From IMG/VR virus record IMGVR_UViG_3300025127_006147, positions 64,001-128,000 of that record: DNA of 64,000 nt; one strand, 5' to 3'. A model generated the notes under the pieces. The model searched no databases. It had not been told where the DNA came from and worked only from the letters and a program-made list of their open reading frames with translations. Shown here one piece after another: positions 1 to 64,000 of this stretch. The DNA is from a virus. Position 1 is the first letter of the stretch, and every line of letters begins with the position of its first letter. The position numbers and the translations under genes were made by a program.

Positions 1-1
1 T

Positions 2-739
2 ATTCATGTTACTGCTGGACTGAAATATGGTAGTAACCCTGTAGAAAAGATTAATAAACAACATTTAAATAGGGGGTTTGCTGGAATTGGTTACCATTAC
101 TTAATAGGTAGGGGGGCTGAAGGAGATGACAATAGTCCACAAGGAACATTATATGGTGCTAGACCCCAAAATAAAGTAGGTGCACATACTAGAGGACATA
201 ATAGCAGGTCTGTAAGTGTTAGTATGATAGCTAATTGTGCTAAAATGGGTGTGTATGATAAATCTGAAGGAGGAGACCATCCTACCTCAACCCAAAAAGA
301 AACACTAGAGTGGACATTATTGTGGTTATTATTTGACACTCAACTATTTAGGATGACCGATAATAAAAGTGTAACTATTAAAACTAGAGAAGAAGATGTT
401 AAGGTTACAAATCCTACGGTATTAGATAATACGGGAGGAGTACAATCAGCTTTATGGAAAAGTGTATTGAAAGGCCACAATCAATTTGCTAATAAAAGGT
501 GTCCGTGTTTTAGAGTAGAAAGAACCCTAAGTGATACGGGCCCTGGTAGTTTAATGAGTAAATTGAGAATTAAATTAAAAAATGCTCTAGAAAGTGGAGA
601 ATTTAGTCCAGGTCCAGACTTTGGACAAGCGTCTATGGTCAGGTACTTCTCTAAAAGAGCTAAAGGTAAAGGTTGGGTACCGAGCCCTTGGTCTACCTCA
701 ACAGGTCAATTCGGAGGTAGAGATTTGGCAAGCAATTAA
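2..739 (+). CDS. N-acetylmuramoyl-L-alanine amidase (Amidase_2/T7 lysozyme-like) domain; 5'-truncated C-terminus of a longer, possibly virion-associated protein
   Basis: Frame is open from base 2 (IHVTAG...GIGYHYLIG...VGAHTRGHNSRSVSVSM), upstream of the tracked 224 start; also PTSTQKETL and GHNQFANKRCPCF. These match the His/Tyr/His/Cys pattern of T7-lysozyme-like amidases. Confidence 0.8.
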   Translation: MHVTAGLKYGSNPVEKINKQHLNRGFAGIGYHYLIGRGAEGDDNSPQGTLYGARPQNKVGAHTRGHNSRSVSVSMIANCAKMGVYDKSEGGDHPTSTQKETLEWTLLWLLFDTQLFRMTDNKSVTIKTREEDVKVTNPTVLDNTGGVQSALWKSVLKGHNQFANKRCPCFRVERTLSDTGPGSLMSKLRIKLKNALESGEFSPGPDFGQASMVRYFSKRAKGKGWVPSPWSTSTGQFGGRDLASN

Positions 740-762
740 CAAGAGATTTACTAATCTCGTAA

Positions 763-770
763 TATTTATA
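763..770 (+). promoter_or_regulatory. TATTTAT(A) start-proximal motif, putative phage late promoter
   Basis: TATTTATA 18 nt before ATG 788; the same motif precedes many other starts (see findings). Confidence 0.5.
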
Positions 771-787
771 GATAAAATAACTTTATT

Positions 788-994
788 ATGAGAAATATAG
801 AAAAAAATTTAGACAACTTTTTAGGTAACAAAAATGTTAGAACTAAAAACATCAAAGTTGAAGAAGAAGGCTTTGAAGAAGTTTGTGACACAGAAACTGG
901 AGAGTGTAAAACAATTAAATCAAAAGACGGTTTGATTGAAAGAGTAAATAAAAAAATGATTACTGAAGACGGTAGGAATTTATTAATGGGATAA
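788..994 (+). CDS. hypothetical protein (68 aa, C-x5-C)
   Basis: ORF with A/T-rich leader fitting tightly between neighbours. Confidence 0.7.
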   Translation: MRNIEKNLDNFLGNKNVRTKNIKVEEEGFEEVCDTETGECKTIKSKDGLIERVNKKMITEDGRNLLMG

Positions 995-1008
995 AAAAAA
1001 CTAATAAA

Positions 1009-1716
1009 ATGAGTCGTAAAAAAAATATAGAAAGTATTTTATCCGAAGAACTACAAAGATTTAATCAAATAGGTGGATATGTTGAAAATCTTCACGAACA
1101 ATTTTTAGGTTTTGCAGGTGGTAGAACTGAATTGGGTGAACAAGAGGAAGAAGAAACAGATACACCAGAAGAAGGTGGGGACGATTTAGATTTGGGTGAT
1201 ACGGATGACACTACTGAAGAAACAGGTGATGACTTAGGTGGAGATGACTTAGGTGGTGATGATTTGGGTGGTGATGATTTGGGTGATGATACTAGTGATA
1301 ACACTGAAGAAATAGATGTGACAGATATCGTTACAATGACAAAAGAAACTGGTGAAAAAACTGAAGAATTAGAAGGAACCATCGGTAAACAAAAAGACAG
1401 TATTGACTCATTAATTTCTAAATTAGATGACTTAGAAAGTAAGTTGAATAGTATGGATAACATGATGTCTAGCATTAATCAGTTAGAAGATAAAATTGAA
1501 GAATATAGACCACAAACACCACAGGAAAAATTAGAATTACGTTATTTAGATAGTGGACCATTTAACCAGTCACCTAAAAAATATTGGGAAGAAAAAAAGG
1601 GTGATTTAAAGAAACAAAAAGATAAACATGAATATGTTTTAACTTCTGATGAAGTGGACGATGTTAATGATTCAGATATTAAAAATAGTTGGGTTTACAG
1701 TCCAGAAGAAGAATAA
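1009..1716 (+). CDS. acidic coiled-coil protein, possible head scaffold/internal protein
   Basis: Very D/E-rich, GGDDL repeats, heptad segment (IDSLISKLDDLESKLNSM), N-terminal LSEELQRF motif. Confidence 0.6.
   Translation: MSRKKNIESILSEELQRFNQIGGYVENLHEQFLGFAGGRTELGEQEEEETDTPEEGGDDLDLGDTDDTTEETGDDLGGDDLGGDDLGGDDLGDDTSDNTEEIDVTDIVTMTKETGEKTEELEGTIGKQKDSIDSLISKLDDLESKLNSMDNMMSSINQLEDKIEEYRPQTPQEKLELRYLDSGPFNQSPKKYWEEKKGDLKKQKDKHEYVLTSDEVDDVNDSDIKNSWVYSPEEE
1228..1290 (+). repeat. 15-bp degenerate tandem repeat encoding (DDLGG)x4
   Basis: gatgacttaggtgga gatgacttaggtggt gatgatttgggtggt gatgatttgggtgat. Confidence 0.9.
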
Positions 1717-1745
1717 AATTAACAAAACATAAATAAATAAATTTT

Positions 1746-1773
1746 GGGGAACGTCATTGACTTCCCCTTTTTT
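1746..1773 (+). terminator. Rho-independent terminator
   Basis: GGGGAA(c)GTC-ATT-GAC-TTCCCC stem followed by T6, 30 nt after the stop at 1716. Confidence 0.8.
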
Positions 1774-1785
1774 ATGTGTTATATT
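1757..1785 (+). promoter_or_regulatory. sigma70-type promoter for the replication operon
   Basis: TTGACT (1757-1762), 17-nt spacer, TG-n-TATATT (1777-1785), upstream of the ssb ATG at 1828. Confidence 0.65.
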
Positions 1786-1827
1786 TTCCCATATAAACAT
1801 TTTAATTAATTAAAAAATAAATAACAA

Positions 1828-2706
1828 ATGAGTAGTTTAGACGCAGTTTTAAAACAGTATGAACAAGGACAAGTTCAAAACAACAGTCCAAAAAATAATA
1901 TTAGTAGAGAAGACAGACTTAAAAAGTACTTCGCTACTTATTTACCTAAGGGAGAAACTGAAGGTGAAGCTAACATTAGAATTTTACCTACTAGTGATGG
2001 TAGTTCTCCTTTTAAAGAAGTTTTCTTTCATGAAGTACAAGTTGATGGTAAGTGGGTTAAATTAATGGACCCAGGTAAAAATGGTGATGGTTCACCTACT
2101 GGTGAAAGAAGTCCTTTGAATGAAGTTGAGGAGGCACTGAAACTAACTGGTAATCAAAAAGATAAAGAAATAGCTAGACAATATCGTTCTAAGAAATTTT
2201 ACATAGTTAAAGTAATTGACCGTGACGCGGAAGATGATGGTGTTAAATTCTGGAGATTTAAATGGAATTATAAAGGTGACGGAGTAATGGATAAAATTAT
2301 CCCTATCTTTCAAAAAAGAGGAGACGTTACTGACAGTAAAGAAGGTAGAGATTTAACATTAATGTTAAAATCAGTACCACTTCCTAATGGTAAAGGAAAT
2401 TACACCGTTGTCTCTATGGTATTAGCTGAAGACCCTTCACCACTATCAACAGACGAGGCGAAAGTAAAAGAATGGGTTGGTAATACTGAAACGTATAAGG
2501 ATGTTTACTCACAAAAACCAGTAGAATATTTAGAGGCTGTTGCGAGAGGAGAAACTCCAGTATGGGACACAGACCTTAAAAAGTATGTATACGGTGACTC
2601 TCAAGAAACTATAAACATGGGAGGAATAACCCCACCACAACCAACAAATAATGCTCCAGTAGACCCACAAGCTGGTCAAGAGAGTGATTCAGATTTACCA
2701 TTTTAA
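1828..2706 (+). CDS. single-stranded DNA-binding protein, T4 gp32-like
   Basis: IRILP, PF...FHEV, KFYIVKVIDR, GVKFWRF, GRDLTL pattern; acidic tail ending DSDLPF; sits beside recA and helicase. Confidence 0.8.
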   Translation: MSSLDAVLKQYEQGQVQNNSPKNNISREDRLKKYFATYLPKGETEGEANIRILPTSDGSSPFKEVFFHEVQVDGKWVKLMDPGKNGDGSPTGERSPLNEVEEALKLTGNQKDKEIARQYRSKKFYIVKVIDRDAEDDGVKFWRFKWNYKGDGVMDKIIPIFQKRGDVTDSKEGRDLTLMLKSVPLPNGKGNYTVVSMVLAEDPSPLSTDEAKVKEWVGNTETYKDVYSQKPVEYLEAVARGETPVWDTDLKKYVYGDSQETINMGGITPPQPTNNAPVDPQAGQESDSDLPF

Positions 2707-2718
2707 TAAAATAAAATA

Positions 2719-3714
2719 ATGGCAATAAAGAAAAAAAGTTTTAAAGATATAAAAAGTAAGTTCTCTAAAAAAGCTTCCTTCAAACCAGATAGATTTTTTG
2801 ATTTGGGGGAAGCGTTCTTAGACGCTACAGGATTACCAGGACCAGCCATGGGACATATTAACATGCTTTTGGGACATAGTGATACTGGTAAAACTACAGC
2901 TTTAGTTAAAACAGCTGTAGATGCACAGAAAAAAGGTATTTTACCTGTGTTTATTATTACAGAACAAAAGTGGGATTTTGACCACGCTAAACTTATGGGT
3001 TTAGAATGTGAAAAAGATAAAGACGGTGATTGGGACGGGTTTTTCTTATTCAATAATGGATTTGAGTATATAGAACAAATTACTGACTATATTAATGAAT
3101 TGTTAGACGCTCAAGAAAAAGGTGAATTAGAATATGATTTAGCACTTTTATGGGATTCTGTTGGTTCTGTTCCTTGTAAAATGACGTTTGATGGGAAAGG
3201 AGGTAAACAACATAACGCTAGTGTATTATCAGATAAGATAGGTATGGGAATTAATCAGAGAATTACTGGTTCTAGGAATACTAACTCTAAATATTTAAAC
3301 ACACTAGTTACAGTTAACCAACCTTGGGTTGAATTACCTGACAATCCTTTTTCGCAACCAAAAATTAAAGCTAAAGGAGGAGAATCGTTATGGTTAAATT
3401 CTACAATAGTGTTTTTATTTGGTAATCAGAAGAATGCTGGAACTTCTAAAATAACAGCAACAAAAGATAAAAGAAAAGTTAAATTTGCGACTCGTACTAA
3501 AATTTCAATTATGAAAAACCATGTTAATGGTTTAGGTTATGAGGACGGAAAAATATTAGTAACACCTCATGGTTTCCTTAAAGGAAAGGACGCTGGAGAA
3601 GAAAAAAAATCAATAGAAGGTTATAAGTCCGAAAATTCTGAATATTGGAAAGACATTATAGGTTCTGATGGTGATTATAACTTAGCAGTTGAAGAAACTG
3701 GTGAAATATTTTAA
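2719..3714 (+). CDS. recA: RecA/UvsX recombinase
   Basis: Walker A GHSDTGKT, Walker B WDSVG, VNQ motif, KxKxxKN (TKISIMKNH). Confidence 0.9.
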   Translation: MAIKKKSFKDIKSKFSKKASFKPDRFFDLGEAFLDATGLPGPAMGHINMLLGHSDTGKTTALVKTAVDAQKKGILPVFIITEQKWDFDHAKLMGLECEKDKDGDWDGFFLFNNGFEYIEQITDYINELLDAQEKGELEYDLALLWDSVGSVPCKMTFDGKGGKQHNASVLSDKIGMGINQRITGSRNTNSKYLNTLVTVNQPWVELPDNPFSQPKIKAKGGESLWLNSTIVFLFGNQKNAGTSKITATKDKRKVKFATRTKISIMKNHVNGLGYEDGKILVTPHGFLKGKDAGEEKKSIEGYKSENSEYWKDIIGSDGDYNLAVEETGEIF

Positions 3715-3726
3715 ATTAAAAAAAAA

Positions 3727-4161
3727 ATGGCAAAAGTAGAAAAAGGTAGTAAAATTAAAGTACATTATACAGGTACTAAAAACGATGGTAGTAAATTTGA
3801 TAGTTCTTATGATAGAGGACAAGTATTAGAATTTGAAGTTGGTTCTGGACAAATGATAAAAGGATTTGATGAAGGTGTCGTTGGAATGGAAGTGGGTGAA
3901 ACTAAAGACCTACATTTAAAACCCGAAGAAGCTTACGGTTTAAGAAAAGAGGAAGCTAAAACAGAAGTACCTAAAGAGGCACTTCCACCAGATTTCAACC
4001 CACAAGTAGGGGAAACCGTACAAGGTCAAACAATAGATGGAAGACCAATTTTAGCAAAAGTTAAAGAATTACAAGAAAATAAAGTAATTTTAGACTTGAA
4101 CCATCCTTTAGCGGGTGAAGAACTTAACTTTAAGGTTGAGTTAATGGAAATAGAAAAATAG
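3727..4161 (+). CDS. FKBP-type peptidyl-prolyl isomerase, SlyD/FkpB-like, no His-rich tail
   Basis: VHYTG, FDSS, F.VG.GQMIKGFDEGV.GM, PEEAYG, insert-in-flap domain, DLNHPLAGEELNF. Confidence 0.95.
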   Translation: MAKVEKGSKIKVHYTGTKNDGSKFDSSYDRGQVLEFEVGSGQMIKGFDEGVVGMEVGETKDLHLKPEEAYGLRKEEAKTEVPKEALPPDFNPQVGETVQGQTIDGRPILAKVKELQENKVILDLNHPLAGEELNFKVELMEIEK

Positions 4162-4185
4162 TGTTTAACTTTATAATAAAACAAC

Positions 4186-5202
4186 ATGTTAAAGACATTA
4201 GTTGTCGATGGCAATAGTATATTACAGACAGGATTTCATGGTGTAAAAGATTTTTACCATAACGGTAATCATTTTGGGGCTATATTTTATTTTCTAAATA
4301 CATTAAAAAGAAATTTAGAAAAAAAATCATATGATAAGGTAGTCGTATTTTGGGATGGTAAAAAAAATTACAAATATCGTAGAGAGTTATATTCTCCATA
4401 TAAAGTAAATCGGAAAAAAAGATTAGATAAGGATAAAATTGACGACATGTTTCGTCAAAAAAATCGTATATCACAATACCTAGAAGAGTTTTTTGTAAGA
4501 CAGGGCGGGTACAATAGTTGTGAGGCAGATGACTGTATCTCATATTATTGTAGAATATCACCTAATGAGAATAAAACTATACTCACCAACGATAAAGACC
4601 TACTACAACTAGTAAATCAACAAGTAAGTGTTTTCCTAACTAGAACTGAAACCCTTGTAACACATAAGGATAAAATTAAAGTAGGTAAGTTACCTATGTC
4701 TGTTCCCGCATGTAATATTCCAATAGTTAAAATTTTATTGGGTGATAGAAGTGACAATATCAAAGGAATTATGTATTTTGGAGAAAAGTCTTTGATTAAA
4801 CACTTCCCAGAGATTGAAAAAGATGATATTTCTATAGAAGAAATATTAAATAAAGCTCGGAATAAATTAAATGAGGGTAGTAAGGATAGGGGATTAAAAA
4901 ATTTATCAGAAGGTATTTCAGCTGATGGAAGAAAAGGTAAAGAATTTTTTGAAGTTAATGAAAAAATAATTAATCTAGAAAATACATTCTTAACTGAAGA
5001 AGCTAAAAATGAAATAAATGACCTGGTAAATGAATCTCTTGACCCAGAAGGAAGAGAAAATGAAAATGTAGTACAAATGATGAAAGACGATGGGTTATTT
5101 TCTGTACTACCTAAAAAAGATGACAGTTGGACATCGTTTATACACCCATTAATTCAACTAAGAAAAAAAGAAATTAAATATTTTAAAATACAAAACAATT
5201 AA
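4186..5202 (+). CDS. 5'-3' exonuclease / flap endonuclease (T4 RNase H, PolA N-terminal-like)
   Basis: LVVDGNS, VFWDG, YKxNR, EADD, TNDKDLLQL, GDRSDNIKGI. Confidence 0.92.
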   Translation: MLKTLVVDGNSILQTGFHGVKDFYHNGNHFGAIFYFLNTLKRNLEKKSYDKVVVFWDGKKNYKYRRELYSPYKVNRKKRLDKDKIDDMFRQKNRISQYLEEFFVRQGGYNSCEADDCISYYCRISPNENKTILTNDKDLLQLVNQQVSVFLTRTETLVTHKDKIKVGKLPMSVPACNIPIVKILLGDRSDNIKGIMYFGEKSLIKHFPEIEKDDISIEEILNKARNKLNEGSKDRGLKNLSEGISADGRKGKEFFEVNEKIINLENTFLTEEAKNEINDLVNESLDPEGRENENVVQMMKDDGLFSVLPKKDDSWTSFIHPLIQLRKKEIKYFKIQNN

Positions 5203-5204
5203 AA

Positions 5205-5654
5205 ATGGAAGACAAAAAAATAACAAAGTTTGAATTTTTACTAACATTAGAAGACCACATTATCTGTCAAAGATTTTTTAACGTAAAAGGATACAAACCT
5301 AGAAATACAAAATCTCTAGATTTGTATGAATCGGTAAAATACATTCAAGAAGAGATAAATGACTCATTAAAAATGAAAGCTACCGATTATTTAAGCTCCC
5401 TCTACAACAGTTATACACATACTGTCAATTTGTCAGAACAAGACCGTGAAGAGCCGCCTCATGAATATTTCAATATCTACATAAAATTGAATAATGAGAT
5501 AGTTACACACCGAATTTTTCCAGCTTGGATATATCCAGGTAAAATAAGATATACGGTGGATATTAGACCTTTTATTGGTAAGTTTTTGAGAGAACTCAGT
5601 GACGTATTGTCAGCTGAAAAAGTTGAGCGAAAGTATCTCGAAACGGTACTTTAA
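5205..5654 (+). CDS. hypothetical protein
   Basis: 149-aa ORF in the operon; no recognisable motif. Confidence 0.7.
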   Translation: MEDKKITKFEFLLTLEDHIICQRFFNVKGYKPRNTKSLDLYESVKYIQEEINDSLKMKATDYLSSLYNSYTHTVNLSEQDREEPPHEYFNIYIKLNNEIVTHRIFPAWIYPGKIRYTVDIRPFIGKFLRELSDVLSAEKVERKYLETVL

Positions 5655-5690
5655 AAGTATTTATTAATTACCCTAAAAGATTTAAGATAG

Positions 5691-7067
5691 ATGAAAGAAA
5701 GTAAAAGTTTTGGTTACCTAGGTCACACGTTTCAAGTCAAACTTATTAACCAAATAATAACCGACAAAAAATTTGCAAATAACATCATTGAGGTGATTGA
5801 CCCTAAGTACTTCGATAACCAGTATTTTAAGTTAATCAGTCAAATGAGTAAGGAGTATTTTGAAAAATATAATACACCCCCTACGTTTGATGTTTTAGAC
5901 CAAATGACTCGACTAGAAGTATCGTCAGAGATGGCTAGAACTAATATATTTGATATGTTGGTGGAGATACGAGAGTGTGAGGTGGAGGACCATCTATGGA
6001 TACAGGAAAAAGCTTTGAAATTTTGTAAACAACAAGAGTTAAAAAAAGCTATTGTAAAAGTTAACAAAATAATCGAGAAGGGTGATTTCGAATCATATGA
6101 TAAGTGTGAAGAATACATTAGAGTAGCTACACAAATAGGTGAAGTCACGGACGGAGCTATGGATGTCTTCCAAGATTTAGATGAAGCTTTAATAGACGAT
6201 TTTAGAGACCCTATACCTTTAGGTATAAATGGTATAGATAATATTTTAGATGGTGGGTTAGCTAAAGGAGAAATTGGAGTATTTCTTGCACCTACAGGTG
6301 TTGGTAAAACTACAGTACTAACAAAAGTAGCTAATACAGCTTATAACATGGGTTTTAGTGTGTTACAAATATTTTTTGAAGACAATCCTAAAGTAATACA
6401 AAGAAAACACATAACCTGTTGGTCTGGTATTCCAGCTCAAGAACAGTCATCTAGACGTGAAGAAGTTTTAGAAAAAATTGCCCCTTACAAACAAGGAAGA
6501 GGTAAATTAATTATAGAAAAATTACCTTCAGATAGAATAACTATAAGTTCTATAAAAAATAGAATAAGAAAATTAGTAGCTGAAGGTAATAAATTTGACA
6601 TGATTGTTTTGGATTACATTGATTGTGTACTCCCAGATAAACATTTTAATGAAGTTTGGCAAGGTGAAGGTCTTGTTATGAGACAATTTGAAAGTATGTG
6701 TAATGAGTTAGATGTAGCAGGTTGGACCGCAGCACAAGGAAATAGGACTTCTATAAGTTCAGAAGTAGTAACTACTGATATGATGGGAGGTTCTATTAAA
6801 AAGGCACAAGTGGGTCACGTAATTATAACCCTAGCTAAAACTCTACAACAAAAAGAAATGGGTCTCGCAACAATTGCAATTACCAAGTCTAGAGTGGGAC
6901 AAGACGGAATAGTTTTTGAAAACTGTAAATTTGATAACGCTACGTTACAAATTGATACTGAACAATCCCAAACCCTATTGGGTCTAGAACAAGAAAGAGA
7001 AAGAAGAACTGCTGATAGGGTAAGAGCAGCTCTAGATAGAAGAAACCAACAAATAAATCAACAATAA
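5691..7067 (+). CDS. dnaB: replicative DNA helicase, DnaB/T4 gp41-like
   Basis: Walker A APTGVGKT, LDYID Walker B, AAQGNR, GSIKKAQ, KSRVG. Confidence 0.92.
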   Translation: MKESKSFGYLGHTFQVKLINQIITDKKFANNIIEVIDPKYFDNQYFKLISQMSKEYFEKYNTPPTFDVLDQMTRLEVSSEMARTNIFDMLVEIRECEVEDHLWIQEKALKFCKQQELKKAIVKVNKIIEKGDFESYDKCEEYIRVATQIGEVTDGAMDVFQDLDEALIDDFRDPIPLGINGIDNILDGGLAKGEIGVFLAPTGVGKTTVLTKVANTAYNMGFSVLQIFFEDNPKVIQRKHITCWSGIPAQEQSSRREEVLEKIAPYKQGRGKLIIEKLPSDRITISSIKNRIRKLVAEGNKFDMIVLDYIDCVLPDKHFNEVWQGEGLVMRQFESMCNELDVAGWTAAQGNRTSISSEVVTTDMMGGSIKKAQVGHVIITLAKTLQQKEMGLATIAITKSRVGQDGIVFENCKFDNATLQIDTEQSQTLLGLEQERERRTADRVRAALDRRNQQINQQ

Positions 7068-7077
7068 AAGATATAAC

Positions 7078-8088
7078 ATGAGTAATAATAAAAATTTATT
7101 TACAGAGAGAGTAGCATATAAACCTTTTGAATATCCAGAATATTATACAGAAGGTTGGTTAAAACAAGCACAGGCATTTTGGTTACATACTGAAATTTCA
7201 ATGCAGGGTGATGTTAAAGATTGGAAAGAAAATCTTAATGAATCAGAGAAAAATTTAGTAGGTAATATCTTACTAGGTTTTGCTCAAACAGAATGTGCTG
7301 TTTCAGACTATTGGACAAATATGGTGACGGATTGGTTCCCAAAACATGAAATTAGACAAATGGCGATGATGTTTGGAAGTCAAGAAACAATCCATGCTGT
7401 TGCATACTCTTATCTTAATGAGACACTAGGTCTAGAAGACTTTGAAGCTTTTTTACATGAAGAGGCGACCGCAGATAAATTCGACTTGTTAATGAATACA
7501 AGTGCTAACTATACACATAAAGATTTATCTAATAACGCAAAGGCTAGAAAAGAAGTGGGTAGAAGTTTAGCTATATTTTCTGCTTTTGCGGAAGGGGTAA
7601 GTTTATACAGTTCGTTTGCGGTACTTTACAGTTTCCAACTCAGAAATTTACTTAAAGGTATTGGACAACAAATGAAATGGTCAGTTAGAGACGAATCATT
7701 ACATAGTAGAATGGGATGTCAATTATTTAATCACATGTGTGAAGAATACCCTGAATTAAGAGAGGAAAGTAAAGAAGACATTTATGCTGCAGCTAAATTG
7801 ATTGTGGAACTAGAAGAAAAATTTATTGATAAAATGTTCGAAATGGGTGATTTAGAAAATTTAAAATCTGATGACCTAAAAGAATTTATCAAACAAAGAA
7901 CAAATGACAAATTAAAGGAATTGGGTTACGAAGAAATATTTGTCGTTAATCAGGAAAAATCCAGTAAGTTAGACTGGTTCTATCACCTCACAGGTGGAGT
8001 GACCCATACAGACTTTTTTGCAATCAGACCTACTGATTACAGTAAAGCTGGAGAAGATGATGATTGGGACGAAGATTCCCTTTTTTAA
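7078..8088 (+). CDS. nrdB: ribonucleotide reductase class I beta subunit
   Basis: FWLHTEI, QTECAV, ETIHAVAY, AEGVSLYSSF, RDESLH, C-terminal HTDFF...TDYSK. Confidence 0.95.
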   Translation: MSNNKNLFTERVAYKPFEYPEYYTEGWLKQAQAFWLHTEISMQGDVKDWKENLNESEKNLVGNILLGFAQTECAVSDYWTNMVTDWFPKHEIRQMAMMFGSQETIHAVAYSYLNETLGLEDFEAFLHEEATADKFDLLMNTSANYTHKDLSNNAKARKEVGRSLAIFSAFAEGVSLYSSFAVLYSFQLRNLLKGIGQQMKWSVRDESLHSRMGCQLFNHMCEEYPELREESKEDIYAAAKLIVELEEKFIDKMFEMGDLENLKSDDLKEFIKQRTNDKLKELGYEEIFVVNQEKSSKLDWFYHLTGGVTHTDFFAIRPTDYSKAGEDDDWDEDSLF

Positions 8089-8110
8089 ATAATAAAATTT
8101 AATAGGAAAT

Positions 8111-9883
8111 ATGAAAAATTACGCAGAACATTTGGGCTGGGAGGTAGACGTGGACTTCCCAAGTTGGGCAAACACACACGTTTATATACAAACTATTTCT
8201 AATGGTTATTTATTACCAGGAGAGAAACCAAAAGACGCATACTGGAGGGTATGTACTACTGTAGCAAAAAGATTAGGTAAACCACAGTTAGCTACTAAAT
8301 TTTTTGATTATATATGGAAAGGATGGTTATGTTTAGCCAGTCCAGTATTAAGTAATACTGGTACTGAAAGAGGATTACCTATTAGTTGTTTCGGTATTGA
8401 TGTAGCTGATTCAATACAGGACATTGGGGCAAAAAATTTGGAAATGATGTTACTAGCTAAACACGGTGGTGGTGTAGGAATTGGTATAAATCAAATTAGA
8501 CCAGCGGGTTCAACAATTACTGATAACGGTACTAGTGATGGTGTTGTACCATTTTGTAAAATTTACGATTCCACGATTTTAGCAACTAATCAAGGTGCAG
8601 TCAGAAGAGGTGCTGCATCAGTTAATCTTAACATTGAACATAATGATTTTATGGATTGGTTAGAAATTAGAGAACCTAAAGGTGATGTTAATAGACAATC
8701 ACTTAATCTACACCAATGTGCCGTTGTTGGAGATAAATTCATGAGAAAATTAGAAGCTGGTGACAAAGAATCTAGAAAAAAATGGGCATCTTTACTTAAA
8801 AAACGTAGACAAACTGGAGAACCATATATTATGTATAGGGGTAATGTTAATAAAACTAATCCAGAATCTTACAAGAAAAATGGTCTAAAAGTTTATATGA
8901 CAAATATTTGTTCTGAAATTGTTTTACACACTGATGAAAATCACTCATTTGTTTGTTGTTTAAGTTCCCTTAATCTTGCAAGATATGATGAATGGAAAGA
9001 TACTGATTTAATTTATACCGCTACGTGGTTCTTAGACGGTGTTCTTGAAGAATTTTTACAGAAAGCAAAATATAGAAAAGGGTTTGAAAATGCTGTAAGA
9101 AGTGCTGAAAAAGGAAGAGCTTTAGGTTTGGGTGTTTTAGGATGGCATACTTTCTTACAACAAAGAGGAATACCTTTTGAAGGACTTCCAGCACAATTCG
9201 AAACACGTAGAATTTTTGGTCAAATTAAAACTGAATCAGAACAAGCTTCTAGAGATTTAGCTACCGAATATGGTGAACCATTATGGTGTGTTGGTAGTGG
9301 ATTTAGAAATAGTCACTTAAGAGCTGTAGCTCCTACAGTATCGAATAGTAAGTTAGCAGGTGGAGTAAGTTCAGGAATAGAACCCTTACCAGCAAATGTA
9401 TATACAGACCAAAGTGCTAAAGGAACTTTTATTAGAAAAAATAAAGAGTTAGAAAAGGTATTTAGAAAAATAGGTATTAACAACAAAGATACTTGGGATA
9501 AAATATTGGCAGATGGTGGTAGTGTACAAGACATTAAAGAACTAGATAATTGGGGATATGTAAATGGTAAGGTTACACATGTTGAAGAAAAAGAAAATTC
9601 ACATACAGATTTTGTGCCAGTGAAAGAAGTCTTTAAAACCTTTAAGGAAGTGAACCAACTAGAATTGGTTAGACAAGCTGGAATTAGACAACAGTATATA
9701 GACCAAGCTGTATCCCTAAACCTAGCTTTTCCTAAAGAAGCTACACCAAAGTGGTTAAACCAAGTTCACTTAGAAGCGTGGAAAATGGGTGTTAAAACAT
9801 TATATTATGTTAGAACTGAAAGTGTCCTTAGAGGTGATATAGCAGCAAGAGCTATGGAAGAGTGTGTTAGTTGTGAAGGTTAG
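8111..9883 (+). CDS. nrdA: ribonucleotide reductase class I alpha subunit, no ATP cone
   Basis: PISCF, GGGVG, RRGA, TNICSEI, CCLSSLN, APTVSNS, TLYYVR, C-terminal CVSCEG. Confidence 0.96.
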   Translation: MKNYAEHLGWEVDVDFPSWANTHVYIQTISNGYLLPGEKPKDAYWRVCTTVAKRLGKPQLATKFFDYIWKGWLCLASPVLSNTGTERGLPISCFGIDVADSIQDIGAKNLEMMLLAKHGGGVGIGINQIRPAGSTITDNGTSDGVVPFCKIYDSTILATNQGAVRRGAASVNLNIEHNDFMDWLEIREPKGDVNRQSLNLHQCAVVGDKFMRKLEAGDKESRKKWASLLKKRRQTGEPYIMYRGNVNKTNPESYKKNGLKVYMTNICSEIVLHTDENHSFVCCLSSLNLARYDEWKDTDLIYTATWFLDGVLEEFLQKAKYRKGFENAVRSAEKGRALGLGVLGWHTFLQQRGIPFEGLPAQFETRRIFGQIKTESEQASRDLATEYGEPLWCVGSGFRNSHLRAVAPTVSNSKLAGGVSSGIEPLPANVYTDQSAKGTFIRKNKELEKVFRKIGINNKDTWDKILADGGSVQDIKELDNWGYVNGKVTHVEEKENSHTDFVPVKEVFKTFKEVNQLELVRQAGIRQQYIDQAVSLNLAFPKEATPKWLNQVHLEAWKMGVKTLYYVRTESVLRGDIAARAMEECVSCEG

Positions 9884-9894
9884 TATTTATTAGT

Positions 9895-10095
9895 ATGTGT
9901 TTAAAATTTGAAAAAGAAGATTTTTATTTAGACGACAACAATAAAATGGTGTTAACAGAAAAATACCATATAAAAAAAGGTTCTTGTTGTGGTGGTAAAT
10001 GTAAACATTGTCCATATTGCCCACCATATCAAAAATCTAACAAAGAATTAAGAGAAGATGTTCACACTGGACCTACACGGTTACAAAATTCATGA
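9895..10095 (+). CDS. small Cys-cluster protein, DUF5522-like
   Basis: DFY...MVLTEKYHIKKGSCCGGKCKHCPY pattern. Confidence 0.75.
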   Translation: MCLKFEKEDFYLDDNNKMVLTEKYHIKKGSCCGGKCKHCPYCPPYQKSNKELREDVHTGPTRLQNS

Positions 10096-10276
10096 AACTC
10101 ATGATGTTGTAGATAGTTTTTTATATGACCATAAATTATATAATACTAAAAGAATAGAAATAATAACTGGAGACAGTAAAGTAATTAAAACCGTAGTCAC
10201 TGAAATTGCAGAGACTTACGGTTTTGAATGCAAACCCCACATCTACAATAAAGAAGTACTTACTCTTTCAGTTTAG
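10058..10276 (+). CDS. stand-alone Smr domain protein
   Basis: TLDLHG and IEIITG motifs, 72 aa. Confidence 0.75.
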   Translation: MFTLDLHGYKIHETHDVVDSFLYDHKLYNTKRIEIITGDSKVIKTVVTEIAETYGFECKPHIYNKEVLTLSV

Positions 10277-10309
10277 ATTTATAAAACTGAATATTTATAA
10301 ATAAAACTC

Positions 10310-10768
10310 ATGGCAGAAAGAGAAACATTTGGTATTGATTTTCCTTTTCAGGATAGTGTTTATGGAGATTATCTAAAAATGACAGAAACTCCAGAAGATG
10401 AAATTAAAGCTAATTTAATTCATTTGTTACTAACTAGAAAAGGCAGTCGATATTTTTTGCCTGACTTTGGTACTTCTTTATACGAGTATATTTTTGAACC
10501 CTTAGACTCACCAACGTTTGCCTCAATAGAGGCAGAGATTAGAGAACAGGTTATAAAATACATACCTAATCTTAAAATTACCAATATAGACGTGACTAGT
10601 GCTTTGGACGCTGAAGAACTTCCAGGAACTGTAGTAGCGGATAATGACCCTCGTGTTTATAGGGTAGCAGGTCAAGGGACTAAAGAACATACAGCAAAAG
10701 TAAGGATAGATTTTACCATAACTAGTGATGCTTTTGATACACGAGATTTTGTAATAATTAATATATAA
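10310..10768 (+). CDS. baseplate wedge protein, gp25/GPW-like
   Basis: IKANLIHLLLTRKGSRYFLPDFGTSLYEYIFEP, I...I.KYIP.L. Confidence 0.9.
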   Translation: MAERETFGIDFPFQDSVYGDYLKMTETPEDEIKANLIHLLLTRKGSRYFLPDFGTSLYEYIFEPLDSPTFASIEAEIREQVIKYIPNLKITNIDVTSALDAEELPGTVVADNDPRVYRVAGQGTKEHTAKVRIDFTITSDAFDTRDFVIINI

Positions 10769-10769
10769 A

Positions 10770-12623
10770 ATGGCAAATAATAAAATATCTTACTCAGAAA
10801 GAGATTTTGTTGGTTTAAGGGGAGAGTTATTAAACTATGTTCAAGACCAATATCCAGACTTAATTCAAAACGCGAACGACGCTTCTTTATTTTCAGTTTT
10901 TTTAGATTTAAACGCGGCGGTCGCTGATAACTTACATTATCACATTGACCGTAGTTTACAAGAAACTGTTTTACAATACGCTAATCAAAGGTCTTCTTTA
11001 TTTAATATTGCTAGGACTTATGGATTGAAAATTCCTGGAACTAGACCTTCAGTATCAGTTTGTGATTTTAGTATTACTGTTCCTGTTTTACAGACTTCTG
11101 GGGGAGGAGATAAAGAAGATTTTAGGTATTTGGGCACATTAAGACGAGGTTCTCAAATAAAAGGAGCCGGACAAGTGTTTGAAAATATTCACGATATAGA
11201 TTTTTCAGTACCATTTGACTCTACTGGATTTCCAAACAGAACTAAAACTCCTAATTTTAATAATAATGGAAACATTGTAAGTTATACAATTACAAAAAGA
11301 GAGGTGGTAATAAATGGTATAACCAAAGTATTCAAGAGAGTTATAACTAGTACTGATGTGTTACCGTTTTTAAAAATATATTTACCAGAAAAAAATGTTT
11401 TAGGGGTGACAGGATTAATACAAAAAGATGGTACAAATATACAAGCGGTACCTAAAGCTACCGAGTTTTTAACTTCTCAAAATAAATGGTATGAAGTAGA
11501 TGCGTTAGCACAAGACAAAGTATTCATTGTCGATTCTAGTAAACCTTCTGATTTACCTGGTGTTAAAGTTGGTAAATGGGAAACCGCAAATCAAAGGTTT
11601 ATAACTGAGTATACACCAGAAGGTTTTTTCTATCTAACATTAGGTGGTGGTACTAGTAGTTCACAAAACTCGTTAGATGATTTTACAACACAAGGGTTTA
11701 CGATGGACTTAAGTAGATATATGAACAATTTTTCTTTAGGAAGTTCACCTAGAGCTAATACTACTTTATTTATTCAGTACAGAGTGGGTGGTGGACAATC
11801 TACTAATATAGGTCCTAACACCTTAAATAGTTTTGGTACCATAGACTTTGTTTTAAATGGACCAAACGTCAACATAAATAGGTCAGTTAATGAATCTTTA
11901 AGTGTTAATAATGTTACCGCTGCTATTGGAGGTTCTAATCAACCTACAGTAGAGGAAATTAGAAATTATATTGGTTTTAATTTTTCATCACAAAAAAGAG
12001 CTGTGACATTATCAGACTACAAAGTTTTAATTGAAACAATGCCTTCAGTTTTTGGTGCACCAGCAAAATGTGGGGTTATGGAAGTTGAAAATAAAATTAT
12101 GGTTAAGTTACTTTCATATAATACTGATGGTTCACTTACCTCTAATGTTAGTACTACTTTAATGGATAACATTAGTGAGTATTTGTCTGATTTTAGAATG
12201 TTAAATGATTATTTGACTATTGAACCCGCAGAAGTTATAGACTTGTCTTTAGAAATAGACTTATTGATTGACCCGTCATTTAATAGTGGAGCAATAATTA
12301 CAAATGTAATTAATACTACTAATGATTTCTTTGCTCCTAGAAATAGAGAAATGGGTACTGATATTTTTGTTGGTGAACTTATAAAAAATCTTGCAGCACA
12401 AGATGGGGTTAAAAACTTAATCGATTTAAGAATTTTTAATAAAGTAGGTGGAGAATATTCCAGTAATGAGGTTTCACAAAGATACTTGGATGATGAAACC
12501 AGACAGATAGAATTAATAGATGGTGTAATTTTTGCTCAACCAACCCAGTCATTCCAAGTTAAATATCCTACTAAAGATGTAATAGTTAGAGTAAAGTCTA
12601 CAAATCAAACAACTGTCTCTTAA
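10770..12623 (+). CDS. baseplate wedge protein, T4 gp6 / baseplate-J-like
   Basis: YSERDF..LR.ELLNY, SL..IA..YG, YRVGGG..TNI, AIGG....T.EEIR, QKRAVTLSDY; follows gp25. Confidence 0.88.
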   Translation: MANNKISYSERDFVGLRGELLNYVQDQYPDLIQNANDASLFSVFLDLNAAVADNLHYHIDRSLQETVLQYANQRSSLFNIARTYGLKIPGTRPSVSVCDFSITVPVLQTSGGGDKEDFRYLGTLRRGSQIKGAGQVFENIHDIDFSVPFDSTGFPNRTKTPNFNNNGNIVSYTITKREVVINGITKVFKRVITSTDVLPFLKIYLPEKNVLGVTGLIQKDGTNIQAVPKATEFLTSQNKWYEVDALAQDKVFIVDSSKPSDLPGVKVGKWETANQRFITEYTPEGFFYLTLGGGTSSSQNSLDDFTTQGFTMDLSRYMNNFSLGSSPRANTTLFIQYRVGGGQSTNIGPNTLNSFGTIDFVLNGPNVNINRSVNESLSVNNVTAAIGGSNQPTVEEIRNYIGFNFSSQKRAVTLSDYKVLIETMPSVFGAPAKCGVMEVENKIMVKLLSYNTDGSLTSNVSTTLMDNISEYLSDFRMLNDYLTIEPAEVIDLSLEIDLLIDPSFNSGAIITNVINTTNDFFAPRNREMGTDIFVGELIKNLAAQDGVKNLIDLRIFNKVGGEYSSNEVSQRYLDDETRQIELIDGVIFAQPTQSFQVKYPTKDVIVRVKSTNQTTVS

Positions 12624-12697
12624 TTAGTTTACATATTTCACTATCCTATTAAATTTGATTTTAAGGAAATAACTATTTATTTTATAAAGAATCAAGT

Positions 12698-15600
12698 ATG
12701 CCTAAATCATATAGGATTAAAGCCCAACCTAACGAAGACAAAAATATATTTGTCAATTTAGAACAAGACTTTGACCAACTAGAAATATTAAGTTTAAAGA
12801 TAGTTAAGTCAGATGTCTATTCTAGAACCTGTGCAGACTACGGTGTAATAGTAGGTCGTGCACAAGCAAATGGTGGTTTCGGTATTCCTAACGCAAAAGT
12901 TTCTGTATTTATACCCATTACAGATGAAGACGCGGAAGACGAAGTAATATCTCAATTATACCCTTTTAGGCAAGTTACAGATAAAAATGAGGAAGGTTAT
13001 AGGTACAACTTACTCCCTAAAGAATCTGAAAGTTGTAATCATAATGCAACGGGTAATTTTTTCACAGCAAAAGAAGTTATAAATAATCCAGTAGTATTAG
13101 AAGTATTTGAAAAGTACTATAAGTTTACCACTAAAACCAACGAGAGTGGTGATTACATGTTGTGGGGAGTTCCTTTAGGTAACCAAACTATACATACTAG
13201 TATTGATGTTAGTGATATTGGTTGTTATTCGATGAGACCGTATCAATTTATTAGACAAGGGATAAGTCCATCAAAATTTGAAAGTTCACTAGAATTTAAA
13301 ACTTCAGAAAATTTAGACACTTTACCACAGATAGTATTACAAAATAAGGCAATACAAGTAGTTCCTTTTTGGGGTGATGAAGATTTATGTGGTGTAGGTA
13401 TAACTAGAGTAGATTTTGATTTGAGAGATTCTGGTGTAGAGATAGAACCTAGTGCTACTTTTATGGGTTCTATTATAACAGATGACGATAATAATTATGT
13501 TTCAGTAGGGGGTGTACCTGCTAAAGAACAAGGACAGTTATGTAATTTAACTACAGGTACAGGTACTATTGAAGCTGTTAGACATACAATATTAAAAGAA
13601 GAAGACGGATGTACCCCAAAACTAGAGAAATTTAATCTAGATAATGGAGGTAAATTAATTGACGGTAATGGAACTTGGGTAACTCAATTACCTATGAATT
13701 TGGATTATGTGGTGACTAATGAGTATGGCCAAAAAGTTATATCAGATGACCCTAAAGTAGGAATCGCTACCAAAGCAAAATACAGATTTAGAATTTCATT
13801 TGATGGTACAGGGGGTGAGGTAAGAAGTGGAAGATACTTGGTGCCTAATTTAAGAGAATATAGTGACGGTACTAATGCACCCAGAAATTATAGTTTTTCA
13901 GATAGTTTATTTGATTATCCTGAAGTTACTGTTCCCGCGGACATATACGGTTCTCCAGCTAATCAGTGTACGGATTATTTTTATGAGTTTTTACCCAATA
14001 GAGTTTATAGTGTAGCTAATTTTATAGATAATTATAGAAAAAATATTAATCCTGGTGGAAATAGAAGTGCCAATAGTAGGTGGAGATTTTTAGGAATTAA
14101 ATCTATAAATCCACCCGCTGAAACTAGATGTACTGATATTACTAAAGAATTTCCAGTGAATGATGCTTTTAGAGGTGGTACCACTAGATTTTCTACCGCA
14201 CAAATAACAAGACTACTACAAGTAATAACATTAACAATTGCAGCATCTCTCATAAGTTACCAATTAATAGCTCTAATAGCTCAATTTGGTCAAATGGCGT
14301 TAAGGTCAGTTACTGCGGTTAGTTTAGTAACTGTGGGTGGAGTAGCTTCTGCCTCCGTTATAGACCTTCCTGTGGGTGTTTCCATCTTAGCTAATTTTAC
14401 GGGAGATATGATAGCGGGATTTATCACAATACCTATTTTGGGTGTATTTTTATATATTCCCATGGCATGGAGTATGGTTAAAAATTTCTATGTAGTAAGA
14501 AAATTGTATAACTACCCTAACTGTGAACCATGTGCTTGTGGGTCATCATTCAAATTTGATGTATACATACTTATTAGTTTATTTATAAACGAAGAAGATA
14601 AAGTTTTACAGGAGACTATAGCTGATGACCCAGGAAGTATAAACGACTGTAATAATGAAAGATACATGTTAGGTTTTCCTAATGACAATGCATTTTATTG
14701 GACAGGAAAACAAAATAATTTTCCTAGGGGATGTTATGTTTTACAGTTTAGAGATGCGGTATTTATCGCATTTACCACCTCGATAGGTGTTTTAACAGCT
14801 GCTTCTTACGCACCATTTAATATTGGTGCGATAGGTGTGTACGTAGCAATAGGGGTAACCCTTATAAGTACATTTGTAAGTTGTTTGGATAGTGTTTATA
14901 GAATGTATCGTAGTTTAAATCAATGGAGAGTACTTGCTAATATCTACACAGCTTTATGTGAGGGGGTGTTTAATATGAAATTTAGTAATAACTGGATTAA
15001 TGGGACACTATATTTCCCTAAATTCATGGTTAAAAAAGAAAAAATAAATCAGACTGATGGAAGTGTTGGGACAGGTGATTTGGATTATGATGGTAAACTA
15101 GTAGAAGCAAAAACTGAAAATGATAACACTTATTTTTACTATAGAAGTTGTCCTTTTGGTGTTACAGGTTTTGAAACTCAGAACCTCACAAAAGACCAAG
15201 GTACGGGGTCAGCCGCTGCTCATAGAGGAATAAATTTCCCAACTACTATAGTAGATTTGGGACCTTTAGATAGTTGCATAACAGAATTATGTAGAGAATC
15301 TGATACCCCAGATGGGGAATGTATCTATGTTGATAAATTAAAACCTAGTAGTTTCCAACCCAGCAGTGAGTTGTTAGGAATGTTAGTAGAAAGAAAAATT
15401 GCTGCTATAGGAACCTACAATCAATTCGTATGGTCTGGAGTAAATAAATGGTTTGGTGCAGACGGTAAACCAGGTGCCACTTACGATAGAAATACTGGGA
15501 ATGTAAGAACAGGTAGTGATGGAGATAATACTAACCCAGGACCATATAGAAATAGGGTAATAGATGGAGATATAGCACAATTATTGGCAACTAACAATCA

Positions 15601-16183
15601 AATGGGTATTTCAGTATTTTCTACAGATTTAGCCGATAGTTATTATGGTCAAGGTACTGTATGGTTTGGACAGTATGGGGGAGGTTCTGGGTTTCCGTAT
15701 AATCCAGGTTCACAAACAGGTTACTTAGGGGCCACATTTACAAATTTCCAATTAATACCAAGAGACCCCGATTTAATAAATTGTATACAAGGAGGTAATT
15801 TTGGTATTAAAAACACACAAGTGGTCCCATATTATACTTGGAATTCCGCATCTAGTTATGGTACCTTTAATAACGATTACGATTTTTGGCCAAACTCGGT
15901 AGGAATAAAAGGATACCAACAAGGATTAGCAAATCCAGAACCTTCATCTACTAGTTCTGTAAGTTGGAGTAATCCAGCATATTATGCCGGAGATAGTTCT
16001 TCACCCCTACCAGCTTTAGGTTATTTCAGTACTATACCGACAACCCAACCCACTTCACCAGGTGGAAGTTTTAGGTTAGGTACAGGACTTTATTTTTATT
16101 TTGGTTTAAGACAAGGAGCTTCAGCGTATGAAAGATTCATAAACGAATATTTACCACCAAAAGACGATGGAAACCAATTATAA
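12698..16183 (+). CDS. large baseplate/tail-associated protein with internal hydrophobic segments
   Basis: N-terminal beta-sandwich-like region (GVIVGR...GIPNAKVSVF...KTNESGDYMLWGVPLG), two long hydrophobic stretches, position in the baseplate operon. Confidence 0.6.
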   Translation: MPKSYRIKAQPNEDKNIFVNLEQDFDQLEILSLKIVKSDVYSRTCADYGVIVGRAQANGGFGIPNAKVSVFIPITDEDAEDEVISQLYPFRQVTDKNEEGYRYNLLPKESESCNHNATGNFFTAKEVINNPVVLEVFEKYYKFTTKTNESGDYMLWGVPLGNQTIHTSIDVSDIGCYSMRPYQFIRQGISPSKFESSLEFKTSENLDTLPQIVLQNKAIQVVPFWGDEDLCGVGITRVDFDLRDSGVEIEPSATFMGSIITDDDNNYVSVGGVPAKEQGQLCNLTTGTGTIEAVRHTILKEEDGCTPKLEKFNLDNGGKLIDGNGTWVTQLPMNLDYVVTNEYGQKVISDDPKVGIATKAKYRFRISFDGTGGEVRSGRYLVPNLREYSDGTNAPRNYSFSDSLFDYPEVTVPADIYGSPANQCTDYFYEFLPNRVYSVANFIDNYRKNINPGGNRSANSRWRFLGIKSINPPAETRCTDITKEFPVNDAFRGGTTRFSTAQITRLLQVITLTIAASLISYQLIALIAQFGQMALRSVTAVSLVTVGGVASASVIDLPVGVSILANFTGDMIAGFITIPILGVFLYIPMAWSMVKNFYVVRKLYNYPNCEPCACGSSFKFDVYILISLFINEEDKVLQETIADDPGSINDCNNERYMLGFPNDNAFYWTGKQNNFPRGCYVLQFRDAVFIAFTTSIGVLTAASYAPFNIGAIGVYVAIGVTLISTFVSCLDSVYRMYRSLNQWRVLANIYTALCEGVFNMKFSNNWINGTLYFPKFMVKKEKINQTDGSVGTGDLDYDGKLVEAKTENDNTYFYYRSCPFGVTGFETQNLTKDQGTGSAAAHRGINFPTTIVDLGPLDSCITELCRESDTPDGECIYVDKLKPSSFQPSSELLGMLVERKIAAIGTYNQFVWSGVNKWFGADGKPGATYDRNTGNVRTGSDGDNTNPGPYRNRVIDGDIAQLLATNNQMGISVFSTDLADSYYGQGTVWFGQYGGGSGFPYNPGSQTGYLGATFTNFQLIPRDPDLINCIQGGNFGIKNTQVVPYYTWNSASSYGTFNNDYDFWPNSVGIKGYQQGLANPEPSSTSSVSWSNPAYYAGDSSSPLPALGYFSTIPTTQPTSPGGSFRLGTGLYFYFGLRQGASAYERFINEYLPPKDDGNQL

Positions 16184-17885
16184 ATTAATACCCATAGATA
16201 AACAATATAAGGGTGCTCCATTAGTTGATACTACCCTAGATATTAATTTAGAAAATACTAATAGACATTTAATTGAGGGAGATATAACAGTTCCTTTAAA
16301 TTTAGCTGAGAGATTTAATGATGAAAGACAAAATTTTTCACTATATAGAATTTATGGTAAATTACAACCATTTATTGAAAATGCTTATTCAGGTAGAGCA
16401 GACCAGACAGTTTCTAATTTAATTTATAATATGTACTTAACTAGTTCTTATTTGAGTGCAAATACTACTAATACTACAGTTAATTTTAAAGGTTATCCAG
16501 ATTTTTCCGAATTTGATTTTATTAGAAATGATGTAGATGAATCAGTTAATGATGAAACAAACTGGAATTTATATATAACCGTACCTACAACTTGTAATGA
16601 ATTACAAGAAATGTCGTTTACCGCAGAAGAGGGTGGGTTAAGTATGTCTTTTTCAGCATATGAAGGAATACCTTATAGTATTAAAAATAAAAAAGTAGGT
16701 GGTAAAAATCTTTTAGAATTTACTTGTCCAGTACCGCATGGTCTACAAAAAGATAATTATGTAGTTTTAGATATAAAAGAACCATTTTATTCTTTTAGTA
16801 ATGGTATAACAACTTACCCAGTTTATAGTTTAGGTAATGGTAAAAGAAAAAGTGAAAAAAATGTGTTTAACCTTTATATCCCGCAAGTAGACATTGGAAG
16901 TAACCCTATTAATGACGGGACTTTAGGTGTATTTAAAAGACAGTTAAATAAAAATGATAATAAAAGTATTTCTAATTACTATGTTATAGTACATGAAATA
17001 GTAACTAATGTAGAAGACTATCAGATAACTCAATGTGGGTTTGCTGAAGGAGTGTTTAAAAGAACTGAAAAATTTCAGTCAAAACAAAATTCACCGAATA
17101 ATGAAGATAGAATTGCTGTTAAACAAGCCTATCCAACTTATGTTTATACATTTACTAAAGATATAAATGTTAAAAAATATTTAGATAATTTAAAAAGACC
17201 TTTAACTACTTTATACGTTACCACATTATTAAGAAATAATTTAGGTTACTTTGACTATCCACCAAAATATGGATGGAATTGGAATTTCCCATATTCGTTT
17301 ACTGATACCGCTACAAACGCTCAAATAGTAAAAGGTAATCCTAGTGACCTACAACCTGTTACAGGCTTGATATATACGTACCCTGGTGGGGTGCCTGGAC
17401 CTTTAAAATCTGGTCTACCCTTAGTTCCTGGAGACAAACTAAGAGGAGCTTTTACTGAGTATAACACATATGAATTAAAAGAAAGGACCATATCGGATAT
17501 AAAACATAATTTTAATTTTAATGCTCAAGTTTTTAATGGTTCAGAAGGATATACATACAAACCCCACTATCCAGTACCAATTAGAGTATATTCAGACTAT
17601 ATAGAAAGTGGGGACCCAAATAAGATAGCTAACATACCAAATTATGCGACTTATTTTGAAATAGAGAAAACTTGGAAATGGAGAGACATATATGAAATAG
17701 GTTTTGTAGAAGGTAATAATGGTGTCGATTACCCTTTCTTAAACGCGGCTCACTATCCTAGAAAAGATATTAATTTCTTTACTTCTAGAACTGTTAGAAG
17801 TACAGCCTTTAGTAGCACTGATTCTGTATCATTTAGTGGTGCAAATAATACATTAGAAAATTTTGTGATTGATGGCTGTGAATAA
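16167..17885 (+). CDS. putative virion structural protein
   Basis: 572 aa, overlaps both neighbours in the structural operon. Confidence 0.55.
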   Translation: METNYKLIPIDKQYKGAPLVDTTLDINLENTNRHLIEGDITVPLNLAERFNDERQNFSLYRIYGKLQPFIENAYSGRADQTVSNLIYNMYLTSSYLSANTTNTTVNFKGYPDFSEFDFIRNDVDESVNDETNWNLYITVPTTCNELQEMSFTAEEGGLSMSFSAYEGIPYSIKNKKVGGKNLLEFTCPVPHGLQKDNYVVLDIKEPFYSFSNGITTYPVYSLGNGKRKSEKNVFNLYIPQVDIGSNPINDGTLGVFKRQLNKNDNKSISNYYVIVHEIVTNVEDYQITQCGFAEGVFKRTEKFQSKQNSPNNEDRIAVKQAYPTYVYTFTKDINVKKYLDNLKRPLTTLYVTTLLRNNLGYFDYPPKYGWNWNFPYSFTDTATNAQIVKGNPSDLQPVTGLIYTYPGGVPGPLKSGLPLVPGDKLRGAFTEYNTYELKERTISDIKHNFNFNAQVFNGSEGYTYKPHYPVPIRVYSDYIESGDPNKIANIPNYATYFEIEKTWKWRDIYEIGFVEGNNGVDYPFLNAAHYPRKDINFFTSRTVRSTAFSSTDSVSFSGANNTLENFVIDGCE

Positions 17886-18885
17886 AATAAAAATAAGAGT
17901 AAATCAAGTTAAAGACGGTATATATGACCGCCAAATGGTTTTTCCTTTAGGTCAAACTTATGATGAAGTAGGTAGAGAAGATTTAATTCAAACCTATGAA
18001 GATGAAACTATCGATAAATTAGTTGGAATTAAAAAAGATTATGAAGTAGCTAGGTATACTCACGCACCACTATTAAACGGAGACCCAAGCCCCAACCTCT
18101 TTTATAATTTTAATTTTGGTACTATGGTAAACTCTAACCCTAATACTTTTCTTACATTATTTCCTAATGAACCCCAGGTTAATGGGAGTTGGGGTAGTAA
18201 TCCACCATGCCCTCCTAGTTTACAAGATTACTATCCAGACAATAGTACCAATAGCATATACCAACCTTATGACCCAAATATTATAACAGATTGGTATGGA
18301 TATGATTTTCAAAATTTTATACCTGAAGAAACTTATAAAAATAATAAATCTTTTACTAAAAGTTTTTTTAAATTAGATTTATATAATAGTAGGGACAGAA
18401 AACAACAAAAACTTTTTATAAGTATAATAATAAGTCCTATAAATGGTATAAAAATATTAAGACCAACACTAAGTGTACAATGTCCAGCTGAAATACCCGA
18501 TGGTAGATATAATTGTAGACCAGAGGGTGAACAATTTTGTCCTACCCCTAATTTTAATTTAGACCCAGTAAACAATAATGAGGGTTATTTTATATACTGG
18601 TTAAAAGAAAAAACATTTTTAGATTTGGATGTGTTTTATATGAGTTGTAAATTTTATAATGCTAAAACTGGTGTGGTAACTCAAATGATTAATACCCCAC
18701 AACAAGACATAAACACCATCACAAACCAACCCTTTAGTATATCAAAAGAAAATTATTACTATTACAGAGTTGTACTAAATCAAGACAGATTTACATATAC
18801 AATATTTAGAACTTCGGATGGAGTACGTGTTGGTGAAGACGCAACCAACCCAATAAAATTTTACCAATACTTTAATTCACCTTAA
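17872..18885 (+). CDS. putative virion structural protein
   Basis: ATG 17872 preferred to TTG 17869; operon context. Confidence 0.55.
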   Translation: MAVNKIKIRVNQVKDGIYDRQMVFPLGQTYDEVGREDLIQTYEDETIDKLVGIKKDYEVARYTHAPLLNGDPSPNLFYNFNFGTMVNSNPNTFLTLFPNEPQVNGSWGSNPPCPPSLQDYYPDNSTNSIYQPYDPNIITDWYGYDFQNFIPEETYKNNKSFTKSFFKLDLYNSRDRKQQKLFISIIISPINGIKILRPTLSVQCPAEIPDGRYNCRPEGEQFCPTPNFNLDPVNNNEGYFIYWLKEKTFLDLDVFYMSCKFYNAKTGVVTQMINTPQQDINTITNQPFSISKENYYYYRVVLNQDRFTYTIFRTSDGVRVGEDATNPIKFYQYFNSP

Positions 18886-18886
18886 A

Positions 18887-20494
18887 ATGGAAGAATATAA
18901 ATTTAAAATAAAAAGAAGATTTTATCCAGGTGAAACCGAATCACTTCCACCTAATTTACCAAAGGGTTATGTGAGTGAAACTTCATTGGGTGTACCAGAG
19001 GGGCAAAACTGTTTAAACTGTTACTTTTATAATAATGGTTATTGTGAGTATTGGAACGCTGAAATTAGAGATAATTATTGGTGTAAGAAATGGGCTGACC
19101 CACAAAGTATGGTACAAGACTTACCAGAACCACCACCTTGTATTACAGGGGTAACTGTACCTATAGTAATAACTGAAGATTTTAACGATATAGGTGTATA
19201 TACACCTTGGGACGGTTTAGTTTTACAAAGAGATGTAATTAATAATTTTATATACACTGGTAGTGGTCTTTCAGTTACAGTACAAAATACTTCAGATGTT
19301 GACTTTAAAAGGTTTTTAACTTTTGGGAATTATAGTGTTATTTGGGGAGACGGTTCGAGTGACATTTTATCACTAGGACAACCAATAGGGAATCATATTT
19401 ATTCTTCGGGTGGAGAATATAAAATAACATTAGAACAAATTAATCCTTGGGGAACTACAAGGATAAGTAAAATTATAAATTTACCATATGATGGTAATGT
19501 AACAATTAATAATCCTTATGGTACAGTAGAAATCCATCCACCTAATTTTGGTGACCCGATAGGTTGTGATACGGTCTTACAAGATTACATTTTTAGTGGA
19601 GATAGTAATCCAGACGTATATGACTTTTTTAGTTTTAATTATATTACTGTTCCATTTGAAGTGACAGGTTATACTACTACTAGTAATTTAAATTTATTTA
19701 TAGAATACGGTAACCAAGGGTTACCAAATACTGGTACATCTATAACACTTACATCAGATTTAACTGGGGAAATTTTAGAGGTAACCCCACAATATACCGC
19801 TTATACCATAAATGATATAATATATACCGATTTTAGTGGGGGCACAACTTTCTTTAATGCGCTGAGTACTGGTATAAATCCAAATAATGTAGAATGGGAA
19901 TGTTGTGATGAAACACTAAGTGACCCATGTCAATGTCCAGAAAAAGGTAATACTATACCTAAAGGACCCTACGATTCTAATACAATTTATATGGTAGGTT
20001 CTACAGTAGAATATGATGGGTGTTGTTGGTATTGTAATCCTGAATCTTTCTCGGTTTATGAATGTGACGCTCCCCCAACTTACGGAGATAAAATATGGGA
20101 ACCTTGTTTACCTTGTGTGGAAACAGCACTAAACCCAACAGGAAATCAAAGAAGAACTCTAGAAATAGAAGAGTATAACCCATCATCTACATATAAAGAA
20201 GGGGATAAAGTTTCTTTTTATGGAAATGTATATAGATTTGAAGGAACTAGAATTGTTATACCTGAAAGTGGTACGACACGTAATATTAATGGCACCTCAG
20301 GATGGATTGAACTTACTTATGTGACTACTTATTTAGATGATAATAATATACCAATAACGGAAACTGTTCCTTATCAAGATGAAAATGAAAGATTGTGGAT
20401 TGGGGGTTATACCACAAATCCAGAATTTAACGTACTTGATTGGGAAAATAAATCAAATCAATCATTACTGAAATATTCAGTATGGAGTTTATAA
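18887..20494 (+). CDS. virion protein with HiPIP-like 4-Cys motif, PKD-like domain and two CBM5/12-like repeats
   Basis: CLNCYFY..GYCEYW...YWCKKW; VIWGDG...HIYSSGGEYKITL; YDSNTIYMVGSTVEYDG and YNPSSTYKEGDKVSFYGNVY. Confidence 0.6.
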   Translation: MEEYKFKIKRRFYPGETESLPPNLPKGYVSETSLGVPEGQNCLNCYFYNNGYCEYWNAEIRDNYWCKKWADPQSMVQDLPEPPPCITGVTVPIVITEDFNDIGVYTPWDGLVLQRDVINNFIYTGSGLSVTVQNTSDVDFKRFLTFGNYSVIWGDGSSDILSLGQPIGNHIYSSGGEYKITLEQINPWGTTRISKIINLPYDGNVTINNPYGTVEIHPPNFGDPIGCDTVLQDYIFSGDSNPDVYDFFSFNYITVPFEVTGYTTTSNLNLFIEYGNQGLPNTGTSITLTSDLTGEILEVTPQYTAYTINDIIYTDFSGGTTFFNALSTGINPNNVEWECCDETLSDPCQCPEKGNTIPKGPYDSNTIYMVGSTVEYDGCCWYCNPESFSVYECDAPPTYGDKIWEPCLPCVETALNPTGNQRRTLEIEEYNPSSTYKEGDKVSFYGNVYRFEGTRIVIPESGTTRNINGTSGWIELTYVTTYLDDNNIPITETVPYQDENERLWIGGYTTNPEFNVLDWENKSNQSLLKYSVWSL

Positions 20495-20509
20495 AAAATA
20501 TTATAAAAA

Positions 20510-23245
20510 ATGGGAAGATGGCAAAACTGGGGAGGAGGTGGAGGAAGTAATCCATGTGGAGCTTACTATCCACAGGGTGGACCACTAGACAGTTTTTTGG
20601 AATCAGCTAGTGGATGTAAACCAGCTTGGTATTTAACACAATCTAACGCATTTAATCCATCAAATGTTCAATGGAATGGTAACAGAACAACCAGAGGAAA
20701 AGGTTTATGTTGTGATGTATTTAAAAGGGTTAGTGAAAACGCTTATGCGTGGGATTTTGACACTGACTATGTAATGTTTGACACAGTTGCTGCGACAGGA
20801 CAAAAATGCCCAGGGTGTTTTTATCAAGCATATGTACCCCATAAGAGTAGTTCTGAAAATACAGGTAATAACGCAAATGTAAATCATACTAGACCATGTG
20901 AAGGAAGGGGTGGTTTTGATGGAGATAAATTAACCAAATACGTTGCTAGATGGTCTGCATGTAAAGCACTTATAGAGGTGGGAATGCCAGGTAATTGTAC
21001 TATGCACAATTCATTTGGTTTAATAATGGCAGACACAGTAAATGTTACTCATGCAGGTTCCCCTAATGGTAGTTGTCTTAGTAATTGTATGCAATTAAAC
21101 GTTGACTATTTTGAAGAAAGAGTAGCTGGTGAATTTTTATCTTACGCTCAATATCCACCCAATAACTATGATGAAAAAACTGCTTATGATTGTGAAACAA
21201 AAGTACAAGACTTTGATGGAAACAGTGGGCCAACTGGTTCTAAACTAATTTGGACAGGATTTGCACCTCTTCAGTGGCAACCACAAAACACAGACCCATT
21301 TGTCCCCAATGAATCATACGGTACATACCTTCCGGCTACATTTAATAATGAATGGGGTGGATTTGTAAATAATAGTCCAGTACCTGGAGAAAATACCACT
21401 ATAACTATTGAATGGGACCCAACACAAGGGAATAACCCTACACCAGAAACTTATTCATTTAAACCCACTTTAAATGGTTCACAATATGTGGGGTATTTAC
21501 CTTTAAATGCAGGTAACAACAACTCCTGGGGGTTACTTCACCCTAACACAGGAGTACTAGGAAGTACTCTTCCTCAGGGAGATAGTGCTTTATGGGCAAG
21601 AAAAAGTGAGTGGAGAATAATGCCAGCTGGCGACCCAGCCACACCTACCACTTCATCAGATGACGCTTTTGCTTGTTGTACTTATGTGAGTTTTGGTTGT
21701 ACCGACCCCTCTTTTGGTAACTATGACCCTCAAGCTTTCCTAGACTGTAACGGTTATCCTAAAAGTAATGTTTTCCAATTAGACCCAAACGGCAACCCAT
21801 TACCCTGTGAAAATATAAATGGTGTAGTCCAACCTTGTTGGGACCCCCTAGAAGGTATGCAATGTAATAATTGTATTAATCCTGGTACTGGACAATATGA
21901 TTTAACTTGGTCAGCGTGTACTCAACAATTATATGACGCTTGTGGTGGAGATGGTTTCCTCACGCCCTCCGCTTGGAATGCTATGATACAAGAAAAGCCT
22001 AGTTCTTGGTTATATGGTGGTGCTAAACAACAAGTAGGTAATGGTGGGGGAGGTGGTTTAGCTAGATTCTGGGACAAAGATGCTAGGGAAGTTTCGGGAG
22101 GAGCATATGGTAGACCATTATGTCAATGTAATAATTCTGGTTGTATGTTACCAGGAGCATCTAACTATTCACCTTTAAATAATACAGATTGTAGTAATAA
22201 TATACCTCCTGGTGTTGGACCAAACTATGACCAATATGGTGATGTAACTTGTTGTACATTCACTAAATTTGGTTGCCCTGATAATACTTATGTCGTGCCT
22301 CCACAAAATAATTACTTTTGTAGTGTTGACTTAGATGCGGATGGTGCCCCAGACAATTTCCAATTTTGTATGGAACCAAATGGGACTCCTTGTTGGGACC
22401 CAGTAAACCAACAGTTAAACCCTAACTGTCTTAATGGTGCTGTTCCTGGAGCTAATACAATTCCACTATCTAATACCGCTGGTAATTTACCTACAGTTAA
22501 TTTGACAAATGATGGGAGTTGTGAATTAATATTAATACCTGGGTGTAAAGATGATGGTGGAAACTTAGCGGGGGGTTCTTTCGCGACACCTTTTTATCCT
22601 GGTTATTCAGCGATAAATTTTGACCCTAACGTTACAGTACACGTTCAAACTAGTTGTGAATATGTGTTTGGTTGTCCAGACCCCTTAGCACAAAATGTTA
22701 TAGATGGGTTACCAGTTTGTCAAACCGATGTTTTAACAGGAACAATATCTCAAGCGGCAAACTATTATGGGGTAACTAATGCAGACATAAGTAACAATTT
22801 AATACCAAATATAGAATGTTGTGATTATGAAATCCCTGGAACAGGTCCTGGTTGTACGGACCCTAACGCTTTAAATTACAACCCATTAGCGGATACAGAT
22901 GATGGAAGTTGTATATACAACATAGAAGGTTGCACTGACCCAGCAGCTTTAAATTTTAATCCAAGTGCAACACTAGACGATTCTTCTTGTTTATATCCAG
23001 GTGACTACCCTGTAGAGGGAAGTAACTTTCTAGATGGGAGTGAAATGGAAATATGTAGAGAACCTTTAACAAAAGAAGAGGTATTAATGAATGTTTGCCA
23101 ACCAACAGAAATACAATCAGAAGTATTTATTGAAAGAGGTAAACAATCTGTGTTTGAACCAAACCAAAGATTGGATGAGGTAAAAACAATAGGAGGTTTA
23201 AAAATATATGGGTATGGATTTTACAACATAAAAGAACAAATATAA
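20510..23245 (+). CDS. Cys-rich virion protein with GCTD-type repeats
   Basis: About seven repeats such as GCTDPNALNYNPLADTDDGSCIY and GCTDPAALNFNPSATLDDSSCLY. Confidence 0.65.
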   Translation: MGRWQNWGGGGGSNPCGAYYPQGGPLDSFLESASGCKPAWYLTQSNAFNPSNVQWNGNRTTRGKGLCCDVFKRVSENAYAWDFDTDYVMFDTVAATGQKCPGCFYQAYVPHKSSSENTGNNANVNHTRPCEGRGGFDGDKLTKYVARWSACKALIEVGMPGNCTMHNSFGLIMADTVNVTHAGSPNGSCLSNCMQLNVDYFEERVAGEFLSYAQYPPNNYDEKTAYDCETKVQDFDGNSGPTGSKLIWTGFAPLQWQPQNTDPFVPNESYGTYLPATFNNEWGGFVNNSPVPGENTTITIEWDPTQGNNPTPETYSFKPTLNGSQYVGYLPLNAGNNNSWGLLHPNTGVLGSTLPQGDSALWARKSEWRIMPAGDPATPTTSSDDAFACCTYVSFGCTDPSFGNYDPQAFLDCNGYPKSNVFQLDPNGNPLPCENINGVVQPCWDPLEGMQCNNCINPGTGQYDLTWSACTQQLYDACGGDGFLTPSAWNAMIQEKPSSWLYGGAKQQVGNGGGGGLARFWDKDAREVSGGAYGRPLCQCNNSGCMLPGASNYSPLNNTDCSNNIPPGVGPNYDQYGDVTCCTFTKFGCPDNTYVVPPQNNYFCSVDLDADGAPDNFQFCMEPNGTPCWDPVNQQLNPNCLNGAVPGANTIPLSNTAGNLPTVNLTNDGSCELILIPGCKDDGGNLAGGSFATPFYPGYSAINFDPNVTVHVQTSCEYVFGCPDPLAQNVIDGLPVCQTDVLTGTISQAANYYGVTNADISNNLIPNIECCDYEIPGTGPGCTDPNALNYNPLADTDDGSCIYNIEGCTDPAALNFNPSATLDDSSCLYPGDYPVEGSNFLDGSEMEICREPLTKEEVLMNVCQPTEIQSEVFIERGKQSVFEPNQRLDEVKTIGGLKIYGYGFYNIKEQI

Positions 23246-23251
23246 TAAAAG

Positions 23252-24163
23252 ATGGCATTAGGAACATACGGAATAAAAAGATTATCAGATGTATCTCCAG
23301 AAAATGTGGAGATAATTTCATTATATACACCTAGTAGGGAATCGGCAGCTGAGACTATTATAAAAAAGTTAAATGCACAAAGTATATTAACACCTTACTA
23401 CCATAATACAGAAACTGGAGGAACACCAGATATAGAACTTTTAGGTGGGGTGTATAACTTAAAATTACCTTATAATGAGTTTAAAGATAAAGGTATATAT
23501 AACTTAATTATTAGACCATTAGAAATTAGAACTTCAATCACAGATTGTGGGGTTTTATCATCTTTACCAACAGTAAAAGGTTTAGTTTTTGACTTAAATA
23601 ATGTTCCTACAGAGTCAAGAAATAAATTTGTTAATAATGGTTTAGTAGGATATAGAGTAGAATATTTAAATAGTGATGGTACTAAAATACCTAATTTTTA
23701 TAGGATAGTTACCTCTTCATTTTTCTGTGAACCGATAACACAAAACTTAACAAATAGTAATCAAAAAGCAATTAGATATCGTTATATAAATGGTGGGAGT
23801 AATTTACTTTTCTGTACATTAACACCTACTTCAGCACCATCCAATAAACCAACAGCTTTACCATATATTGGACAACCAGCACAAAATGTTATAATAACAA
23901 ACACACATTTTAATCCTGTACACATTGAAATAGAAATGGTTGATTACGATGTTGATAGTTTAGGTATAGCACTGTACGGTAATCAAACTAAATCACTTAG
24001 TGATGGTGTATACACACTATACGATAGTAACAATAATATTTATAAACAATACAACTTATACGAAACTAGAGACCAGTTTGGACAACCACTATATGAGGTT
24101 AGACAAGATAGAGGGAATAACATAGACTTTACGAAAGCATTTAACAATATCGCACAACAGTAA
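23252..24163 (+). CDS. putative virion structural protein
   Basis: 303 aa; stop overlaps the next start (TAATG). Confidence 0.55.
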   Translation: MALGTYGIKRLSDVSPENVEIISLYTPSRESAAETIIKKLNAQSILTPYYHNTETGGTPDIELLGGVYNLKLPYNEFKDKGIYNLIIRPLEIRTSITDCGVLSSLPTVKGLVFDLNNVPTESRNKFVNNGLVGYRVEYLNSDGTKIPNFYRIVTSSFFCEPITQNLTNSNQKAIRYRYINGGSNLLFCTLTPTSAPSNKPTALPYIGQPAQNVIITNTHFNPVHIEIEMVDYDVDSLGIALYGNQTKSLSDGVYTLYDSNNNIYKQYNLYETRDQFGQPLYEVRQDRGNNIDFTKAFNNIAQQ

Positions 24164-27100
24164 TGGCTGGAATTTATAACAATAATAATAGTCCTATACC
24201 TGGTAATGGAGCTGACTTTTTTGGAGACAAATTAGTAGGTAACCAATTCGTAGACGGGTCTTCACAATTTACATTAGGTAATTTTGAAATTAAAAGTAAT
24301 GTAAATCAAAAAGATTCTAGAAGTTTTAGTTTAGGTAACTTTTCAGAACCCATATCCCTAGAAACACTTAACATTAAAAGTTCTGAAGAGGCAAAAATTT
24401 TAGCTTCGAATCGATTAGAAGTTTTTATTAATTATAGTAGAAGTAAAATCACTAATTTTACTTTATACGGTTCTTTAAGAGAACGATTAAAAGTAGCCGT
24501 TAATAATGTTATAAAACAATTTCCAGCAGCTCTTGTTTTTAAGAAAATAAGAGATTGGTCTGACTATAATAGTGGTAATACTGCTACAAATATTAGTTTT
24601 AACGCTAGTACGAATAAAACAAATATAAGTTTACACTTATATAATGTTTTTAACCCATTTAGTATTGAATATACTCAGGTAGGTAATCTTTATACTGATG
24701 AAAACATTTCCTCTTTAAGAAATTTAAGTATAGAATATAAAAAATATTCTTTATATTATAAGAATGTAGAATATCCCCTTACATTTTTAACACCAACTAC
24801 AGGTAATACTAGTATCGGAAATTTAAATATTGTGGTTGAGGGAAATCCTTTTAGTGGGGCCTCAGTGACTACAGATTCTTTTTATGTTAAACCAAACACT
24901 CTAACAACTGAAGAAGTGTTTGATAAAATGGAAGACGTGGAGAAGTATCTGGTAGAAAGAACCACCAATCCTTTATATACTGCCACATTTGACCAACCTA
25001 GAGAAACAAGTACTGGTAAAATTGTTAAATCTAGTGTGTCTGTAACTTGGCCATCTACTGATAATTGGAACTTAATAATAAACGGTGGTTTATTTGAGTC
25101 TTACCTAGCTAAATTATATGATATCGCTGACACCTACGACTCCTATAAAACAAATTTAGTTTCCAGATTTTTAACTACTGCTGCATTAAAAGAGTTTGAC
25201 ACTTATGATGAAAAAGTAGATAAAATATTAAAAATATATGGTAGAAGTTTTGATGAGATTAAAAAATATATAGATGGGTTAGCTTATATGGCAAATACCA
25301 CTTATGATGGGATAAACAATATACCTAACGAATTATTAAAGAATTTTGCACAAACTTTAGGGTGGGGCACTCCTTCCGCTATAAAAAGTGAAGGTTTCTT
25401 GGATACTATATTTAAAAGGAGTACTGCTGTTGAGTATGGGGGACTTGCACAAAATCAAACACCTACTGAACTTAACTATGAATTATATAGAAGATTATTA
25501 GCTAATACCGCTTACCTATTTAAATCTAAAGGTACAAGAAGAGGTATTGAGTTTATGTTAAGATTTGTGGGTGCACCAGAAGCACTTATAGAATTTAATG
25601 AACATGTTTATGTTGCTGGTCAACCACTAAACATGAGAGAATTTAGAAATTACGAATTAAAAATATCAGGAGGGACTTACACAGAAGAAGTTCCAGTTTT
25701 AAATACTTATTTTTCAGCTGCCACAAATAATACATTCCCAGCGGTCGTAATCACAGGATACACATTTGGTTACGAAACTATAACTAAGTCAACAAATATA
25801 ATACCTGAAGTATTACCCGTAGATAAAGACGGTTACCCGACAGTCCCAAGATATGGGGCAGATTCTTATTTCCAATCAGGAGCTGGTTGGTTTGAAGAAA
25901 CTACCGAACATCAAGGTAAAAAAGTTATAGATTATGAGAATTCTGTTTTTACTGGTAATACTCCTTTTGTTCGTACAAAACTAAATCAATTTTCTTACGG
26001 AGAACCATACTTGGAATTATATAGAAAATTCCCTGATTCTAAATTAGGATTCCCAATAGTAAGAACCGTAGATAATAAAAAATCTTGGGTAAGAAAAAAC
26101 TCATATCAACAAAGATATTTAAATTTACCAGATAGAGGTACAAATTACCAAACACAAAACGATAAATTAGTAATCAACGTTAAAAACGTTGATATATTTC
26201 TTAATATAGGGCAAGGTCTCGAATGGGATGTGTGGAATTTTTCTAAAAAGTATAGTTGTCCTTTTGGTCCTAACGCTTTAGGTTCTCCATACCCAGGAGT
26301 TGGTGGACCTGATTGGACTGAAATAATTGCAGATGCATCTAAACTTTCTTTCTTCGAATTTGCTCAAAAATTCTGGACTGTTTTAATTAACGTTAAAAAT
26401 AGACAAACTATAGACGATGGACATGCTGGAGGTTACCCAACACTTTTAAGTATATATTTAGATTATTTAAAAAGTGACCAAACCTGTGGTATACCTAGTA
26501 ACAAGTATACGTATGAAAAAATGATTGCCTATGTAGAAAACATGGGAGATTATTGGGTAAGATTATTGGAACAATTAGTTCCTTCTACAACAATTTGGCA
26601 GGGAGGTATTAAATATGAAAACTCCATATTCCATCGATACAAATACGCTTATAAACACGAACCTCTTTGTGATGATTTAGAATGTTTTGGGTCTTTTGTA
26701 CATTGTTGTTATCCTATCGCTAATGATATTTTAGTGGACGCTACCTTAGAATGTGGGGGACTCGCTTTTTCAGGTGCTACTTGGCAAAATAAAATTACTT
26801 TAGGTGGGACGGTATATACTGGTAACACTTATTATAGTAGTACAACTATTACTGATATACCTAGTACTGATATATGGTTAGATGATATGGTTGAAATACT
26901 TAGTGGTATTACCACAAATGTAACGGACCCTAATCACACCCTTTCGTATTATTTAATTAATGATAACAATACACCTACAGGTCTTCAGATAGACCAACCT
27001 AACTGTATTGTTATTCAGGGACCTTGTGGAACTGGACAAGAAGTATGTGATTGTCCTCCAGGGTACGAATATGACGCGGTAAGTGAATTATGTTTGGCAT

Positions 27101-30100
27101 ATACAGCAAGCACCACAACTACTGGTACCACTATTAATAAAGCAGCTGGAAATACTGGTTATAATCAATTTGGAGCACGGTTTTGTGTACCAGGTAGTTA
27201 CACCACTTGTGGAAGTGGAGCACCAGCCTCTAATTTTAAGGTAATTGGAGGTGCTAGTAATCCTTTTTGGGATGCTAATTCAACTAATACACAAGGTAGA
27301 TTAAATAATGTGGGGGTAAATAATGCTGATATGTTAACGAGTGACCATTTCTTTGGTTTCTCTAGATGTATAGATGTACCAGAGAAAGGAGAATATTTAT
27401 TTGCTCTCGCAGGAGATGATGAAATACGTGCAAACCTTAATGGTGTTCAGATAGTTAACAATCCGTGGAACGGAACAATGAATGCTAACAATTTTAGATA
27501 TTGGTGGGTATGGCCTGTTACTTTAAATGCGGGTCAGAATACTCTAACATTGGAAGGAGCTAACGGATTTTCGGGTGGACCTGCTTCATTTGGTTGTGAA
27601 ATTGTTGGACCTTTTGCTGAGGGTACTTTTACTGTAAATACAGATTTTGATATATTCTCCGCTCAAACTGGTATAGATACTTACACCGCTAATACTATTT
27701 TTTCTAGTCTAAACGAAGTAGGAAATACATTTAATACTCAAACTAATGTCTGTCCTTCTGGGTACACATATGATGTGTGTACTGATTCGTGTGTAAAAAC
27801 TACTGAACCTGGATGTATTACATACCCCGATGGTGAAGATGTATGGAATTTTAATAGTGGCTCTGACCCACATTGTTTTAAATCTGAAATTTGTCTTACC
27901 CTACAAACCACGCAAGTAAATCCAGTTCCTAATGGTACGGATATCTGGGCATTTTATGATACTACTTCCACTGGTGCCGATATGGCAAATGCAGCAAAAA
28001 CTTCACTAGATAGTTGGGTGTCTAGTTTAGGTAGTTCTTTTACTGGTAACACTTACCATATCCCCGTGGGTGGTGAAAGATGGTTAAGTTGGGCATCGTC
28101 ACCTATAAGTGGAGGAACTCTACCTATAACCAATACTTACGGAGCTGGTTTTAATGTTTTACCGTCAGGGATGGTAGGAAATACCGTTCCAGTTGGAGTT
28201 AGTCCAAATGTCCTCTCAATATATTTTATTGATGAAAGTAGACCCGTCTATCACGATTATCCTTCACTAAATTCATGTAATTACTATGCACCGTCAGGTA
28301 ATATTGCTACAGATTGGTTAAATCAACCAACAGTGACTTATAGTGGTGACTTTAATACTTTTATGTCAGCATTTAATGCTTACGACGACTTTAAAGGATT
28401 TATATATCCAGTAGTTAAAGACGCTAATGCAAGTAGATTACCTTTCCCATTACATGTTTATGGAGCTTTAGAAACTTCTATTGTCGCTATCAGTGATTTA
28501 ATTGAGAACCCTACAGTTACTGCGGCGGGAGGTACTTTGTCCGCAATTACTATAACCAATCCATACACTGGTTTAACAGGAACTAATAATAATACTGCTT
28601 ATACGGGACCAGGATTGAAAAACTTTGGTTTTGGTGCAAACTATACTTTAGGTACTGATAGTTGTAATGGTTTAATTTGCTCGGACCCAGGATTCCAATC
28701 ATCATGTTTAACTAGTGACGCTAGTAGATTCTTTGACGGAACCTTCCAACAGGACCTATTTGCCTTCTTACAAGGAAGTAGTGATGTCACATTAATAGAT
28801 TGTGAAATTTGTATACCTGTGTGTTATGGAGAGGGAACAGAAACCCAAGAATGGAGTAAAAGTAAACTTTATAATTATGGTGATATAGTATTATGGCAAG
28901 GACAATTATGGGTGTGGTTAGGGTTTGACAACACCTATACTAATAGACCAGACGTTTCAAAAGCTTGGTCTTTACGTGGAGCAGCAGATTGTATTCCATT
29001 TTTAGGGGGTAATGATTTTAGACCACATGATGACTGTGATGATTTTACTGTTATACCTGAAAACCCAGAAGTAACTGGTACAACAATTACCACTAATCCT
29101 GAAATATTTAAAGAATCTATATTTAATGTTGGTGGACAAGATTGTTTTGATTCCACATATAATCCTTGTGAAGAATTAACAGACCCTTGTGGGTGTTCTG
29201 CAACATTTGGACAGTTTGATGAAACTACTGTATTATTCGCAGTGGGAGATGTGGTATGTTGTCCAGGTGACCCAGATACACCACCGACTAAATGGATTAG
29301 AGTTATAGGAAGTAGTAACTGTGATAGTTTACAGTTATTTATACCAGCTCTCTGTGGGCCCACACCACCACAAAGTAAATGTTGGAGATTATGTGAACCA
29401 GAAACAGAAGGAGAAGGTGCAACTTCTGGTGGTTTTTGGGGTAAAGAAACTGTTAGAAGAAGAAGACCTTCATTAATATCAAATTCACCTACTGACCCTT
29501 GTGACCCAAGTTATGAAAATCCTACTGACCCTTGTGATTGTCAAGGTATTGGATTTAGAAATGTAGATTTAGATTTTTATTTATTGAATAGTATTGTTGG
29601 TGTTCCAGATTCTATAATGGAATTTTTTATGGAGGAAGACGCTATTGACCCAACTAACTGGACACAACCAATCAATAGTATTACCACTGACCCAAAAGTA
29701 TACAAAGCACAAATAAATGCGTGTTGTCTAGGAGATAAATTTACCCATTATTTTAGGGTGTATCATAGAACTGGTAATATACCTACAGACCCTTCACAGA
29801 TAACTTACGGTGAGTATGAAATTGATTTTGACATGAATCAGAATTGTAATATAGAATTTTACCATGTTGAAGCTGGTGATACAGTTAAAATGTTCATGCA
29901 CATCCCATCAGACACACTTACGAACAACGCTACTATTAGTATAATTGATAATCCATTACTTGGTATTCCATACCTAACCCAAAATTTAGGCGCGAGTAAC
30001 TACTTCAATAACACTAATGGTAATGGATTACAAAGTTTAACATTCCAAATAGGAAAAATAGACACCACTTCGAATATACACCAATTTTTCAAAGTAGATG

Positions 30101-33100
30101 ATAGTAACTATTTGACAGATAATGGGACAAACTCAACTAATGAAGAAACTAATGATATTTTTGATAGATATTGGGCTCTAGACCCATTTTTAGGTGGACA
30201 ACCATTATATGGTGCTTTAACTCCAATCGAATTATTAAATATAAGTGGAAACCATGGTGACAGTCCAGGATTTTTAGGTATTGGAAGTTACAGATTTAAC
30301 TGGGAAATGGAATTATCTTGTGAAGGTCAACAAACTTTAGAACTTTCATTTACACTTAACTCATTTAGTCCTTTACCTAGTGGTGGAGCTGGAAGTATAA
30401 ATAAAGAACCAGGTGCGGTTATAGGAACACCACTTCAACCAGGTGTTGGAGGAAGTGTAGGTAAAGCACCAAGTATCGGAGGAAGTAGTCAATTAATAGG
30501 AGCAGCTACAACTCAACCCGTAGTTATTAGTAAACCATCTATTCAAGTACCATTTACTAAAAATGTATGTGGAACTGACATGTCTTCACCTATTATAAAT
30601 CAAAATGAAAGTGCAAATGGTAAGGTAGAATCTATATCCCGTATTCAAACCAGTGGAAATTTAACTGATATTCCAGTAGCTAAATCATTAACTGATGTTA
30701 ATAGTGATATAAATATAAAAAACTATACAATTACTAATAGTGAAATGTACATTGTAAGTAATTTTAATCCTTTAAAAAATAATAGAGTTGTTGAATATAA
30801 CTCCCCTGTATTAAGTAGAAATTTAAAAAATGGGTTAACATATGGAACTTTCACAGAAAATGGTAGAGAAAGAGCTAAACTATCTTGGTTAGATAATTTT
30901 ACTAAAAACGGTAAAACCAAAATAAATATTGAATTTGTTAGTGACGAAAATAAAAAACGTTTCGAACAAGATTTAAAACTTAAAAATGTTGGACAAGGAG
31001 TGGAGTTTTTACCAGGTAGAAATAAAAGTAATACCACTATCACTGAAACAGTAGGTAAAACCCAATTTATAGATTTAAGAGATTGGGCAACAAGAAGTTT
31101 AGGGGATGTAAAAGACTTTTCAAATTCTAGTATAGTATACGGTAACGATGGATTATTAAAAAGATTTGAAATAGGACCTACCTTTACAACAGAAATAGCT
31201 AACTCACAATATAAAATAGGTACCGCACCAATAGGTGACCCACATACGGAGTTTATAATTTCCACTATGGGGTCACTAGAAGATTACTTATCTTATCAAA
31301 CTGGTACCACATCTAGTGCTCTTACCATTACATTGACTGGGGTAAGTACTTTATATTCTGGTTATACTAATTTAAGTGGGTACACAGATAATGAAGGGTT
31401 AAACCTTAGTCCAGATTTTGTTTTCGATTTATCTTTAAATGAAAATAACATATCCTACACTACTGGTGTACCATTTTCTGACCCTACATTCTCCGAAAGA
31501 AGAGAAGTGTCGGGAGTAATATCTAGAGACTTTAAATTACTTGGTGATGAAAGACGATTACGACCAGTAATCCCTATGAAAACTTTAAGTGAAGATAATC
31601 AATTATTCTTCCTACCACGAGAAGAAGTGTCTACATCTGGAGATTATTTCTATTATAAGGTACCTAAAACCCAAAACTATCGATTACAATATAAAAGTTG
31701 TATTTATTTTGATTATTTTGATGAAGGGTGGTGTACATATTTAGATACATTTAGAAGACAAACTAATAATCTTTTCCCTGTAAATGATTATGATTTTATA
31801 CAATTAATAAACTCTAGTATAGTGTATGTTGGTGGAGAATTAAGTGCACCATACCAATACAACGAAGGAAATATAATTAATGACGCTTATAGTAGATTGG
31901 GTGTAACAGGTACTAGTATGTCACCTATTTTTGGATATAATGCTGGGAATGGTATTAAAGATTTTAAGGTTAATGTTTACATAGAAAGACTATTATCTGG
32001 AACTACAGCAACTACAGTTATTGGAGATTACGTTATAGGTAGTAATCCTACAGACTACCCTAACGCTAATGAACACTTACTACTACCAGTCAATGATTCT
32101 GATAAGTTTACTGACCTATATCAATGTACTGGAATGACAGCGACCACTAAGGTGTTCAATAAAAAGTTTACACCGTATATTGATACAGGATGTGTACAAC
32201 TAAATAAGGATGATGAAATTAGATTAAGAATAAATATAGAGTGGGAAAACACTACAAAAAATAATACTATTGGTATTAGTAGTGGACTCACAGCTTCTAC
32301 TATAAGTCTTAAAGTAGGGACTGACTACAGTGAGTCGATACCTAAAAGACCTTGGTTCCGAGTTATAAATAAAGAATGTAATGTTCCAGAAACTACAACC
32401 TACCTTTATTGGCAAGCTAATGAAACTGGCCCAGTAAGTACTCAATTATACTCCAAAGGTGAAACAATACAACCGACACAGGGTAGTGAAGTAGGCAGAT
32501 TAGTTTTTACCGATACTAAAGATAACTTAGATTACGTGACACCAAATATAAGAGTTAATAATCTTCAAAATTTAACATATTTTGACTTACCTAACGAAAC
32601 AGATTATCAAGGAAATTTAAAATTAATTGAAACACAAAATAAAACAAATAATTGGGTACGTCAATTAGAAAATAATGAAATAAAAGACTTTAAAATAAAT
32701 TCAGGTAAAATACTTAATGTGGAAAATAATATGGAGGTTAAATGGAACGTGCCAATACCAACTAGAAATAATGTAGATAGTATTAGTTTAGATGACCCAA
32801 GATTTACTTTCCTAATAGAATCAAATGTTAAAGTTAAGGGTACTTTAAACGAATTTAAAATTTTAAATACTATTAAACCAGACTTTAAATCAGACACTAC
32901 TAAAGAAGAGATGGTAGACGTAGAAACATTAATTAATTCTAATAATATTACTTACACATCTTCAAGACCTTTAGAAGAAAGAACTATAGGCTTTGATGAT
33001 AATAGGACTATAATTAGAGAAAAGATAGTCGCGGTAGAAAGTGTGATATATGATAAGAATACCCCTACGGCTGATAAAGAAAGGACACAATATTGTAAAT

Positions 33101-33294
33101 GTGGTGATTCTTCCTTTATTCCAGTACCTTACAATAGTACTGTGGGTTGTGACCAGTGGTGTTGTGTAAATAGTTATGAAAATTCTACCTACTATCCATG
33201 TAGAGAAAAAACAATAAACCAGTGGGCAAATGGTCTTAACCTTAAAAGGGTAATAGTTCCTAACCCTACAAATGGAATAATAAGAGGATTATAA
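24163..33294 (+). CDS. giant (3043 aa) baseplate wedge/tail protein: gp7/P2-gpI-like N-terminal part plus adhesin-type modules (PA14-like, vWA-like, CBM5/12-like)
   Basis: YLFKSKGTRRGIEFMLRFVG (KGT wedge motif); IDVPEKGEYLFALAGDDEIRANLNG (PA14-like DD); WSKSKLYNYGDIVLWQGQLW (CBM5/12-like); Cys-rich spacers. Confidence 0.65.
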   Translation: MAGIYNNNNSPIPGNGADFFGDKLVGNQFVDGSSQFTLGNFEIKSNVNQKDSRSFSLGNFSEPISLETLNIKSSEEAKILASNRLEVFINYSRSKITNFTLYGSLRERLKVAVNNVIKQFPAALVFKKIRDWSDYNSGNTATNISFNASTNKTNISLHLYNVFNPFSIEYTQVGNLYTDENISSLRNLSIEYKKYSLYYKNVEYPLTFLTPTTGNTSIGNLNIVVEGNPFSGASVTTDSFYVKPNTLTTEEVFDKMEDVEKYLVERTTNPLYTATFDQPRETSTGKIVKSSVSVTWPSTDNWNLIINGGLFESYLAKLYDIADTYDSYKTNLVSRFLTTAALKEFDTYDEKVDKILKIYGRSFDEIKKYIDGLAYMANTTYDGINNIPNELLKNFAQTLGWGTPSAIKSEGFLDTIFKRSTAVEYGGLAQNQTPTELNYELYRRLLANTAYLFKSKGTRRGIEFMLRFVGAPEALIEFNEHVYVAGQPLNMREFRNYELKISGGTYTEEVPVLNTYFSAATNNTFPAVVITGYTFGYETITKSTNIIPEVLPVDKDGYPTVPRYGADSYFQSGAGWFEETTEHQGKKVIDYENSVFTGNTPFVRTKLNQFSYGEPYLELYRKFPDSKLGFPIVRTVDNKKSWVRKNSYQQRYLNLPDRGTNYQTQNDKLVINVKNVDIFLNIGQGLEWDVWNFSKKYSCPFGPNALGSPYPGVGGPDWTEIIADASKLSFFEFAQKFWTVLINVKNRQTIDDGHAGGYPTLLSIYLDYLKSDQTCGIPSNKYTYEKMIAYVENMGDYWVRLLEQLVPSTTIWQGGIKYENSIFHRYKYAYKHEPLCDDLECFGSFVHCCYPIANDILVDATLECGGLAFSGATWQNKITLGGTVYTGNTYYSSTTITDIPSTDIWLDDMVEILSGITTNVTDPNHTLSYYLINDNNTPTGLQIDQPNCIVIQGPCGTGQEVCDCPPGYEYDAVSELCLAYTASTTTTGTTINKAAGNTGYNQFGARFCVPGSYTTCGSGAPASNFKVIGGASNPFWDANSTNTQGRLNNVGVNNADMLTSDHFFGFSRCIDVPEKGEYLFALAGDDEIRANLNGVQIVNNPWNGTMNANNFRYWWVWPVTLNAGQNTLTLEGANGFSGGPASFGCEIVGPFAEGTFTVNTDFDIFSAQTGIDTYTANTIFSSLNEVGNTFNTQTNVCPSGYTYDVCTDSCVKTTEPGCITYPDGEDVWNFNSGSDPHCFKSEICLTLQTTQVNPVPNGTDIWAFYDTTSTGADMANAAKTSLDSWVSSLGSSFTGNTYHIPVGGERWLSWASSPISGGTLPITNTYGAGFNVLPSGMVGNTVPVGVSPNVLSIYFIDESRPVYHDYPSLNSCNYYAPSGNIATDWLNQPTVTYSGDFNTFMSAFNAYDDFKGFIYPVVKDANASRLPFPLHVYGALETSIVAISDLIENPTVTAAGGTLSAITITNPYTGLTGTNNNTAYTGPGLKNFGFGANYTLGTDSCNGLICSDPGFQSSCLTSDASRFFDGTFQQDLFAFLQGSSDVTLIDCEICIPVCYGEGTETQEWSKSKLYNYGDIVLWQGQLWVWLGFDNTYTNRPDVSKAWSLRGAADCIPFLGGNDFRPHDDCDDFTVIPENPEVTGTTITTNPEIFKESIFNVGGQDCFDSTYNPCEELTDPCGCSATFGQFDETTVLFAVGDVVCCPGDPDTPPTKWIRVIGSSNCDSLQLFIPALCGPTPPQSKCWRLCEPETEGEGATSGGFWGKETVRRRRPSLISNSPTDPCDPSYENPTDPCDCQGIGFRNVDLDFYLLNSIVGVPDSIMEFFMEEDAIDPTNWTQPINSITTDPKVYKAQINACCLGDKFTHYFRVYHRTGNIPTDPSQITYGEYEIDFDMNQNCNIEFYHVEAGDTVKMFMHIPSDTLTNNATISIIDNPLLGIPYLTQNLGASNYFNNTNGNGLQSLTFQIGKIDTTSNIHQFFKVDDSNYLTDNGTNSTNEETNDIFDRYWALDPFLGGQPLYGALTPIELLNISGNHGDSPGFLGIGSYRFNWEMELSCEGQQTLELSFTLNSFSPLPSGGAGSINKEPGAVIGTPLQPGVGGSVGKAPSIGGSSQLIGAATTQPVVISKPSIQVPFTKNVCGTDMSSPIINQNESANGKVESISRIQTSGNLTDIPVAKSLTDVNSDINIKNYTITNSEMYIVSNFNPLKNNRVVEYNSPVLSRNLKNGLTYGTFTENGRERAKLSWLDNFTKNGKTKINIEFVSDENKKRFEQDLKLKNVGQGVEFLPGRNKSNTTITETVGKTQFIDLRDWATRSLGDVKDFSNSSIVYGNDGLLKRFEIGPTFTTEIANSQYKIGTAPIGDPHTEFIISTMGSLEDYLSYQTGTTSSALTITLTGVSTLYSGYTNLSGYTDNEGLNLSPDFVFDLSLNENNISYTTGVPFSDPTFSERREVSGVISRDFKLLGDERRLRPVIPMKTLSEDNQLFFLPREEVSTSGDYFYYKVPKTQNYRLQYKSCIYFDYFDEGWCTYLDTFRRQTNNLFPVNDYDFIQLINSSIVYVGGELSAPYQYNEGNIINDAYSRLGVTGTSMSPIFGYNAGNGIKDFKVNVYIERLLSGTTATTVIGDYVIGSNPTDYPNANEHLLLPVNDSDKFTDLYQCTGMTATTKVFNKKFTPYIDTGCVQLNKDDEIRLRINIEWENTTKNNTIGISSGLTASTISLKVGTDYSESIPKRPWFRVINKECNVPETTTYLYWQANETGPVSTQLYSKGETIQPTQGSEVGRLVFTDTKDNLDYVTPNIRVNNLQNLTYFDLPNETDYQGNLKLIETQNKTNNWVRQLENNEIKDFKINSGKILNVENNMEVKWNVPIPTRNNVDSISLDDPRFTFLIESNVKVKGTLNEFKILNTIKPDFKSDTTKEEMVDVETLINSNNITYTSSRPLEERTIGFDDNRTIIREKIVAVESVIYDKNTPTADKERTQYCKCGDSSFIPVPYNSTVGCDQWCCVNSYENSTYYPCREKTINQWANGLNLKRVIVPNPTNGIIRGL

Positions 33295-33295
33295 A

Positions 33296-36200
33296 ATGGC
33301 TACTTATTTTACTGACCAGTTTGAGTTGAAGGAATGTGGAAGTTCAGCTAACCCATTTTTAGTTAGTTGGGACCAAACCAACTCTATTTTTAATTGTAGT
33401 GGGACTTTAAATAATATTACAATATCGGGAGGAACTCCCCCATATAAATTTCAATTAAGATACCCAGACGGTACAATTAGTAGTAATAGTACTAATTTAA
33501 CAAATTTGTGTGCGGGTCAATATACCGCTTTAACAACCGATTCTCTATTTTCTTCTACCACTAGTTTTATTACTATCCAAGACGGCACTACTGGAACATT
33601 AACAGCTTCACTAACTGATGACAGTTGTACTACTAACATAAACCAATTTTGTAAAATAGAGGTGACTAATTTTGTTCACCCGAACTCTCAAACTTTTACA
33701 TATCTTTTATATAAAGATAATAATTTATATGATACGTACCAGGGATTAACTGGAGATGAAGCTCACGTATTTTCTAACTTACCTCACGGTAGTTATACCC
33801 TAACTGCTTATGATGGTAATAGTACATCACAAACTAGCCAAAAAACAGAATTATGTACATGTTTAGATGGTTACACTTTAGATTCATCTGTGGGGTATGG
33901 AAAAGTAGTAAATACTTACACTGGTTTATCAGCTAATCATATAGTAAGAGATTTTAGACGTTACAACCTATATAATAGATATTTTGTTAATTTCGCTAAA
34001 ACTGGTGGAGGACCACCTTTTACTGGTTGGGGTCCAAAAAATTTACCTCCATTTAACACAGTTCCTCATCCTCTAGTTTTTGATAGTGGAGTTAACTATG
34101 ATGGTAATATAAAGGTAGACGACCCATATGTCTGGTTATACACTGGAGAAACTTCTACCAGACAAACGGAAAACACAGTAGATTGGTATTTAGGTACTTA
34201 TGCTTTAGATATGGTAGACGGTGATAATGTAGGCCCTGCTGGTTATACTACAGAGGCAGATGTAGGTAAATTCTATTATAATACTATAATAAATAAATTC
34301 GTTTATAGAAATAGAGTGGGTACCACTAATAATAGTTGGTATACAATTAATTCTACAGCTAATAGAGGGCAAAACGTTTATCCCATCGCTACTCCTGGTG
34401 CTATTTTTCCTATAATTACAGGTTCTACCACATATGACAGTATTAGTGTACCCGCGACTACATACATGGGTTATACTGTAACAGGAGCAACTAATGATGT
34501 GGTACAGTGGAATACGTTAGCTTCAGGAACCGACGCTCTAGAAATAGATACAAATACTAATATACCACTTTTCTTAGTGAGTCCTTGTAAATACTTAAAT
34601 TATGTTCATGAAGTTTCATTAGGTTCAAACGATAATGACGATGACAGCATTGGGTTAGTGTTAGCGACTTTTATAGATACTAACGGTTTATACGGACCTA
34701 AAGGTATACCCCACCAACTCACATTTAATTTTAATAATGCAAGTTTATTTGGTGATAACGTAACAGTTAATTATAATGCACATGGAAATTCCGCTTACGC
34801 TTTTTCAGATAAAAATAGACGTACTGTAGATTGTGGTTATGGTAGTATAACTGGATGTAGTACTAATGGGGGTGTTACACCTATAACTGGAATTAGTACT
34901 ACTATAATAAGTAATAATTATGATAAATCACCTTTTAATTCTAATAATTATAACGTACAAGGCACTACGCGTGTAAGAGTAGAACGTTCAGGATTCCTAG
35001 GTGAAAACTTTAACATCAAAATAACTGATTTGATGAGGGATACGGATGTCGGTACTCAAAAACCTTACAATAGTGATTATGAAATTGATTTTAATATCTT
35101 AGATAAGAGTACTTGGGTTGGAAATAATAGAAAAGCAGCATATTATGCGGAGGAAAAAGACTTATATAAATTTTTAGGTTCACAAAGTATCGGATATTTC
35201 CAAGGTTCACAAGAAAATTCAATTTTCTATAACATAAGTTTTACAGGTACACAAAGTAATTATAATTTTACTTCCCTTTTATTTGGTGGTAGTGATTCCA
35301 TAAATTTTGAATTAGGTAATGCAGATTTAGATGGTGTTAACATGTCTACTAGTCAAGCACTTAACTTTTATAATTCATTGGGTGCTGGTGGTGAAGTAGG
35401 TAACCCTACTATCCCGAAAGTAACACCAATCCCAACAGTTTTAATGCAGACCACTCAAATACCAATAATGGAGACTACTGGAGGAACAAAAATATCTGCA
35501 TCTACAGAAGATTATATAATTTATAGTGAAATAGAAGTAGAACCAGGTAAAGAAGAACCATGTGTCGAATTTAATTTTACGTGGACAAAAAATACCACTG
35601 ACCTTTTAAGTGGTAATATGGTACCTTACTATTCTTTACATCCTTATGTACCGGAAGAAAGAGCATTTAATAAAGGTGCTTCTATGACTAGAATATTTGA
35701 CAACCCACAAGGTCGAAAAACTATAACAACTAATAACAATCAAGTAATTGGAGAAGGGTTAGAAGCTAGTGATTGTATTAAATTAAGTGAAATAGGTGCT
35801 GGGTCAGAATTCTTAATTAAACCAAACTATGTTTTTAAAGATAAGTTAAAAAATATAAAAAATACTCCTTGTAATATTATTGCCGAATCCTTAACTGGAA
35901 CTACTACTGGTATCACCCAAACAGAAAAATGGTACGATACTTTTGACCCAAATCCAGATTTTAAAATAGTTGGAAATAATGATTCCACTGGAATATTTAG
36001 TTGGGAAACCGATGGGGAAGTTAATACTAGACAATATGGTTTGTATGATAGTACTACAGATTTTTACTTTTTAGTTAAACCACCAAAACCAGAAATTAAT
36101 TTAGAAACTAACGACATCTTATATGGAATTAACAACAGTTGTGGAAAATTAGCTTCACAACAAATAGTAGTTTCCACAGCATCTGGAACTACAGGCACTA

Positions 36201-37132
36201 CCCTTTCACCTTTAGTATTTTCTGGACAACCTTATACTGTCACTCTAGATTTTCCTGCTGCGGGACCATTACAGGTAACTTTAAATGGTTTAACATTATT
36301 TGCTTCAGCAGAATCAGATTTATCAGATGGTGGTGATTATTATTTTGATGGCACTAGTCAAATTAAATTTAGACCAGATACAATACAGGGAGACGATTTA
36401 ATAAATATCATATACGTTCCAGGTACCTTTGAAAGGTCTTATTATTACGATAGTTATATTGTCCCATCTTCAGTTCCTAACGTTAGTGGAGGGACAGATG
36501 TGTCAGGTAATACCCTCTACACTAATGGGTATTACTATTTCTTTAAAACCACACATACACCAATAGGTGACGTAGGCATAACTTTAAATGGTACAGTTCT
36601 TTCCCCTAATGATGATTATAAATTAATAGATAACAATATAATCCAATTTACGGGAATTCAATATCCTGACGGGCTAACAGAGAATGATATTATAGGACAG
36701 TTCTATTTTACCAAGTTTAATTTATTGGGAGCTGCAGGAACTAAAAATCCAAAAATAAATCTTATAGTTGCACCATCCACATACTACACCTATGAAATAT
36801 TATTGATAGTTAGAGATGAATTAAACACTATAGTTTATACACAAACAGAAATGTGTGAACCCAATGAATATAAAGACATTACAGCTTTAACAAATGCACA
36901 AAACCAGGACCAACTATATGAAGGAGTTGAAAAAACATTTACTGTAAGTGTTCCAGAACCAGGTACATACACTTATAGTTTTGTAACAACCACAATTTAC
37001 ACACTAATAAATGGTGACACTATAAGTGACAGTAGTGTGTCAGAAAGTTACAGTTTTTCTATTAGTGCCGCTATATTTTATGAAGTAGAGGGAGACAATA
37101 CAATAAACATAACACCAAGTAGTACATATTAA
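33296..37132 (+). CDS. large tail/receptor-binding protein with SprB-like repeat and TSP-C/lectin-like motif
   Basis: ISGGTPPY...NLCAGQYT, LPHGSYTLT; SNDNDDDSIGLVLA; two V/ITLNG..L...DY...I.F repeats near the C-terminus. Confidence 0.6.
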   Translation: MATYFTDQFELKECGSSANPFLVSWDQTNSIFNCSGTLNNITISGGTPPYKFQLRYPDGTISSNSTNLTNLCAGQYTALTTDSLFSSTTSFITIQDGTTGTLTASLTDDSCTTNINQFCKIEVTNFVHPNSQTFTYLLYKDNNLYDTYQGLTGDEAHVFSNLPHGSYTLTAYDGNSTSQTSQKTELCTCLDGYTLDSSVGYGKVVNTYTGLSANHIVRDFRRYNLYNRYFVNFAKTGGGPPFTGWGPKNLPPFNTVPHPLVFDSGVNYDGNIKVDDPYVWLYTGETSTRQTENTVDWYLGTYALDMVDGDNVGPAGYTTEADVGKFYYNTIINKFVYRNRVGTTNNSWYTINSTANRGQNVYPIATPGAIFPIITGSTTYDSISVPATTYMGYTVTGATNDVVQWNTLASGTDALEIDTNTNIPLFLVSPCKYLNYVHEVSLGSNDNDDDSIGLVLATFIDTNGLYGPKGIPHQLTFNFNNASLFGDNVTVNYNAHGNSAYAFSDKNRRTVDCGYGSITGCSTNGGVTPITGISTTIISNNYDKSPFNSNNYNVQGTTRVRVERSGFLGENFNIKITDLMRDTDVGTQKPYNSDYEIDFNILDKSTWVGNNRKAAYYAEEKDLYKFLGSQSIGYFQGSQENSIFYNISFTGTQSNYNFTSLLFGGSDSINFELGNADLDGVNMSTSQALNFYNSLGAGGEVGNPTIPKVTPIPTVLMQTTQIPIMETTGGTKISASTEDYIIYSEIEVEPGKEEPCVEFNFTWTKNTTDLLSGNMVPYYSLHPYVPEERAFNKGASMTRIFDNPQGRKTITTNNNQVIGEGLEASDCIKLSEIGAGSEFLIKPNYVFKDKLKNIKNTPCNIIAESLTGTTTGITQTEKWYDTFDPNPDFKIVGNNDSTGIFSWETDGEVNTRQYGLYDSTTDFYFLVKPPKPEINLETNDILYGINNSCGKLASQQIVVSTASGTTGTTLSPLVFSGQPYTVTLDFPAAGPLQVTLNGLTLFASAESDLSDGGDYYFDGTSQIKFRPDTIQGDDLINIIYVPGTFERSYYYDSYIVPSSVPNVSGGTDVSGNTLYTNGYYYFFKTTHTPIGDVGITLNGTVLSPNDDYKLIDNNIIQFTGIQYPDGLTENDIIGQFYFTKFNLLGAAGTKNPKINLIVAPSTYYTYEILLIVRDELNTIVYTQTEMCEPNEYKDITALTNAQNQDQLYEGVEKTFTVSVPEPGTYTYSFVTTTIYTLINGDTISDSSVSESYSFSISAAIFYEVEGDNTINITPSSTY

Positions 37133-37174
37133 CATTAAAACTACTAACATTAATATTTATAAATAAAAAAAACA

Positions 37175-39640
37175 ATGGGAACAGGATACATATCAAAAAC
37201 AGGAAGCAGTGGTCTAATATCGGTAAGACTTACTGACGCCGGAAGAAAAAAATTATCACAAGGTCAATTAGCTTTGACCAAATTCCAATTAGGGGATAGT
37301 GAGTTTTGTTACAACTGTTATACACAAGTACTAACACAAAGTAATGGAATTTTTATTATTGAACCTAAATGGAATTCACAAAACATTTCTAATATATCGT
37401 ATGAATTAAATAAAATGAACGTCAAATATCCGATTCCGTTATCTGATGTTAGTTCAGCACAAACTTATGGTGTATTACAACCCCAACCTACCGAGAATCC
37501 TGTTTTTAATACTGCTAGACCTAGAGGTTTCTTTTCAGGTAATACCTCCACATCTTATTCTGCGATAACTACTTCTGAATATGTATATGGTGCTAACTGG
37601 TGTGTACCATTTAGTGGTTTAACTGGAGGTAGTCAAATGTTAATTGTGAGTGGAGCTTGTAATTCCATTAATTACACTCCAACCGTAGGTGATTTAATTA
37701 TGGTGCAGTATTTTGGTCCGTACCAAGATACAGTTGCGGACTGTAATGAAAGTCATTTAAATATACCTCAAAATAATCCAGTCCCTTATCTATTTTATAA
37801 TGTGGTATCTGCAACCACAAATACTTCAGGTGTTCCTGTTATTACAAGTGCTAATACAGGTACTACAGTTTTCGTTAATGTAGATAGAAATATACCTGAT
37901 TTTACTATGTATAGTACTAATGGTTTATGTGCTAAAATATTAATTTATCCTAAGGGTAATATGTTAAATTTCTATGGTGCTGACACACCAATACCTTACT
38001 GGTCACCAGGTTCACTTTCATTTGATAATAACTGTGATGTCTCAGTTAAAGATGTAAATGTTTGGAACATGAATATAAACTGGACCCAATATTACGATAA
38101 TAATTTAAATTGGGGAACTGTAGCGGGGACTAATAATAATACTTATGAAGATGTTAACGAATACGGCTCAAGTGGATATTGTGGTACTAAAGAATACTTA
38201 GGTTATAATAATTTTGAGGGACAATTTGATAGTACTAACATGCCTGATTACTACGGGTCCATTCCTGTTTTAGGATATAGTCCACAATTTTCTGGAACCT
38301 ATGTTAGAGATTCATTTGGTAATGTTAGAAGTATAGTCCCAGAGGACCAAAGATGTATAGCTGTTCTCCATTATACTAATGAAACTATATCTAACTTCTA
38401 TGGTGAAAAATTTGCCTTAATGAGAACAGGAGAAGGTGGAGCTAATGGAGTGGGTGAAATGCAAAACTTTAAAATACACATGCCTACGTTAATGTGGCAT
38501 AAGAAAAAAGGAGGAAATAGTGGTTCTGGTACTGGTACTGGTTTAGGTGACGAATGTACTATAGGACAAACTTTTTATGTACAACCTCCAGGATATGAAA
38601 ATGTGGCTCAAGTAGAATATATAGCCTCGACAGTAAATCCAGATATGAATGAACCAGGTATAAGATATTACCATTTATGGGATGACAACTTAGCCGCTAC
38701 TTCTGGTACTACCGCAGTACCTAATAGGGTGGGTAAAGTATTCCCTGATTTACAAATGATAACCATTGACGACCAAGAGTTGGTTGCGTCTATGAGTTAT
38801 AAGTCTAACAGAAATTGGACTCTACCAATGCCTAAATTGGAATTGATTCCTGAAAATACAGCTAATTGTATTACACCACCTTCTTGTACTGGAGGTTTCT
38901 TTAGTAGTGGAGGAGGAGTCTCAATACCTAATAGTGAACAAGTGTGGATTAGTTATTTATTAGAAAGTACTTCAGGGTACACTACTGGTCTTCACTGTAA
39001 CTATTACCCATATATTGTAGGTGATACTACCACTGGAGCAAAAGATGTTTCAATTCAGTTTGGTAGTGAATTCCCATTTTTAAGAGAGTACGATAATGAA
39101 TTATGTATACCGTTCTCAGGTTCTGGTATCCAAGTAGATAAATTCCACGTACTTTACCAAAAAACCGATTTAGGTGCTCCACCTGACCCATCTTTATGGT
39201 CTAAAATTGACATGACTTCTAGTATAGTTGGGCATACGGTAGGGCAACCTATTAGGGCGACTGGTCTAACCTCAACAGCGTTCTATTTAACTTGTGATAC
39301 ATTATTAAGTGCTAGTACATACAACTTACACGATTACATTAATATACCGTTAAATAATGGACAAGAACCTAATAGTTTACAATTTGGTGACGAATACTTC
39401 TTCTATGGTAATTTAGAAAGTGACATAATGGCTACGATATATGAAATGAGATATGGAATTACTTTAGCACCAGGACAATTTACGACATCCTTAAATCCAA
39501 GTTGGGATAGTAATAATTTAGTAAGAATAACAGAAATTGGTTTATATGACAATACTAGTGATTTAATGGCAATCGCAAAACTTAAAAATCCAACTTTAAG
39601 AACAGGTGCTCAAACATTCCAGATAAAAATAGATTTTTAA
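37175..39640 (+). CDS. tail-fibre/baseplate attachment protein (tail-collar-like termini)
   Basis: N-terminal LTDAGRKKL...FQLGDSE and C-terminal ITEIGLYD..DLMAIAK, resembling the two halves of the P2 gpH-type fibre anchor domain. Confidence 0.6.
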   Translation: MGTGYISKTGSSGLISVRLTDAGRKKLSQGQLALTKFQLGDSEFCYNCYTQVLTQSNGIFIIEPKWNSQNISNISYELNKMNVKYPIPLSDVSSAQTYGVLQPQPTENPVFNTARPRGFFSGNTSTSYSAITTSEYVYGANWCVPFSGLTGGSQMLIVSGACNSINYTPTVGDLIMVQYFGPYQDTVADCNESHLNIPQNNPVPYLFYNVVSATTNTSGVPVITSANTGTTVFVNVDRNIPDFTMYSTNGLCAKILIYPKGNMLNFYGADTPIPYWSPGSLSFDNNCDVSVKDVNVWNMNINWTQYYDNNLNWGTVAGTNNNTYEDVNEYGSSGYCGTKEYLGYNNFEGQFDSTNMPDYYGSIPVLGYSPQFSGTYVRDSFGNVRSIVPEDQRCIAVLHYTNETISNFYGEKFALMRTGEGGANGVGEMQNFKIHMPTLMWHKKKGGNSGSGTGTGLGDECTIGQTFYVQPPGYENVAQVEYIASTVNPDMNEPGIRYYHLWDDNLAATSGTTAVPNRVGKVFPDLQMITIDDQELVASMSYKSNRNWTLPMPKLELIPENTANCITPPSCTGGFFSSGGGVSIPNSEQVWISYLLESTSGYTTGLHCNYYPYIVGDTTTGAKDVSIQFGSEFPFLREYDNELCIPFSGSGIQVDKFHVLYQKTDLGAPPDPSLWSKIDMTSSIVGHTVGQPIRATGLTSTAFYLTCDTLLSASTYNLHDYINIPLNNGQEPNSLQFGDEYFFYGNLESDIMATIYEMRYGITLAPGQFTTSLNPSWDSNNLVRITEIGLYDNTSDLMAIAKLKNPTLRTGAQTFQIKIDF

Positions 39641-39652
39641 AAAATATAATTG

Positions 39653-42600
39653 ATGGGGTTTTTAGGAAATCTAGATAAAATAAACACTCTTGAAATGTTC
39701 CTTACCGATAAGGGAAAGGAACTAATGCTAAAAGAAAATGGTTTAGGTCTTTACGATTTAATTTCCAGATTTAGTTTAGATGATGCTGATTATGATTATA
39801 GAAGGACAAGTAATGTTTGGGTAGACGGAATATCACCTGTTCCAGACGGAAGTTTACTTCCCTTTGGTACTACTCAGGGTCTTACTAATAATAGTGGTGG
39901 TCCAGTGTGGTTTGATGATTTAAGTGTTAATAACCCATGTAGGTCTTGTGATGGTACTGATTGTGCACCCTTATCAGGTGATTGTTGGTATGATATGCCA
40001 GATGTTAGAGGTGATAGGGGTACTAAAATAATTAGTTGTTTTTCAGAGACTGGTCAAACACAAGGAGTCAAAGCTTGTACTAATATATATGCATTTTACG
40101 ATGTCACTTCCGTATCAAGAACTGATGCAGACGCAGCTAAATCAGGTCTAGAATCTTGGTTTAGTACAGTAAGTTCAACTACAGCTAATTACGTAGGTAA
40201 ACTATTTCATATTGCCGTATTTGGTGAAAGATGGATAAATACAAGTTGGTATCCATGGAATGGAAAATTAGATGCTTGGGAATGGACACCGTGTGGCAAT
40301 GGTGAACCTGGTTCACCTTTAGGGTATGCTTGTGGTGGTAATAGTTCTACTTTCTTAGGACAAGTTTCTGGACCTTTTGACACTACTGGAGAATACCCTC
40401 TCTACCCAGACCCTATAACTGGTTTATATTTACAAGCAGATAATGGTACCAATTCCGGTGTCGGTACTGGGAATTGGAGTGGATTTAACGTATTACCTCC
40501 TAATGCTAGTGTTAGTAATTACGGTAATGGTACTGGTGGAATAGCAGAATTTTGGACTACTGGATGTACTTTAGTAAATGAACGTGCTAAGATGTATGAC
40601 TATAACCCTCAGTCTGTAGATGTTCTTTTTGATGTGGGTATGACAGCTTATACAAATGATGCTTCCGGTATAGTTTTTGCTACAACTGCTTTTACAGGTA
40701 CTCTTTTTAGTGGTTACACACCTAATGATTTTACTATAACTACTGGAGGAGGACTTCCTCCCGCTACTTCAAGTAATACCTTATTTGGTCAATTACCTAT
40801 AAATTTATGTGAGGATAATTGTTGTCCTGATAAAGATTATACGGGACCTGGACTCTTTGGGTGTCAAGAATGTAACCCATTTGATAACACAATTACTAGT
40901 GGAAGAATTTATAAATACTCTAATAAAGCACAAAAATGGACAAGTATAGTTACAGGTGCCACACCTTATACTGCAGGTACAACAGATTTAATTTTAACAC
41001 AAAGTACAGCTGATTGTGTTAAGTATCGAGGAATGGACCGTAATGTCTTGGTGGTTGATGTATTTGATGAAACCCAAGGTGGGGAAGACCAGGCTAATTC
41101 TAGTGCAAGAATGGCTGGTATATTACCTTTAGGAAGTAAACAATATTATAACGGTACAGATGGTAACGCGGCTAATTTAAACACTACTGTGTTGGGAGAC
41201 CTTGGCGGCGAAAATGCTGCCACTTGGGGTATAAATGATAATACTGGATATCATGGAAAAGGTACTACAGGTCAACCCCCAACCCTAACAGATAACTGGG
41301 GTATATACCTTCCAGGTAATCAAATTCAGGCGAGACAACAACAACCAACAGAAGATTGGAAATATTCTCAAGATTTATTTTTAAAGACACACGGATTATA
41401 TGAAAACTTTCAAGGATTTATCTACCCTGTAATACCTTTAACTTCAGGACCTACTGCTACTAGTTCTAAAATGGTTTTCCCACTTCACTTATACGGTGCT
41501 TTATATGGGGAAGTTGTACCAGTTGCTGAGTTTGAAGATAACCCTACCGTAGTAGCAATGGGTGGTACCTTATCTGCCTGTACTATTACTAATGATTACG
41601 ATGTGTTAATACCTGTTACTTATGACCCTAGTGGTGTAGTAGTAAGTACACAAAATACAGAGTACAATTGGGAACCTTTTAATTCAGCACAATTTACATC
41701 AGCTGAAGCCATAACTCCCCTATTCCCATATACAAAAGGAATGAGAAACTTTGGTTGGGATTTCAACCCAACAGTAGGTTGTTCATCACTACCTTGTAAT
41801 GTGGGTGATATATTTAGTGGAGGAACCTTCCAAAATGACCTAAACAGTTTCATTACTGGGTCAAGTTTCTTTATAACTACAATTTTAACTGCTTGTACTG
41901 AGTGCCAATGTTTACCAGCGGTTTTCATTAATAAAAAAGGTCCTATTGAAGTGGTTGATGATGGGTGTCCTTGTCCTGATGGTACCATTAGTCAAGCGTG
42001 TTGTGATGGTGGACCAGGTGGACCTGACCCAGACCCAGACCCAGATAATCCTATAACACAAGGGATATGTGGACCATTACCATCTTCCCCTACTCATGGT
42101 GGAGGAGCTTCCCAAATTATAGGACAATCAGGTGTAAGTACCTTACCACCTAAGGAACCAATAGATGATACCTATGTACCTAAATCATATACCAATTTTA
42201 GAAGTGGTATTGAAGATTCTAATACTGGTATTGGAGCAAATCTACCACCACTAAAAACAACTTCTACTTTCCATAACTATAGTTCTTTTTATACGGTAGA
42301 TTTTAACATTAACTTACAACAGTATTATGAAAAAGATAAATTAAAATGGGATGTAGAATTTGAGAGTACTTCACGATATGGAGACTATTTAATACAAGAA
42401 GGTGACGGGTCTAAATTTTATTGGATTGTAAGTTCAGGTTATAAAACATCTAAATTGAATCCAAAAGAAACAAAAGCATGTATTAGTCCAACGATAGCTA
42501 CAATTAACTTGAATAAAAGAAATACACAAGGGATTAATATAGCTTATTTAAGAGGTTATTGGAACGAATCTCAAATGGATAATTACACTAGTATTGACAC

Positions 42601-42751
42601 CACTTATGATGTAGTTGATGACGACCCAGTAAAGAAATATGAATTTTGTGTGACAATGGTTTACACGTATAGAAGTAAATTACTTAAAAAGACTAAAAGG
42701 TTTAGTGTTACTGGTAATCAGTATGGGTACAAATTAAATGTTAAGACATAA
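39653..42751 (+). CDS. tail-fibre-like protein sharing a module with the 3043-aa protein
   Basis: N-terminal LTDKGKELM...FSLDDADYDY; internal YAFYDVTS...GERW...FQGFIYPV...FPLHLYGAL; ATG 39653 preferred to TTG 39650. Confidence 0.6.
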   Translation: MGFLGNLDKINTLEMFLTDKGKELMLKENGLGLYDLISRFSLDDADYDYRRTSNVWVDGISPVPDGSLLPFGTTQGLTNNSGGPVWFDDLSVNNPCRSCDGTDCAPLSGDCWYDMPDVRGDRGTKIISCFSETGQTQGVKACTNIYAFYDVTSVSRTDADAAKSGLESWFSTVSSTTANYVGKLFHIAVFGERWINTSWYPWNGKLDAWEWTPCGNGEPGSPLGYACGGNSSTFLGQVSGPFDTTGEYPLYPDPITGLYLQADNGTNSGVGTGNWSGFNVLPPNASVSNYGNGTGGIAEFWTTGCTLVNERAKMYDYNPQSVDVLFDVGMTAYTNDASGIVFATTAFTGTLFSGYTPNDFTITTGGGLPPATSSNTLFGQLPINLCEDNCCPDKDYTGPGLFGCQECNPFDNTITSGRIYKYSNKAQKWTSIVTGATPYTAGTTDLILTQSTADCVKYRGMDRNVLVVDVFDETQGGEDQANSSARMAGILPLGSKQYYNGTDGNAANLNTTVLGDLGGENAATWGINDNTGYHGKGTTGQPPTLTDNWGIYLPGNQIQARQQQPTEDWKYSQDLFLKTHGLYENFQGFIYPVIPLTSGPTATSSKMVFPLHLYGALYGEVVPVAEFEDNPTVVAMGGTLSACTITNDYDVLIPVTYDPSGVVVSTQNTEYNWEPFNSAQFTSAEAITPLFPYTKGMRNFGWDFNPTVGCSSLPCNVGDIFSGGTFQNDLNSFITGSSFFITTILTACTECQCLPAVFINKKGPIEVVDDGCPCPDGTISQACCDGGPGGPDPDPDPDNPITQGICGPLPSSPTHGGGASQIIGQSGVSTLPPKEPIDDTYVPKSYTNFRSGIEDSNTGIGANLPPLKTTSTFHNYSSFYTVDFNINLQQYYEKDKLKWDVEFESTSRYGDYLIQEGDGSKFYWIVSSGYKTSKLNPKETKACISPTIATINLNKRNTQGINIAYLRGYWNESQMDNYTSIDTTYDVVDDDPVKKYEFCVTMVYTYRSKLLKKTKRFSVTGNQYGYKLNVKT

Positions 42752-42806
42752 TGGTTTACATTCAAGAAATAAAAATTAAGATAATTATATAATAAGAAAC
42801 AATAAA

Positions 42807-44480
42807 ATGGGATATATAACAAGTGCAACTACAGAGTATTTAGACCTCCATATGACGGAAAGAGGTAGAAAATTTCTTTTACAAGGAAGTTTAGCTGACC
42901 AAATAGTTAAATTTGCTTTAGGAGATACTGATAAAGACTACCGTAATTCCTTAAATTTATCATCTGGTTTTGTTCCAGATGTTACTGGTAATCATAATAA
43001 CTGTATTTTTGGTGTGAATGATGGTTATGATATTAGAAATAAAATAACTTATGTTGAAGGTGGCACCTCATTAAGTAACCAACAAATGTTATCTAAAATG
43101 ATGATTAGTTACACTGACCCAGATACTAACACACCTGTTTGGGGTAGTAGAGTTACGACCAATTTATATATACATGATTTATTAACGGCTTTTAGAGTCG
43201 CTGCTTTTTCCGAAATAGGTAGTCATTCATGGACAAATTTAACCAAAACAGATTTTACTGGTTATTTTGACACAATATATCAACCATCAGGTAAAGCCTG
43301 GTCTTTAAATATTGGTGGACTTTTTGACGCTATGGAAAATAAAGGGAGAGGTGTGGGATTAAAAATATCTGACAAATTTTTTACACAAGAAAAAAATTCA
43401 TACAACCCTTCTAATAACCAAATAAAATTAGTTGGTGAAACTGCAAGATTATTCCCTATATTTTTTGGTGGAGCTTATGTAACTTCAGAAAATCAAGAGG
43501 TAACTGAAAAAGGAGCGCAAAGAGGATTAAGAAGAAAAGCCACTACCATTTCATCTCCTTTTGCTTTAACTAATAATACTTTTAAAAATATTAAAAACCA
43601 AGCATTCGTAGGTTCAGGTGAAATGACATTAAGTTTAGGGTCTTACATGGATTATGGATATATGTTTGGACAACTTGTAGAAAATGTAAATAATTACCCG
43701 TCTTATGGTTTCTATAATGAGATAGGTGGTATGTATAATATATTTGATGTTCACAATCCTAGTTTTAATAGTAGGTTTGAACAAGGTAAAGGTGAGAGTT
43801 TAAAAACTTTAGTCCCTATGGGTAGAGCAATTTTACCATTTAATCCTACAAGTAACGCTTATTTCCCTTTACAAACCAATCAAATTAATAGTAATAATAC
43901 AACAAACTTTAAATCAGAGTCTGGAACAGCGGTAGGTAGAAATTTATCAGATAGTACTGCACCACTTAATACTTTAAGTAAGTTTTTATCTGGTACAGCT
44001 CTTTACACTATAAAGGACGAAGCGAGAACGTATGATAAAGTTTTTGTACCTAACACACCGTCTGGAAAATTAAGAGAACCTAAAACTGGTTTATCATTAT
44101 TAGTTGAACATATGATAAATTTCTTTGATGCTTTAACTGTTGACCCAGCTACAACTAATTTTATCACGACTACAGGAACTGGTTTAGAAAAAGAATATAA
44201 TTTACCTTTTACTTTTGAAATATGTAATAATGACAATTCACAAGTTTCCTCAGCAGTTCTAACTGTAAATGTTAACTTTAGTTTAAAAGCTTTATTTGAA
44301 AACTTTACATACTTAGAAGCTACAGCTGATTCACCTTTCCAAATATTAGTATGGGATGATAGTAAAAAAGAAAATAAATTCTTTGGAGCAGGTGCAGCAG
44401 CAGGAGATTATACCATAAACCCACTAGCGTCTACTACTCCAGGTGGTTACGCTATATTTAATAGTAGTTCAATAACATAA
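42807..44480 (+). CDS. tail-fibre-like structural protein
   Basis: N-terminal MTERGRKFL...KFALGDTDKDY, paralogous to the 37175 and 39653 N-termini. Confidence 0.55.
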   Translation: MGYITSATTEYLDLHMTERGRKFLLQGSLADQIVKFALGDTDKDYRNSLNLSSGFVPDVTGNHNNCIFGVNDGYDIRNKITYVEGGTSLSNQQMLSKMMISYTDPDTNTPVWGSRVTTNLYIHDLLTAFRVAAFSEIGSHSWTNLTKTDFTGYFDTIYQPSGKAWSLNIGGLFDAMENKGRGVGLKISDKFFTQEKNSYNPSNNQIKLVGETARLFPIFFGGAYVTSENQEVTEKGAQRGLRRKATTISSPFALTNNTFKNIKNQAFVGSGEMTLSLGSYMDYGYMFGQLVENVNNYPSYGFYNEIGGMYNIFDVHNPSFNSRFEQGKGESLKTLVPMGRAILPFNPTSNAYFPLQTNQINSNNTTNFKSESGTAVGRNLSDSTAPLNTLSKFLSGTALYTIKDEARTYDKVFVPNTPSGKLREPKTGLSLLVEHMINFFDALTVDPATTNFITTTGTGLEKEYNLPFTFEICNNDNSQVSSAVLTVNVNFSLKALFENFTYLEATADSPFQILVWDDSKKENKFFGAGAAAGDYTINPLASTTPGGYAIFNSSSIT

Positions 44481-44481
44481 A

Positions 44482-44976
44482 ATGGCAACAACTAAAACAA
44501 TAATAGATACTTTTATAAGTCAGTTTGGTAGTACACCAAACGGAGTTACTCCAGTACGGTACGGTGCAGGAACTAGTTATTCAGATAACTCTAACAGTAT
44601 AGATGGTAGAGTTTCGGGTAATAATAATAACACTACTGGTGAAGTAGAAGGTTCTAATTATGTTAGAACTTTATTTATATCAGTGGAAAACCAAACAGGA
44701 GATGAGGTAAATGGTGGTGTTAACTTAATTGCTTACACCCCCGCAGTAAAATATCAAAGTAACATTAACGGGATAACTGACCCTAGGTTATGTCTTAAAC
44801 TAGATTTTGAAGGAGCACAGTTTTTAACTTTGTCAAAAGATGGACAAACCTTAACACCATTAAGAAGAGGGGCAGCAGCCAATCAAACACCAACAGCTAG
44901 GTCTACTAGTAGTGGAACAATGAGTAGTGGGATGTCAGGTGGTGGTTCCGGTGGAAGTTCTGGAGGTGGGTATTAA
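44482..44976 (+). CDS. putative structural protein with Gly/Ser-rich tail
   Basis: 164 aa ending SSGMSGGGSGGSSGGGY; operon context. Confidence 0.55.
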   Translation: MATTKTIIDTFISQFGSTPNGVTPVRYGAGTSYSDNSNSIDGRVSGNNNNTTGEVEGSNYVRTLFISVENQTGDEVNGGVNLIAYTPAVKYQSNINGITDPRLCLKLDFEGAQFLTLSKDGQTLTPLRRGAAANQTPTARSTSSGTMSSGMSGGGSGGSSGGGY

Positions 44977-45003
44977 TATAAAATTATAAAAAAATAGATA
45001 AAA

Positions 45004-46098
45004 ATGGATTTTAAACCAGTATCAAGTAAAACAGTAGACAGTGAAATAGTACCATTTGGTACCTTGAATCCAAACTTTAATGGATATAATGAAGTATTGG
45101 GTAATAACTTAAAAATGACAGTAGCTCAGAGAAATCCTAATAATGGAAGACCTTTCTCTAATTTATACTCTTCATTTAATTTACCCGCAGCTAACTTTGT
45201 TGTTAATTCTTGGGACATAGAATGGAACTCTAACGCTTTGGAAAATATTGAGAATGATAATAATGTCGTAGTTATAGAAATACCTAAAAATACTTATGGT
45301 GAATTAATAGATGGTCGTACTATTAAATTAACATTACCATATATTACTGGTGGTACATTTGATTGTTATAGTTCATATTACCTATCTTACAACGCATCTA
45401 GTGACCCTAGTCAAGAAGCCGAGTATTTTGGACATACTTCCGCGTTAAATTTAGGTTATGCCAATCCAGATGTAGAAACACCTAGCACTAACGTAGCATT
45501 TTTATTCTCTGATAAATTTCGTGCACCAGCAGGAGGAGGAAGTTGGTCAGACGGTTATACTACATCATCCCCACCAGCAGGATATCCAGACGCAACTACG
45601 TTTTTTAGTTTTAGTCAAGATAAAAAGGTAGCTTTAAGTTCGTCAGGTGCTACGACGGGGTTAGACCAACCTATAGGGATATGTTATTTGGATAAAGGAT
45701 TTATAGTACTTACAGACTCAGCAGCTACTCAAAGTATTAACTGGTCTGCATCAACTGCGGGTACAGGTTACACGTACAGTGCATTAACCCAAGTTAGTTT
45801 TTCAACAGATTCTTCTGTTACTTTTTATAGTTTTGAAAAACAATGGGTTTTGAATGTATTGTGTGAAGCGGGACCTCAAGAATTCGGCGTTACAAAGAAT
45901 CCTACAGCTGCGGATTTAAATCCTACTGTTAATGCGGATGGTGAGTATGAATTATTTTCTGTTAACAAACCTGTTTACATTAGTGAAGTTGGGTTGTATG
46001 ATACTAATGGGGATATGTTAGCGATAGCTAAACCCGATAAACCAGTAGAAAAGTATTATAATAACCCAACCTACTTTAATTTGAAATTTAGATTTTAA
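45004..46098 (+). CDS. tail/baseplate protein with C-terminal ISEVGLYD motif
   Basis: VYISEVGLYDTNGDMLAIAKPDKP, paralogous to the C-terminus of 37175-39640. Confidence 0.6.
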   Translation: MDFKPVSSKTVDSEIVPFGTLNPNFNGYNEVLGNNLKMTVAQRNPNNGRPFSNLYSSFNLPAANFVVNSWDIEWNSNALENIENDNNVVVIEIPKNTYGELIDGRTIKLTLPYITGGTFDCYSSYYLSYNASSDPSQEAEYFGHTSALNLGYANPDVETPSTNVAFLFSDKFRAPAGGGSWSDGYTTSSPPAGYPDATTFFSFSQDKKVALSSSGATTGLDQPIGICYLDKGFIVLTDSAATQSINWSASTAGTGYTYSALTQVSFSTDSSVTFYSFEKQWVLNVLCEAGPQEFGVTKNPTAADLNPTVNADGEYELFSVNKPVYISEVGLYDTNGDMLAIAKPDKPVEKYYNNPTYFNLKFRF

Positions 46099-46692
46099 AT
46101 GGCATTAAAGAAAGAACCTAAAATTTTAGGATTAGATATCTCAACCAAGACAATAGGTTGGGCATTATTCGGAATTAATTCTAAAAATTTATTAGAGTTA
46201 ACTCATTTTTCACCTAGAGTTAGTCCTAGACCAGAAGATAAGATAGAAGAATTATTAAAAAAATCTGTAGCTTTTGAAGAAAGATTAAAGGAAGTTAAAG
46301 ATTATAATATTATTAAAGTAGTAATAGAAGAACCTCTACTTACGTCTAATAACATTTATACTGTAGGCTCACTCCTCAGATATAACTCTATGATAGTTAA
46401 AACAGTATATGATGTACTAGGTATTGTTCCCAATTTTATCTCCACATACAATTCTAGAAAATTTGCTCACCCAACGTTATACAATTATAATGATAAAGGT
46501 AAAAAGGTTTTATTCGGTGGTTACCCAAAAGGATGTGATAAAAAACACATTGTATGGGACCTAGTTAAAAAAGCTGAACCACAAATCACATGGCCTCATG
46601 CAAGAACAGGTAATCTCAAAAAAGAGTGTTATGATATGTCCGATGCGTATACTTGTGTTAAAGGATATATGACTCAAAACGAAATCTGGTAA
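46099..46692 (+). CDS. ruvC: RuvC-like Holliday junction resolvase
   Basis: ILGLDISTKTIGW, VVIEEP, YDMSDAY acidic residues. Confidence 0.75.
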   Translation: MALKKEPKILGLDISTKTIGWALFGINSKNLLELTHFSPRVSPRPEDKIEELLKKSVAFEERLKEVKDYNIIKVVIEEPLLTSNNIYTVGSLLRYNSMIVKTVYDVLGIVPNFISTYNSRKFAHPTLYNYNDKGKKVLFGGYPKGCDKKHIVWDLVKKAEPQITWPHARTGNLKKECYDMSDAYTCVKGYMTQNEIW

Positions 46693-46720
46693 TTGACATT
46701 TCATTTGTAAATGTTATATT
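46693..46720 (+). promoter_or_regulatory. sigma70-type promoter upstream of primase
   Basis: TTGACA, 16-nt spacer, TG-n-TATATT; contains the inverted repeat ACATTT/AAATGT. Confidence 0.55.
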
Positions 46721-46726
46721 TAACAG

Positions 46727-47650
46727 ATGGAAGATTATAATCTCATATTAGAAATTTTAGAAGATATTTTAGGTGATTCTCATAGACATCATCCTGGAAA
46801 AGGACAAATCGCATTTGATTGTCCAGTCTGTTCCTATGATATAAAAGGATTAGATTGTGGGGACGGTAAAGGGAATCTGGAAGTAAATTATCAAATGGGA
46901 GTATATAAATGTTGGTCATGTGCTGAAACTCATTATACAAAAGGCAGATTAGGTAAATTAATTAAAAAATGGGGGACCCCTACACACCTAAGAGATTTTG
47001 AATTACTAAGTCCAGAAGATTTTCACTATAAAAACACCAAGTATAATAGTAGGTTAAAATTACCTGTAGGTTACTCCCAACTCACCGAAGTATCTCCACA
47101 TGATTTAAATGCTAAACAAGTTTGGAACTATCTGCGAAAAAGAAACATTAGTAAAGAAATTGTTGAAAAATATAAAATTGGATTTACTACAGAAGGAGAG
47201 TATAAATTTAGAATAATAGTACCCTCTTATAACACTAAAGACGAACTTCAGTTTTTTATAGCTAGAAGTTATGTTAATAGTAAATTAAAATATAAGAATC
47301 CTGAACAAGAAAAAAGTAACTTAATATTTAACGAAGGACATATTGATTGGAATAAAGACATTTATTTAGTAGAAGGTGTATTTGATATGTTTTTTGTTGA
47401 AAACAGTATACCTTTATTAGGTAAGGTAGTTTCAGACAATTTATGGCAAAGATTATATGAGGAGTCTAAAGCGAATATTATAATTTGTTTAGATGGTGAC
47501 GCATGGGACGATGCAGTAAGACTTTATGAAAAAATAAATGGAGGAAAACTAAGAGGTAGGATAAAGATAGTTAAACTACCAGATAATAGGGATATCGCTG
47601 ATTTAAAAGGTGAGATTGACCCTGAAAATATATTAGAATTACATAAATAA
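46727..47650 (+). CDS. dnaG: DNA primase (Zn finger + TOPRIM)
   Basis: FDCPVC...YKCWSC, YLRKRNI, RIIVP, KYKNP, LVEGVFD, ICLDGDA, DIAD. Confidence 0.9.
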   Translation: MEDYNLILEILEDILGDSHRHHPGKGQIAFDCPVCSYDIKGLDCGDGKGNLEVNYQMGVYKCWSCAETHYTKGRLGKLIKKWGTPTHLRDFELLSPEDFHYKNTKYNSRLKLPVGYSQLTEVSPHDLNAKQVWNYLRKRNISKEIVEKYKIGFTTEGEYKFRIIVPSYNTKDELQFFIARSYVNSKLKYKNPEQEKSNLIFNEGHIDWNKDIYLVEGVFDMFFVENSIPLLGKVVSDNLWQRLYEESKANIIICLDGDAWDDAVRLYEKINGGKLRGRIKIVKLPDNRDIADLKGEIDPENILELHK

Positions 47651-48426
47651 TGGATATAAGTGTAGAATTAAGTGTTTTCAATAACATAAAATATTTTGAC
47701 AAACCTCACAAATATTATATAGATGGTGAGGAGATGAATTCCGTTACACGAGTAATAGGAATGTTCAAACAAAAGTTTGATAGTGATTACTGGTCTGAAA
47801 AAAAGGCAAAAGAAAGAGGAATAAGTAAAGATGAAGTATTAGCTGAATGGAAATATAAAGCAGATTACTCTTGTGAAAAAGGTACTTTGTTTCATGAGTA
47901 CGCAGAAAATTATTTAAATAACAAAGTATTTCCATATGATAATACCCGCATTAAAAAATTATTGGGTGAGGGTGAGGAAGACGTTAAAAAAGATTTTGAT
48001 AAAATCAAAGATATGTTCCATAAGTTTTATGATGATTGTTATGGGAAACTTATACCCATTAAATCAGAGGTTATTGTAGGAGATGAAGGATTTAAAATAT
48101 GTGGAATGGTTGACCAGTTATTTTGGAATAATAAAGCGGATGAATTACAGATTTGGGATTGGAAAACTAATAAAGAGATTAAAAGAAATAATAGGTGGCA
48201 ACAATTTAAAGACCCAATATCACATTTAGATGTTTGTGAATTCAACACATACTCATTACAATTATCTTTATATAAATATTTGATAGAAAAAAATACTAAC
48301 TTAAAACTAGGGGATTCATATATTGTATGGTTTAATGAAAAGAATGAAACATACGAACCTATTAAGTGTAGAGATTATAGAGAAGAAGTTGTATCATTAA
48401 TAGAAGAATTTAATAAAACATTATGA
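47650..48426 (+). CDS. PD-(D/E)XK exonuclease
   Basis: SVTRVIG, KGTLFHEYAE, GMVDQL, IWDWKT, YSLQLSLY. Confidence 0.85.
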   Translation: MDISVELSVFNNIKYFDKPHKYYIDGEEMNSVTRVIGMFKQKFDSDYWSEKKAKERGISKDEVLAEWKYKADYSCEKGTLFHEYAENYLNNKVFPYDNTRIKKLLGEGEEDVKKDFDKIKDMFHKFYDDCYGKLIPIKSEVIVGDEGFKICGMVDQLFWNNKADELQIWDWKTNKEIKRNNRWQQFKDPISHLDVCEFNTYSLQLSLYKYLIEKNTNLKLGDSYIVWFNEKNETYEPIKCRDYREEVVSLIEEFNKTL

Positions 48427-49205
48427 TTGAAAAAATAATACATTTTTCTGACCTACATATAAAACTATATAAAGACCACCAACAATATCAAGAAATACTC
48501 TCTAGATGTTTTAAAGAGTGGGCGGAGTTAAAACCAGATAGAATAGTTTTTACAGGTGACCTAGTACACTCTAAAAATCAAATGACACCAGAATTAATTA
48601 ATATGGTAACGTGGGTACTTTCTCAATGTAGTGTAATATGTCCCACAATAATTTTAATCGGTAATCATGATTTTCTTGAAAATAATTTAGATAGGGTAGA
48701 CGCTATTTCACCTATTATCAATACTATGGATAATCCAGATATCATGTATTTTAAGACTCCAGGGGTAGAAGAAGATGAAAATATAAATTGGATTATATAC
48801 TCCCTTATGGACCACAACAAAAGACCAGATTTTACTCCAGAACCAGATAAAACAAATATAGGTTTATTTCATGGACCCATACAAGGGTTAGTTACAGATA
48901 TGGGATTTGCTTTTGATGATGGTTACAACACTAATGAGTTTAGAGGGTGTGACTTAGTATTAGCTGGAGACATACATAAACATCAAATACTGGACATACC
49001 TAATGGTAAAAAAGCATATATGGTGGGGTCCTTAATCCAACAAAATTTTGGTGAAAATGTACGTAAACATGGTTACGGGATTTATAATGTCAAAGAAGAC
49101 GAGTACAAATTTGTTGAAGTAAGTAATTCATCACCATATTTAAATTTTAAAATAAAAGATATAACTGATATTGAAAATGGAAAAGAAAAACTCACCAACT
49201 TCTAG
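48423..49205 (+). CDS. sbcD: SbcD/Mre11/T4 gp47-like nuclease subunit
   Basis: HFSDLH, FTGDLVH, IGNHD, FHG, AGDIH, GSLIQQNFGE. Confidence 0.9.
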   Translation: MIEKIIHFSDLHIKLYKDHQQYQEILSRCFKEWAELKPDRIVFTGDLVHSKNQMTPELINMVTWVLSQCSVICPTIILIGNHDFLENNLDRVDAISPIINTMDNPDIMYFKTPGVEEDENINWIIYSLMDHNKRPDFTPEPDKTNIGLFHGPIQGLVTDMGFAFDDGYNTNEFRGCDLVLAGDIHKHQILDIPNGKKAYMVGSLIQQNFGENVRKHGYGIYNVKEDEYKFVEVSNSSPYLNFKIKDITDIENGKEKLTNF

Positions 49206-49731
49206 TATTCCAAAAGACTTATTAAAAGAAATAGAAATGTTTTGTGACTTAAACAAAATAGATAACCCTAATCAGTTTTTACTTGGGTGTTTAAAAGGAG
49301 GTTTTGCGATTGAAAAATTTGGAAGGACACCCATAAAAGCAGGTAAAGAAATTGTAGAAAAAGAAGTAGAAAAAGAAGTTATTAAAGAGGTCGAAAAAAT
49401 AGTAGAAGTAGAGAAAGAAGTAATTAAAGAAGTACCAGTAGAAGTGGAAAAAATAGTAACTAAAACTGAATACATTACTGACGATACTGAAATTAATAAT
49501 CTTCTTACTAAGATAAATAAATTAGAAGAGGAATTAAAAGTAAAACCCAAGGAGGTTACAATAAAAGTAGAAGACAAAACGCAGATAAACACTTTACAAA
49601 ACGAAATAAAAACCTTAAAAAATAAAGTAGAAGAATACGAGGATGTATTAAATCATTTTAGACGATTTAGTGGTAGTAAAGCCACACATCTCAAATCTTC
49701 TAGATTAGACGATAACTTATATAAAGATTAA
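49177..49731 (+). CDS. hypothetical coiled-coil protein with VEKEV repeats
   Basis: EKEVEKEVIKEVEKIVEVEKEVIKEVPVEVEKIV; ATG 49177 preferred to TTG 49171. Confidence 0.65.
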   Translation: MEKKNSPTSSIPKDLLKEIEMFCDLNKIDNPNQFLLGCLKGGFAIEKFGRTPIKAGKEIVEKEVEKEVIKEVEKIVEVEKEVIKEVPVEVEKIVTKTEYITDDTEINNLLTKINKLEEELKVKPKEVTIKVEDKTQINTLQNEIKTLKNKVEEYEDVLNHFRRFSGSKATHLKSSRLDDNLYKD

Positions 49732-49735
49732 AAAA

Positions 49736-50053
49736 ATGGAATTATTAATTTGGCTATTAGCAGCTTACGGCATGTCCCAGATATTAGTATATGGGAGTAT
49801 TTTTGACACACCAAGAGAGTGGATAACTAAAAAATCTAAATTCTTTGGGGACTTACTAGGATGTATGATGTGTACCTCTACTTGGGTAGGGTTCTTTTTC
49901 TCCTTAGTACTTTGGTCACCTACACTACAGTTTGATTTATGTGTACCTTACACTAACATATTCTTTGATGGTATGTTGGCTAGTGGAGGTGTGTGGGCAA
50001 TCAATGCTATAGTAGAGTGGTTTGAACAAAATCGTCCAGAAAAAGAAGACTAG
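49736..50053 (+). CDS. small membrane protein (DUF1360-like, CxxC)
   Basis: Two or three hydrophobic helices, LLGCMMCTSTWVG. Confidence 0.55.
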   Translation: MELLIWLLAAYGMSQILVYGSIFDTPREWITKKSKFFGDLLGCMMCTSTWVGFFFSLVLWSPTLQFDLCVPYTNIFFDGMLASGGVWAINAIVEWFEQNRPEKED

Positions 50054-50057
50054 TATT

Positions 50058-52379
50058 ATGGTGAATAAAGAGGAATTAGTTAATCCTTTTATAAAGGTAA
50101 TATGGGAAGACACCCCAGAAAACTTTACGCAAGAAAAAATTAAAAGACTAAAGAGTTACTTTAAGAAAAAGTACAATTCTGATAGAGTTAATGTTCTTAC
50201 TAGGGTAACAGGTATAAATGCACCTAATAGTCCTCAGGAAGTCACAGAAAACGTCATAGATAAAGAATATCAAAAGAAGTTAGTAAAAGAATTCTTAAAA
50301 GAACAAGATGTCACTATAGATTGGGATAAATTTGTTAGATTAGATAATAGAGTAGAATCCAATATCCAAGAAGAAGATAATACAGCAAATAAAAAATGGT
50401 TTGTAAAGTGGATTGAATTTAGTAATTTTTTATCTTTCGGTGAAGATAATAAAATAGATTTTACTAGATATCCTGGTATTACAGCAATTGATTCTAACCC
50501 AGCTAATTTTGGAGGTAAAACCACACTTACAGTAGACCTGTTATTATTTTTATTTTTTAATGTCACAACTAAGTCATCAAAAGCTATAGAAGTCTTTAAT
50601 AGATTCACAGATAAAAATAGAGTTTTAGTTTGTGGAGAAGTAGAAATAGATGGTGACAGTTTTATTATTGAAAGAGGAGTTATTAGAAGACTTACAAAAA
50701 AAGGTGACTGGTCAGTAAGGACTGAATTAAATTTAAGTAAAAGATTAAGTGATGGGTCCCTACAAAACTTACAAGGAGAACAACGAAGAGAAACCGAAGA
50801 GTTTCTGAAAAACTCTATTGGGACTATGGATGACTTTCTACTCACTATTCTCACAACAGCAAACAACCTAGAAAATTTACTAGAAGCTAAACCTACCCAA
50901 AGAGGACAGATACTTACAAGATTCATTGGTTTAGAAAAATTAAAAAAGAAAGAAGAAAACTGTAAAGAAATTTATTCTGAGTGGAGTAAAAAAATTATAT
51001 CTAATCATTATAATATTAATGATTTAACTACAGACATTGATAATTTAAAAGAAGAGATTAAAGATTTAAAAAATGAGAATAAAAAATCTAGTGAAAAAAT
51101 AAAAACTCTAGATGAAAGAAACAAAGCTGGTGTTGAATATAAAGAGAAGTTAATATCTTCACAACACAACGATATAAATCCTGACCTAGTAAAAGTAAAT
51201 CCAGAAACTTTACAAGAAGAAATAGATAAAGTGGTAGAGGAGAGTAATAAATTACAAGATAAATTAAATTTAGTTAATCTGGTAAAACCTAAAGACACTT
51301 ATAATGAAGAAGAACACAAACTTTTAATTAAAGAAAATAAAACTTTAACTAGTAATGATTTAGAAATTAAATCGGATATAAAAAATATAACCAAATTAAT
51401 TAAAAATTTAGAAGAGGGTGAAATATGTTCTTTATGTAAACAACCTTTAAAAGATGTTGACCACACTCAAGAAATTAAGGATAATCAAGAAAAACTTAAA
51501 AAGTTTAATAATAACTTAATTAAGTTAACAGAGAAATTAGAAAATAGTGAAAAAGTTATTAGTGAACATGAAACGGTTAAAAATAGTTGGGAGGAGTATG
51601 ATAAAGAATCTTTAAAAAAGATAAAGGTAGAATTAGATATTAAAGAAAATCAGATAACCTTAAAAGAAAAAACTTTATTACTTAAAGATTGGGAAAGTAA
51701 CAAAAATAAATTAGAAGAAAATAGAGATATAGAAAAGAAATTGGTTTCTGCTAGAACTTTAATAGAAACTCTTGTAGCAGAAAGAGACCAGTTGAAAAGT
51801 CAAATAACTTCTAATACTTCCACTATAACACAGAAAGAAGAAGAGATAGTTGATAAGACCACTAAAATTAGTGAAATTAAAAAAGAAGAAGAGGTAGATA
51901 AGATATTTAAATCTTACCTAATTGCATATGGTAAAAACGGAATATCTAAATTAATTTTAAAGAACACCATACCATACCTCAACAGTGAACTAAATAGACT
52001 TCTTTCAGATAGTTGTGAATTTACCTTACAACTTAGAATTAATGATAGAAACGAATTAGAGTTTTGGATGGTAGATAATGGGACGGGTGTAGAAAAATTA
52101 ATGTCTACAGGTAGTGGATATGAAAAGACTATAGCTTCACTTGCATTACGTGCTGTATTATCTAAAGTATGTGCGTTACCTAAACCCAACATAGTTTGTT
52201 TTGATGAAGCTTTTGGTAAGGTGAGTGATGAGAACTTAGAATTGGTTGGTAGGTTCTTTACAAAGATTAAAGATTACTTTGAAAGAATATTTGTAATCTC
52301 TCATAATCCCCTGGTCAAAGAATGGTGTGACCAGACAATTACAGTAAAAAAAGACAATAACGTTTCTAAGATAATGTAA
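50058..52379 (+). CDS. sbcC: SbcC/Rad50/T4 gp46-like ATPase
   Basis: NFLSF, Walker A NFGGKTT, long coiled coil, Zn-hook CSLC, signature GSGYE, Walker B CFDE, ISH; ATG 50058 preferred. Confidence 0.93.
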   Translation: MVNKEELVNPFIKVIWEDTPENFTQEKIKRLKSYFKKKYNSDRVNVLTRVTGINAPNSPQEVTENVIDKEYQKKLVKEFLKEQDVTIDWDKFVRLDNRVESNIQEEDNTANKKWFVKWIEFSNFLSFGEDNKIDFTRYPGITAIDSNPANFGGKTTLTVDLLLFLFFNVTTKSSKAIEVFNRFTDKNRVLVCGEVEIDGDSFIIERGVIRRLTKKGDWSVRTELNLSKRLSDGSLQNLQGEQRRETEEFLKNSIGTMDDFLLTILTTANNLENLLEAKPTQRGQILTRFIGLEKLKKKEENCKEIYSEWSKKIISNHYNINDLTTDIDNLKEEIKDLKNENKKSSEKIKTLDERNKAGVEYKEKLISSQHNDINPDLVKVNPETLQEEIDKVVEESNKLQDKLNLVNLVKPKDTYNEEEHKLLIKENKTLTSNDLEIKSDIKNITKLIKNLEEGEICSLCKQPLKDVDHTQEIKDNQEKLKKFNNNLIKLTEKLENSEKVISEHETVKNSWEEYDKESLKKIKVELDIKENQITLKEKTLLLKDWESNKNKLEENRDIEKKLVSARTLIETLVAERDQLKSQITSNTSTITQKEEEIVDKTTKISEIKKEEEVDKIFKSYLIAYGKNGISKLILKNTIPYLNSELNRLLSDSCEFTLQLRINDRNELEFWMVDNGTGVEKLMSTGSGYEKTIASLALRAVLSKVCALPKPNIVCFDEAFGKVSDENLELVGRFFTKIKDYFERIFVISHNPLVKEWCDQTITVKKDNNVSKIM

Positions 52380-52386
52380 AATTAAT

Positions 52387-52417
52387 TTTGTAGTTTCAAT
52401 AATATTCCTTATATTTG
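52387..52417 (+). promoter_or_regulatory. Bacteroidota-type housekeeping promoter (-33/-7)
   Basis: TTTG (52387-52390), 19 nt, TATATTTG (52410-52417); matches TTTG-N19-21-TAnnTTTG. Confidence 0.75.
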
Positions 52418-52437
52418 TAGTATACAAAAAGAGAAAT

Positions 52438-52977
52438 ATGAACATCATCGAAACCACCACAAGAAAAGATTATTACGGAAGAAACATTACAACAAAAAAA
52501 ATCAAAGATGGTTTTTTTAAAGACTCTAATGTTATTTCTACATCACAAAGTGATTTGGCAAAATCAGAAAAAAATGATTGTGTGGTAAGAGCATTCATGA
52601 TGGCTTTAGATTTACCATACGACAAAGCACATAAGTTTGTTGAAACTAAACTTAAACGTCAACCACGTAAAGGAACTTACACTCGTTGTTTCATTAAAAA
52701 CATTTTGGGGCGACAAAAGAATGGTTATAAAATGAGACTAATGGGTTTCCACCCTAAGTACCAACGAAAGGGAGAGAAAAAATTGGTTAACCCTAAGTAT
52801 AAGAAAGAAACTGGTTACACTGTAAAGTCATTTATGGAACAACACCCTACAGGACGTTACTTTATGATTGTCAGAGGACATGCGGTAGCGTTGGTAGATG
52901 GAGTTCTTTATGGGAATTCTTGTGAACAGTATGACGGATTTCGTCGACCAGTAAGATATGTTATTGAGTGTAAATAA
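52438..52977 (+). CDS. hypothetical protein, possible papain/C39-like cysteine protease fold
   Basis: NDCVVRA (Cys) and RGHAVALVDG (His, Asp) spacing; has its own host-type promoter. Confidence 0.5.
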   Translation: MNIIETTTRKDYYGRNITTKKIKDGFFKDSNVISTSQSDLAKSEKNDCVVRAFMMALDLPYDKAHKFVETKLKRQPRKGTYTRCFIKNILGRQKNGYKMRLMGFHPKYQRKGEKKLVNPKYKKETGYTVKSFMEQHPTGRYFMIVRGHAVALVDGVLYGNSCEQYDGFRRPVRYVIECK

Positions 52978-53334
52978 TTAGAAGTCCATATTATCGAATG
53001 GTTCCATAAGATTACCACGATTCTTAAATCCTACACCACCCACATAAGTTTCCATGTTGTTCATTTTTCTTCTTTCGTAGTTTAGAACTGCTAAAGCTAA
53101 CTTCCTATCATATTCCTTATCATCTGTTTCAGGGACTACACCATCATAATAGATGGAACCTCTAAAACTTCTACCAGGACCACGAAAATCCATTATCTCA
53201 TTATAATCAGAATCAGACAATTCAAATTCAACATCATCTACAGGAAGTCTGTTATCCATTTCTTCATCTTGTTCGTTAATTACTTTGTTTAAAGCTTTCT
53301 TAATATCTCTTTCAGTAATTCTAATTTTACTCAT
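52978..53334 (-). CDS. putative head-internal protein (118 aa)
   Basis: True start likely ATG 53334 (MSKIRITERDIKKALNKVINEQ) since the tracked upstream extension runs through a terminator; TATTTAT 15 nt upstream. Confidence 0.6.
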   Translation of the reverse strand: MSKIRITERDIKKALNKVINEQDEEMDNRLPVDDVEFELSDSDYNEIMDFRGPGRSFRGSIYYDGVVPETDDKEYDRKLALAVLNYERRKMNNMETYVGGVGFKNRGNLMEPFDNMDF

Positions 53335-53371
53335 GGTATTCTTTTTAATATAAATATAAACAAGGTTAAAT

Positions 53372-53400
53372 AAAAAAAGGGAATCTTTCAATCCCCTTTT
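53372..53400 (-). terminator. Rho-independent terminator
   Basis: Minus strand reads AAAAGGGGAUU-GAAA-GAUUCCC-U7: GNRA-loop hairpin with U tract. Confidence 0.8.
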
Positions 53401-53417
53401 AATTAATTATTTAGTTT

Positions 53418-53480
53418 TTAACAATTGCAACAAGTACATTCACATTTGGTAGTACAGTTACATTCTTTACAATCACACAT
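53418..53480 (-). CDS. metallothionein-like micro-protein MCDCKECNCTTKCECTCCNC (20 aa, 9 Cys)
   Basis: ATG TGT GAT TGT AAA GAA TGT AAC TGT ACT ACC AAA TGT GAA TGT ACT TGT TGC AAT TGT TAA; 10-nt A-rich spacer after the upstream stop and a terminator 17 nt downstream; below the ORF-track cutoff. Confidence 0.75.
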   Translation of the reverse strand: MCDCKECNCTTKCECTCCNC

Positions 53481-53490
53481 AATAGTTTTT

Positions 53491-55800
53491 TTATTTACTA
53501 GCGTGATATCCAGCTAAAATTTCTTCACAGTCTTTTTTAGAAGAACATTTTTTAAAAATACCACCTTTTTTATTATTCATTATAACCCACTGGCCGTCTT
53601 TTTTTTTGATACATCCAGAACCTCCTTCAGATTCTGCACATCCTTTACCTTCTTTATTTTCCTTAAGAACTCTGTCTACGATTTTGTAAAGGTCAGCTTC
53701 TGTAAGTTTGATTACATTTTTATTAGATTTTTTAGAAATAGATTTTCTTCTAGGTTTTCTAGACTCAGATAATTCTTCTCTTTCGTCTTTTTCTAAATCT
53801 CCTACTAGTTTAAGTAATTCTGCTCTACTCATGTCTTTTACATTACCTCTAAATCCTCTGGAAAGGTCTTGAACAGGTGCGGAGTATTTTCCAGTTTCTG
53901 CACCTCCGAAAGGATTGTAAGCTTGTGAAGAAGTACCAAATTTTAATCCACCTTTACTGAAACCTCTTCTTCCGAAAGAAGGAGATGTATAAGAACCTCT
54001 AGCTCTCTCACTTCCTTTTTTACTTGTTGGAGCTTTTGTGGGAGTAGCACTCTTTCCAGAACTTTTACCAAATCCCTTAGGTATTAAACCACCGAAGTTA
54101 AATAAAACATATGCACCTTCAACACCAGATAGAGCAATAGTCTTAAATTTAAACGAACTAATTATACCTTCATCCATTTCATTTTCTTTAAATGCAGCTC
54201 TCATTCCCTTATCAAATGCTTTAGCGTCTGGACCTCCTTTAACTAAAGCTAATTGATATTCTCCAGAATTTACTAGTTCATACTCAAAGTCTACACCATC
54301 TATGGTAGCTTTTTCCACACTTCCAGGTTTTAAGTTGTAGGTAGACTTACCAACAGTAATATTTAAATCTGTACTAAAACCAGTTTCTTTGTTCATTTTA
54401 TGTGGACCTAATGATATACCTGGTTCATTAAGATTTGTATCTTGTGTCATAGTACCACCACCTTCACCGAATTCTGGTTTACCTTTTCCACCACCCATTT
54501 CTGTCGAAATCATGTCGTTAAATAGCATGTCAGGTGTAGTACCTGGATAATTACCATCTTTAGGTGCCCCTGCAGTCATAGTTAAAAATACAAATCTAGT
54601 AGTTCCTAATTCTTTGTTAGCTCCCATATTTACCTGTGAAACTTCGAATCCAGGATTCATCGCAGTTGCTACCTTCACATAAGTGGCAACATTATCAGAT
54701 GGTACTGCTAATAAACTAAATGGCCCAAAACTATATAGTGCCATTGGAAATCCTGCTAACTTATTACCTGCTGTGTATCCCTCTGGTTCTTGTCCATTAA
54801 GTTGAAGAGCAAGTTCACCATTTCTAAATGTTACATTCATAGGTGCAACCACTCCAGGAACAAGAGTTTTAGGTAAACCAGACTGTTTAGCAGAAACAGT
54901 CATTGTAGCACCTGGTGCAAATGCAGTGGTATTCGTAAATCCTTTAGCACTTTTCTTTCCTCCTCCTGGTGGTTCTTCTTCTCCACCTTTTTCTTTTTCT
55001 CCACCAGACTCTTCACCGCCTCCTTTTTCTCCACCAGACTCTTCACCGCCTCCTTTTTCTCCACCAGATTCTTCTCCGCCGCCTTCGCCGCCTCCTTCTT
55101 CTCCGCCGCCTTCGCCGCCTCCTTCACCTCCACCTTCTTTTTCTTGTTCGGTGAGTAATTTAACGTCTTCATACGACATTCCTTCTTCAAACATAATCAT
55201 TTGTTTGATTCGGTCTATTTGTTCTTGAATAGTAGTTTTCATAGTATTTTCATTTTCTTTATAAATATGTTTATATTCTTCTTTTACAGTATAAATATCA
55301 TTATTACTTGCAGTGGGTGCAGTGTAGTTGTCTAATTCAGGATTTCCTTTAGCTAATCCCACCAGATGACCAGCATTTTTTTGGTCTATATCTATATCTC
55401 CAAACACATCATAATTGTCACTATCGGTGTTGTTATTTTTAGTGTGGGACACTTTATTTTCTGGGTGAGTAACACCATGAATCTCAACATGGTCATCTCC
55501 TTTATGTTCATCGTCAGGATTTAAATAGTCTGGTTCAGGATGTAGTGGTCGTTTATTGGTTTCCTCATCGTTAAAATTATTACTATCAAACCAAGCAGTA
55601 CCTTCAAATGAAGGATTATCATTTTTTAATCTTGAAGGTCCCTTATCTATTCCTTCTTCTGGCCATCCCGAGGAAGGGTCCATTTCAGGAGTATTTGTTG
55701 GATGTATTCTATCTTTAGTGAAATCATTCTTTTTTACACCTTTTTTAATAGTCATTTTAGAATCATCTAGAGCCTCATTAAATCTATATGTAATTTTCAT
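53491..55800 (-). CDS. modular low-complexity protein, putative head-internal (poly)protein
   Basis: Acidic N-terminal module, IQEQIDRIKQM and LLTEQ, Gly/Glu repeat, C-terminal IKLTEADLYKIVDRVLKE plus a 4-Cys module. Confidence 0.6.
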   Translation of the reverse strand: MKITYRFNEALDDSKMTIKKGVKKNDFTKDRIHPTNTPEMDPSSGWPEEGIDKGPSRLKNDNPSFEGTAWFDSNNFNDEETNKRPLHPEPDYLNPDDEHKGDDHVEIHGVTHPENKVSHTKNNNTDSDNYDVFGDIDIDQKNAGHLVGLAKGNPELDNYTAPTASNNDIYTVKEEYKHIYKENENTMKTTIQEQIDRIKQMIMFEEGMSYEDVKLLTEQEKEGGGEGGGEGGGEEGGGEGGGEESGGEKGGGEESGGEKGGGEESGGEKEKGGEEEPPGGGKKSAKGFTNTTAFAPGATMTVSAKQSGLPKTLVPGVVAPMNVTFRNGELALQLNGQEPEGYTAGNKLAGFPMALYSFGPFSLLAVPSDNVATYVKVATAMNPGFEVSQVNMGANKELGTTRFVFLTMTAGAPKDGNYPGTTPDMLFNDMISTEMGGGKGKPEFGEGGGTMTQDTNLNEPGISLGPHKMNKETGFSTDLNITVGKSTYNLKPGSVEKATIDGVDFEYELVNSGEYQLALVKGGPDAKAFDKGMRAAFKENEMDEGIISSFKFKTIALSGVEGAYVLFNFGGLIPKGFGKSSGKSATPTKAPTSKKGSERARGSYTSPSFGRRGFSKGGLKFGTSSQAYNPFGGAETGKYSAPVQDLSRGFRGNVKDMSRAELLKLVGDLEKDEREELSESRKPRRKSISKKSNKNVIKLTEADLYKIVDRVLKENKEGKGCAESEGGSGCIKKKDGQWVIMNNKKGGIFKKCSSKKDCEEILAGYHASK
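54991..55135 (-). repeat. GC-rich 30-bp and 27-bp tandem repeats encoding Gly/Glu linker
   Basis: ccaccagactcttcaccgcctcctttttct identical at 55001-55030 and 55031-55060; cttctccgccgccttcgccgcctcctt identical at 55071-55097 and 55098-55124. Confidence 0.92.
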
Positions 55801-55807
55801 CAGTTAT

Positions 55808-55839
55808 TTTGTTTTATTAAATAAATATTACTATATTTG
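55808..55839 (+). promoter_or_regulatory. Bacteroidota-type housekeeping promoter within a divergent regulatory region
   Basis: TTTG (55808-55811), 20 nt, TATATTTG (55832-55839); TATTTAT motifs on both strands in the same 60 bp. Confidence 0.72.
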
Positions 55840-55860
55840 TTAAATAAAATATTTATAGAT

Positions 55861-56415
55861 ATGAAGAGAAAGAAAAATTATTTTTTATTTATTGTTGGAA
55901 ACTTTACAGACCCATCTACCGTACATAATAATATTACTGATACCATTCACACTTTAACTATGTTATTAAATGAAAGTACTCTAAGATACATTCATCATGA
56001 TAATTTAATGGTGTGTCATTTTCAAAGTGTAGATACCCTAGAAGAGATAGATTGGATGTTAAGTAATACATTTAATGAAAATATTATAGCTTATTTCTTA
56101 ATTCCAAAGCCTAGACAAATGGGAGTAAGACTAGAAAAAGATTTAGAAAAACATCTAACAGATTTAAAATCTAAACCTAATACGGACCAACCTAAAATTG
56201 ACGAGAATATAGGTATAGGATTTAAACATATTGGTGAGATATTCACTTCAATGAAAGAAGACATGGATATTATATTTAAAATGCCTAATAATAAATCTGA
56301 ACTTCCTACAGTTACTTATAATGTCGATGAAATATTAGATAAAATAAATGAAAAAGGAATTAACTCCTTAACTATTGAAGAAAAAGAATTTCTAGACGAA
56401 CAAAGTAAAAAATGA
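55861..56415 (+). CDS. hypothetical protein with C-terminal DUF6576-like helix pair
   Basis: VDEILDKINEKGINSLTIEEKEFL; ATG 55861 preferred because TTG 55837 lies within the promoter. Confidence 0.6.
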   Translation: MKRKKNYFLFIVGNFTDPSTVHNNITDTIHTLTMLLNESTLRYIHHDNLMVCHFQSVDTLEEIDWMLSNTFNENIIAYFLIPKPRQMGVRLEKDLEKHLTDLKSKPNTDQPKIDENIGIGFKHIGEIFTSMKEDMDIIFKMPNNKSELPTVTYNVDEILDKINEKGINSLTIEEKEFLDEQSKK

Positions 56416-56465
56416 CAGTATAACTGACAAAATGTCAGTAAAAATACTATGGTATACAAATTGAT
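56413..56465 (+). promoter_or_regulatory. TGACA palindrome plus sigma54-type -24/-12 element upstream of the sigma gene
   Basis: ACTGACA-AAA-TGTCAGT (56423-56439), an extra TGACAG at 56413, and TGGTAT-ACAAA-TTGAT (56450-56465) with TGGCAC-N5-TTGC spacing. Confidence 0.5.
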
Positions 56466-56489
56466 TATTAACCTTATTAAATTATATAA

Positions 56490-57284
56490 ATGAAAAAAAC
56501 AGGACCCTTCATCAACCAAGAAGAAATTTCTCACTACTTAAAAGACGTGAGGAAAATAGACGTACTTACAGTTAATAGAGAAAAAATGTTAGCTAAAATA
56601 ATGTTGAACGACCCCACCCCAGAACAAAAAGAACAAATAGAAAAAGAATTAATGTTAGGTAATTTAAGATTTGTTATTAGTGTTGCAAGAGACTACCAAA
56701 ATCAAGGGGTAGATTTACCAGATTTAATAGCCGAAGGAAATCACGGACTTCTAAAGGCTATTAGAAATTTTGATTGGAGTAAAGGAAATAGATTTATTTC
56801 ATACGCGGTATGGTGGGTGAAACAATCAATATTTCAATGTCTTAATGAACACGCAAGAACCATTCGTCTCCCAGCTAATGTAGTACAAGAGGTACAAAAA
56901 GCTAAAAAAATGAGTGAAAAGGAAAATTATGTGATGGATAGTAAACTACAAAATTTGCCTTATACCACCAACTTAGATAGACCTATAAATGAAGAAGGTG
57001 ATACACTAGTTACAATAATAGAAAATGAAAATGCTCAAAACCCTGAAGATATATTTGATACTGACGAACAGTTAAAAGTAGAACTTAGAAAAATAATGAC
57101 AGTATTAGATGATAGGGAGATGAGAATTGTTGGAGACTATTTTGGTCTGACTGGTACACCTAGAACATTATCGGACATCGGTGATGATTTTAACCTAACT
57201 AAAGAAAGAGTTAGACAAATTAAAGAAAAAGCATTACGTAAATTACGTAATGAGAGTAGAGAACTTCTAGATTATATACTGTAA
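56490..57284 (+). CDS. rpoD: RNA polymerase sigma70-family factor, RpoD-like, no region 1.1
   Basis: YLKDV (1.2), GNLRFVISVA, DLIAEGNHGLLKA, RFISYAVWW, RTIRLP, HTH TLSDIG..FNLTKERVRQIKEKALRKLR. Confidence 0.93.
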   Translation: MKKTGPFINQEEISHYLKDVRKIDVLTVNREKMLAKIMLNDPTPEQKEQIEKELMLGNLRFVISVARDYQNQGVDLPDLIAEGNHGLLKAIRNFDWSKGNRFISYAVWWVKQSIFQCLNEHARTIRLPANVVQEVQKAKKMSEKENYVMDSKLQNLPYTTNLDRPINEEGDTLVTIIENENAQNPEDIFDTDEQLKVELRKIMTVLDDREMRIVGDYFGLTGTPRTLSDIGDDFNLTKERVRQIKEKALRKLRNESRELLDYIL

Positions 57285-57314
57285 TTTATATTTATATTAT
57301 ATAATGTATGAATT

Positions 57315-58394
57315 ATGAGAGAAAAAATATTTCCTTTTCTAATAGCTTTATCCGCTCTTAGTGTTTCTGCATCCGCAGCTTTTTATTCCGTTTTTGGGTT
57401 GAGTAAATTATTTGCAGGAGCTTCCACCCAGGTAATGGTCATGGCGGGGTCACTAGAGTTCGCAAAGTTAGTATCAGCTTCTTTACTGTACCAATATTGG
57501 AGAACAATAAATAAATGGTTACGATTTTACTTATCTGTCGCAGTATTTGTTCTAATAGTGATAACCAGTGGTGGGATATACGGATTTCTTTCAGGAGCAT
57601 ATCAAGAAACTGCAACTAAGTCAGAATTATTAGATAAAGGATTAAAAGTAGTAGAACTAAAACAAACTAGATTTGAAGAACAAAAAACTGATTTAACATT
57701 AGAAAAATCACAAATAAATCAAAGTATTACCGATTTAAGAACCTCATTATCTAATCCAGCACAAGTACAATATGTAGATAGAGCTTCTGGACAATTAATA
57801 ACTACCACTTCTAGTTCTGCAAGAAGAGCACTAGAGAAGGAATTAAAAAATACAATAAGTGAACGTGATACCCTAAATGTTAGATTAGAAGCTGTACAAG
57901 ATTCATTACTCAAATTAGATAAAGAAATACTTAATTTAGAAATATCAAATGAAGACCAAAGAGAACTAGGCCCACTTAAGTATTTGGCAGAAGTCACAGG
58001 GTACCCCATGAATAAAGTAGTTAATTGGTTTTTACTACTTATTATATTTGTATTTGACCCCTTGGCTATAGCAATGGTTATAGCTGCGAATTTCGCGTTT
58101 TCAAAAACCCGTAAAAAAGAAAAAGAAGTTCCATCACCCCACTATTCACCCCAACCTACCATTCCTAGAGAAGTTATAATGCAAGAATTAGATGAAGAAA
58201 AAATAAATGAAGTAAGTACGATGGTGGGTAAAGAAGAAAAAAAATTACAACCCATAAAACCTTCTGAAGAAGACTTGAAAAAATTAGAACAAGTGTTAGG
58301 TTTAGATAAAAATGAAGATGTGATAGAAGACATTGAAAAGAATAAAAAAACACTAACTTACCGAAAAAGAGGTGGAAACAACGATAACACATAA
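57315..58394 (+). CDS. membrane protein with central coiled coil
   Basis: Three N-terminal hydrophobic helices, long heptad region, GPLKYLA followed by TM LIIFVFDPLAIAMV. Confidence 0.65.
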   Translation: MREKIFPFLIALSALSVSASAAFYSVFGLSKLFAGASTQVMVMAGSLEFAKLVSASLLYQYWRTINKWLRFYLSVAVFVLIVITSGGIYGFLSGAYQETATKSELLDKGLKVVELKQTRFEEQKTDLTLEKSQINQSITDLRTSLSNPAQVQYVDRASGQLITTTSSSARRALEKELKNTISERDTLNVRLEAVQDSLLKLDKEILNLEISNEDQRELGPLKYLAEVTGYPMNKVVNWFLLLIIFVFDPLAIAMVIAANFAFSKTRKKEKEVPSPHYSPQPTIPREVIMQELDEEKINEVSTMVGKEEKKLQPIKPSEEDLKKLEQVLGLDKNEDVIEDIEKNKKTLTYRKRGGNNDNT

Positions 58395-58983
58395 AAAAAA
58401 TTTATTTCATTATAAAAAACAATTTAATAAAACACAGATTATATTGTGTCATACTTCTAGACCTATATCATATTTTAATAATTCTTTAAAATATAGATTA
58501 GGAGGTGAATACAGTAGAATACCAACTTATACCATATCTAAAACTGGTAAAATAATAGAAAACTTTGATTCTAAATATTGTTCAGATTTTTTTGGGGTAG
58601 AAGAAATAGATAAATTTTCTATAACCATATGTTTAGAAAATCTGGGTTGGTTAAAATATAATACTTTAAATAATAAGTACGTCAACTGGATTGGTGATAT
58701 TTATAAAGGAGAAGTGTATCAAAAAAGATGGAGAGATAAGACTTTTTGGTCTAACTACCCTGATAAACAATTAAGAGCATGTGCAAAGTTAATAGTAAAA
58801 ATATGTTCTGAACATGATATACCTCTTGAAATGGTTGGACATAATGTAAAAATTGACGGAGTATTAAGTTTTTCAGGTGTAACAGCTAGAAGTAATTATA
58901 GTGAATACTGGACAGACTTGAGTCCTTCCTTTGATTTTAAAAAATTAAAAACATATATCGATGAAGAAGATGAACTACAATAA
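58372..58983 (+). CDS. N-acetylmuramoyl-L-alanine amidase, probable endolysin
   Basis: IILCHT, YTISKTGKI, SITICLEN, YPDKQL, VGHN, TDLSP; GTG start. Confidence 0.75.
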   Translation: METTITHKKNLFHYKKQFNKTQIILCHTSRPISYFNNSLKYRLGGEYSRIPTYTISKTGKIIENFDSKYCSDFFGVEEIDKFSITICLENLGWLKYNTLNNKYVNWIGDIYKGEVYQKRWRDKTFWSNYPDKQLRACAKLIVKICSEHDIPLEMVGHNVKIDGVLSFSGVTARSNYSEYWTDLSPSFDFKKLKTYIDEEDELQ

Positions 58984-59587
58984 AAAAATAGTAAACGGAA
59001 ATTTCGTAGACCAAAAATACGATGACATGAAAAGCATGTTAGATAGGGTGCGTCTTTTAAATGAACAAGTTGAGGGTGAAGTAGAAACAGCAACTCAGGA
59101 TGAAGATGAACCTAGGGAGAGACCTACAGTTGAAGAAGAATTAACAAAAGAGTATACTGTAAGTGGAGGTAAAATTATAGTACACGGTGCTTCAGAACAA
59201 GACTTAGTATTAACTGATGAAGAACAATCATCATTTCAAGAAACTATGGAACAATTTGCTGAAGAAGTATCTGATATGGCACAATTTCACCCCTTAAACA
59301 TTTACAAAAATAATGTAGAGTGGTCTGGTGACTTATTAAGATTTGATGTAAGGTTTTACTACTCTATAGCTGAGGTAGAAGGAACTTATATTGGGAACGC
59401 AAATATGATTAAAGTAGATAATAAATTTATGGAAGTATTAGGAAAGGTTAAAAATTTTTATAATACTTTCGAATCTAAATGGGCTAAAGTTTTAGCAGAC
59501 AGAAGAACAACAGAAGTAGAAAAAGAAGAAGGTTTGGGTGACGATGAACTTGCAGTCGATGTAGAAATGGATAGTGGAATAGAATAA
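58961..59587 (+). CDS. acidic hypothetical protein, putative head-internal
   Basis: DDMKSMLDRVRLLNEQ N-terminal motif; D/E-rich. Confidence 0.55.
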   Translation: MKKMNYNKKIVNGNFVDQKYDDMKSMLDRVRLLNEQVEGEVETATQDEDEPRERPTVEEELTKEYTVSGGKIIVHGASEQDLVLTDEEQSSFQETMEQFAEEVSDMAQFHPLNIYKNNVEWSGDLLRFDVRFYYSIAEVEGTYIGNANMIKVDNKFMEVLGKVKNFYNTFESKWAKVLADRRTTEVEKEEGLGDDELAVDVEMDSGIE

Positions 59588-59589
59588 TT

Positions 59590-59901
59590 ATGAAAGAATT
59601 TTTTAAAAAAACTTGGAAATATATTTTAGGATTTATAGGATTCTTTGTTGGACTAGTATGGTTTTTAAATTCTAATTCTAATCGTAAAGTTAGAAAAATC
59701 AAAGACCAAATCAAAGATAATGAAGGCGATACTAAAGTAATTAAAAAAGAAATCGAACATACAGTTAAGACTAAAGAACAGATAAAGAAAAATATTAAGT
59801 CTACTGATAAAAAATTAAAAGAGGTTAACAGTAAAAAACCAACAGTTAAACGTAAAACTGGTAAACAAGCTGCGGAAGACCTTAAAAAAAGATTAAAATA
59901 A
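59590..59901 (+). CDS. N-terminal TM plus basic coiled coil; i-spanin-like candidate
   Basis: YILGFIGFFVGLVWFL followed by a Lys-rich helix; near the amidase. Confidence 0.45.
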   Translation: MKEFFKKTWKYILGFIGFFVGLVWFLNSNSNRKVRKIKDQIKDNEGDTKVIKKEIEHTVKTKEQIKKNIKSTDKKLKEVNSKKPTVKRKTGKQAAEDLKKRLK

Positions 59902-60327
59902 ATGAAGGTACATTCTAGAACTTGTGTTAAGTTACTTATAGGGTATCTTGTAATATTAATTTTATTAATTATATCTGGAGGTGAATTAAAAGCTCAAACT
60001 ACTGATACATCTTTTACTTTCAGTGAAGAACAAGTTATAAAATTAGACTCCATTATACAGTCCCAAGAACAAACTATAGAAATACAACGTGAGAAGATAG
60101 TAATATTAGAATCACAATTATATAACTATAAACTATTACATAGACAGGATAGTCTTCACATAAGTCTATTAAATCAAAATGTTAGTCTATTAGATGATAG
60201 AATTAATCTTTACATAGATTTAAATAAAGAGTTAAGACCAAAGTGGTATAACAAACCTATTGTACATTTTTTCCTTGGTGCTGCCACTATAACCACTAGT
60301 GCTGTAGTTCTCAATTTAATTCAGTAA
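59902..60327 (+). CDS. exported coiled-coil protein with C-terminal TM; spanin-like candidate
   Basis: Signal peptide ...ELKA/QTTD, heptads, C-terminal PIVHFFLGAATITTSAVVL. Confidence 0.45.
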   Translation: MKVHSRTCVKLLIGYLVILILLIISGGELKAQTTDTSFTFSEEQVIKLDSIIQSQEQTIEIQREKIVILESQLYNYKLLHRQDSLHISLLNQNVSLLDDRINLYIDLNKELRPKWYNKPIVHFFLGAATITTSAVVLNLIQ

Positions 60328-60370
60328 TAATCCTTAGTTTCAAAGTATTTATATAATATACTTTATATAA

Positions 60371-60628
60371 ATGGCACTTACCAATACAGATAAAAAAGAA
60401 ATAGAAAGAATAGCACGTAAAGAAATCAAAGATTTTCTTAAGACCGCGTCGTTTGAAAAAGACGTTATAGACGTTGTAGATTCCCAACTCAAAAGAAAGA
60501 ATACTAAACTTTCAAAAACACATCGTGCTGAAGTAGTTGACGTAAGCACTAAAGTATTAATAGAACTTTATAAAACATTCTGGTTAAGAAGAAATTTCTG
60601 GGACAGTCAAATTAAAAACGTTAAGTAA
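60371..60628 (+). CDS. hypothetical protein
   Basis: 85 aa, preceded by TATTTAT. Confidence 0.65.
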   Translation: MALTNTDKKEIERIARKEIKDFLKTASFEKDVIDVVDSQLKRKNTKLSKTHRAEVVDVSTKVLIELYKTFWLRRNFWDSQIKNVK

Positions 60629-60630
60629 AT

Positions 60631-61398
60631 ATGAATGCATTAGACCAACATGAAAAAAATATGAAAAGAATGATTAACAATGTTAGTCAAGAACTAGGAC
60701 CTAGAAAGGGAATTGAAGCCGTTAAGTCAAGAGACGAACTTATGAAAGTAGCTGAAATTGGTGAAGAGATTAACAAAGAGGAAGAAATGGATGAAGTGAC
60801 TAGTGCTGGTTCCGCTGGAGCTTTTGTAGCTCCTATGGGTTGGAATAATGATACTGGTATGAGTAAACCTCAAAACGAAGAAGAACTGGATGAGATGACA
60901 GGAAGTGCTTCAGCAGGTGCTTACTCCCAACCAGCTATATGGGCAAAAAATAGAAAAAATTGGAGAGCTGTTAGTGACCCCAACTTCCCTAAGTATGGGG
61001 GACCAGGAGCTAAATATGTTAGAGTAAAAGAAAAATGTAGAAAGTTCCCGTATTGTAATCAAGGAGATATAAACGCTTTAGAATTTTACGAAGATAAAAA
61101 TTTACAAGAAGCAATTAAAGTGGTTTCTAAAAAAACTAATAAGTCAGAAAATTATATAAAAAATATAATTCTACAAGAAATGGAAAGCATGTTTAAAAAA
61201 GACATGAAAAAATACCAGACAGAAAAAATGAAACCTTATAAAAAGAAAAAGAGTAAATACACCAAACAAGAAGTAGAAGAAATGATTAGAAGAGGTTTTT
61301 ACCACTCTCCTATCACATCATTGGTGGGTAACTTTAAAATGAATAAACCTATAGGTCAAATTTATTCTATGAAAGGTAATAAACCTAAGTACGAATAG
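60631..61398 (+). CDS. hypothetical protein, putative head-internal, with duplicated E.T...SAGA motif
   Basis: EMDEVTSAGSAGAF and ELDEMTGSASAGAY; KEKCRKFPYCNQGD. Confidence 0.6.
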   Translation: MNALDQHEKNMKRMINNVSQELGPRKGIEAVKSRDELMKVAEIGEEINKEEEMDEVTSAGSAGAFVAPMGWNNDTGMSKPQNEEELDEMTGSASAGAYSQPAIWAKNRKNWRAVSDPNFPKYGGPGAKYVRVKEKCRKFPYCNQGDINALEFYEDKNLQEAIKVVSKKTNKSENYIKNIILQEMESMFKKDMKKYQTEKMKPYKKKKSKYTKQEVEEMIRRGFYHSPITSLVGNFKMNKPIGQIYSMKGNKPKYE

Positions 61399-61436
61399 GA
61401 CCGAAGATATATTTATATATTATAAAAGAAAAAATT

Positions 61437-62180
61437 ATGTCTAATATTAAAGTAAACAAAAAATTGAAAACTACCATTCAAGATATATTCGAGAGTGAAT
61501 TAAAACCTATGGTTCAAAAAGAAATGTTAAAAAAGAAACTTAAAAAACAAATTAAAGAAGCAAAGGACACCTATAATTTTCCTGGTTATGTTATAACTAA
61601 TCAGGCATTAAAAGATTCTGCTAAACAGAATACTGATGCTATGGATATGGTGTCAGATAAAATTAAAAAATATTTAGACTTTAAAAATAATTCTAATCCA
61701 GAATTTCCACATCAGAATAATTCTAAAACGGACTATCAGTCACCAATGTATAGAAATAGTACAGAAGAAGAAGAATATATTGAAGATTGGAGAGGTATGG
61801 GACTAAATAATATCCAATATCAAAATAAACCTAACAAACAGTTTGAAGACCAGGTAAACGACTATATTGATGGTTCTATTAGAACTGGTAATAATACAGG
61901 TAAAGATAGTAGTGGTCAACAAGTGGGTAACGTAGTACCTTCTAACCTTGGTAAAAATATTAAAAAACAAACTCAAAGAAAATACAAAAAACTTCAAAGT
62001 GATGAATGGGCTGAAGCTATACCAAATAAATACGGTAAGAGAAAAGCAAACGCAAATTATATGGTAGCTGAAGCAATCAATGAATTAACACAGAATGTGT
62101 TAAAAGAAGGTATTAAGAATAAATCACAAAGACAGTTTATTTCTGAAGAGGTAAAAAAAGAATTAAAAAGACGAGGATAA
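61437..62180 (+). CDS. hypothetical protein, putative head-internal
   Basis: 247 aa, several I/L-x-E sites, preceded by TATTTAT. Confidence 0.6.
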   Translation: MSNIKVNKKLKTTIQDIFESELKPMVQKEMLKKKLKKQIKEAKDTYNFPGYVITNQALKDSAKQNTDAMDMVSDKIKKYLDFKNNSNPEFPHQNNSKTDYQSPMYRNSTEEEEYIEDWRGMGLNNIQYQNKPNKQFEDQVNDYIDGSIRTGNNTGKDSSGQQVGNVVPSNLGKNIKKQTQRKYKKLQSDEWAEAIPNKYGKRKANANYMVAEAINELTQNVLKEGIKNKSQRQFISEEVKKELKRRG

Positions 62181-62232
62181 TTTTAAATTATTAATTCTTT
62201 ATTAAGCCTAATGTTTCCATATATTTATTATT

Positions 62233-62700
62233 ATGGAAGATAAAAGAAGATTTTCACCTATAGAATTTTATAGATACGTTAGTGAACCTGTACCTCAGAG
62301 AGACTTGGATATTTGGTTTAAGGCTAATGATATAGTTCAAGAGAAGTCCGAATTATTTTTTTATTTTATAAAGTCATTATACATTTTAGTGGATAAAACT
62401 TATCTTGGTTCAGACGTTATAAAAAATGAAGAAAGTAAAAATCATTTTAACTGGTGTTGGAATAAAGTGATAAATGATTTAGAAAAAGAAAATATTAAAT
62501 TTAGTAAGGATGGGCCACACTTCGACTACTTTTGGAACTTCTTTTTAGAATCTTTTTACACCAATGATAATACATTAGTCATAGACAAAGTGGATAAATT
62601 TTTTTCTACACTATTTGTTATTAATGACCCCAAAACCAAGTCTGAATTAGACATATACACAGAACTTTACAAAACTTTAGATAATAATCTTATCAAATAA
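62233..62700 (+). CDS. hypothetical helical protein
   Basis: 155 aa; TATTTAT ends 4 nt before the ATG. Confidence 0.65.
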   Translation: MEDKRRFSPIEFYRYVSEPVPQRDLDIWFKANDIVQEKSELFFYFIKSLYILVDKTYLGSDVIKNEESKNHFNWCWNKVINDLEKENIKFSKDGPHFDYFWNFFLESFYTNDNTLVIDKVDKFFSTLFVINDPKTKSELDIYTELYKTLDNNLIK

Positions 62701-62702
62701 AG

Positions 62703-62755
62703 TTGACTTCTCAGTATCTTATAGTTAATTTTTTTACATACGTCAAACACGTATG
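62703..62755 (+). promoter_or_regulatory. putative promoter followed by a perfect 7-bp hairpin
   Basis: TTGACT-N17-TAATTT, then CATACGT-CAAAC-ACGTATG (62737-62755). Confidence 0.45.
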
Positions 62756-62785
62756 CAATAATAAAATTTAAATTAATAGAAAAAA

Positions 62786-62962
62786 ATGGAAACATTAACA
62801 CAACTTAAAGAACTAGTAGAAAGTTTATCGGTAGATACTGGTAAGTTTTTTGAAAACACAAATAAAAGTGCAGGAATTAGAGCAAGAAAAACAGCACAAC
62901 AGATTAAGAATTTGTGTCAAGACTTAAGAAAAGAAATTTTGGAAGCAAATAAATCTAACTAA
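62786..62962 (+). CDS. histone H1-like / Hc1-family small DNA-binding protein (58 aa)
   Basis: METLTQLKELVESLSVDTGKFFENTNKSAGIRARKTAQQIKNLCQDLRKEILEANKSN; NKSAG.RARK motif of the Bacteroidota 'histone H1' family; below the ORF-track cutoff. Confidence 0.8.
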   Translation: METLTQLKELVESLSVDTGKFFENTNKSAGIRARKTAQQIKNLCQDLRKEILEANKSN

Positions 62963-62964
62963 AA

Positions 62965-63156
62965 ATGGTGACAATAAAAGGGTTCTTATTTTTACTTTCT
63001 ATATTAATAATGGGTAAATATTTGGCCGTATTTCTTATCAATTTTTTAAGTAATCCACCTAAAAAAATGAAAATGAGATATTACAAAGATATCGCCGTGG
63101 ACGAAATGATAATTTATTTTGTAGTTTCTTATTTTTTCACATATATAATTTTTTAA
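62965..63156 (+). CDS. small membrane protein
   Basis: Two hydrophobic segments, 63 aa, tight operon spacing. Confidence 0.55.
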   Translation: MVTIKGFLFLLSILIMGKYLAVFLINFLSNPPKKMKMRYYKDIAVDEMIIYFVVSYFFTYIIF

Positions 63157-63642
63157 ATGAGTTTATTCGACAGTATACAAAGAATAGGTAAAAGTTTTTA
63201 TGGTATAAGAAAACATGAAAATTATTTTATTTTAGATTTAACGTTTCCAGTCAATTGGAGATATGAAGGTTTATACAATAAGGAAAAAATAGCCGCTAAA
63301 GTAAATAAAAATTCAAATGGCACCTTTGTTATTTCATTTTATTGTATAGACACTAAAGATGAGGTTAGTTTTTTAGAAACTGAGGTTTTAAGAATAATTA
63401 AGGTAAACCAAGACGAAGAAGAAAAACAAAGACTATTGATAGAGAAGAAAGAAGAATTGGAAAAACTTTTTATGTCTAAAAATTTAGAAGAATTGAAAAG
63501 TATTACTTTTAACCATAAAAAAGAAATAGATTTACCAAACATACCAATAACAACATCTAATGGAAAAGATAACAAGGAAGTTGGAGTGGTTACAGAAACA
63601 AGTAAAGAAGGACAACAATCAGATTCAAAACCACAAAAATAA
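63157..63642 (+). CDS. hypothetical protein
   Basis: 161 aa, abuts the upstream stop. Confidence 0.65.
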   Translation: MSLFDSIQRIGKSFYGIRKHENYFILDLTFPVNWRYEGLYNKEKIAAKVNKNSNGTFVISFYCIDTKDEVSFLETEVLRIIKVNQDEEEKQRLLIEKKEELEKLFMSKNLEELKSITFNHKKEIDLPNIPITTSNGKDNKEVGVVTETSKEGQQSDSKPQK

Positions 63643-63991
63643 AACAATACAGAAAATTAAAAAAGAATTACCTGTATTCAACAAAAACGAATTAAATATG
63701 CCACAGTTTAGTGAAAAATATTTAAGAGAAAAAGCGGAAGAAAACAAACCTAAGATAATGGAGGGATATCTAGCATCCCTCCTTAATCTTTCAGAAAATT
63801 TACCTTTTCAAACCCTAGACGCAAACATGACTTTTACTTTACCACCTAATGAATATGTTAAGGTACTTAAAGAAGTTGAAAGAATTAAAATGGGTGGTGA
63901 GATAGAACCAGAATTGATTAATATAGACCCAACCTTTGACGTTCAGGTTGGCAATATATCTATGACATTCGTAATGGAAATTAAAGATTAG
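63560..63991 (+). CDS. hypothetical protein (start uncertain)
   Basis: 143-aa ORF overlapping the upstream gene by 83 nt; an alternative internal ATG (MPQFSE) exists. Confidence 0.55.
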   Translation: MEKITRKLEWLQKQVKKDNNQIQNHKNKTIQKIKKELPVFNKNELNMPQFSEKYLREKAEENKPKIMEGYLASLLNLSENLPFQTLDANMTFTLPPNEYVKVLKEVERIKMGGEIEPELINIDPTFDVQVGNISMTFVMEIKD

Positions 63992-64000
63992 TAGGTATAA

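Follow-up and report, generated by a model that had tools for sequence, protein, structure and literature searches.

A candidate minimal metallothionein-like family encoded by nine-cysteine micro-genes of phages and marine Bacteroidota

Metallothioneins reportedly follow an operational definition by Kagi and co-workers, which comprises low molecular mass, a very high Cys content in CxC, CC and CxxC motifs, absence or scarcity of aromatic residues and His, and abundant metal held in metal-thiolate clusters. The metallothionein beta domain of vertebrates and crustaceans is a unit of ~30 residues within a two-domain protein, and the nine Cys of such beta domains hold three divalent ions or ~six Cu(I). 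Fungal copper metallothioneins of the Neurospora and Agaricus type are ~25 aa in length and contain 7 Cys but no CC pair. Among prokaryotes, SmtA/BmtA (PF02069) and mycobacterial MymT are small Cys-rich metal-binding proteins of ~53-56 aa, and SmtA uses His ligands and has a zinc-finger-like fold. To our knowledge, no metallothionein as short as 20 residues has been described.

Here, we analyzed a window of 64,000 nucleotides, corresponding to bases 64001-128000 of a 194-kb IMG/VR virus record (194,481 bp; G+C ~32%; completeness estimate 61%), and found that it carries on its minus strand a micro-gene of 20 codons plus TAA at 53418-53480. The frame starts with ATG at 53480-53478, continues for 19 more codons and stops with TAA at 53420-53418. 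Its product, MCDCKECNCTTKCECTCCNC, contains nine Cys among 20 residues with the spacing C-x-C-x2-C-x-C-x3-C-x-C-x-C-C-x-C, the last Cys being the C-terminal end. Upstream on the same strand, a gene for a 769-aa protein (53491-55800, minus) ends 10 nt before the ATG, and the intervening spacer (53481-53490, minus) is an A-rich translation-initiation region with A at -3, -6 and -7 to -12 and no Shine-Dalgarno sequence. An intrinsic-terminator-like hairpin of 11 pairs with a GAAA loop followed by a T run (53375-53400, minus) lies 17 nt past the stop, and a same-strand gene for a 118-aa protein (52978-53334, minus) is situated beyond this terminator. Inside the micro-gene, a 14-nt direct repeat with a period of 18 nt, or 6 codons, forms two x-C-x-C-T units (53433-53464, minus). 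We obtained the same frame and translation as the preliminary description, which had reported a minus-strand ORF of 20 aa with 9 Cys, and both the 10-nt A-rich spacer after the 769-aa gene and the GNRA-loop terminator mentioned there are present. Its further claim that the Cys arrangement is hard to get by chance agrees with a binomial expectation of 6e-5 for a window with nine Cys codons. Indeed, no other in-frame stretch of 19 codons anywhere in the 194,481-bp record contains 9 TGY codons, and the maximum in 20 simulated second-order Markov genomes was 5-6 Cys codons per 19-codon window.

Eight syntenic loci (L122, L123 and L312-L317) were retrieved through homologues of the 769-aa protein, a route that is blind to the Cys pattern. 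In all eight, the micro-ORF is kept with all nine Cys and its stop, the 118-aa gene is present and the terminator is nearly identical. Five non-Cys positions change among these loci, for example K to Q/E, E to K/I, N to K/D and T to G, and Thr, Asp and Cys codons show synonymous substitutions. The micro-ORF is retained despite differences among the syntenic relatives at the upstream gene's 3' end, and it is still kept in L316, where an additional 39-aa gene is inserted. A conserved ORF with synonymous variation at the syntenic position, which had been put forward as a check in the preliminary description, was therefore seen in every relative. The 769-aa protein itself belongs to no Pfam or PHROG family. 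Its homologues range from 490 to 1063 aa, and one of them aligns over the full length with 46% identity, whereas the best local alignments of the others cover ~28-36% of the query with 40-68% identity. Because the alignments are mostly partial, the 769-aa protein appears to combine a conserved part with a highly variable part. Its C-terminus is swapped for a different one in L123 and L312-L316. In the window, the last ~50 residues of the protein (53491-53650, minus) include C, C, C and H, and the same ~50-residue C-terminus, with 79% identity, ends a stand-alone 80-aa protein on an unrelated 90-kb viral contig (L001:3920-4162). This contig, the first viral relative, was rejected as a syntenic locus, since it has only the ~50-aa C-terminal domain in common with the 769-aa protein and no micro-gene.

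The family was collected with a degenerate DNA pattern of the Cys spacing plus stop, which was run on IMG/VR and on species-representative genomes, the latter giving 83 raw pattern matches. The raw matches were mostly TGC/TGT microsatellites, and the filter applied was at most 10 Cys and no stop. Together with loci added from two partial-pattern scans, the family amounts to at least 164 viral, 38 genomic and 8 syntenic loci, with peptides of 20-23 residues and at least 154 distinct core peptides, all of which have the complete spacing found in the window. Among the matches listed, the stop directly follows the last Cys in 208 of 210 loci. A scan in which no stop was required gave two family-like cores lacking a stop right after the last Cys, one of which merely has one extra Lys. 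Because the full pattern fixed every Cys and was thus subject to ascertainment bias, the two partial patterns were used. Fixing the first two and last three Cys only gave 86 loci with 61 unique sequences, in which Cys occupied 244 of 244 cells of the four free Cys columns while the remaining free columns varied. Likewise, when only the N-terminal half was fixed, all 25 unique sequences had the complete C-terminal Cys set and 24 of them ended exactly at the last Cys. A longer variant of 35 aa with 13 Cys carries an additional N-terminal CxCxxCxC block (L129:795-902, minus), and a related sequence in an archaeal MAG (L257) has a more Cys-dense C-terminal block after a Lys-rich N-terminus.

The nucleotide changes within the family are those of a protein-coding gene family under selection on the peptide. 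Both TGT and TGC occur in every Cys column of the family alignment, and the conserved Ser at core position 11 is encoded 109 times by TCN and 23 times by AGY. In close pairs, 39% of the single-base changes in non-Cys codons are synonymous, compared with 19% expected. An ATG lies 1-4 codons ahead of the first Cys in 148 of 153 loci, so that 0-3 residues separate Met from the first Cys (1-3 in 144 of the 148 ATG-bearing peptides). The start regions of the family have A at -3 in 86% and at -6 in 77% of cases, and at -10 to -14 in 71-80%. In Flavobacterium johnsoniae, which belongs to a phylum that does without Shine-Dalgarno sequences, A at such positions has been measured as a positive determinant of initiation (PMC6847099). 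Correspondingly, the phage's own long genes have the same A-rich leaders, and only 6 of 131 show an SD-like 4-mer. The absence of a translation signal had been named in the preliminary description as evidence against the gene; the start context expected for the host phylum is present. A scan against Rfam gave nothing above threshold and only sub-threshold matches driven by the terminator. These patterns make it highly probable that the micro-gene represents a genuine coding gene family that is translated and under purifying selection at the protein level.

The family is carried by uncultured marine phages of low G+C (median 0.31 for the viral loci) and by a few marine Bacteroidota with small genomes. 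Gene neighbourhoods of the viral loci are several and unrelated, with primase, clamp loader, thymidylate-kinase-like, sialyltransferase-like and FAD-dependent dehydrogenase genes and many unknowns, the micro-gene being the sole constant unit across them. The flavoprotein of one phage lineage (e.g. L169:877-2451) has 420-520 aa, a weak Pyr_redox_2 N-terminus and a match to phrog_12409, and is encoded on the same strand as the micro-gene. No match was found in cultured phage genomes by megablast with the 3.1-kb region, by blastn with a family locus or by tblastn with the peptide, although in the last case the low-complexity filter may hide the peptide. The 38 genomic copies come almost all from MAGs and single-cell genomes of marine Bacteroidota, with labels including Flavobacteriaceae, Cryomorphaceae MED-G11, Marinoscillum and uncultured Bacteroidetes, and on contigs of up to 1.1 Mb. 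This presence in host chromosomes had not been foreseen in the preliminary description. The host locus is conserved and consists of a glutamine-synthetase-like gene, a divergent Na/Ca-exchanger-family gene, tRNA-Arg(ACG), the micro-gene, a gene for a 144-aa protein and a convergent pirin gene, with MsrA nearby. Five genomes of 1.2-1.7 Mb each have one copy, and the distribution in hosts is patchy, since the exact pattern occurs in one of the 401 order-level genomes searched, namely the genome on which the search was centred. Host copies usually start with M-D and lack Gly at core position 9, whereas most phage copies have that Gly; the window's phage lineage is also without it. From the type of start signal together with the family distribution, we infer that the host of the window's phage is a marine member of Bacteroidota.

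In terms of composition, the family resembles metallothioneins. The product in the window has 45% Cys in CxC, CxxC and CC motifs, and the spacing of its nine Cys is invariant in the at least 154 cores. A peptide of 20-23 residues is well under 10 kDa. The non-Cys residues of the family are N, S, K, D, T, G, E and Q; F, W and Y are absent, and a single His was found among ~1,500 non-Cys residues of the cores. The family thus has every sequence-level feature of the metallothionein definition, and the description as metallothionein-like holds for composition and motifs. With the beta domain of vertebrates and crustaceans, the micro-peptide shares the nine Cys, the CxC and CxxC motifs, K, S, T, N, D and G between the Cys, the lack of aromatics and His, and a size that corresponds to a single cluster domain. 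However, the Cys order is not collinear, no homology is detectable, and the micro-peptide of 20 residues stands alone and is encoded by phages and Bacteroidota. The fungal copper metallothioneins and plant Ec-1 are similar in being very short single-cluster peptides with C-x-C-G-x-x-C-x-C blocks, but they are of eukaryotic origin, and the fungal peptides have seven Cys without the CC pair found here among nine. In comparison with SmtA/BmtA and MymT, with which the micro-peptides would share metal binding by analogy, they are less than half as long, have virtually no His and match no Pfam family. Indeed, profile searches against Pfam, NCBIfam and PHROGs gave no match at E<=10, so the family falls into no curated metallothionein family, including that of SmtA. 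The sole match in a PDB profile search was the wheat Ec-1 metallothionein, which is not significant (E=8.2); in this non-significant match, the commonest central block of the family, C-x-C-G-[TS]-S-C-x-C, aligns with C-x-C-G-x-x-C-x-C of wheat Ec-1. Regarding genomic context, the conserved neighbours in phage and host loci include neither a metal transporter nor a metal sensor or metallochaperone. The phage contexts contain replication and nucleotide genes plus unknowns, and the host contexts contain tRNA-Arg and the Na/Ca-exchanger-family, glutamine-synthetase-like, pirin and MsrA genes.

Given these metallothionein features, the likeliest mechanism is a single metal-thiolate cluster that would be wrapped by the whole peptide. 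In the window, the micro-gene would be transcribed as the last cistron behind the 769-aa gene, with its own terminator next to it, and would yield a 20-residue cytoplasmic peptide whose nine invariant Cys wrap one small cluster. By analogy with nine-Cys beta domains, the cluster might contain ~three Zn(II)/Cd(II) or several Cu(I), and the peptide would act as a minimal metallothionein-like metal buffer or chaperone. Supply of metal to Zn-finger proteins and relief from metal toxicity, as put forward in the preliminary description, are hypothetical roles of such a buffer. The cluster may include the free C-terminal Cys, and the frame might end at the last Cys for this reason. Moreover, the internal 6-codon repeat suggests that the peptide grew as CxC units were duplicated, a course also taken by other metallothioneins. 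Against this reading speak the lack of a profile match to a known family, the absence of metal genes among the conserved neighbours, the very short length and the rarity in hosts. We put the chance of a metal-thiolate function of the peptide at about even.

Most of the remaining probability goes to a real peptide with a different job, such as a thiol/disulfide redox peptide, a carrier of Fe-S or another cofactor, or a small inhibitor of a host or phage protein, in which the Cys may be structural Zn ligands rather than a metal store. The evidence for conservation and translation is silent on what the Cys do, and phage micro-proteins are often inhibitors. Weak hints in this direction are the proximity of pirin and MsrA, both linked to oxidative stress, to the host loci, and the FAD-dependent dehydrogenase gene found behind the micro-gene in 34 viral loci, with a distance of 100-126 nt in ~19 of these. 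However, full pairing into disulfides is impossible with an odd number of nine Cys, CxxC and CxxxxC redox motifs are missing from the flavoprotein, and no neighbour is conserved across lineages. In addition, the family Cys spacing lies, as far as we know, outside the usual ferredoxin and zinc-ribbon patterns. We therefore regard a different job as unlikely, though well worth consideration. The peptide could also be a RiPP core, i.e. ribosomally made and post-translationally modified by host enzymes, since many RiPP cores are likewise short and contain much Cys, Ser and Thr, and marine Flavobacteriaceae have been reported to be RiPP-rich (PMC11118758). This is improbable, because the peptide has neither leader nor follower, with 0-3 residues before the first Cys and its end at the last one. 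Furthermore, no radical-SAM, YcaO, lanthipeptide or MNIO enzyme was found among the conserved neighbour clusters scanned with Pfam, and for phage loci also with PHROGs, and the phage contexts vary.

The layout in the window also recalls trpL/hisL-type attenuator leaders, which are likewise short ORFs rich in one codon type just ahead of a terminator. As a cysteine-sensing leader peptide, the micro-ORF would set termination at the hairpin through ribosome speed over its nine Cys codons and thereby control the same-strand 118-aa gene. The terminator at 17 nt from the stop fits such a role, and terminator-like hairpins are enriched after viral members of the family (28 of 99, versus 13 of 459 control windows). 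Nevertheless, ~70% of viral and 90% of host members lack the hairpin, and the fold contains no alternative antiterminator pairing, the terminator forming independently. In several host loci, the next gene runs convergently, and the downstream genes, which include no cognate biosynthetic operon, are unrelated to cysteine or sulfur. Moreover, the peptide sequence itself is conserved, and a leader would not need the exact Cys spacing, the conserved non-Cys residues and the fixed C-terminal end. This control function is thus very improbable. Least probable of all is that the locus is no gene, but a TGT-rich DNA repeat or a chance ORF. The AT-rich genome, the short repeat within the ORF and the many TGC/TGT microsatellites elsewhere that also match the Cys pattern would speak for it. 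They are outweighed by the low chance expectation given above, by the start, frame and stop kept in at least 154 distinct cores with synonymous turnover, and by the lack of an Rfam match above threshold. The leader-peptide, RiPP and chance readings are therefore disfavoured.

If the preferred metal-thiolate reading is correct, the peptides would constitute a metallothionein family that is both new and very small, and their gene would represent a novel type of auxiliary gene by which phages act on trace metals. As expected in the preliminary description, gene callers miss the micro-gene: of nine exact peptides, a collection of ~15 billion proteins contains a single one, which carries no name. 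Since 20-codon genes are below the usual gene-calling cut-offs, protein databases and family libraries do not include this family of at least 154 distinct peptides and at least 200 loci. Our literature search, which covered few subscription journals, found no description of a metallothionein-like micro-peptide of phages or Bacteroidota. We therefore present the family as a candidate new, minimal and phage-borne metallothionein family. Tentatively, and with somewhat less than even confidence, we further propose that it comprises the shortest gene-encoded metallothionein, in a new family common to marine Bacteroidota and their phages, and that in phages it serves as an auxiliary gene capturing or buffering Zn, Cu and Cd during infection in metal-poor or copper-stressed seawater. 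Such trace-metal capture or buffering, if true, would link phage infection to ocean trace-metal cycling. Even if the function differs, micro-protein biology gains a clearly delimited object of study in an invariant nine-Cys peptide whose last Cys is always its end.

Several minor features of the loci were also observed. In host loci, tRNA-Arg(ACG) genes of either orientation are located ~90-500 nt from the micro-gene, on the side of its start. The distance is ~90-110 nt for L237:6208-6281, L259:630-702 and L305:6592-6665, and ~430 nt for L235:5531-5604 and L239:1938-2011; in L247, tRNA-Val takes the place of tRNA-Arg. A tRNA-Cys as host neighbour was ruled out, the gene being tRNA-Arg, and ORFs antisense to the Na/Ca-exchanger gene of the hosts (cluster 7) were judged spurious. 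tRNA genes are common insertion points for mobile DNA, and their adjacency might bear on the movement of the micro-gene between hosts and phages. Past the host micro-gene stop, at ~20-60 nt and before the next gene, an AT-rich conserved block similar to TGATAATCA is found in L237, L238, L259, L305, L307 and L309. This block loosely resembles a Fur/Zur-box half-site, a likeness that could be compositional. In addition, the phage record containing the window encodes a sigma-70-type factor of its own, adjoining a DUF6576 protein, as well as an SbcC-like protein and a 3043-aa ORF (window positions 56490-57284 and 24163-33294).
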